Shown here piece after piece: positions 1-15,149 of a stretch of DNA of 15,149 nt (position 1 is the first letter of the stretch; the number at the start of each line of letters is the position of its first letter). Source of the stretch: Planctomycetota bacterium. GTDB lineage: Bacteria; Planctomycetota; Phycisphaerae; Sedimentisphaerales; Anaerohalosphaeraceae. The position numbers and the translations under genes are program-made. Location of the stretch: contig JBDLJN010000064.1 in assembly GCA_039714335.1 (NCBI GenBank), positions 1 through 15,149 on the forward strand, in the 5' to 3' direction. A model generated the notes under the pieces. That model was not told the origin of the DNA and made no database searches. It saw only the letters and a list, made by a program, of their open reading frames with translations.

Positions 1-11
1 CCATCCTCCTG

Positions 12-518
12 ATGCCGCCAGAATCGTGTGAGATTGCGATCATCGCAACCGGCCCCAACCCCACGGACATTCTCAGCAAACACGGTAAATTCATTAAGAA
101 TAAAATCAGTGAGGGTATTCAACAACAACCGGATATTTCTGACTCTATACCGTATCCCAAGACGATGTTATTTGATCGTACAGTCTATGAAGTCTCGGGC
201 CCTTTGTTTGATTGGTATCAGGAAATGAGTTTCAGCAAAGCAGGGGGCGGTAGAGGAGACTTGTTTTATAGAGAACATATATGTGCTACTGCATCGGGTA
301 TTCGCTTTACATTTAAAATGTGGCTGCTTAACACGAACAAAACCAAGTTACAAATTGATATCCAGAATTACGAGGGCAAAGAAGAATTCCCAATGATCCT
401 TAAGAGTTTGGAGGAAGTACTGGATGGAATCGGGCAATCTCAGCCGGAGCCGGTTTCTCAAGAGACAGCAAAGCCCAAGCGGGCGGTCGTTCCGAAAAAA
501 TCCTGCCAAGGGGAATAA
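12..518 (+). CDS. Hypothetical protein, possibly 5'-partial
   Basis: A 168-aa ORF ends at TAA 516-518. The frame stays open back to nt 3, so the gene may start outside the window. I recognise no family motif. It is AT-rich compared with the neighbouring hflX. Confidence 0.45.
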   Translation: MPPESCEIAIIATGPNPTDILSKHGKFIKNKISEGIQQQPDISDSIPYPKTMLFDRTVYEVSGPLFDWYQEMSFSKAGGGRGDLFYREHICATASGIRFTFKMWLLNTNKTKLQIDIQNYEGKEEFPMILKSLEEVLDGIGQSQPEPVSQETAKPKRAVVPKKSCQGE

Positions 519-568
519 TAATACCTCCTGAAAACTTTAACGAAAAAGCCGCTTTGGGAGATTATTGA

Positions 569-587
569 CTCAGGCAGGATGCCTGAG
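569..587. terminator. Candidate hairpin between convergent genes
   Basis: The hairpin is CTCAGGCA-gga-TGCCTGAG, a perfect 8-bp stem with a 3-nt loop. It lies between the stop at 518 (+) and the stop at 593 (-). There is no clear U-tract on either strand. Confidence 0.25.
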
Positions 588-592
588 CTACC

Positions 593-1912
593 TTAGATCG
601 TCTCGATGTGTTTAGCGCCGAGGCGTCTTAGGTGGGCGAGTTGGTTTTTGCCGAGGGTTGCTTCGATCTGCACGGTGTTATCGACATATTCCCGTTCCAG
701 TTGGCGGCCCACGGTACGCAGGTAGCTTTGCAGTTTGCCGTCGGCATGGCTCAGCGTAATCCGCACGCGAATGCGGTCGCCGCGAACCTTTTCGGCGATC
801 ACGGCGGCCAGTTGATCCAGATTCATCCCGGTCTTGGCTGAGATGCTCAATGCACCCGGAAAGACTGTCTGGACGGACTCAAAGACGCTCTTGTCGGCGA
901 TGCAGTCGGACTTATTCAGCAGGATCAGCATGTCCTTCTGGTCGCAGTCCAGTTCCTTGAGAACGCTGTCGACACTTTTGATCTGCTCGAAGACATCGAC
1001 GCTGGACGCATCCACCACATGCAGCAGCAGGTCGGCGTTAACCGTTTCTTCCAGCGTGGCCTTGAACGAAGCGACCAGGTGGTGCGGCAATTTGCTGACG
1101 AAGCCGACGGTGTCACTGAGCAGCACCTCAACGCCGGAGTCGAGCTGCCATTTGCGGGTGCGGGTGTCCAGTGTCGCGAACAACTGGTCCTGCACGAATA
1201 CCCCCGCATCGGTCAGGGCGTTCATCAGCGTACTTTTGCCGGCGTTGGTATAGCCGACCAGCGAGATGGTATAAAAATCGCTGCGGCCGTCAATCTCGCG
1301 CATCTTGCGTTTGTCGATGGCGGCGATGTTGCGCTTCAGTTCAGTAATGCGTTTGTTGACCAGCCGCCGGTCGATCTCAAGCTGCTTTTCACCGGTGCCG
1401 CGCGTGCCGATGCCGCCGACTGCTCCGGCGCCGGTTCCGCCCGCCGCACCAGCCACGGTATCCAGGTGGCTCCACATGCGCGTCAGGCGGGGATAGGTAT
1501 ATTCGAGCTGGGCCAGTTCGACCTGCAACTTGGCCTGATGGGTCTGGGCGCGGGTGGCGAAGATATCGAGAATCAGCTCGCTGCGGTCCAGCACCTTGCA
1601 CTCGACCACCTTTTCCAGCTCGCGTATCTGAGCGGGCGAGAGGTCATTGTCGAAAATGACGACATCGGCCTCTTTTTGCTTGACCCGTCCGGCGAGCATC
1701 TCGGCCTTGCCGGAGCCGATATAGGTCGCTGCGTTAGGACGACTCATTTTCTGGATGAACCGGTCCACAATCACCGCACCGGCACTCTCGGCCAGGGCCG
1801 TCAATTCTCCTAATGCATCGTTGCTGTTGGTTTTATGCTTGCCCCGCAGGATCGCACCCACCAAAATGGCACGCTCCTGATGGACCTTTAACTGATCTCT
1901 GACTTTTTCCAA
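593..1912 (-). CDS. hflX: GTPase HflX
   Basis: The 439-aa protein has the HflX N-domain (ERAILVG...IGSGK...DLSPAQ.R.LE) and the Gly-rich linker GGIGTRGTGEKQLEIDRR. Its G-domain carries G1 GYTNAGKST, DTVGF and NKSD. The start is TTG at 1912, with an in-frame stop 9 nt upstream. Confidence 0.95.
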   Translation of the reverse strand: MEKVRDQLKVHQERAILVGAILRGKHKTNSNDALGELTALAESAGAVIVDRFIQKMSRPNAATYIGSGKAEMLAGRVKQKEADVVIFDNDLSPAQIRELEKVVECKVLDRSELILDIFATRAQTHQAKLQVELAQLEYTYPRLTRMWSHLDTVAGAAGGTGAGAVGGIGTRGTGEKQLEIDRRLVNKRITELKRNIAAIDKRKMREIDGRSDFYTISLVGYTNAGKSTLMNALTDAGVFVQDQLFATLDTRTRKWQLDSGVEVLLSDTVGFVSKLPHHLVASFKATLEETVNADLLLHVVDASSVDVFEQIKSVDSVLKELDCDQKDMLILLNKSDCIADKSVFESVQTVFPGALSISAKTGMNLDQLAAVIAEKVRGDRIRVRITLSHADGKLQSYLRTVGRQLEREYVDNTVQIEATLGKNQLAHLRRLGAKHIETI

Positions 1913-1920
1913 ATTTTTTC

Positions 1921-1952
1921 AGTTCTTAGTTCGCAGTTTTTAGTTCTTAGTT
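1921..1952. repeat. Direct repeat AGTTCTTAGTT x2, 10 nt apart, just upstream of the hflX start
   Basis: AGTTCTTAGTT occurs at 1921-1931 and again at 1942-1952, separated by cgcagttttt. TTAGTT occurs three times in the stretch. Confidence 0.6.
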
Positions 1953-1975
1953 TGGCTACGCATTTGCCATTTGTC

Positions 1976-2038
1976 ATGCCGGGCTTGACCCGGCATCCAG
2001 TCCCCAATGCACTCTAAACCCCGGATCAAGTCCGGGGT
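1976..2038. repeat. Pair of related 21-nt hairpins (REP-like palindromic element) in the hflX leader
   Basis: Hairpin A (1976-1996) is ATGCCGGG-CTTGA-CCCGGCAT. Hairpin B (2018-2038) is ACCCCGGA-TCAAG-TCCGGGGT. Both have 8-bp stems and 5-nt loops, and they are 21 nt apart. The loops are reverse complements, so the two are inverted copies sharing the core CCGG(G/A)CTTGA(C/T)CCGG. Confidence 0.7.
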
Positions 2039-2065
2039 GACAGTTTGGAGTCCTGCTTCGGCCAC

Positions 2066-2094
2066 ATTATACCGCATTTGGGCTATTTTCTCAA
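2066..2094 (-). promoter_or_regulatory. Candidate sigma70-type promoter for hflX
   Basis: The minus strand reads TTGAGA (2094-2089), a 17-nt spacer, then TATAAT (2071-2066). This predicts a leader of roughly 145 nt that contains both hairpins and the direct repeats. Confidence 0.5.
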
Positions 2095-2214
2095 GTCCCT
2101 GTGAAGAAAGCTTGTTGAATTCCGACAAGATGTGTATGATATCGGTGTTTCGATACTCTGTTCTGACCGTGGAAATCACCCGGTAAGAGACTGACTTATA
2201 AGAATCTCGCTAAA

Positions 2215-3837
2215 ATGGAGAAAAGTCGCTTGAAACAATCGATTCAGGCAAAATTTGTTCTGCTGCTGGTGAGTACGGCGCTGGTGCCGTTTGTGCTTTT
2301 TTATGCGTTTAATTTTCTTTCTTACAGGAAAGTTTCCTCCGATGTCAGGGATGAATTAAGCCGGATCTTAAACCAGAGTGCCACAACGGCTGTCACATCG
2401 ACGATATCTGATTTTGAACGCCGCCGCGATGTCGTGGAGAAATCCACGATTGACATGGCTTCGATCCGAAGTCATAGCCAGGAAATTATTCAGACATTCC
2501 GTGTTCCCGGTGTGTGGGGCCAGGCATCGGTTATCATTTTTGCTGAAATCGAAAGTGATACTGAAAAACCCTCTTTAAAAATTGCTGCTCAAAATAATCA
2601 AATGGACAACTTGATCCATAAAACCGTTTTGACAGAAGAGGACATCCCCGAACTTGCCAGCATTTTAAAGGAGAATGCAGATCCGCATGTGACCGAACGG
2701 GCCTGGGTCCGGAAGACGGTTTTCCAGGGACGCGAGGCACTGCTTGGACATGGCAGCCTGGACCGCAAGCCTTTTACGCTCTGGGTGATACTGCCCTATG
2801 AAAATGTGACGAAGCGTATTTTGACCACAGAAAAAATAATTTTTCAGGATGCGGTCGATAAAACAAAGTGGCTCATGGGGTCTGTGACCGTGTTTGTCAT
2901 CCTGGCGATTGCTGCCGGTGTTTACCGTTCGCGAAAAATTACGGGCCCGATCATCCGGTTAACATCCGCCGGCCGCAAACTCGCCGAGGGCGATTATGAC
3001 ATTCAGGTGGATATTCAGACGCATGATGAAATTCAGCAGTTGGGCAATGTCTTCAACCAGATCGGTCCGGGCTTGAAGGAACGGGCAAAGATCAAACGTT
3101 CACTGGAACTTGCCAGTCAAATCCAGCAGAACTTTCTCCCAAAAGCCAATCCGAAAGTTGACAATTTTCAAGTCGCCGGAAAATGCCGTTATTGCGATGA
3201 GACCGGAGGGGATTATTATGATTTCATTGAATTTGAGCCGCCCCTGTCCGGTAAGGTGGGGTTGGTTATCGGCGATATATCCGGACACGGGGTTGGGGCG
3301 GCGATGCTGATGGCATCGGCCGGAAGCATCCTTCGCAATAACGCTCCGCAGCACGGAGAAGATATCAATACAGCGCTGGGCGAATTGAACCACCACTTGG
3401 TGAACAACTCAGAGGACAGCAAATTTATGACGTTGTTTTACGGTCTCCTGGACGGTCCGGCCCGAAAGCTCGTCTGGACCTGTGCCGGACACGATCCGGG
3501 ATTATGGTATCAAGCCCACGCGGACACCTTCGAACAACTGGAAAATACCGGGATGCCGCTGGGGATCCTTGAGCAGGCGGATTATTCCCTTGCCGGACCC
3601 GTTCAACTGCAAAAGGACGACATTATCCTGATAGGGACCGACGGCATCTGGGAGGCCCAACAGGGGGACGGCTCAATGTATGGCAAGCAGCGACTTCGAG
3701 ATTTAATCCAAAAGCACCGGGCCGACTCGGCGGAACAAATCTGTCAGGCCGTCATCGAATCTGCCATGGAATTCTGCGGCGATGGGCCGGTCAATGATGA
3801 CATCACACTCATTGTTGTCAAGTGTGTTGGAAAATAA
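2215..3837 (+). CDS. Membrane sensor with HAMP domain and PP2C-family (SpoIIE/RsbU-type) serine phosphatase
   Basis: The 540-aa protein has two TM segments (FVLLLVSTALVPFVLFYAF and LMGSVTVFVILAIAAGVY) bracketing a ~190-aa extracytoplasmic region. A HAMP-like segment follows (PIIRLTSAGRKLAEGDYD...HDEIQQLGNVFNQ). The PP2C/SpoIIE motifs are QIQQNFLP, GGDYYDF, IGDISGHGVGAA, FMTLFYG, AGHDP, GTDGIWEA and NDDITLIVVK. Confidence 0.9.
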   Translation: MEKSRLKQSIQAKFVLLLVSTALVPFVLFYAFNFLSYRKVSSDVRDELSRILNQSATTAVTSTISDFERRRDVVEKSTIDMASIRSHSQEIIQTFRVPGVWGQASVIIFAEIESDTEKPSLKIAAQNNQMDNLIHKTVLTEEDIPELASILKENADPHVTERAWVRKTVFQGREALLGHGSLDRKPFTLWVILPYENVTKRILTTEKIIFQDAVDKTKWLMGSVTVFVILAIAAGVYRSRKITGPIIRLTSAGRKLAEGDYDIQVDIQTHDEIQQLGNVFNQIGPGLKERAKIKRSLELASQIQQNFLPKANPKVDNFQVAGKCRYCDETGGDYYDFIEFEPPLSGKVGLVIGDISGHGVGAAMLMASAGSILRNNAPQHGEDINTALGELNHHLVNNSEDSKFMTLFYGLLDGPARKLVWTCAGHDPGLWYQAHADTFEQLENTGMPLGILEQADYSLAGPVQLQKDDIILIGTDGIWEAQQGDGSMYGKQRLRDLIQKHRADSAEQICQAVIESAMEFCGDGPVNDDITLIVVKCVGK

Positions 3838-3932
3838 TGGCGCAGCAACTGGCATGAAAACATCTTTTTTGTATTGTAAAAAGATATCTTAGCCGGATTT
3901 CTTTATCCCTGAAAAATTATTGGAGTACCGTT

Positions 3933-4481
3933 ATGCATGTGCAAACGCATCTACTTTCCGGATGGTGTTTAGGCAATTTGTTTGGGTTGGGCAAACGAGG
4001 CAGATCGCTTGCTGTTCTTGCGGCGGGATTGCCTGATATCGATGGTTTAGGTATTATCTTTGGGCCGGTTGCTTACTGGCGGTATCACCATGTAATTTGT
4101 CACAATTTATTGTTTGGCATCTTTCTCTGTACAATACTGACTTTTTTCAGCGAACAGAAAAAACGGGCATTTACAGCATTTTTTGTTATCTTCCACCTGC
4201 ATCTTGTGATGGATTCGTTCGGTTCGGGTGAGGACTGGGTGATCTATTACTTGTGGCCATTTATAAAACAGCCCGTTGAAAATCCTTACGTCTGGTCATT
4301 TTTCTCATGGCAGAATATTACCACGGCGATTATATTTGTTCTTTGGATGATTGGATTGGTGTTTTACGCCAAGCGTACCTTTCTGGAGTGGGTCATGCCA
4401 AAACTGGATCGACAGATCGTGGAGTTGGCGGAAATATTGAAACGCAAATTCAGGGAAATACTAAGTACAATCAAGCAGTAA
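3933..4481 (+). CDS. Membrane-bound metal-dependent hydrolase, YdjM/DUF457-like
   Basis: The 182-aa polytopic protein has an N-terminal H.QTHLL.G motif, a PDIDG motif and conserved His residues (HH, H.H) typical of the YdjM family. GGAG lies about 9 nt upstream of the ATG. Confidence 0.6.
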   Translation: MHVQTHLLSGWCLGNLFGLGKRGRSLAVLAAGLPDIDGLGIIFGPVAYWRYHHVICHNLLFGIFLCTILTFFSEQKKRAFTAFFVIFHLHLVMDSFGSGEDWVIYYLWPFIKQPVENPYVWSFFSWQNITTAIIFVLWMIGLVFYAKRTFLEWVMPKLDRQIVELAEILKRKFREILSTIKQ

Positions 4482-4511
4482 GGTTAATTTTTGGATTTTA
4501 TATTGCGGGTA

Positions 4512-4539
4512 TTTGTGGTACGATTATCGACAGTATAAT
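4512..4539 (+). promoter_or_regulatory. Weak candidate promoter for the lipid module
   Basis: There is a perfect TATAAT at 4534-4539. The -35 is poor: TTTGTG at 4512-4517 with a 16-nt spacer. Confidence 0.25.
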
Positions 4540-4587
4540 GCTATTATGATTGTCCATTCCAGAAAATCTAATTGAAAGGAATGTTCT

Positions 4588-5247
4588 TTGAATGAAGAAA
4601 TAACAGATCGCAGGCCTCTTAAGACTCGCAGTGCCAAGTGGGCATCGATACTGGCTTTAAGGTTGGTCAAGCTGGGGGTCAAGCCGAATTTCATTTCACT
4701 GTTGAGTATTGTATTCGCGTTATTATCTGGACTCAGCTTTGGATTATCTGCTCTCTCTGACTCATGGAAGAAGAGTGTTTTCCTTATTCTTGGAGCAGCT
4801 TTTATACAATTGCGTCTTTTATGTAACATGCTTGATGGAATGGTTGCTATTGAAGGAGGTATGAAATCTAAAACCGGTGAAATTTATAACGATTTCCCAG
4901 ACCGTATTGCAGATATGGTTATTCTAATCGGATTCGGTTATGCAGCGAATGAATTAAATTTTGCCGTGGAACTTGGCTGGTTGGCTGCGATACTTTCGGT
5001 ATTAACCGCTTATGTAAGATACTTAGGCACTGCGACAGGAGCCGGAAGTTTTTTTTACGGCCCAATGGCAAAACAGCATCGCATGGCTGTGGCAACGATA
5101 ACATCGCTGCTACAGGGAATTCTCTATTTTTGGCAAGAGTCGCTATGTGTATTGTATGCAGGATTGGTTATTATTGTATTGGGATGTCTTGTGACAGTTT
5201 TGAGACGGATTGTTAAGATCGTCCGTGTTTTGGAGAGGATGCCATAG
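4588..5247 (+). CDS. CDP-alcohol phosphatidyltransferase family protein (small, YnbA-like)
   Basis: The 219-aa polytopic protein contains NMLDGMVAIEGGMKSKTGEIYNDFPDRIAD. This is a recognisable variant of the D-G-x2-A-R...G-x3-D-x3-D motif, with Ile in place of the Arg. The start is TTG, with AAAGGA 8 nt upstream. Confidence 0.8.
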   Translation: MNEEITDRRPLKTRSAKWASILALRLVKLGVKPNFISLLSIVFALLSGLSFGLSALSDSWKKSVFLILGAAFIQLRLLCNMLDGMVAIEGGMKSKTGEIYNDFPDRIADMVILIGFGYAANELNFAVELGWLAAILSVLTAYVRYLGTATGAGSFFYGPMAKQHRMAVATITSLLQGILYFWQESLCVLYAGLVIIVLGCLVTVLRRIVKIVRVLERMP

Positions 5248-5876
5248 TGGCCGGACTTATTGCGAAAATTATATTATATTTTTGTCGTTTAATTTCCGGT
5301 GTCCAAGTGGAAATAAAGGATGCAGAATTAATTAATGGCACATTAATATTTTATGGCAATCACAGCAGTCACTTGGACTCAATGGTTATTCTTTCACTTT
5401 TGCCGAAAGAGCTAAGAGAAAAAACATTTATTGTTGGCTCTAAAAAATACTGGCAAGCTAATGCGGTACGCAGGTATGTTTCAAATCGGGTGTTTAAAAC
5501 GATGCTGATTGATCGCTCAGGCGAAGGAAATGAAGCAGGAGCATTTGCAGCGATATCCAATATGTCGAATATATTGTCGGAAGGTAATTGTATTATCATT
5601 TTCCCAGAAGGTACACGTAGCTTGGATGAGGGGGTTTCTAATTTTAAGGGGGGGATATATCATCTGGCGAAAAAAAACAACGATGTTAAGCTTGTTCCAA
5701 TCTTTTTAGAGAACATGAATAGAATCATGCCAAAGGGCGAATTGATTGTTATTCCACTATTGGGACGGGCAGTGTTTGGTAATCCAATAAAGTTGACCGA
5801 AGATGAGGGCAAAGAGGAATTTTTAATCCGGGCAAGAAATGAACTTGCTGCTTTAGGGAGAAACGATCTTGGATAA
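5247..5876 (+). CDS. 1-acyl-sn-glycerol-3-phosphate (lysophospholipid) acyltransferase, PlsC family
   Basis: The 209-aa protein has the HX4D box GNHSSHLD and the FPEGTRS box. Its GTG start overlaps the upstream TAG by 1 nt (TAGTG). GGAGAGGA lies 7 nt upstream. Confidence 0.85.
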   Translation: MAGLIAKIILYFCRLISGVQVEIKDAELINGTLIFYGNHSSHLDSMVILSLLPKELREKTFIVGSKKYWQANAVRRYVSNRVFKTMLIDRSGEGNEAGAFAAISNMSNILSEGNCIIIFPEGTRSLDEGVSNFKGGIYHLAKKNNDVKLVPIFLENMNRIMPKGELIVIPLLGRAVFGNPIKLTEDEGKEEFLIRARNELAALGRNDLG

Positions 5877-6807
5877 CGAAATAAAATATTTATTCGGCGG
5901 TATTTTGTCACTTCTTACTATTGCTTCAGTGATAGGTTTTTTGTTGGCGAGAAAATATAAAGATTCGTCTGCAAAACATGTTATCGATAATCTTAACGCA
6001 CGGACAAAAGCATGGTGGCAGATGTGTGCAGTGTTTGCGGTGTCCTTATTAATTGGCAAGACTGGCTCGGTCATACTTTTTTGCATTATGAGCTTTTTGG
6101 CACTGCGGGAGTTTATAACTCTGACGCCAACAAAAAAAGGAGACCACAAGACGCTGTTCTGGCTGTTTTTTGTAATCCTGCCTTATCAATATTACCTGGT
6201 CTATACAAAGTGGTACGGAATGTTTGCCATCATGATACCCGTATATGCGTTTTTGTTGATTCCTCTCCGCAGTGCTCTGGCAGGAGATACGAATAATTTT
6301 CTTGAGCGAACAGCAAAAATTCAATGGGGTGCTGTGGTTTGTGTCTATTGCGTGAGTCATGCACCCGCATTGCTGATTCTGGATATTCCAAATTATAGCG
6401 GAGAGAATGTAAAGTTGTTGCTCTTTTTGGCTATTATTGTTCAAATGAGTGATGTGTTGCAATATGTATTTGGCAAGACACTCGGTAAACATAAGGTTGT
6501 ACCGAATGTTAGTCCCAATAAAACATGGGAGGGGTTGATTGGTGGAGTGGTCTTTGCTTCACTGATCGGCATGGGGCTTTGGTGGAGTACGCCCTTTTCT
6601 CCATTAGCAGCATTAGCGATTTCTCTGGTGATAACGATGATGGGGTTTGCCGGTGGTTTGGTAATGTCTGCGATAAAGCGAGACCGTGGAATTAAAGATT
6701 TTGGTAATATCATACAGGGCCATGGTGGAATAATGGATAGGATTGATTCGTTATGTTTTTCTGCGCCTGTATTTTTCCACATAGTCAGGTATTATTATAC
6801 AGGATAA
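5869..6807 (+). CDS. cdsA: Phosphatidate cytidylyltransferase (CDP-diglyceride synthase family; possibly a YnbB-like paralog)
   Basis: The 312-aa polytopic protein has the CdsA signature SAIKRDRGIKDFGNIIQGHGGIMDRID and SPNKTWEG. Its TTG start overlaps the upstream gene by 8 nt. AGGGAG lies 8 nt upstream. Confidence 0.88.
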   Translation: MDNEIKYLFGGILSLLTIASVIGFLLARKYKDSSAKHVIDNLNARTKAWWQMCAVFAVSLLIGKTGSVILFCIMSFLALREFITLTPTKKGDHKTLFWLFFVILPYQYYLVYTKWYGMFAIMIPVYAFLLIPLRSALAGDTNNFLERTAKIQWGAVVCVYCVSHAPALLILDIPNYSGENVKLLLFLAIIVQMSDVLQYVFGKTLGKHKVVPNVSPNKTWEGLIGGVVFASLIGMGLWWSTPFSPLAALAISLVITMMGFAGGLVMSAIKRDRGIKDFGNIIQGHGGIMDRIDSLCFSAPVFFHIVRYYYTG

Positions 6808-6841
6808 GCAATTTAATGTGTTTTTCACAAGAGAGTTGATT

Positions 6842-7375
6842 ATGAACCTATTTGATGCAATTAAAAGACGGCACAGTTATCGCGGCGATTATAATGATAT
6901 GGCGGTTCGGAAGGATGATCTGACGGCGATCGTACAGGCGGGGTTGGATGCGCCGTCGGGCAAAAATGCTCAGACCACGCGGTTTGTGATTGTTGACAAG
7001 CCGGAACTACTTTCGCAGATTACGGCAATGCATCCGGGCAACAAGGCCTTTCAGCAGGCCAAAGCCATGATCGCCTGCATCATCGACAAGAATCCCGAAG
7101 CGATCTATGAGGGCTTTGAGTTTCAGGTCGAGGACTGCGCCGCGGCGGTGGAGAATATGCTGCTGGCCATTACGGCATTGGGCTATGGGAGTGTATGGGT
7201 GGACGGTTGGCTGCGCGTGGACAACCGCAATGAGAAGATCGGTCGCCTGCTCGGCGTGCCGGAAGAAAAAATTGTCCGTATCCTGCTGCCCATCGGCGTA
7301 CCTGCAGAAGAAGTCCGCGGCCCGAAGAAGATGCCCTTTAACGAACGCGCATGGTTTAACAAGTATAGTTCGTAG
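6842..7375 (+). CDS. Nitroreductase family protein
   Basis: The N-terminus LFDAIKRRHSYRGDY, then APSGKN.Q, and the overall length all fit the nitroreductase fold. I prefer the ATG at 6842 (GAGAG 6 nt upstream) over the track's GTG at 6818. Confidence 0.8.
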   Translation: MNLFDAIKRRHSYRGDYNDMAVRKDDLTAIVQAGLDAPSGKNAQTTRFVIVDKPELLSQITAMHPGNKAFQQAKAMIACIIDKNPEAIYEGFEFQVEDCAAAVENMLLAITALGYGSVWVDGWLRVDNRNEKIGRLLGVPEEKIVRILLPIGVPAEEVRGPKKMPFNERAWFNKYSS

Positions 7376-7382
7376 TTTTCAG

Positions 7383-8000
7383 TTAGAGTGCGGTCAGGCG
7401 CCAGACCACCGCGGCCAATATTGCCAATACAAAAAGCAGCAGGAAGCACAGTTTCGTCAGTATTGGCAGAACACGATCATCGCGCCGCTGATTGCTTTGA
7501 TATGTCTGCGCATTATTGGGTTCACTAGCTTTTCGGGCTGCGGCGGAATTGGGCGCGACGCATCCAATAGTCCTGTACATGCTGCGAATAAAATACAGCA
7601 CAAACAGCGCACCCATCCAGCCGGTCAGCCAGATGAAAAAGTATCCCGCGAAAGCCCCCGCGATGCCGCCTCCGCCGCAAAGACCGAAATAGGCCCAGCG
7701 AGGAAGACGCAGCCAGAAGTCTTCCTGGGCTGCAACCTCTTTTTCAGGAGCTTCTGGAATATGCTGCTGAACCTGGGTGAGCACCTCTTCGTCGGAGATG
7801 GGACTGGAGGGGCTGGCAGCAGTGGTTTTAAGTTTCAACAGCGCGGCCTGAGTTTCGCTGTACTCAGTCTGCTCGGAATATGTTTCCCGCGCACTGTCCG
7901 ATAAATGGACTACGGTGAACACCCCGAGGCAGGCCCCCAAAAGGGCTCCCAGCAGGGCTAACGCTTGAATAAATTCTTTGTCTTCATGTCGTATCGGCAT
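7383..8000 (-). CDS. Hypothetical membrane protein (about 4 TM)
   Basis: The 205-aa ORF starts at ATG 8000, preceded by a strong SD (GAGGTG at 8010-8005). Hydrophobic segments are ALALLGALLGACLGVFTVV, YFGLCGGGGIAGAFAGYFFIWLTGWMGALFVLYFI and LCFLLLFVLAILAAVVW. I recognise no family. Its stop is only 7 nt from the nitroreductase stop. Confidence 0.6.
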   Translation of the reverse strand: MPIRHEDKEFIQALALLGALLGACLGVFTVVHLSDSARETYSEQTEYSETQAALLKLKTTAASPSSPISDEEVLTQVQQHIPEAPEKEVAAQEDFWLRLPRWAYFGLCGGGGIAGAFAGYFFIWLTGWMGALFVLYFIRSMYRTIGCVAPNSAAARKASEPNNAQTYQSNQRRDDRVLPILTKLCFLLLFVLAILAAVVWRLTAL

Positions 8001-8088
8001 AATTCACCTCGTTTTCGAAAGATTTTCCTGATAAAATATAACAAATGTTTGGCCGTTTGCGGCGATGTATGCATTTTTTTTGCGGATA

Positions 8089-8117
8089 TTGACGAAGACT
8101 CTTTAACGGATTACAAT
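8089..8117 (+). promoter_or_regulatory. Candidate sigma70-type promoter for pyk
   Basis: TTGACG (8089-8094), a 17-nt spacer, then TACAAT (8112-8117). This lies about 30 nt upstream of the AAGGGA SD and the ATG at 8150. Confidence 0.5.
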
Positions 8118-8149
8118 AGTCATAATCTACACATAAGGGATATGCTAAA

Positions 8150-9568
8150 ATGACAAACAAGACAAGTATTGTTTCTACACTGGGGCCGGCCTCCAATTCA
8201 CTTGATACGATTCGGCAGCTTTTGGCGGCGGGGGTTTCGATGTTTCGCCTGAATTTCTCACATGGGTCATTTTCAGAGCATCTGTCGATCCTGGAGCATA
8301 TCAACACGGCTCGCGCGGAGTTGGCTTACACGGTGTCGGTGATGGGGGATTTATGCGGGCCGAAAATTCGCATTAACGCGATTGAGCCGGGAACAGTCCT
8401 TGTCAAAGATGCCGAACTGACGATCACTGTCGGCGACGAGGTCGGAAACGCCGAACACTTTACTACCGCCTTTGCCGGTTTGCTTGATGATATACAAGTT
8501 GGTCATCGTGTTTTGATTGACGATGGCCAACGGGCGCTGGGGGTTGTCAATAAAACATCGGACCGGCTCAAATGCAGGGTGCTGGTAGGTGGCCCGTTGT
8601 CCAGCCGCAAGGGGATGAATCTGCCGGATACGGCGCTGTCGGTGCCGGCGATTACCGATAAGGACTGGCAGTGTGTGGACTGGGCCATCGAACACGGCCT
8701 GGATTATCTCTCGCTGAGTTTTGTTCAGCGCAGCCAGGAGATTCAAACACTGACCGAGTACATGCAAAAGAAAAACGCGCCGATCAAAATCATTGCCAAG
8801 ATCGAAAAACCGCTGGCGGTTGAAAACATCGAGTCGATTCTTGATGCCGCCGCCGGCATCATGGTCGCCCGCGGAGATTTGGGCGTCGAGATGGACCTGG
8901 CGCAGGTGCCGCTGGTTCAGAAGAAGATCACGACGCTGTGCCGCCGTTATGCCAAGCCGGTGATCGTGGCGACGCAGGTTCTGCAGTCGATGATCGAAAA
9001 CGCCTCACCCACGCGGGCCGAAGCAACGGATATTTTCAACGCGGTGACCGAAGCGGCGGATGCGGTGATGCTGTCCGGCGAAACGGCGATTGGCAGGTAT
9101 CCTGTTGCGGCGGTGAAAACACTGGCCCATATCTGCACGACAACCGAGCGCTTTATCGAAGAGCTTAACGAACCCCGTCAACGGATGGATATGGCTGGTG
9201 ATCACAGGCAGGCTGAGGCGGTTGCCCGTTCGGTGGCCCATATGCTCGATGAGATCAAGGCGGCGTTTGTCGTTGTTTGGGTTGACGATGAGACCACCTG
9301 CCGATTACTCAGCAAGGCCCGCATTGATGACCCGATACTGGCATTGTGCCCGGATGCGGTCATGGCCCGACAGTTGAGTCTATATTACGGTGTGCTCAGC
9401 GTGCACCATCAACCGGTTTCTTCATACGAACAATGGGTCAGTGCTGTGGAGCGGATTGTGGCCGAAAACGGCTGGGCGTCGAAGGGGGAAAAATTGCTGC
9501 TGATCCCGCCGCGGTCGGCCCTGTCGGAAAATACCGCCGGAGCGATCATCATGCATACGATCGCATAA
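8150..9568 (+). CDS. pyk: Pyruvate kinase
   Basis: The 472-aa protein has the motifs IVSTLGPAS, FRLNFSHG, GPKIR, IAKIE, MVARGDLGVE, VIVATQVLQSM and MLSGETA, plus a C-terminal regulatory domain. Confidence 0.95.
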   Translation: MTNKTSIVSTLGPASNSLDTIRQLLAAGVSMFRLNFSHGSFSEHLSILEHINTARAELAYTVSVMGDLCGPKIRINAIEPGTVLVKDAELTITVGDEVGNAEHFTTAFAGLLDDIQVGHRVLIDDGQRALGVVNKTSDRLKCRVLVGGPLSSRKGMNLPDTALSVPAITDKDWQCVDWAIEHGLDYLSLSFVQRSQEIQTLTEYMQKKNAPIKIIAKIEKPLAVENIESILDAAAGIMVARGDLGVEMDLAQVPLVQKKITTLCRRYAKPVIVATQVLQSMIENASPTRAEATDIFNAVTEAADAVMLSGETAIGRYPVAAVKTLAHICTTTERFIEELNEPRQRMDMAGDHRQAEAVARSVAHMLDEIKAAFVVVWVDDETTCRLLSKARIDDPILALCPDAVMARQLSLYYGVLSVHHQPVSSYEQWVSAVERIVAENGWASKGEKLLLIPPRSALSENTAGAIIMHTIA

Positions 9569-9631
9569 GCAGTGTTTCGGTCGCAAAAACACGCATGTAA
9601 TTGGTTTTTTATAAAAATCACCATTGAAACC

Positions 9632-9661
9632 TTGAGTTTCTGGATGGAGATATTGTATAAT
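9632..9661 (+). promoter_or_regulatory. Candidate promoter for the HAP2-like gene
   Basis: TTGAGT (9632-9637), an 18-nt spacer, then TATAAT (9656-9661). This predicts a leader of about 90 nt. Confidence 0.4.
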
Positions 9662-9760
9662 TATTCAAGGGTTAGGGCTGAAAGCGACGATTATTAGAGG
9701 GCAAATAACACTTTTATTCAAATTGCAGAGCCGCCGGTGCGTCTGTGGTCAGGAGAGTCT

Positions 9761-11644
9761 ATGTATCAGAAGAAGAATTTGAAGGTCCAAGCCGTATGTT
9801 CCATGTTCATCGCTGCCGTTTTGTTCGGCGTCTGTCTGTCAACGGCGCAGGCAACCCGCGTCTCAACCGCTGTAATTGAGGACTGTCTGATCAATGAAAG
9901 CGGCTTTAATTGTGACGAGAAAACCTGTATTTCAGCCGATGTCTCCTATGGCATACAGACGCAACTCGAGGTCGTGCAGATAACGACCATTCAGGTTGGC
10001 GGTGAACCCGTAGAGGTTGAAGAAACAACAGAAATCGAGATTGAAAAATCGATTCCGACCCTGTATTATCCGCTGCGGTTTTTGCATACCGTCGCCTATT
10101 ATCCCCACGAAGAAGTCATCCGTACACCCCATCCGATCAGCGGCTGTGACTGCCAGTGTGCCGATCCGAACTTTCAGGGTTTTTGCAGTACCAGAAGTCC
10201 GTTTGACCTGGAGAATCTCTGTGCCTCGTGGCGGGGTGAGGAGTTGATCGGTCAGCCGGCCACAACGGCTGTACCGTATGCGACAGCACACTGCCTGCAT
10301 ATGGGAGAAGTGTATTTTCACGGTTATGAGATCTGTGGGCCGACGGAATATTACGAGATTGCCGCTAATTTGCAAAAGGGTAGTGACACACTTAATTTTG
10401 TCCTCAGCCCGGCCGATCCATTTTACGGTATTAATCAAGCCAGCGGCTTCAAAGTCAAGGCCGAGCTTTTGGGCAACCAGGAAAAGTACAAAGGCGTTCC
10501 GGAGTTGAGCAATTACATCCTCTATATCCCGGCGCTCCCTGAAGCACACCCCTATGTTCAGGACTATCAGAACAACATGCTGATTCTTCCTCGAGAAGAA
10601 CTGTCTAAAGACGGCTCTGAACCGGATAAGGTGGGCATCAGCTACGATGCGTTCCGCAAACTGGGCGGCAACGCCAGCGTCTCCGAAGCCGGTGACGGCC
10701 TGCATAACCAGCTTTTTCAAAAACACAGTGCCGATCTGCAGAAGTTGATTATGAACCCGGATGCTGAAACCGAATACCTGGTTCACGGCAAGCGGAAATT
10801 CAAAGAATCAATGGGTTTCCAGGCGGGGATGGCAAAAGTACTGCAGTACAAGGTCCCCGAGATCAACTATTCACAGGTGGCTTTGACCCTGCCGGATGTA
10901 ACGACCGTTAAAGTCATCAACACCGAATCGCTGGGGATTATCATGGATGCTGATGTCCAGGCGTTTACCTCCATGACGGACGAGGGAACATTAGTTGTCG
11001 AGATAGCGAATTGGGGTGATCTGAAAACCGATTATGTCGTGACGGTAACCCAAGCGAACATGAACATCATCAAGGCCATTCCCGCCCAGTCAAGAATCCT
11101 GGACTCATATGAACAAGCGACTCTGACCTTCGACATCCATACCGCGTACAATATTGATACGATCAACGAATGTGCTGTCCGGCTCAAGTCGCCTACCGGC
11201 CGCTTATATGATGAGGTTTCCGTCAAATTTGATGCCTCCAAACACCCCTCAAAGTACTCGGGGGATTTGCAGCTAACCAATGATGCCGCGACGCTGACCG
11301 AGCCCAACAACCTCACCGCTCCGGTGATCACCCTGAACGGGCCGGAGTTGATCCTGCTGGAGTGCAATGTTGATACCTATGTCGAACAGGGCGCTGAAGC
11401 TGTGGACGATGTGGACGGTACCGTTGCTGTGATTATTGGTGGTGACACCGTCGATACGACCGTGTGCGGTATCTATACCGTCAAGTACTTCGCGCGGGAT
11501 GCGGTGTTTAATTTCTCGGAGATCACACGCACGGTGAAGGTCGTTTGCCCGGGCTCCGGGATCGAAGGCGACATCAACAATGACAACATGGTGAACATGG
11601 ATGACCTTGGCAGACTCGCCGCCAACTGGCTCGTCGGAACCTAA
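9761..11644 (+). CDS. Secreted HAP2/GCS1-like (fusexin-like) protein with C-terminal Ig-like (DUF5011-type) domain and dockerin-like tail
   Basis: I prefer the ATG at 9761 (AGGAG 9751-9755) over the track's GTG at 9737. A Sec signal peptide is present: MYQKKNLKVQAVCSMFIAAVLFGVCLSTAQA. Roughly nt 9869-11236 is collinear with HAP2 ectodomain motif blocks (AHCL, LLG..YxxxP...YLxIP, KxGxSYxAF, LHNQL, domain III-like N.G strand). Nt 11315-11548 (PVITLNGPE...YTVKYFARD...) looks like a DUF5011/Ig-like domain. Nt 11564-11641 (GDINNDNMVNMDDLGRLAANW) looks like a dockerin-type repeat. There is no C-terminal TM segment. Confidence 0.7.
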   Translation: MYQKKNLKVQAVCSMFIAAVLFGVCLSTAQATRVSTAVIEDCLINESGFNCDEKTCISADVSYGIQTQLEVVQITTIQVGGEPVEVEETTEIEIEKSIPTLYYPLRFLHTVAYYPHEEVIRTPHPISGCDCQCADPNFQGFCSTRSPFDLENLCASWRGEELIGQPATTAVPYATAHCLHMGEVYFHGYEICGPTEYYEIAANLQKGSDTLNFVLSPADPFYGINQASGFKVKAELLGNQEKYKGVPELSNYILYIPALPEAHPYVQDYQNNMLILPREELSKDGSEPDKVGISYDAFRKLGGNASVSEAGDGLHNQLFQKHSADLQKLIMNPDAETEYLVHGKRKFKESMGFQAGMAKVLQYKVPEINYSQVALTLPDVTTVKVINTESLGIIMDADVQAFTSMTDEGTLVVEIANWGDLKTDYVVTVTQANMNIIKAIPAQSRILDSYEQATLTFDIHTAYNIDTINECAVRLKSPTGRLYDEVSVKFDASKHPSKYSGDLQLTNDAATLTEPNNLTAPVITLNGPELILLECNVDTYVEQGAEAVDDVDGTVAVIIGGDTVDTTVCGIYTVKYFARDAVFNFSEITRTVKVVCPGSGIEGDINNDNMVNMDDLGRLAANWLVGT

Positions 11645-11663
11645 AGAACAATGATATCACAGC

Positions 11664-11701
11664 GGCACGGCCAGGTTCCGCCTGACCGTGCCATTTTATT
11701 T
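11664..11701 (+). terminator. Rho-independent terminator of the HAP2-like gene
   Basis: GGCACGG-c-CAGG / ttccg / CCTG-a-CCGTGCC forms a 7+4 bp stem with one mismatch. It is followed by ATTTTATTT. Confidence 0.6.
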
Positions 11702-11770
11702 GAATTGAGGACTTAAAGGCCTGTCAATCTTTTCAACGCGGCGGCGATCATCTTGCCCACCATCGCGTGA

Positions 11771-13345
11771 TTACAGCGAGACGCCGGTAAGCCAGTTTTC
11801 TGCAAGGACGGAAAGGTCCTGAATATCCACAAAACCATCCACCATTGTTTCGGGAGCCATGTCGGCATAAGGATTCCAGTTAATGGATTGACCATCAGAC
11901 ATCCATGCTTGGCTAAATGCCACAAAATCGATCAAATCCACTGTGAAGTCTCGAAGTTCCGGGGCGATGTCGCCTGGTACCGCGGGGCCGATATGTTGGA
12001 CTTGCAATGTAGGGCTTGCATAGTCCCCTTTTAAAACCATATTGTATTCATTAAAAAGATTCATCCCGATGATCCCGTCTAATGTGCCTCCTTCAGGAGA
12101 AGCTACATCTAACAGGATGACAGGGATATTTGTGTACTGGAGCCACTGCCCCAGAGCAGGAATGTCCAGAGAGTCAATATAGAACCCCGGTGCAACAGTG
12201 GTTTCGCCGGTGACGCCAATAATGTCAACTTCAAATTCAGGGTTTTCCGGATCAAATCCAAGCAGGGAACCTACATTTGAACCGACCACAGTAACCTGGG
12301 CGCCTGTATCCAGCATGAATCGATCCTGCTGTGTTGCTGAATAGCCATCGTCGTATAAAGAGACGCTGTTGACAAAAAATAAGCTTTGGGCGGAAGCTCC
12401 CATGATGATTGAGGGTGTGCCGGGTTGATAGATTAATTCGTTCATGAGCAACTCAAGATCTGGGATATACTGAATATCGCTTGAGCCCAGCGGGATTAGA
12501 TTCAACGGAATTTCAATCGAATAATCGGGAATCTGGGGATCGCCCGGTTCATAAAAATCAACGCATGGTCCGGTGTAAGTTTCGCCGGCATATTTACACC
12601 ACAGTTTCCGGTCATTTGAAATCACTGTTGTCAAATTAACTGTCATTGGGGCGCCGATGGCATTCGGCAGATCGGGAGCATTGGGTTCCGGCATGTCCCC
12701 CACGGAAACGGAAACATTGCCGAGTCCTACCATATTGGATACATCCAGCACCCAGTCATTAGGATCATTGAGACTGTTAGGATCAAGTGCTTGCAGACCG
12801 TCAATAAATAATCCCAGCGGCTGACTGACCCAGGTAAAAACAGAACCGCTGACGCCCTGAATTTCCGTTACGGCCTGCGTCAGTGTTTCGTCGGAGTGTG
12901 CGTAGATCCCGGTAATGTTGCTGGCCTGATAACTAAGCACGGTCGCGCTGGCACCAGTATCGAGAAGACCAACGGCATAATTGCTCAAAGGGCTGGATGT
13001 GTAGTAGTCTCCGACGACAGACAAATGAGGTACGGCGGAGGGTTCAAACTCCCCGTTGCGATCATCGGTTACAGTAAAGATTATCCACGGCACGAAGCCG
13101 TCCACCGGGGGTGAGTCGATGACATTGGAATAAACCGGTTCTGCGGCTTCTGCTTGTGCGGCGAGTTCCTGCGGTGCCGGTTGCGGCGTGTCTTTCTCGA
13201 AATAGCGGATTTCCTTGATCTTCGACCCGGACGGTCCTTGCCAGTTGACGGTTTCGGCCCAGCCCCAGGCCTGCAGTCCCGCCGCCAGCAGTACCCCCGT
13301 GTGAAGCATTAAAAACGCATGACCAAATCTTTTATGGTATTTCAT
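11771..13345 (-). CDS. Secreted bilobal (pseudo-dimeric retropepsin/pepsin-like) aspartic protease with dockerin-like C-terminal repeats
   Basis: I prefer the ATG at 13345 (MKYHKRFGHAFLMLHTGVLLAAGLQAWG signal-like N-terminus, AAGGA upstream) over the track's TTG at 13396. There are two catalytic-type motifs: LLDTGASATVL (D at 12961-12959) and FMLDTGAQVTVVG (D at 12310-12308). LDGIIGMNLF occurs in the second lobe. The C-terminus (11774-11971) carries DFTVDLIDFVAFSQAW and DGFVDIQDLSVLAENW repeats. Confidence 0.7.
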   Translation of the reverse strand: MKYHKRFGHAFLMLHTGVLLAAGLQAWGWAETVNWQGPSGSKIKEIRYFEKDTPQPAPQELAAQAEAAEPVYSNVIDSPPVDGFVPWIIFTVTDDRNGEFEPSAVPHLSVVGDYYTSSPLSNYAVGLLDTGASATVLSYQASNITGIYAHSDETLTQAVTEIQGVSGSVFTWVSQPLGLFIDGLQALDPNSLNDPNDWVLDVSNMVGLGNVSVSVGDMPEPNAPDLPNAIGAPMTVNLTTVISNDRKLWCKYAGETYTGPCVDFYEPGDPQIPDYSIEIPLNLIPLGSSDIQYIPDLELLMNELIYQPGTPSIIMGASAQSLFFVNSVSLYDDGYSATQQDRFMLDTGAQVTVVGSNVGSLLGFDPENPEFEVDIIGVTGETTVAPGFYIDSLDIPALGQWLQYTNIPVILLDVASPEGGTLDGIIGMNLFNEYNMVLKGDYASPTLQVQHIGPAVPGDIAPELRDFTVDLIDFVAFSQAWMSDGQSINWNPYADMAPETMVDGFVDIQDLSVLAENWLTGVSL

Positions 13346-13447
13346 CGTCCTATCCTTTTCCGGAAGAATAAAGATACATGTTCTTGTTTCGGCCAAATCA
13401 AGCCCCCATAGAATCGACAGATGCTAAAAACCATCAGGTCATCCATA

Positions 13448-13476
13448 ATTATAGTAAAAAATCTCTTTTAAAGCAA
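13448..13476 (-). promoter_or_regulatory. Candidate sigma70-type promoter for the aspartic protease gene
   Basis: The minus strand reads TTGCTT (13476-13471), a 17-nt spacer, then TATAAT (13453-13448). This predicts a leader of about 95 nt to the ATG at 13345 and argues against the longer TTG-start ORF. Confidence 0.45.
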
Positions 13477-13784
13477 GCATGCGATGGACTAAACCGTAAA
13501 AATGTCCGATAAATGCTTGTATTTCTTCGTTAAACGCAGTTGTACAACGAAAAAAGTGCCGACTGCTGCTTCAGACGCAGGTTATATGTTGAAAATCCAA
13601 ATCCGGCCGAATTTTCATTAACCAGTCCCTTTTCTGTGTCGATATTCAAAGCAGAAATGGATTTGTACCCTTCAGGGTAATAAATTCCCGCGAGTAAAGC
13701 GGCAACTGCTTGCCCCATAGGTATATAGCCGCGGGAAAACGGGGATTTTAAACTGTGAGCACTATGAGACTCAGGAGATAAATT

Positions 13785-14120
13785 ATGGGTATTCAAAACT
13801 GGTCGGAAAATGTCGTTCTTGTGAATCTGGCAAAAGAGCCGGATATGGGCGAGGAACTGCAGACAGTTATCGACATGATTGCCGAGGACGCGGAACAGAA
13901 TGTGGTGGTTGATTTTGCGGATGTGGATATTGTAACCTCTTCGAGCATTGCCAAGCTGTTGAAACTTCGCAAAGTTCTGCATGATAACAGCAGGACGTTT
14001 CTGTTTTCTTCGGTCAGCCCCAAAACAAGGTCGATTTTTAATGTAACCGGTCTTGACAGTGTGTTCGAATTCATCGATGACCAGTTTATCGCTTTGGCGT
14101 CGCTGCAATTGGTTAACTAG
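13785..14120 (+). CDS. STAS-domain anti-sigma-factor antagonist (SpoIIAA/RsbV-like)
   Basis: The 111-aa protein has the pattern VVLVNL...VVVDFADVDIVTSSSIAKLLKLRK...FLFSSVSPKTRSIFNVTGLDSVFEF, which matches the STAS fold. Candidate phospho-Ser residues sit in TSSSI. AGGAG lies 7 nt upstream of the ATG. Confidence 0.85.
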   Translation: MGIQNWSENVVLVNLAKEPDMGEELQTVIDMIAEDAEQNVVVDFADVDIVTSSSIAKLLKLRKVLHDNSRTFLFSSVSPKTRSIFNVTGLDSVFEFIDDQFIALASLQLVN

Positions 14121-14151
14121 TCGCTGGCGAATACAAAATTGAATTTAACGG

Positions 14152-14185
14152 GACAGACTGCCTCTTGACAGTCTGTCTTTTTTTT
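14152..14185 (+). terminator. Rho-independent terminator after the STAS gene
   Basis: GACAGACTG (14152-14160) pairs with CAGTCTGTC (14169-14177), giving a 9-bp stem with an 8-nt loop. It is followed by T8 (14178-14185). Confidence 0.75.
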
Positions 14186-14193
14186 GTTACAAT
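14165..14193 (+). promoter_or_regulatory. Candidate consensus-like promoter for rnc, embedded in the preceding terminator
   Basis: TTGACA (14165-14170), a 17-nt spacer, then TACAAT (14188-14193). The -35 lies in the terminator loop and 3' arm, and the spacer contains the T-tract. Confidence 0.5.
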
Positions 14194-14288
14194 GAAAAAT
14201 AAGATGCAGTCAATGCAAGCGCGTTTCGAATATCACTTAAGGGAGCGGTTTTCGCAATCTGCTTGCACGATGAAAATCAGGAGATTTT

Positions 14289-14876
14289 ATGAACGCGGAT
14301 ACTGTGCAGCAGATTCAGAGCATACTGGACTATCAGTTTAAAGATCCTCAACTTCTTCATGAAGCATTTCTACATTCCTCTGCAGCCGATGATCGCCGGC
14401 GCAGCAATGAGCGGTTGGAGTTTCTTGGCGACTCGGTCCTGTCGCTGGTGATCTGCGATACGCTGTTCCAACGTTTTCCGGGTTATCTGGAGGGAGACCT
14501 GACAAAGATCAAAAGCCGCCTGGTTTCGCGGAAAAGCTGTGCGGATATCGCGAACAAACTGGAACTGCCGAATTATATGCAGGTTGGAAAAGGCATGGAG
14601 CGTTCGCGGGCGATGAATGGTTCGGTGGCGGCGGCCAGTCTGGAGTCCGTCATCGCCGCGATCTTTCTGGACGGCGGTATGGATGCTGCCGCGGCGTTCA
14701 TCCGTCGGATTTTTGAGCCGATGATCGTCAAGGCGGATGCCGAACAACATCAGGAGAACTTCAAATCTCTCCTGCAGCAGCACTGCCAGCGACAGCACAA
14801 TTGTACCCCCTATTACGAACTGCTGGACGAAAAGGGGCCCGATCATAATAAATGTTTTGAGGTGGCCGTGGTGCTT
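14289..14876 (+). CDS. rnc: Ribonuclease III (catalytic domain plus the first part of the dsRBD; homology stops abruptly)
   Basis: This ORF is not in the supplied track because it never reaches a stop before 15149. The ATG is at 14289, with AGGAG at 14279-14283. The translation is MNADTVQQIQSILDYQFKDPQLLHEAFLHSS...NERLEFLGDSVL (RNase III signature)...SLESVIAAIFLDGG...NFKSLLQQHCQ...YYELLDEKGPDHNKCFEVAVVL. The expected end of the dsRBD (G.G.SKK.AEQ.AA) is missing. Confidence 0.85.
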
Positions 14877-15149
14877 CGACTTCTGGATGCTTTTCAGTTG
14901 GAGGGTGAGCTCGCTGGAGAACGAGTTTTATTGATTGATGGTGTGATGACGACCGGCGCAACAGGCGAGAGCTGCGCCAGGCGCGCCGCGATCACCTGTT
15001 GCACCTTGGGTGGCAGCGGGAGGTCCTCGCGGGCTGCACGACACCCCCGCCACGCGAGCCCGGGCCGCAGCCCCAGCCGCCCCCGCCCGCCTACGTGCAA
15101 GGCGCGCCGCTGCTGTCGGACCTGGGAGATCGGACCCACCCCATCTCCA
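14877..15149 (+). other. Very GC-rich segment continuing the rnc frame; contains a ComF/GntX-type phosphoribosyltransferase C-terminal motif (fragment, possible chimeric junction)
   Basis: In frame with rnc it reads LLDAFQLEGELAGERVLLIDGVMTTGAT. This resembles the ComF/GntX motif N.+.AF...G..VLLVDDV.TTGAT, with Gly replacing the second Asp. The translation then becomes Arg/Pro/Ser-rich low complexity. My spot count gives about 82% GC for 15061-15120. Confidence 0.45.

Follow-up and report, generated by a model that had tools for sequence, protein, structure and literature searches.

Eukaryotes fuse their gametes with an ancestral fusogen, HAP2/GCS1, whose origin poses a 'virus or egg' question that was widened by archaeal Fsx1 in 2022. 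In the window (the whole 15,149-nt stretch of Planctomycetota DNA analysed here), an earlier note on the sequence had read a HAP2/GCS1-like class II fusogen amid bacterial genes. The gene was found where the note placed it, at 9761–11644 including the stop codon (all features of the gene given here lie on the forward strand), and appears in the ORF list as encoding a HAP2/GCS1-like secreted protein of 627 aa. It runs from an ATG at 9761 to a TAA at 11642–11644; an alternative GTG at 9737 would give 635 aa, but the ATG is favoured as the start by a Shine–Dalgarno sequence, AGGAG at 9751–9755, read from the sequence 5 nt before it. The window protein is identical to a public NCBI protein (P0001, 627 aa, start ATG 9761) recorded as 'MAG: immunoglobulin-like domain-containing protein [Planctomycetota bacterium]'. 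A candidate sigma-70-like promoter, TTGAGT-18-TATAAT at 9632–9661, lies ~100 nt upstream of the start codon with 10 of 12 consensus matches; it is a pattern match only, from a consensus scan that returned 5 such sites in the scanned region against 2.7 expected. The ORF is uninterrupted and the gene intron-less. An intrinsic terminator at ~11662–11701, beginning 18 nt past the stop codon, was recognised from the sequence and RNA folding as a hairpin plus ATTTTATTT; the hairpin is rich in GC and reads GCGGCACGGCCAGG-uuc-CGCCUGACCGUGCC, with AUUUUAUUU after it. The terminator is absent from the output of the consensus scan because its stem has a bulge. Thus, all of the bacterial gene features listed in the earlier note (Shine–Dalgarno site, Sec signal peptide, intrinsic terminator and uninterrupted ORF) could be located.

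To judge whether the product is HAP2-related, the profile and structure comparisons proposed in the note were carried out. Pfam PF10699 (HAP2-GCS1) matched the window protein with E=3e-49 (168.4 bits against a cutoff of 27.4), aligning residues 50–496 with positions 3–471 of the 515-position profile, and was also matched by all 60 relatives scanned (best E 8e-82). NCBIfam returned no model for the window protein. In phmmer searches of PDB sequences, only HAP2 ectodomains were matched: Trypanosoma cruzi 5ow4 (3e-16), Arabidopsis thaliana 5ow3 (1.4e-11) and Chlamydomonas reinhardtii 5mf1 (1.4e-10). All six pairs of Arabidopsis motifs given in the note were seen to align with the real 5ow3 sequence in the phmmer output, in collinear order, and were essentially correct. 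A profile of the bacterial family found six distinct HAP2 chain sequences in the PDB (1.4e-50 to 2e-33) and no other significant match, with T. cruzi at 1.4e-50, C. reinhardtii at 5e-44, A. thaliana at 4.5e-35 and Cyanidioschyzon merolae at 2e-33. The closest known proteins are the eukaryotic HAP2/GCS1 fusogens, with structures 5MF1, 6DBS and 6E18 (Chlamydomonas), 5OW3 (Arabidopsis), 5OW4 (T. cruzi) and 7S0K (Cyanidioschyzon). Homology to them is collinear over the whole ectodomain at ~20–30% identity.

The predicted fold points the same way. The AlphaFold2 model of the window protein (pLDDT 87.3, pTM 0.74) has pLDDT values mostly of 90–97 across the HAP2-GCS1 ectodomain, which Pfam, AlphaFold2 and Foldseek together place at residues 50–496 (9908–11248), with class II domains I, II and III. 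The three-domain class II fold, comprising a beta-sandwich domain I, an elongated domain II with tip loops and an Ig-like domain III, is present in this prediction. Foldseek ranked post-fusion HAP2 first, followed by Fsx1 and then by viral Gc, E1 and E and by EFF-1. The best HAP2 match was 6dbs (E=2.8e-36); target-normalised TM scores were 0.80 for 5mf1 and 0.77 for 5ow3, within a range of 0.76–0.81 over the HAP2 chains (post-fusion protomers) at ~21% identity. Sequence, profile and predicted fold thus bear out the homology, and the window protein, with its class II fusexin ectodomain, is almost certainly a genuine homologue of the gamete fusogen HAP2/GCS1. Three signature motifs of HAP2, QGFC, AHCL and NQL, are retained. 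The window protein is without a segment of ~15–20 residues (consensus PTCGWTY..G...IE) directly before QGFC that its relatives keep.

The equivalent of the HAP2 fusion loops, at the tip of domain II, spans residues 143–177 (STRSPFDLENLCASWRGEELIGQPATTAVPYATAH; 10187–10291) and aligns with residues 170–204 of the C. reinhardtii protein and with the loop regions of T. cruzi HAP2. It contains W157 and R158, with the WRGEE codons at 10229–10243. When aligned to the C. reinhardtii and T. cruzi residues, R158, E117 and Q317 of the window protein correspond to C. reinhardtii R185, E126 and Q379. In Chlamydomonas HAP2, R185, salt-bridged to E126, together with Q379 of the signature segment organises the membrane-insertion tip. 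Among bacterial members, R158 is conserved in 71 of 71 tip-bearing sequences, E117 in 87 of 88 and Q317 in 89 of 92; an aromatic residue occupies position 157 in 70 of the 71 tip-bearing members, and aromatic tip residues are found in ~77% of members. Bacterial tips have medians of 33 aa, 8 hydrophobic and 3 aromatic residues, versus 32, 7 and 2 in the TM-type HAP2 sequences. In the window protein, the putative insertion tip is 35 aa long and includes 8 hydrophobic residues and 3 aromatic ones, W157 among them, which is similar to TM-type HAP2. The tip is deleted in 21 of the 92 relatives (23%).

Eukaryotic HAP2 has 16 conserved signature cysteines. The window protein does not have this set: eukaryote-type sequences share 13 conserved Cys columns, of which it keeps 6, and it has P288 and G313 in place of the eukaryotic ECNKIG/SCL.NQ cysteine pair. 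Only six of the 13 columns are kept in at least 80% of members of the bacterial clan, in difference from eukaryotic HAP2. As many as 12 of the 13 persist in some bacterial members, whereas most have lost cysteines in pairs.

The next question is whether the gene is truly bacterial. Its neighbours in the window are hflX (HflX), SpoIIE/HAMP, YdjM, a CDP-alcohol transferase, a PlsC-type acyltransferase, CdsA, a nitroreductase and pyruvate kinase (pyk), and in GC, GC3 and codon usage it lies within the limits set by these genes. Relatives were found on contigs of 31–107 kb amid housekeeping genes, with neighbours including RuvABC/RecO, MreBC, sulfatases, glycoside hydrolases, FlgM and GatB. The bacterial context asserted in the note therefore holds for the contig of the window and for these longer contigs, and is established; the gene is stably resident in a Planctomycetota (Phycisphaerae-type) chromosome. 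All family members come from metagenomes or MAGs, as would be seen if a eukaryotic gene had been chimerically assembled or mis-binned into a bacterial contig. Against such an artefact stand the bacterial housekeeping genes on the same contig and, likewise, on independent contigs of up to 107 kb from different studies, the Shine–Dalgarno site, Sec signal peptide and intrinsic terminator, the neighbour-like codon usage, the bacterial-only accessory domains within the same ORF, and the 92 independent clusters. The artefact reading is effectively refuted, with a negligible residual probability. A phage, plasmid or other mobile element, as for Fsx1, was also considered and was rejected because no relative was found in IMG/VR, among the PLSDB plasmids or among the INPHARED phages; mobile-element neighbours gave no signal at the relatives' loci.

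The family comprises at least 92 protein clusters, of which 60 relatives were scanned for domains. Most clusters are from Phycisphaerae/Sedimentisphaerales MAGs, and a few are from Thermodesulfobacteriota, one Spirochaetales MAG and an Olavius worm symbiont; none comes from a record labelled as an isolate genome. Diversity within the clan extends down to ~40% identity. At 50% identity there are ~45 representatives, mostly from one order, and only 6 loci were found among 185,579 species genomes. The search for orthologues and conserved synteny that the note had suggested thus yielded the former and not the latter, as no neighbour (chaperone or other companion, cohesin, protease) recurs across the relatives' loci. 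An aspartyl-protease-like neighbour in the window is not kept at these loci, and glycan-degrading neighbours, seen at some of them, are not conserved from locus to locus. The complete domain I–II–III ectodomain and a conserved stem after domain III (KH.SKYSWELQ.KNE) are kept in most members; in P0111 and P0116, domain III is replaced by other modules. Accessory modules across the scanned family are of kinds usual in surface proteins of bacteria (Ig-like, cadherin, TSP3, collagen, MopE and dockerin-like), and in three members (P0047, P0079 and P0082) a collagen triple-helix repeat is fused directly to the HAP2 N terminus. The note had known of no described bacterial member; no paper describing bacterial HAP2 was found in the literature searched, which up to August 2026 gives only eukaryotic, viral, nematode and archaeal relatives, and the NCBI pipeline has auto-named one family member 'HAP2/GCS1 family protein'. 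The window protein belongs to a diverse, undescribed bacterial family without a membrane anchor.

The absence of this anchor bears on the name. Type I topology, with a single C-terminal TM helix and a positively charged cytoplasmic tail that fusion requires, is the architecture of HAP2 orthologues (PMC2841615). The window protein shares with them an N-terminal signal peptide, of Sec type (residues 1–31; 9761–9853), with a KK n-region, a hydrophobic core at 7–25 and an AQA|TR site; cleavage at AQA|T after residue 31 is suggested by the sequence pattern, not by a prediction tool. The signal segment was modelled as a helix with low pLDDT by AlphaFold2. In the hydropathy scan, segment 7–25 was the only hydrophobic segment of the window protein, just as all 92 relatives of the first search had none but the N-terminal signal; a C-terminal TM helix was absent from every one of them. 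Cleavage of the signal is more likely than an N-terminal signal-anchor, given the AQA|T site and the pattern across the family. A lipoprotein anchor was rejected because the sequence reads no canonical lipobox before C25. A basic cytoplasmic tail is also absent; in its place, and in difference from eukaryotic HAP2, the C terminus consists of an Ig-like domain and an acidic, amphipathic tag ending ...GDINNDNMVNMDDLGRLAANWLVGT. Of the two parts of the class II fusogen label given in the earlier note, HAP2 homology therefore stands, whereas 'fusogen' is not justified by the data because the TM anchor and basic cytoplasmic tail are lacking. The bacterial surface Ig-like domain (residues 523–594; 11327–11542) matches Pfam PF16403 with E=2.3e-10 and was found in 15 of the 60 scanned family members. 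The tag, PGSGIEGDINNDNMVNMDDLGRLAANWLVGT (11549–11641), contains in translation an EF-hand-like loop and a W-L-x-G helix and resembles half a dockerin. A similar tail ends many family members and also unrelated secreted proteins on these contigs, including that of the neighbouring gene at 11771–13396. 'Dockerin-like' is a descriptive label here, as Dockerin_1 (PF00404) did not match the tail of the window protein at E up to 10; related tails gave E=0.05–0.09, below the cutoff, and two family members reached 1e-4. Surface tethering through this tag is a conjecture, since it has no significant Pfam match.

Relative to the other class II proteins, the bacterial family is much closer to eukaryotic HAP2. 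Archaeal Fsx1 (7P4L) is likewise a prokaryote-encoded protein with the class II fusexin fold (Foldseek E=1e-17, probability 1.0) but is far more distant, with 13–14% identity and a target-normalised TM score of ~0.5, and was not detected by the bacterial family profile (E above 10). A domain IV and a six-helix bundle distinguish Fsx1, which is encoded in integrated mobile elements (Moi et al. 2022, PMC9259645). In the bacterial family, neither these structural additions nor a mobile-element setting is apparent, and the genes lie among housekeeping genes. Viral class II proteins (bunyaviral Gc, alphavirus E1, flavivirus E and Atlas virus Env) and nematode EFF-1/AFF-1 share the three-domain beta-rich architecture, with Foldseek E-values of 1e-11 to 1e-17 for the viral proteins and EFF-1, but at ~8–12% identity have no sequence-level match to the bacterial protein. 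These viral and nematode proteins are TM-anchored, and the viral ones need a companion protein and usually a low-pH trigger.

Where the family came from was addressed with an unrooted neighbour-joining (NJ) tree with bootstraps. Of the phylogeny proposed in the note, the part with eukaryote-type HAP2 was run: it gave the bacterial sequences their own clan, separate from and not inside any named eukaryotic group, and left its attachment point among eukaryotes not resolvable because the backbone among eukaryote-type sequences has ~0% support. Cluster look-ups put names to only a few sequences, from Naegleria, Balamuthia, Malawimonas, a Spirochaetales MAG and a MAG labelled 'archaeon'. The TM-bearing, polybasic-tailed sequences P0115, P0122 and P0193 group with the bacterial clan in 186 of 200 NJ bootstraps. 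P0103 and P0110, which have a full TM segment and basic tail, are the closest relatives. Identity between P0103 and bacterial members reaches 66%, which favours a fairly recent crossing. Two metagenome scans found no longer contigs carrying the P0103/P0110 type, a homologue search for this type returned only P0103 and P0110, and one seeded with the TM-type HAP2 alignment returned only the query.

The window protein is much closer to eukaryotic HAP2 than to Fsx1. Horizontal exchange with HAP2 of the eukaryote type is favoured over an ancient prokaryotic descent, and transfer from eukaryotes or their viruses into bacteria is held to be the more probable direction. The converse, that HAP2 is bacterial in origin and was passed to the eukaryotic stem, leaving the gene as a relic of the source, would accord with a clan of its own in the unrooted tree that is diverse (to ~40% identity), spread over several phyla and chromosomal with host-like composition. 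However, the narrow and patchy bacterial distribution given above contrasts with a protein that is near-universal in eukaryotes, and the Cys-richest members and the TM-bearing, polybasic-tailed relatives group with or inside the clan, which suggests that the eukaryote-type architecture is ancestral; we give a bacterial origin only a slim chance. Under horizontal exchange with eukaryote-type (or eukaryotic-virus) HAP2, the family would have lost the TM helix and basic tail, and disulfides stepwise, and would have gained modules for bacterial export and surface display: a Sec signal, Ig-like domains and the half-dockerin-like tag, to which certain members would have added repeats of the collagen or TSP3 type.

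As to function, soluble HAP2 ectodomain inserts into liposomes and trimerises spontaneously, and serves as the model for the bacterial protein. The reading that we hold somewhat more probable than its alternatives combined is that a HAP2 ectodomain, exchanged horizontally, has been put to new use as a surface module that is secreted, probably forms trimers and inserts into membranes. The protein would be exported, then tethered or released at the cell surface, and would assemble into a parallel trimer, for which the N-terminal collagen fusions of P0047, P0079 and P0082 give indirect support. The trimer would insert the aromatic domain II tip, W157 beside R158, into a foreign lipid bilayer, possibly a prey, host or vesicle membrane; this insertion mechanism is given slightly less than an even chance. 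Having no bilayer anchor of its own, the protein would act as a membrane-grabbing adhesin or at most as a hemifusion device, rather than as a complete cell–cell fusogen. Parts of the family show signs that function has been relaxed or altered, namely the 21 tip deletions, the replacement of domain III in P0111 and P0116, and the missing pre-QGFC segment of the window protein.

Alternatively, the HAP2 fold may have been co-opted as a rigid scaffold outside the cell, or as an adhesin for proteins or glycans, without membrane insertion; it would then add another beta-rich module to the large proteins that Phycisphaerae carry on their surface. The modular surface adhesins of bacteria, here the secreted Planctomycetota proteins with Ig-like, cadherin, TSP3 or dockerin domains, resemble the window protein in Sec export, a Bact_surface_Ig-like domain, variable modular tails and a short C-terminal tag common to unrelated secreted proteins on these contigs. 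No described adhesin family is known to us in which the head module is a class II fusogen ectodomain of HAP2 type, and literature searches were also negative. The modules that accompany the domain (Ig-like, cadherin, TSP3, collagen, MopE, dockerin-like), the tip deletions, the replaced domain III of some members, the stepwise loss of disulfides and the glycan-degrading neighbours at some loci are all in keeping with a scaffold. These neighbours are not conserved between loci, though, and the near-invariance of R158, E117 and Q317 with an aromatic residue at position 157 is hard to explain if the fold is a mere spacer; a scaffold role is considered unlikely.

At the other extreme, the protein could be a working fusogen whose C-terminal tag or Ig modules dock onto a membrane-anchored partner, providing the anchor in trans, so that domain III, on folding back, would make the outer membrane of the bacterium, or vesicles, fuse or hemifuse with another cell. 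The complete ectodomain and stem of most members, the conserved tip triad and aromatic residues, the full TM segment and basic tail of the closest relatives P0103 and P0110, and the fusion of cells by archaeal Fsx1 on heterologous expression (PMC9259645) speak for this. Yet a TM segment was found in 0 of 92 bacterial-type members and no conserved neighbouring partner was seen, and Arabidopsis HAP2 constructs that keep the TM domain but lack the basic C-terminal tail are non-functional (PMC2841615). Moreover, the collagen-fused variants resemble constitutive trimers rather than metastable pre-fusion monomers, and the tip or domain III is missing from some lineages. A fusogen anchored in trans is accordingly regarded as quite improbable. 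So too is the wider proposition that bacteria have functional HAP2-type fusexins, with the anchorless Planctomycetota proteins driving hemifusion or fusion with cells or vesicles. In that event, the unplaced TM-anchored P0103, P0110, P0115, P0122 and P0193 could also be prokaryotic or come from prokaryote-associated elements, and the eukaryotic gamete fusogen would have been exchanged with, or even derived from, bacteria.

The family, far more HAP2-like than Fsx1, brings a third cellular domain into the HAP2 picture and shows that the ectodomain has crossed the boundary between bacteria and eukaryotes and can persist when no membrane anchor is attached. Its dozens of small, intron-less, low-disulfide variants should be easier to express and could be used to dissect the class II ectodomain alone, including membrane insertion, trimerisation and any trigger. 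Ecological questions are raised for the sediment Phycisphaerae. If membranes are bound or fused, a borrowed gamete fusogen may be in use against, or with, eukaryotic cells or vesicles, and if the proteins are functional fusexins, the bacterial domain, too, would have machinery for cell fusion.

The 627-residue product of the ATG-started open reading frame at 9761-11644 on the forward strand (stop codon 11642-11644) is a HAP2 homologue by every test available. The Pfam HAP2-GCS1 profile (PF10699) matches it at E = 3e-49 (168 bits, where 27.4 is the cutoff), residues 50-496 aligning with positions 3-471 of 515, and Pfam also places a Bact_surface_Ig-like domain at residues 523-594. A phmmer search of all PDB sequences returned the HAP2 proteins of T. 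cruzi (3e-16), Arabidopsis (1.4e-11), Chlamydomonas (1e-10), and Cyanidioschyzon (8e-5), the only other match being a single one at chance level (E = 0.88). All six Arabidopsis motif pairs quoted in an earlier note were reproduced in the phmmer alignment to 5OW3. Searching PDB with a profile of 20 bacterial relatives gave far stronger matches to the same four proteins (1.4e-50 for T. cruzi, 5e-44 for Chlamydomonas, 4.5e-35 for Arabidopsis, and 2e-33 for Cyanidioschyzon); archaeal fusexin Fsx1 was not detected by this profile.

An AlphaFold2 model of the protein, built from an alignment of 60 family sequences (mean pLDDT 87.3, pTM 0.74), has the class II fold. The top Foldseek matches were Chlamydomonas and Arabidopsis HAP2 (E 2.8e-36 to 6e-30, target-normalized TM score 0.74-0.81, ~21% identity), followed by pre-fusion Cyanidioschyzon HAP2, and the lower target-normalized score to the latter (0.48) argues that the model has a hairpin, post-fusion-like shape. 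Fsx1 came after HAP2 (1e-17, target-normalized TM score ~0.5), with Atlas virus Env, bunyaviral Gc, EFF-1, alphavirus E1, and flavivirus E below it at ~10% identity, and a viral structure library yielded only remote class II glycoproteins (1e-15, 10% identity). Profile, PDB, and structure searches thus bear out the HAP2/GCS1-like assignment first made from the sequence alone.

The bacterial features that had been ascribed to the gene are likewise present. AGGAG can be read 5 nt 5' of ATG 9761, which is also the start of the identical public protein; an alternative GTG start at 9737 would lengthen the product by 8 codons. The N terminus has the pattern of a Sec signal (KK n-region, hydrophobic core at residues 7-25, AQA/TR cleavage site), and a hydropathy scan shows this signal peptide to be the sole hydrophobic segment of the protein. 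Sequence and RNA folding indicate a GC-rich terminator hairpin 18 nt 3' of the stop codon, followed by AUUUUAUUU, which a simple terminator scan did not list. Upstream genes encode HflX, a HAMP-SpoIIE phosphatase, YdjM, a CDP-alcohol phosphatidyltransferase, a PlsC-type acyltransferase, CdsA, a nitroreductase, and pyruvate kinase, and the genomic setting is plainly bacterial. The GC content (0.515), GC3 (0.62), and codon usage of the gene fall inside the range of its neighbors in the window, which rules out contamination or very recent arrival. Within the window, composition shifts sharply at 3933-6807, where the ydjM/CDP-alcohol transferase/plsC/cdsA block has a GC content of 38-43% and GC3 of 35-48%; hflX, pyk, the nitroreductase gene, and orf158, outside it, are at 53-58% and 63-75%, respectively. 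Open reading frames at 12-518 (forward strand), 7383-8000 (reverse strand), and 13530-14846 (reverse strand) matched no Pfam family, the 205-residue product of 7383-8000 having a weak similarity to anti-sigma factors that is far under the NCBIfam cutoff (E = 0.0011).

The convergent neighbor at 11771-13396 (reverse strand) encodes a 541-residue secreted aspartyl-protease-like protein. Residues 359-446 form a retropepsin-like aspartyl-protease domain, residues 140-158 give a second, weak RVP-like match, and on this pattern the protein may be a single-chain pseudo-dimeric retropepsin. Its C terminus (...DGFVDIQDLSVLAENWLTG) carries the same half-dockerin-like tag as the HAP2-like protein. No such neighbor was found beside HAP2 genes at the other loci compared.

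Protein database searches identified 92 clusters of relatives at 39-75% identity, all containing PF10699. Named clusters are metagenome-assembled genome (MAG) proteins of Planctomycetota, Phycisphaerae, and Anaerohalosphaera, with two of Thermodesulfobacteriota; one is auto-named "HAP2/GCS1 family protein [Phycisphaerae bacterium]". Among GTDB species genomes, six loci were found in MAGs of Planctomycetota (2), Sedimentisphaerales, Phycisphaerae, Anaerohalosphaeraceae, and an Olavius-associated Delta1 symbiont, and a Spirochaetales MAG is a further carrier. A profile search run exhaustively over 1.84 billion representatives gave 971 proteins with E<1e-3 and 267 with E<1e-30, of which ~45 representatives lie in the bacterial-type score range (above ~330 bits); the range of 300-170 bits holds a long run of transmembrane (TM)-bearing HAP2s, those named coming from Naegleria, Balamuthia, and Malawimonas.

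The relatives' genes lie on long contigs amid housekeeping genes. Their surroundings include RuvC/A/B upstream and RecO downstream (67.6-kb contig), MreB and MreC (60 kb), sulfatase and GH20 genes (107 kb), N-methyl (type IV pilin-like) proteins (70 kb), FlgM (Spirochaetales contig), and DsbD, EamA, and GatB (the 34%-GC contig L013, where the homologue P0111 is encoded at 44-1459). With such settings recurring across genomes, we attach practically no weight to the finding being an artefact. On the search for orthologues and synteny suggested earlier, the 92 clusters span several bacterial phyla, and no neighboring gene recurs among the loci compared. Mobile-element signs were absent from the loci, and no relative was found in plasmid, phage, or IMG/VR collections. 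A 31-kb Thermodesulfobacteriota MAG contig (L005) carries tandem HAP2-like paralogues, P0074 and P0067, at 8272-9897 and 10001-11866; P0067 has a MopE-type metal-binding tail, and an 862-residue TSP3-repeat protein is encoded just upstream of the pair.

Conservation at the domain II tip, the segment equivalent to the HAP2 fusion loops, can be read against the Chlamydomonas protein. There, R185 is essential: it is salt-bridged to E126, a strictly conserved residue, and touches Q379 of the PF10699 signature, contacts that organize the pair of loops interacting with the membrane. With R185A/Q or F192A-W193A, gamete fusion and liposome binding are both lost or impaired, and the ectodomain, a monomer in its soluble form, trimerizes as it inserts into liposomes, with no acid trigger (PMC5332557). 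R158, E117, and Q317 of the window protein align with R185, E126, and Q379. The arginine is kept in 71 of 71 tip-retaining bacterial members, the glutamate in 87 of 88, and the glutamine in 89 of 92. Immediately ahead of the arginine, 70 of 71 have an aromatic residue (W157 in the window protein), often with a second Trp in front of it, and the tip length and hydrophobic/aromatic content of bacterial members equal those of TM-type HAP2. A stretch C-terminal to domain III (KH.SKYSWELQ.KNE) is likewise conserved. The tip has been deleted in 21 of the 92 members (e.g. SQGFCGG-GVAHC), P0111 and P0116 keep HAP2 domains I and II (profile 19-397) with domain III swapped for unrelated modules, and the window protein itself is without a ~15-20-residue segment (consensus PTCGWTY..G...IE) ahead of QGFC.

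Eukaryotic HAP2 has a TM helix and a charged tail, whereas the bacterial family has no TM helix and ends instead in bacterial modular C termini. HAP2 orthologues have all been described as single-pass proteins whose charged C-terminal tail is needed for function (PMC2841615). A hydrophobic segment beyond the signal peptide was found in 0 of 92 relatives. C-terminal modules in the 60 members scanned include Bact_surface_Ig-like (15 of 60) and InlK_D3 (8 of 60), with TSP3, cadherin, Big, and MopE in a few. Many members end in a short tag, ...D.RDFA.LA..WL.G (GDINNDNMVNMDDLGRLAANWLVGT in the window protein), and a similar one ends unrelated secreted proteins on the same contigs, including the 11771-13396 product. 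The tag may serve generally in sorting or tethering; Pfam support for its likeness to half a dockerin is sub-threshold or absent. P0047, P0079, and P0082 have no C-terminal module and consist of a signal peptide, a TIG-like domain, ~50 collagen G-X-Y triplets, and the HAP2 ectodomain. In these three, the collagen is joined directly to the first HAP2 strand, which implies that three N termini can meet in a parallel trimer and that the head, putatively trimeric, is borne on a stalk of collagen. The original finding is real and its first interpretation supported, the chief correction being that the family consists of HAP2 ectodomains with no anchor; with the anchor absent, the status of fusogen is not established.

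Neighbor-joining trees (gamma-corrected distances, 200 bootstraps) were constructed from 173 near-full-length sequences plus T. cruzi, Chlamydomonas, and Arabidopsis HAP2 transcribed from PDB alignments, all aligned to the family HMM. The 92 sequences lacking a TM helix group as a clan in 100 of 200 bootstraps, and in 186 of 200 together with the TM-bearing P0122, P0193, and P0115. Support for the backbone among other eukaryote-type sequences is essentially zero, so this tree does not show where the clan attaches or, by extension, which way transfer went. P0122 and P0193, the nearest TM-type neighbors of the clan, are on gene-dense, intron-less contigs of 7-10 kb. These contigs, L015 and L016, carry two or three tandem TM-bearing HAP2 paralogues each (5230-7464 and 7753-9570; 2-916, 932-2884, and 4172-5944), adjoining MORN and RCC1/WD40 repeat proteins and with mostly non-Shine-Dalgarno, A-rich start contexts. 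Such features suit a protist or a giant virus better than a bacterial source.

Two gene fragments, P0110 (L017, 30-1664) and P0103 (L018, 3-1154), have a GC content of 28-30% and GC3 of 12-17%, and are 45-50% and 59-66% identical, respectively, to Planctomycetota-type members. Beyond the conserved stem, both run on through a juxtamembrane segment rich in Cys and a long hydrophobic stretch to a polybasic tail. When a tree is built from the C-terminal half, they group within the bacterial clan with weak internal support; metagenome scans and homologue searches gave no longer contigs or further relatives of this type. Of 13 Cys columns conserved in eukaryote-type sequences in this alignment, 6 are held in at least 80% of clan members, and 12 are present in a few. 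The ECNKIG / SCL.NQ pair (P288 and G313 in the window protein) is jointly kept in ~27% of the clan and the domain III pair in ~46%, and such loss in pairs would be expected of genuine disulfide partners. The pattern suggests that the clan descends from a Cys-rich, eukaryote-like form, and together with the features of P0103 and P0110 argues that the gene crossed at least once between bacteria and an AT-rich eukaryote or virus. Loss of the TM helix would then be the derived state. Transfer of HAP2 into bacteria is accordingly judged probable; that HAP2 is ancestrally of bacterial origin is considered very improbable.

Given Sec export, no bilayer anchor, an Ig-like spacer, and a tag common to secreted proteins, the most economical reading is that the window protein would be an HAP2 ectodomain displayed at the surface or released. 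As the triad and aromatic tip are kept, and a soluble HAP2 ectodomain inserts and trimerizes alone, trimeric tip insertion is proposed: the exported protein would trimerize, push its domain II tips into a foreign bilayer, and act as a membrane-grabbing adhesin. Because class II proteins require an anchor in the second membrane to bring fusion to completion, it would be at most a hemifusion device. A true fusogen whose anchor is supplied in trans would accommodate both the kept tip and the missing helix, and is judged improbable. Use of the fold purely as a scaffold or for ligand binding would suit the tip-less and domain-III-less lineages, which suggest that parts of the family have turned to other uses; given the near-invariant triad, we regard it as unlikely, if somewhat less so. 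The collagen-headed variants are consistent with a stalked head that is trimeric from the outset.

Full-text searches of a largely non-subscription literature for HAP2, GCS1, fusexins, or PF10699 in bacteria, and in Planctomycetes (Planctomycetota) and Phycisphaerae in particular, found no description of a bacterial HAP2, in keeping with the earlier note. Moi et al. (PMC9259645) list a few Fsx1 genes in MAGs labeled Thermotogae, Fermentibacteria, and Desulfofervidus, assignments treated with caution, and Planctomycetota are absent from that list. The relatives of HAP2 named in a Nature Communications paper of August 2026 are still confined to viruses, archaea, and nematodes. The sequences were already public, and what is new is the recognition and characterization of a bacterial HAP2 family. 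An anchorless family of this kind is of high interest for the fields of cell fusion and eukaryogenesis, and is directly testable.

What the first reader, a model, noticed from the sequence alone, without database searches (positions are those of the whole stretch)
11315..11644. The HAP2-like ectodomain has no transmembrane anchor; an Ig-like domain plus a dockerin-like tail takes its place
Eukaryotic HAP2 and archaeal Fsx1 are membrane-anchored through C-terminal TM segments, which matters for fusogen function. Here the ORF ends with a DUF5011-like Ig module (PVITLNGPELILLECNVDTYVEQGAEAVDDVDG...YTVKYFARD) followed by GDINNDNMVNMDDLGRLAANWLVGT. No hydrophobic stretch follows the signal peptide.

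There are three readings.
- The protein is displayed non-covalently on a cohesin-like or other surface partner.
- It is a secreted membrane-inserting factor or adhesin directed at another cell, such as a host, prey or kin.
- The fold has been co-opted for a non-fusion role.
Basis: partly seen in the sequence, partly recalled or inferred. Interest (0 to 1): 0.7.

Follow-up and report, generated by a model that had tools for sequence, protein, structure and literature searches.

The report
Anchorless bacterial HAP2 with dockerin-type tail
A planctomycete bacterium encodes a clear relative of HAP2, the protein that fuses eukaryotic gametes, but it is an exported, soluble version whose membrane anchor is missing and whose C-terminus instead carries an Ig-like domain and one calcium-binding dockerin-type repeat; about 120 bacterial relatives lack the anchor too and none appears in the papers I could search.

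Summary
Window 9761-11644 (+) encodes a 627-aa protein with four parts:
- a cleavable-looking signal peptide;
- a full HAP2/GCS1 ectodomain (Pfam PF10699, 168 bits; AlphaFold2 model matches Chlamydomonas and Arabidopsis HAP2, TM-score 0.73-0.80);
- an Ig-like domain (PF16403);
- a 25-residue tail made of a 12-residue DxNxDxxVNxxD loop plus an amphipathic helix.

No transmembrane segment, canonical lipobox or known sorting domain is present. The stop codon is real.

This is a property of the family. Of 126 related proteins retrieved, mostly from Planctomycetota/Phycisphaerae MAGs, 124 have no anchor. Their C-termini are modular: 44 carry one or two dockerin-type repeats, and 22 simply end after domain III. 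The two anchored relatives sit on AT-rich contigs of unknown origin. They have a eukaryote-type transmembrane segment and basic tail.

A profile of the tails ranks solved type I dockerins first. The adjacent secreted peptidase carries the same kind of tail.

Most likely this is an exported HAP2 ectodomain held non-covalently at the cell surface, which engages a target through its domain II tip. Function is inferred, not shown. I rate it a new variant of a known kind, of high interest.

The parts
9632..9661 (+). Promoter-like site (TTGAGT, 18 nt spacer, TATAAT) about 100 nt upstream of the start codon
   Evidence: Consensus scan, 10 of 12 matches. This is a pattern match only.
9761..11644 (+). 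Coding sequence of the 627-aa anchorless HAP2/GCS1-family protein (GenBank MEN8127457.1). The ORF listing gives an alternative GTG start at 9737.
9761..9853 (+). Signal peptide, aa 1-31. Hydrophobic core at aa 11-29 and an A-Q-A|T signal peptidase I-type site. No canonical lipobox.
   Evidence: Hydropathy. Lipobox pattern and conserved AxA-type sites across the family.
9908..11248 (+). HAP2-GCS1 ectodomain (class II fusion-protein fold, domains I-III), aa 50-496
   Evidence: Pfam, 168 bits. PDB sequence hits to HAP2. AlphaFold2 model, pLDDT 86. Foldseek top hits are HAP2 structures, E down to 8e-35.
10184..10294 (+). Domain II tip (cd connection), aa 142-178: C142...C154-A-S-W157-R158-G-E-E-L162-I163-G...H177-C178. 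R158 aligns with the conserved salt-bridge Arg (TcHAP2 R176). Its partner E117 lies at 10109-10111.
   Evidence: Alignments. Residue mapping from PMC6089408.
11228..11290 (+). Family-specific motif after domain III, at the start of the stem: FDASKHPSKYSGDLQLTNDAA (family consensus FDTxKHxSKYSWELQxKNEAS)
   Evidence: The two transmembrane-anchored relatives also have it.
11327..11542 (+). Bacterial surface Ig-like domain (PF16403), aa 523-594
   Evidence: Pfam E 2.3e-10, 40.8 bits against a cut-off of 27. Beta strands in the model. dN/dS 0.08 against the orthologue.
11567..11641 (+). Single dockerin-type repeat, aa 603-627. Ca2+-loop-like D604-x-N606-x-D608-x-x-V611-N612-x-x-D615, then an amphipathic helix L616...W623-L624. 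The stop codon is at 11642-11644.
   Evidence: Direct reading. Helix 613-624 in the model. A profile of such tails ranks type I dockerins first. No Pfam hit for this tail alone.
11664..11701 (+). Terminator-like hairpin (11664-11692) followed by AUUUUAUUU, between the two convergent genes
   Evidence: RNA fold -22.9 kcal/mol, z = -3.25, 0 of 200 shuffles as stable
11774..11983 (-). C-terminal two-repeat dockerin-type module of the neighbouring secreted retropepsin-like peptidase (gene 11771-13345, minus strand). It shows that the same tail type is used by an unrelated exported protein next door.
   Evidence: Motif scan. Pfam Asp_protease_2 E 1e-11. Dockerin_1 E 0.2 on the tail.

Best explanation
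**What it is.** The gene encodes a Sec-exported, soluble member of the HAP2/GCS1 (fusexin, class II fusion protein) family. It has no transmembrane segment or cytoplasmic tail. After domain III and the start of the stem, where anchored relatives enter the membrane, it carries an Ig-like spacer and one dockerin-type Ca2+-binding repeat.

**How I think it works.**
1. The signal peptide is cleaved and the cysteine-rich ectodomain folds outside the cytoplasm.
2. The C-terminal repeat has an amphipathic helix that would be exposed in a single repeat. It pairs, probably in a Ca2+-dependent way, with a partner. The partner could be a cohesin-like or other surface scaffold, or the same repeat from sister subunits. 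This holds the protein at the cell surface non-covalently.
3. The domain II tip points outward. It keeps the conserved Glu117-Arg158 pair, with W157, L162 and I163 beside it. It binds a target membrane or surface. Trimerisation is likely, as recombinant soluble HAP2 ectodomains do on liposomes.

**Shown here (computationally).** Architecture, fold, absence of an anchor, the nature and distribution of the tail, purifying selection, and the family-wide pattern.

**Inferred.** Export beyond the periplasm, the existence of a tether partner, membrane binding and trimerisation.
For: - **HAP2 identity.** Pfam 168 bits. The family profile hits T. cruzi, Chlamydomonas, Arabidopsis and Cyanidioschyzon HAP2 at E 1e-51 to 2e-32. 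The AlphaFold2 model has pLDDT 86. Foldseek gives TM-scores of 0.73-0.80 to post-fusion HAP2 protomers.
- **Conserved tip.** E117 is invariant in 72 of 72 sequences. R158 is invariant in all 57 that keep the loop. These align to CrHAP2 E126 and TcHAP2 R176.
- **No anchor.**
- **Real stop and selection on the Ig domain and tail.**
- **Family pattern.** 124 of 126 are anchorless. 44 carry dockerin-type tails at this position.
- **Dockerin type.** Loop positions 1, 3, 5, 8, 9 and 12 match by direct reading. The two-repeat tails of P0037 and P0032 reach Pfam Dockerin_1 at 22.8 and 18.7 bits. The profile of two-repeat tails hits solved dockerins at E 3e-13 to 5e-5. A profile of W-type single repeats alone still puts dockerins in 9 of its top 10 hits, best E 8e-4.
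- **Same tail on unrelated exported proteins.** It occurs on the adjacent peptidase and on a 521-aa protein two genes downstream of the HAP2-like gene in another genome.
- **Literature.** Soluble HAP2 ectodomain inserts into liposomes and trimerises (PMC5332557). GPI-anchored AtHAP2 and Fsx1 still fuse cells, so a tether other than a transmembrane segment can suffice (PMC9259645). A cohesin/dockerin surface complex has been hypothesised for Phycisphaerae (PMC6461901).
- **Collagen variants.** Some relatives carry an N-terminal collagen triple helix. This fits a trimeric, stalk-mounted head.
Against: - No cohesin-like partner was found or could be searched for, because the source genome is not available.
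- The window's tail gives no Pfam hit by itself. A single repeat cannot form the canonical two-repeat dockerin fold.
- 22 relatives have no C-terminal module at all. Tethering is therefore not essential to the family.
- The domain II tip is eroded. This protein and its nearest relatives lack the near-invariant PTCGW...SQGFC hairpin. They also have Leu at the position of the conserved CrHAP2 Q379.
- A 19-member subgroup has deleted the whole cd loop, including the Arg. Membrane insertion may therefore not be the conserved activity.
- How a Sec substrate would cross the outer membrane is unknown.
- No conserved neighbouring gene points to a partner.
Confidence: 0.4

Rival explanations
1. It is a freely released factor. 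The protein is secreted and acts at a distance. Its domain II tip inserts into the membrane of another cell (eukaryotic host, prey or competitor), where it acts as an adhesin or membrane-perturbing agent. The tail serves oligomerisation, matrix binding or export rather than tethering to the producer.
For: - Soluble HAP2 ectodomains insert into liposomes on their own.
- 22 relatives have no C-terminal module.
- One carrier is a MAG labelled as a gutless-worm (Olavius) symbiont.
- The closest anchored relatives have a eukaryote-type architecture, which suggests contact with eukaryotes.
Against: - The Ig domain and tail are under purifying selection. Dockerin-type modules are classically tethering devices.
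- The tip is reduced in this protein.
- No toxin-like or host-targeting domain is present.
Confidence: 0.2
2. The class II fold has been co-opted for a role that involves neither fusion nor membranes. Examples are a structural or adhesive component of the cell envelope or extracellular matrix, or a protein or glycan binder. It would be mounted like other exported planctomycete proteins through interchangeable modules.
For: - The cd loop is deleted in 19 relatives. The PTCGW hairpin and the Q379 equivalent are lost here.
- The crown group has lost both Cys residues of the ij-loop region.
- Partner modules are typical of matrix and adhesion proteins: Ig, collagen, TSP3, PKD-like, MopE.
- The gene lies among ordinary housekeeping and glycan-degradation genes. 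No mobile-element or sex-related context is present.
Against: - E117 and R158 are strictly conserved. An aromatic residue at 157 (W, F or Y in 56 of 57) is kept at the exposed tip wherever the loop exists. This is what is expected if the tip is still a functional contact surface.
- Identity is high (40-55%) across all three domains, including domain III, which drives the fold-back.
Confidence: 0.25
3. It is a periplasmic protein that remodels the producer's own membranes from the exoplasmic side, for example the invaginated cytoplasmic membrane of planctomycetes. It never leaves the cell.
For: - Only a Sec signal is visible, and no outer-membrane export signal is recognised.
- The periplasmic face is topologically equivalent to the face on which fusexins act (own reasoning).
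Against: - The accessory modules (PF16403 surface Ig, dockerin-type, collagen, TSP3) are those of extracellular proteins.
- The family also occurs in Desulfobacterota, Nitrospirota and Spirochaetota MAGs, which lack such endomembranes.
Confidence: 0.07
4. An anchor exists but was missed. It could be an uncleaved N-terminal signal anchor, a non-canonical lipobox at Cys25, or an assembly error that hides a C-terminal transmembrane segment.
For: - Cys25 sits near the end of the hydrophobic core.
- A related subgroup has good lipobox-like strings (GALGC, AVLAC).
- Two relatives do have a transmembrane segment.
- Only crude predictors were available.
Against: - V at position -1 violates the lipobox rule. 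A-Q-A|T is a standard cleavage site, conserved in kind across the family.
- The stop codon is followed by a terminator hairpin and no open frame.
- Four orthologues from independent assemblies end at the same residue.
- About 120 independent sequences agree.
Confidence: 0.05

Closest known systems
Eukaryotic HAP2/GCS1 gamete fusogen (Pfam PF10699; structures 5MF1, 6DBS, 6E18, 5OW3, 5OW4, 7S0K)
   Same: - Clear sequence membership: 168 bits here, and the family profile reaches E 1e-51 to T. cruzi HAP2.
- Predicted three-domain class II fold, TM-score 0.73-0.80 to post-fusion protomers.
- Conserved Glu-Arg pair at the domain II tip.
- N-terminal signal peptide and a cysteine-rich ectodomain.
   Different: - No transmembrane segment and no basic cytoplasmic tail. 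These are part of the common architecture of all described orthologues and are needed in Arabidopsis (PMC2841615).
- The host is a bacterium.
- The cd connection is very short, the PTCGW hairpin is missing, and Leu replaces the Q379 equivalent.
- An Ig-like domain and a dockerin-type repeat are added.
- About 24% identity to T. cruzi and Chlamydomonas HAP2.
Two transmembrane-anchored metagenomic relatives (P0133, P0170; JGI contigs of 1.2 and 1.7 kb, GC 28-30%)
   Same: - 53% and 43% identity to the window protein over 257 aligned columns.
- Same motif after domain III (SKYSWE.Q..NK.S).
   Different: - They continue into GSCDCAFFDI.CKFIKFCWLD, a strong transmembrane helix, a Cys-rich stretch and a Lys/His-rich tail. 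This is the eukaryote-type HAP2 C-terminus.
- They keep two Cys residues of the ij-loop region.
- The organism is unknown, and both are fragments.
Archaeal Fusexin1 (Fsx1, 7P4L; PMC9259645)
   Same: It is a fusexin encoded by a prokaryote with the class II fold. Foldseek E 5e-16.
   Different: - Fsx1 has 1-4 transmembrane segments, an extra domain IV and a six-helix bundle, and lies in integrated mobile elements.
- No sequence similarity is detectable: Fsx1 is absent. Identity is 13% and TM-score 0.48.
- The window gene sits among housekeeping genes.
Type I dockerin modules of cellulosomal and other secreted proteins (PF00404; e.g. 2VN5_B, 4FL4_A, 2Y3N_B, 8X39)
   Same: - A 12-residue Ca2+-binding-type loop with D/N at positions 1, 3, 5, 9 and 12 and V at 8, followed by a helix.
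- C-terminal position on exported proteins.
- Profile-level similarity.
   Different: - One repeat instead of the duplicated pair.
- A conserved Trp in the helix (NWL/CWL).
- No Pfam hit for this copy.
- No cohesin partner known.
Hypothetical 'planctosome' of Phycisphaerae (Nemodlikiaceae; PMC6461901)
   Same: It proposes that exported planctomycete proteins, notably peptidases, are mounted on the outer surface through cohesin-dockerin pairs. Here a secreted peptidase and the HAP2-like protein sit side by side, both with dockerin-type tails.
   Different: The planctosome is itself only a genomic hypothesis. No cohesin was seen in this window or in the flanks of related loci.
Viral class II fusion proteins (flavivirus E, alphavirus E1, bunyavirus Gc)
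   Same: Same fold class. Foldseek E 1e-9 to 1e-15.
   Different: - 8-14% identity.
- They are transmembrane-anchored and need companion proteins and a trigger.
- No relative was found on viral contigs.

Membership tests
HAP2/GCS1 (PF10699) | Match to the Pfam HAP2-GCS1 profile above the gathering score | tested here: met
   168.4 bits against a cut-off of 27.4, aa 50-496, profile positions 3-471 of 515
HAP2/GCS1 (PF10699) | Three-domain class II fusion-protein fold | tested here: met
   AlphaFold2 model, pLDDT 86, pTM 0.74. Foldseek top hits 6DBS, 6E18, 5OW3 and 5MF1, E 8e-35 to 1e-29, target-normalised TM-score 0.73-0.80. This is a predicted structure, not a solved one.
HAP2/GCS1 (PF10699) | Conserved Glu (strand b) and Arg (cd connection) salt bridge that organises the domain II tip | tested here: met
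   E117 is invariant (72/72) and aligns to CrHAP2 E126 and TcHAP2 E121. R158 is invariant in all 57 sequences with the loop and aligns to TcHAP2 R176. The pairing itself was not inspected in 3D.
HAP2/GCS1 (PF10699) | Non-polar membrane-insertion motif (fusion loops or helix) at the domain II tip | tested here: inconclusive
   The cd connection is short, with F147, L149, L152, W157, L162 and I163. W157...L162-I163-G aligns with CrHAP2 W193...L200-I201-G. However, the PTCGW hairpin is deleted here, and 19 relatives lack the loop altogether. Exposure was not measured.
HAP2/GCS1 (PF10699) | Single-pass C-terminal transmembrane segment followed by a positively charged cytoplasmic tail (PMC2841615) | tested here: not met
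   No hydrophobic segment after the signal peptide (maximum Kyte-Doolittle 19-residue score 1.22). The protein ends in LVGT. The same holds for 124 of 126 relatives.
HAP2/GCS1 (PF10699) | Trimerisation and membrane-fusion activity | not testable with these tools
   Needs biochemistry or cell-fusion assays
Archaeal Fsx1 | Sequence relationship to Fsx1, 1-4 transmembrane segments, and location in integrated mobile elements | tested here: not met
   7P4L is absent from the sequence searches. Foldseek gives only 13% identity and TM-score 0.48. No transmembrane segment. Neighbours are hflX, cdsA, plsC and pyruvate kinase. Domain IV was not assessed.
Type I dockerin (PF00404) | Match to the Pfam Dockerin_1 profile above the gathering score | tested here: not met
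   No hit for the window tail, even at E 10. Relatives P0037 and P0032 reach 22.8 and 18.7 bits against a cut-off of 22.9. The neighbour's tail gives E 0.2.
Type I dockerin (PF00404) | Ca2+-binding loop with D/N at positions 1, 3, 5, 9 and 12, followed by a helix | tested here: met
   D604, N606, D608, (V611), N612, D615, then helix 613-624. Tail profiles rank solved dockerins first. Ca2+ binding itself was not tested.
Type I dockerin (PF00404) | Duplicated repeat (two loop-helix units forming one module) | tested here: not met
   Only one repeat is present in the window protein and in 34 relatives. Ten relatives and the neighbouring peptidase have two.
Type I dockerin (PF00404) | A cognate cohesin partner | not testable with these tools
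   The source genome is not available. No cohesin was listed among the Pfam hits of genes flanking related loci.
Bacterial surface Ig-like domain (PF16403) | Profile match above the gathering score | tested here: met
   40.8 bits against a cut-off of 27, full-length match 1-71 of 71
Bacterial lipoprotein | Lipobox [LVI][ASTVI][GAS]C at the end of the signal peptide | tested here: not met
   The sequence is L-F-G-V-C25, with V at position -1, so the pattern does not match. An AxA site follows. A subgroup of relatives does match the pattern.

The most novel reading that the evidence does not exclude
This would be the first bacterial fusexin system: a class II fusogen that works without an integral anchor. 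The dockerin-type repeat would hold the ectodomain on the producer's outer surface or on vesicles through a non-covalent, Ca2+-dependent tether. Fold-back of domain III would then pull that surface onto a target membrane in which the tip has inserted. The result would be outer-membrane or vesicle fusion, or bacterium-eukaryote membrane merger. The family would have arisen by gene exchange with a microbial eukaryote whose anchored HAP2 is still about 50% identical.
Probability: 0.12. Interest if true: 0.95.

Novelty: new variant of a known kind. Interest (0 to 1): 0.76.

Why it matters
HAP2 is regarded as the ancestral eukaryotic gamete fusogen. Its origin (viral, archaeal or eukaryotic) is an open question. 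So far the only prokaryotic relatives described are archaeal Fsx1 proteins, which are membrane-anchored and not similar in sequence.

This family is different in three ways:
- It is bacterial.
- It is recognisable by plain sequence search as true HAP2.
- It is systematically anchorless, with swappable extracellular modules.

If the proteins still bind membranes, they offer a natural experiment on how much of class II fusion needs an integral anchor. If they do not, they show a fusogen fold recruited for another surface function.

Two anchored relatives at about 50% identity, with eukaryote-type C-termini, make a case of inter-domain transfer testable.

On the practical side, GenBank names this protein only 'immunoglobulin-like domain-containing protein'. 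The family is therefore easy to overlook.

Tried and rejected
1. **Stop codon as an error.** Rejected. No frame continues, a terminator hairpin follows, and orthologues end at the same residue.
2. **Hidden lipid anchor or known sorting signal.** None found: no lipobox match and no NCBIfam hit.
3. **Tail as a vestige of the ancestral pre-transmembrane stem.**
   - For: BLASTP of P0170 against P0028 and P0051 extends to a shared CWL. Pfam's HAP2 profile covers both segments.
   - Against: an HMM of the tails alone scores the pre-transmembrane segments at 1.3 and -2.8 bits. For the 1.3-bit segment, 803 of 10,000 shuffles score at least as well.
   - Verdict: not supported on its own. Kept as unexplained.
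4. **Conserved operon partner.** None. All-against-all BLAST of ORFs in 15 loci shows no shared neighbour. Close orthologues lie in different neighbourhoods.
5. **Viral origin.** No relative on IMG/VR contigs. BFVD gives only distant bunyavirus-like Gc.
6. **Search for longer contigs of the anchored relatives.** The first metagenome scan found nothing. The second found only two intron-split, eukaryote-like fragments.
7. **Full-length search of the 50%-identity representatives.** It was swamped by giant Ig-repeat proteins, because the query included the Ig domain. It was useful only because it surfaced P0133 and P0170.
8. **Other dead ends.** The afdb50 fold library was unavailable. A Biopython neighbour-joining bootstrap timed out and was replaced by a distance bootstrap. 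The window protein is not on record in the contig index, so the source assembly could not be retrieved.
9. **Literature.** No paper in the searchable library combines HAP2 or fusexin with Planctomycetes, or uses 'bacterial HAP2' or 'bacterial fusexin'.
Full report
**The gene.** The window is bacterial. Pfam identifies HflX, a HAMP-SpoIIE phosphatase, YdjM, a CDP-alcohol phosphatidyltransferase, a PlsC-type acyltransferase, CdsA, a nitroreductase, pyruvate kinase and a STAS protein. Between pyruvate kinase and a convergent gene lies an ORF at 9737/9761-11644 on the plus strand. The ATG at 9761 follows GGAGAG and gives MYQKKNLK..., like the N-termini of homologues. A promoter-like site lies at 9632-9661. 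A stable hairpin at 11664-11692 followed by AUUUUAUUU lies 20 nt after the stop (z = -3.25). The gene is therefore probably its own transcription unit. Its product is identical to GenBank MEN8127457.1, 'MAG: immunoglobulin-like domain-containing protein [Planctomycetota bacterium]'.

**Check of the observation.** The quoted peptides are present.
- Pfam gives HAP2-GCS1 (PF10699) over aa 50-496 at E 3e-49, 168 bits against a gathering score of 27.4.
- Pfam gives Bact_surface_Ig-like (PF16403) over aa 523-594 at E 2e-10.
- The only Kyte-Doolittle 19-residue window above 1.6 is the signal peptide (aa 11-29). The next best is 1.22, in the Ig domain.
- The signal peptide ends in A-Q-A|T. Cys25 is preceded by L-F-G-V, which fails the lipobox rule.
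- NCBIfam, which holds the models for PEP-CTERM, type IX secretion and similar sorting tails, returns nothing.
- No frame stays open past the stop.
- The 75%-identical orthologue P0002, and P0007 and P0008, end at the same residue.
- Against P0002 the gene shows dN/dS of about 0.14 overall and 0.08 for the Ig domain. For the tail, pN is 0.20 against pS 0.83 (dS is near saturation, so the ratios are approximate).

The limit is that dedicated predictors could not be run.

**Is it really HAP2?** Yes, by sequence and by predicted fold.
- phmmer against PDB sequences finds T. cruzi, Arabidopsis, Chlamydomonas and Cyanidioschyzon HAP2 (E 3e-16 to 8e-5).
- A profile of 72 family members raises this to E 1e-51 to 2e-32.
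- Archaeal Fsx1 is not found by either search.
- An AlphaFold2 model built on the family alignment has pLDDT 86 and pTM 0.74.
- Foldseek ranks HAP2 structures first (E 8e-35 to 1e-29, target-normalised TM-score 0.73-0.80). Cyanidioschyzon HAP2 (7S0K, described in its paper as a prefusion monomer) scores 0.48, Fsx1 scores 0.48 with 13% identity, and viral class II proteins come after.
- BFVD gives only distant bunyavirus-like Gc.

The Glu-Arg pair that organises the domain II tip in all HAP2 structures is kept. In published structures it is CrHAP2 E126-R185, AtHAP2 E117-R163 and TcHAP2 E121-R176 (PMC6089408). Here E117 is invariant in 72 of 72 sequences. R158 is invariant in all 57 sequences that have the loop, and it aligns with TcHAP2 R176.

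The tip itself is reduced.
- The cd connection is only C142...C154-A-S-W157-R158-G-E-E-L162-I163-G...H177-C178.
- This protein and its nearest relatives lack the near-invariant PTCGW...SQGFC hairpin.
- The position aligned to the conserved CrHAP2 Q379 is Leu.

**The family.** Two word-indexed searches and one exhaustive search returned 126 HAP2-domain proteins.
- Where a source gives a name, it is mostly Planctomycetota, Phycisphaerae or Anaerohalosphaera. A few are named Thermodesulfobacteriota or Nitrospira.
- A scan of one genome per GTDB species found only nine loci, all in MAGs. They are Planctomycetota (Sedimentisphaerales, Anaerohalosphaeraceae, Phycisphaerae), two Desulfobacterota (one labelled as an Olavius worm associate), a Nitrospira and a Spirochaetales bin.
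- All complete members have a signal peptide.
- 124 of 126 have no hydrophobic segment beyond it.

After a family-specific motif at the end of domain III (FDTxKHxSKYSWELQxKNEAS) the C-termini differ:

| C-terminal architecture | Members |
|---|---|
| One dockerin-type repeat directly after the motif | 30 |
| Ig domain plus one repeat (the window type) | 4 |
| Two dockerin-type repeats | 10 |
| Cys-containing NHGxYV-type tail, some with TSP3 repeats | 8 |
| Ig repeats or other long ends | 15 |
| Stop within 30 residues of the motif | 22 |
| Other C-terminal forms | 4 |
| Transmembrane segment after the motif | 2 |
| No motif found, or truncated | 31 |

The Desulfobacterota and Nitrospira copies belong to the group that stops early. 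Their ORFs end well inside their contigs. Some members carry an N-terminal collagen triple helix, or MopE or PKD-like modules. Nineteen have deleted the entire cd loop, including the Arg. Flanking genes are not conserved, even between close orthologues. The gene's GC3 (0.62) lies within the range of its neighbours.

**The tail.** Read directly, D604-I-N606-N-D608-N-M-V611-N612-M-D-D615 has D/N at positions 1, 3, 5, 9 and 12 and Val at 8. This is the EF-hand-like loop of a dockerin repeat. The model then makes a helix at 613-624.

Pfam does not recognise this copy, but the position is occupied by recognisable dockerins in relatives:
- P0037 and P0032 reach Dockerin_1 at 22.8 and 18.7 bits against a cut-off of 22.9.
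- A profile of the two-repeat tails hits solved dockerin modules at E 3e-13 (8X39), 9e-6 (2Y3N_B) and 5e-5 (2VN5_B), ahead of calmodulins.
- A profile built only from the Trp-containing single repeats, leaving out the two canonical tails, still ranks dockerins in nine of its top ten hits, best E 8e-4.

'Dockerin-like' is therefore justified at the level of the repeat. The module here is half a dockerin.

The same tail type ends unrelated exported proteins:
- the convergent neighbour at 11771-13345 (minus strand), a secreted protein with two retropepsin-like halves and two such repeats;
- a 521-aa protein of unknown family two genes downstream of the HAP2-like gene in another MAG.

A cohesin/dockerin surface complex carrying peptidases has been hypothesised, not shown, for Phycisphaerae (PMC6461901).

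**Anchored relatives.** Two proteins from the exhaustive search do have an anchor: P0133 and P0170.
- After the same stem motif they continue with GSCDCAFFDI.CKFIKFCWLD, a helix with a Kyte-Doolittle score of 3.7, a Cys-rich stretch and a Lys/His-rich tail. This is the architecture described for eukaryotic HAP2 (PMC2841615).
- They lie on contigs of 1.2 and 1.7 kb with GC 28-30% and GC3 12-18%. Both are N-terminally truncated, and the organism is unknown.
- Over 257 aligned columns they are 53% and 43% identical to the window protein. T. cruzi and Chlamydomonas HAP2 are 24% identical.
- A search seeded with them returns, apart from three weak hits (28-30% identity, P0255-P0257), only members of the anchorless bacterial family.
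- P0133's ectodomain is closer to anchorless members than to P0170 in 1000 of 1000 bootstraps, although their transmembrane modules are about 90% identical. The order of events is therefore unresolved.
- These two proteins, and the deeper-branching anchorless members, keep Cys residues of the ij-loop region that the planctomycete crown group has lost.

My reading is that the bacterial family and a eukaryote-type anchored lineage exchanged this gene, and that the bacterial copies lost the anchor. This is inference.

**What it probably does.** Three published results frame the options.
- Monomeric soluble HAP2 ectodomain inserts into liposomes and trimerises without its anchor (PMC5332557).
- GPI-anchored AtHAP2 and Fsx1 still fuse cells, so the specific transmembrane segment is dispensable (PMC9259645).
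- In plants, the region C-terminal to the transmembrane segment is needed in vivo (PMC2841615).

An exported ectodomain that keeps the tip-organising Glu-Arg pair and an aromatic residue beside it is most simply a surface-mounted membrane or surface-binding head. This is reinforced by a tethering-type module placed exactly where the stem would enter the membrane. I give that 0.40.

The rivals are:
- a freely released membrane-binding factor (0.20);
- a fold co-opted for a non-membrane role (0.25), which the erosion of the tip and the loop-less subgroup make a serious contender;
- a periplasmic membrane-remodelling role (0.07);
- a missed anchor (0.05).

**Novelty.** GenBank already labels one relative 'HAP2/GCS1 family protein' (MDH4241266.1), so the domain hit is in databases. 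I found no paper that describes bacterial HAP2 homologues or their lack of an anchor. The Fsx1 paper mentions bacterial bin assignments only for Fsx1 and treats them with caution. The library does not cover subscription journals, so this absence is not proof. I rate the finding a new variant of a known kind: a true HAP2-family member that fails the family's architectural hallmark (transmembrane segment plus basic tail), sits in a new host domain, and carries new accessory modules.

Noticed in passing
window 11771-13345 (-): The convergent neighbour is a secreted protein with two retropepsin-like aspartic-protease halves (two DTG motifs; Pfam Asp_protease_2, E 1e-11). It has a two-repeat dockerin-type C-terminus of the same kind as the HAP2-like protein's tail.
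   Followed up: partly
window ~4000-6800: A block of low GC content (38-41%; GC3 0.35-0.41) with strongly positive GC skew holds three phospholipid-synthesis genes: a CDP-alcohol phosphatidyltransferase, a PlsC-type acyltransferase and CdsA. The rest of the window is at 50-58% GC. The cause is unknown.
   Followed up: no
L015 1-1712 and L016 1-1190 (proteins P0170, P0133): Two AT-rich metagenomic fragments encode HAP2 proteins 43-53% identical to the window protein. Both have a strong transmembrane helix, a Cys-rich stretch and a Lys/His-rich tail. Their transmembrane modules are about 90% identical to each other, but their ectodomains are only about 50% identical. The organism is unknown.
   Followed up: partly
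family alignment A1, columns of window aa 124-186 (proteins P0032, P0034, P0036-P0043, P0045, P0061, P0069, P0072, P0075 and others): A subgroup of 19 relatives has deleted the whole cd connection of domain II (fusion loops and the conserved Arg). SQGFC is joined almost directly to AHCL.
   Followed up: partly
proteins P0047, P0079, P0082, P0229: These relatives have an N-terminal collagen triple-helix region before the HAP2 ectodomain, with DUF7467 as well in P0079. They have no C-terminal module. This suggests a constitutively trimeric, stalk-mounted form.
   Followed up: no
L005 10001-11626 and 11730-13595 (Thermodesulfobacteriota MAG): Two HAP2-like paralogues lie in tandem, the second with MopE-type Cys-rich repeats. 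An 862-aa thrombospondin type 3 repeat protein lies just upstream.
   Followed up: no
proteins P0063, P0064, P0066, P0076, P0078 (N-termini): The subgroup with two-repeat tails has lipobox-like strings (GALGC, AVLAC) at the end of the signal peptide. These members may be lipoproteins, unlike the window protein.
   Followed up: no
L003 13055-14620: An unrelated 521-aa secreted protein with no Pfam match lies two genes downstream of another HAP2-like gene. It ends in the same tail type (DLDHNCRVDFLDVNLMARNWL).
   Followed up: partly
window 9761-11644; GenBank MEN8127457.1: The public annotation names the protein only 'immunoglobulin-like domain-containing protein', although the HAP2-GCS1 match is far stronger than the Ig match. 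A relative (MDH4241266.1) is named 'HAP2/GCS1 family protein'.
   Followed up: yes
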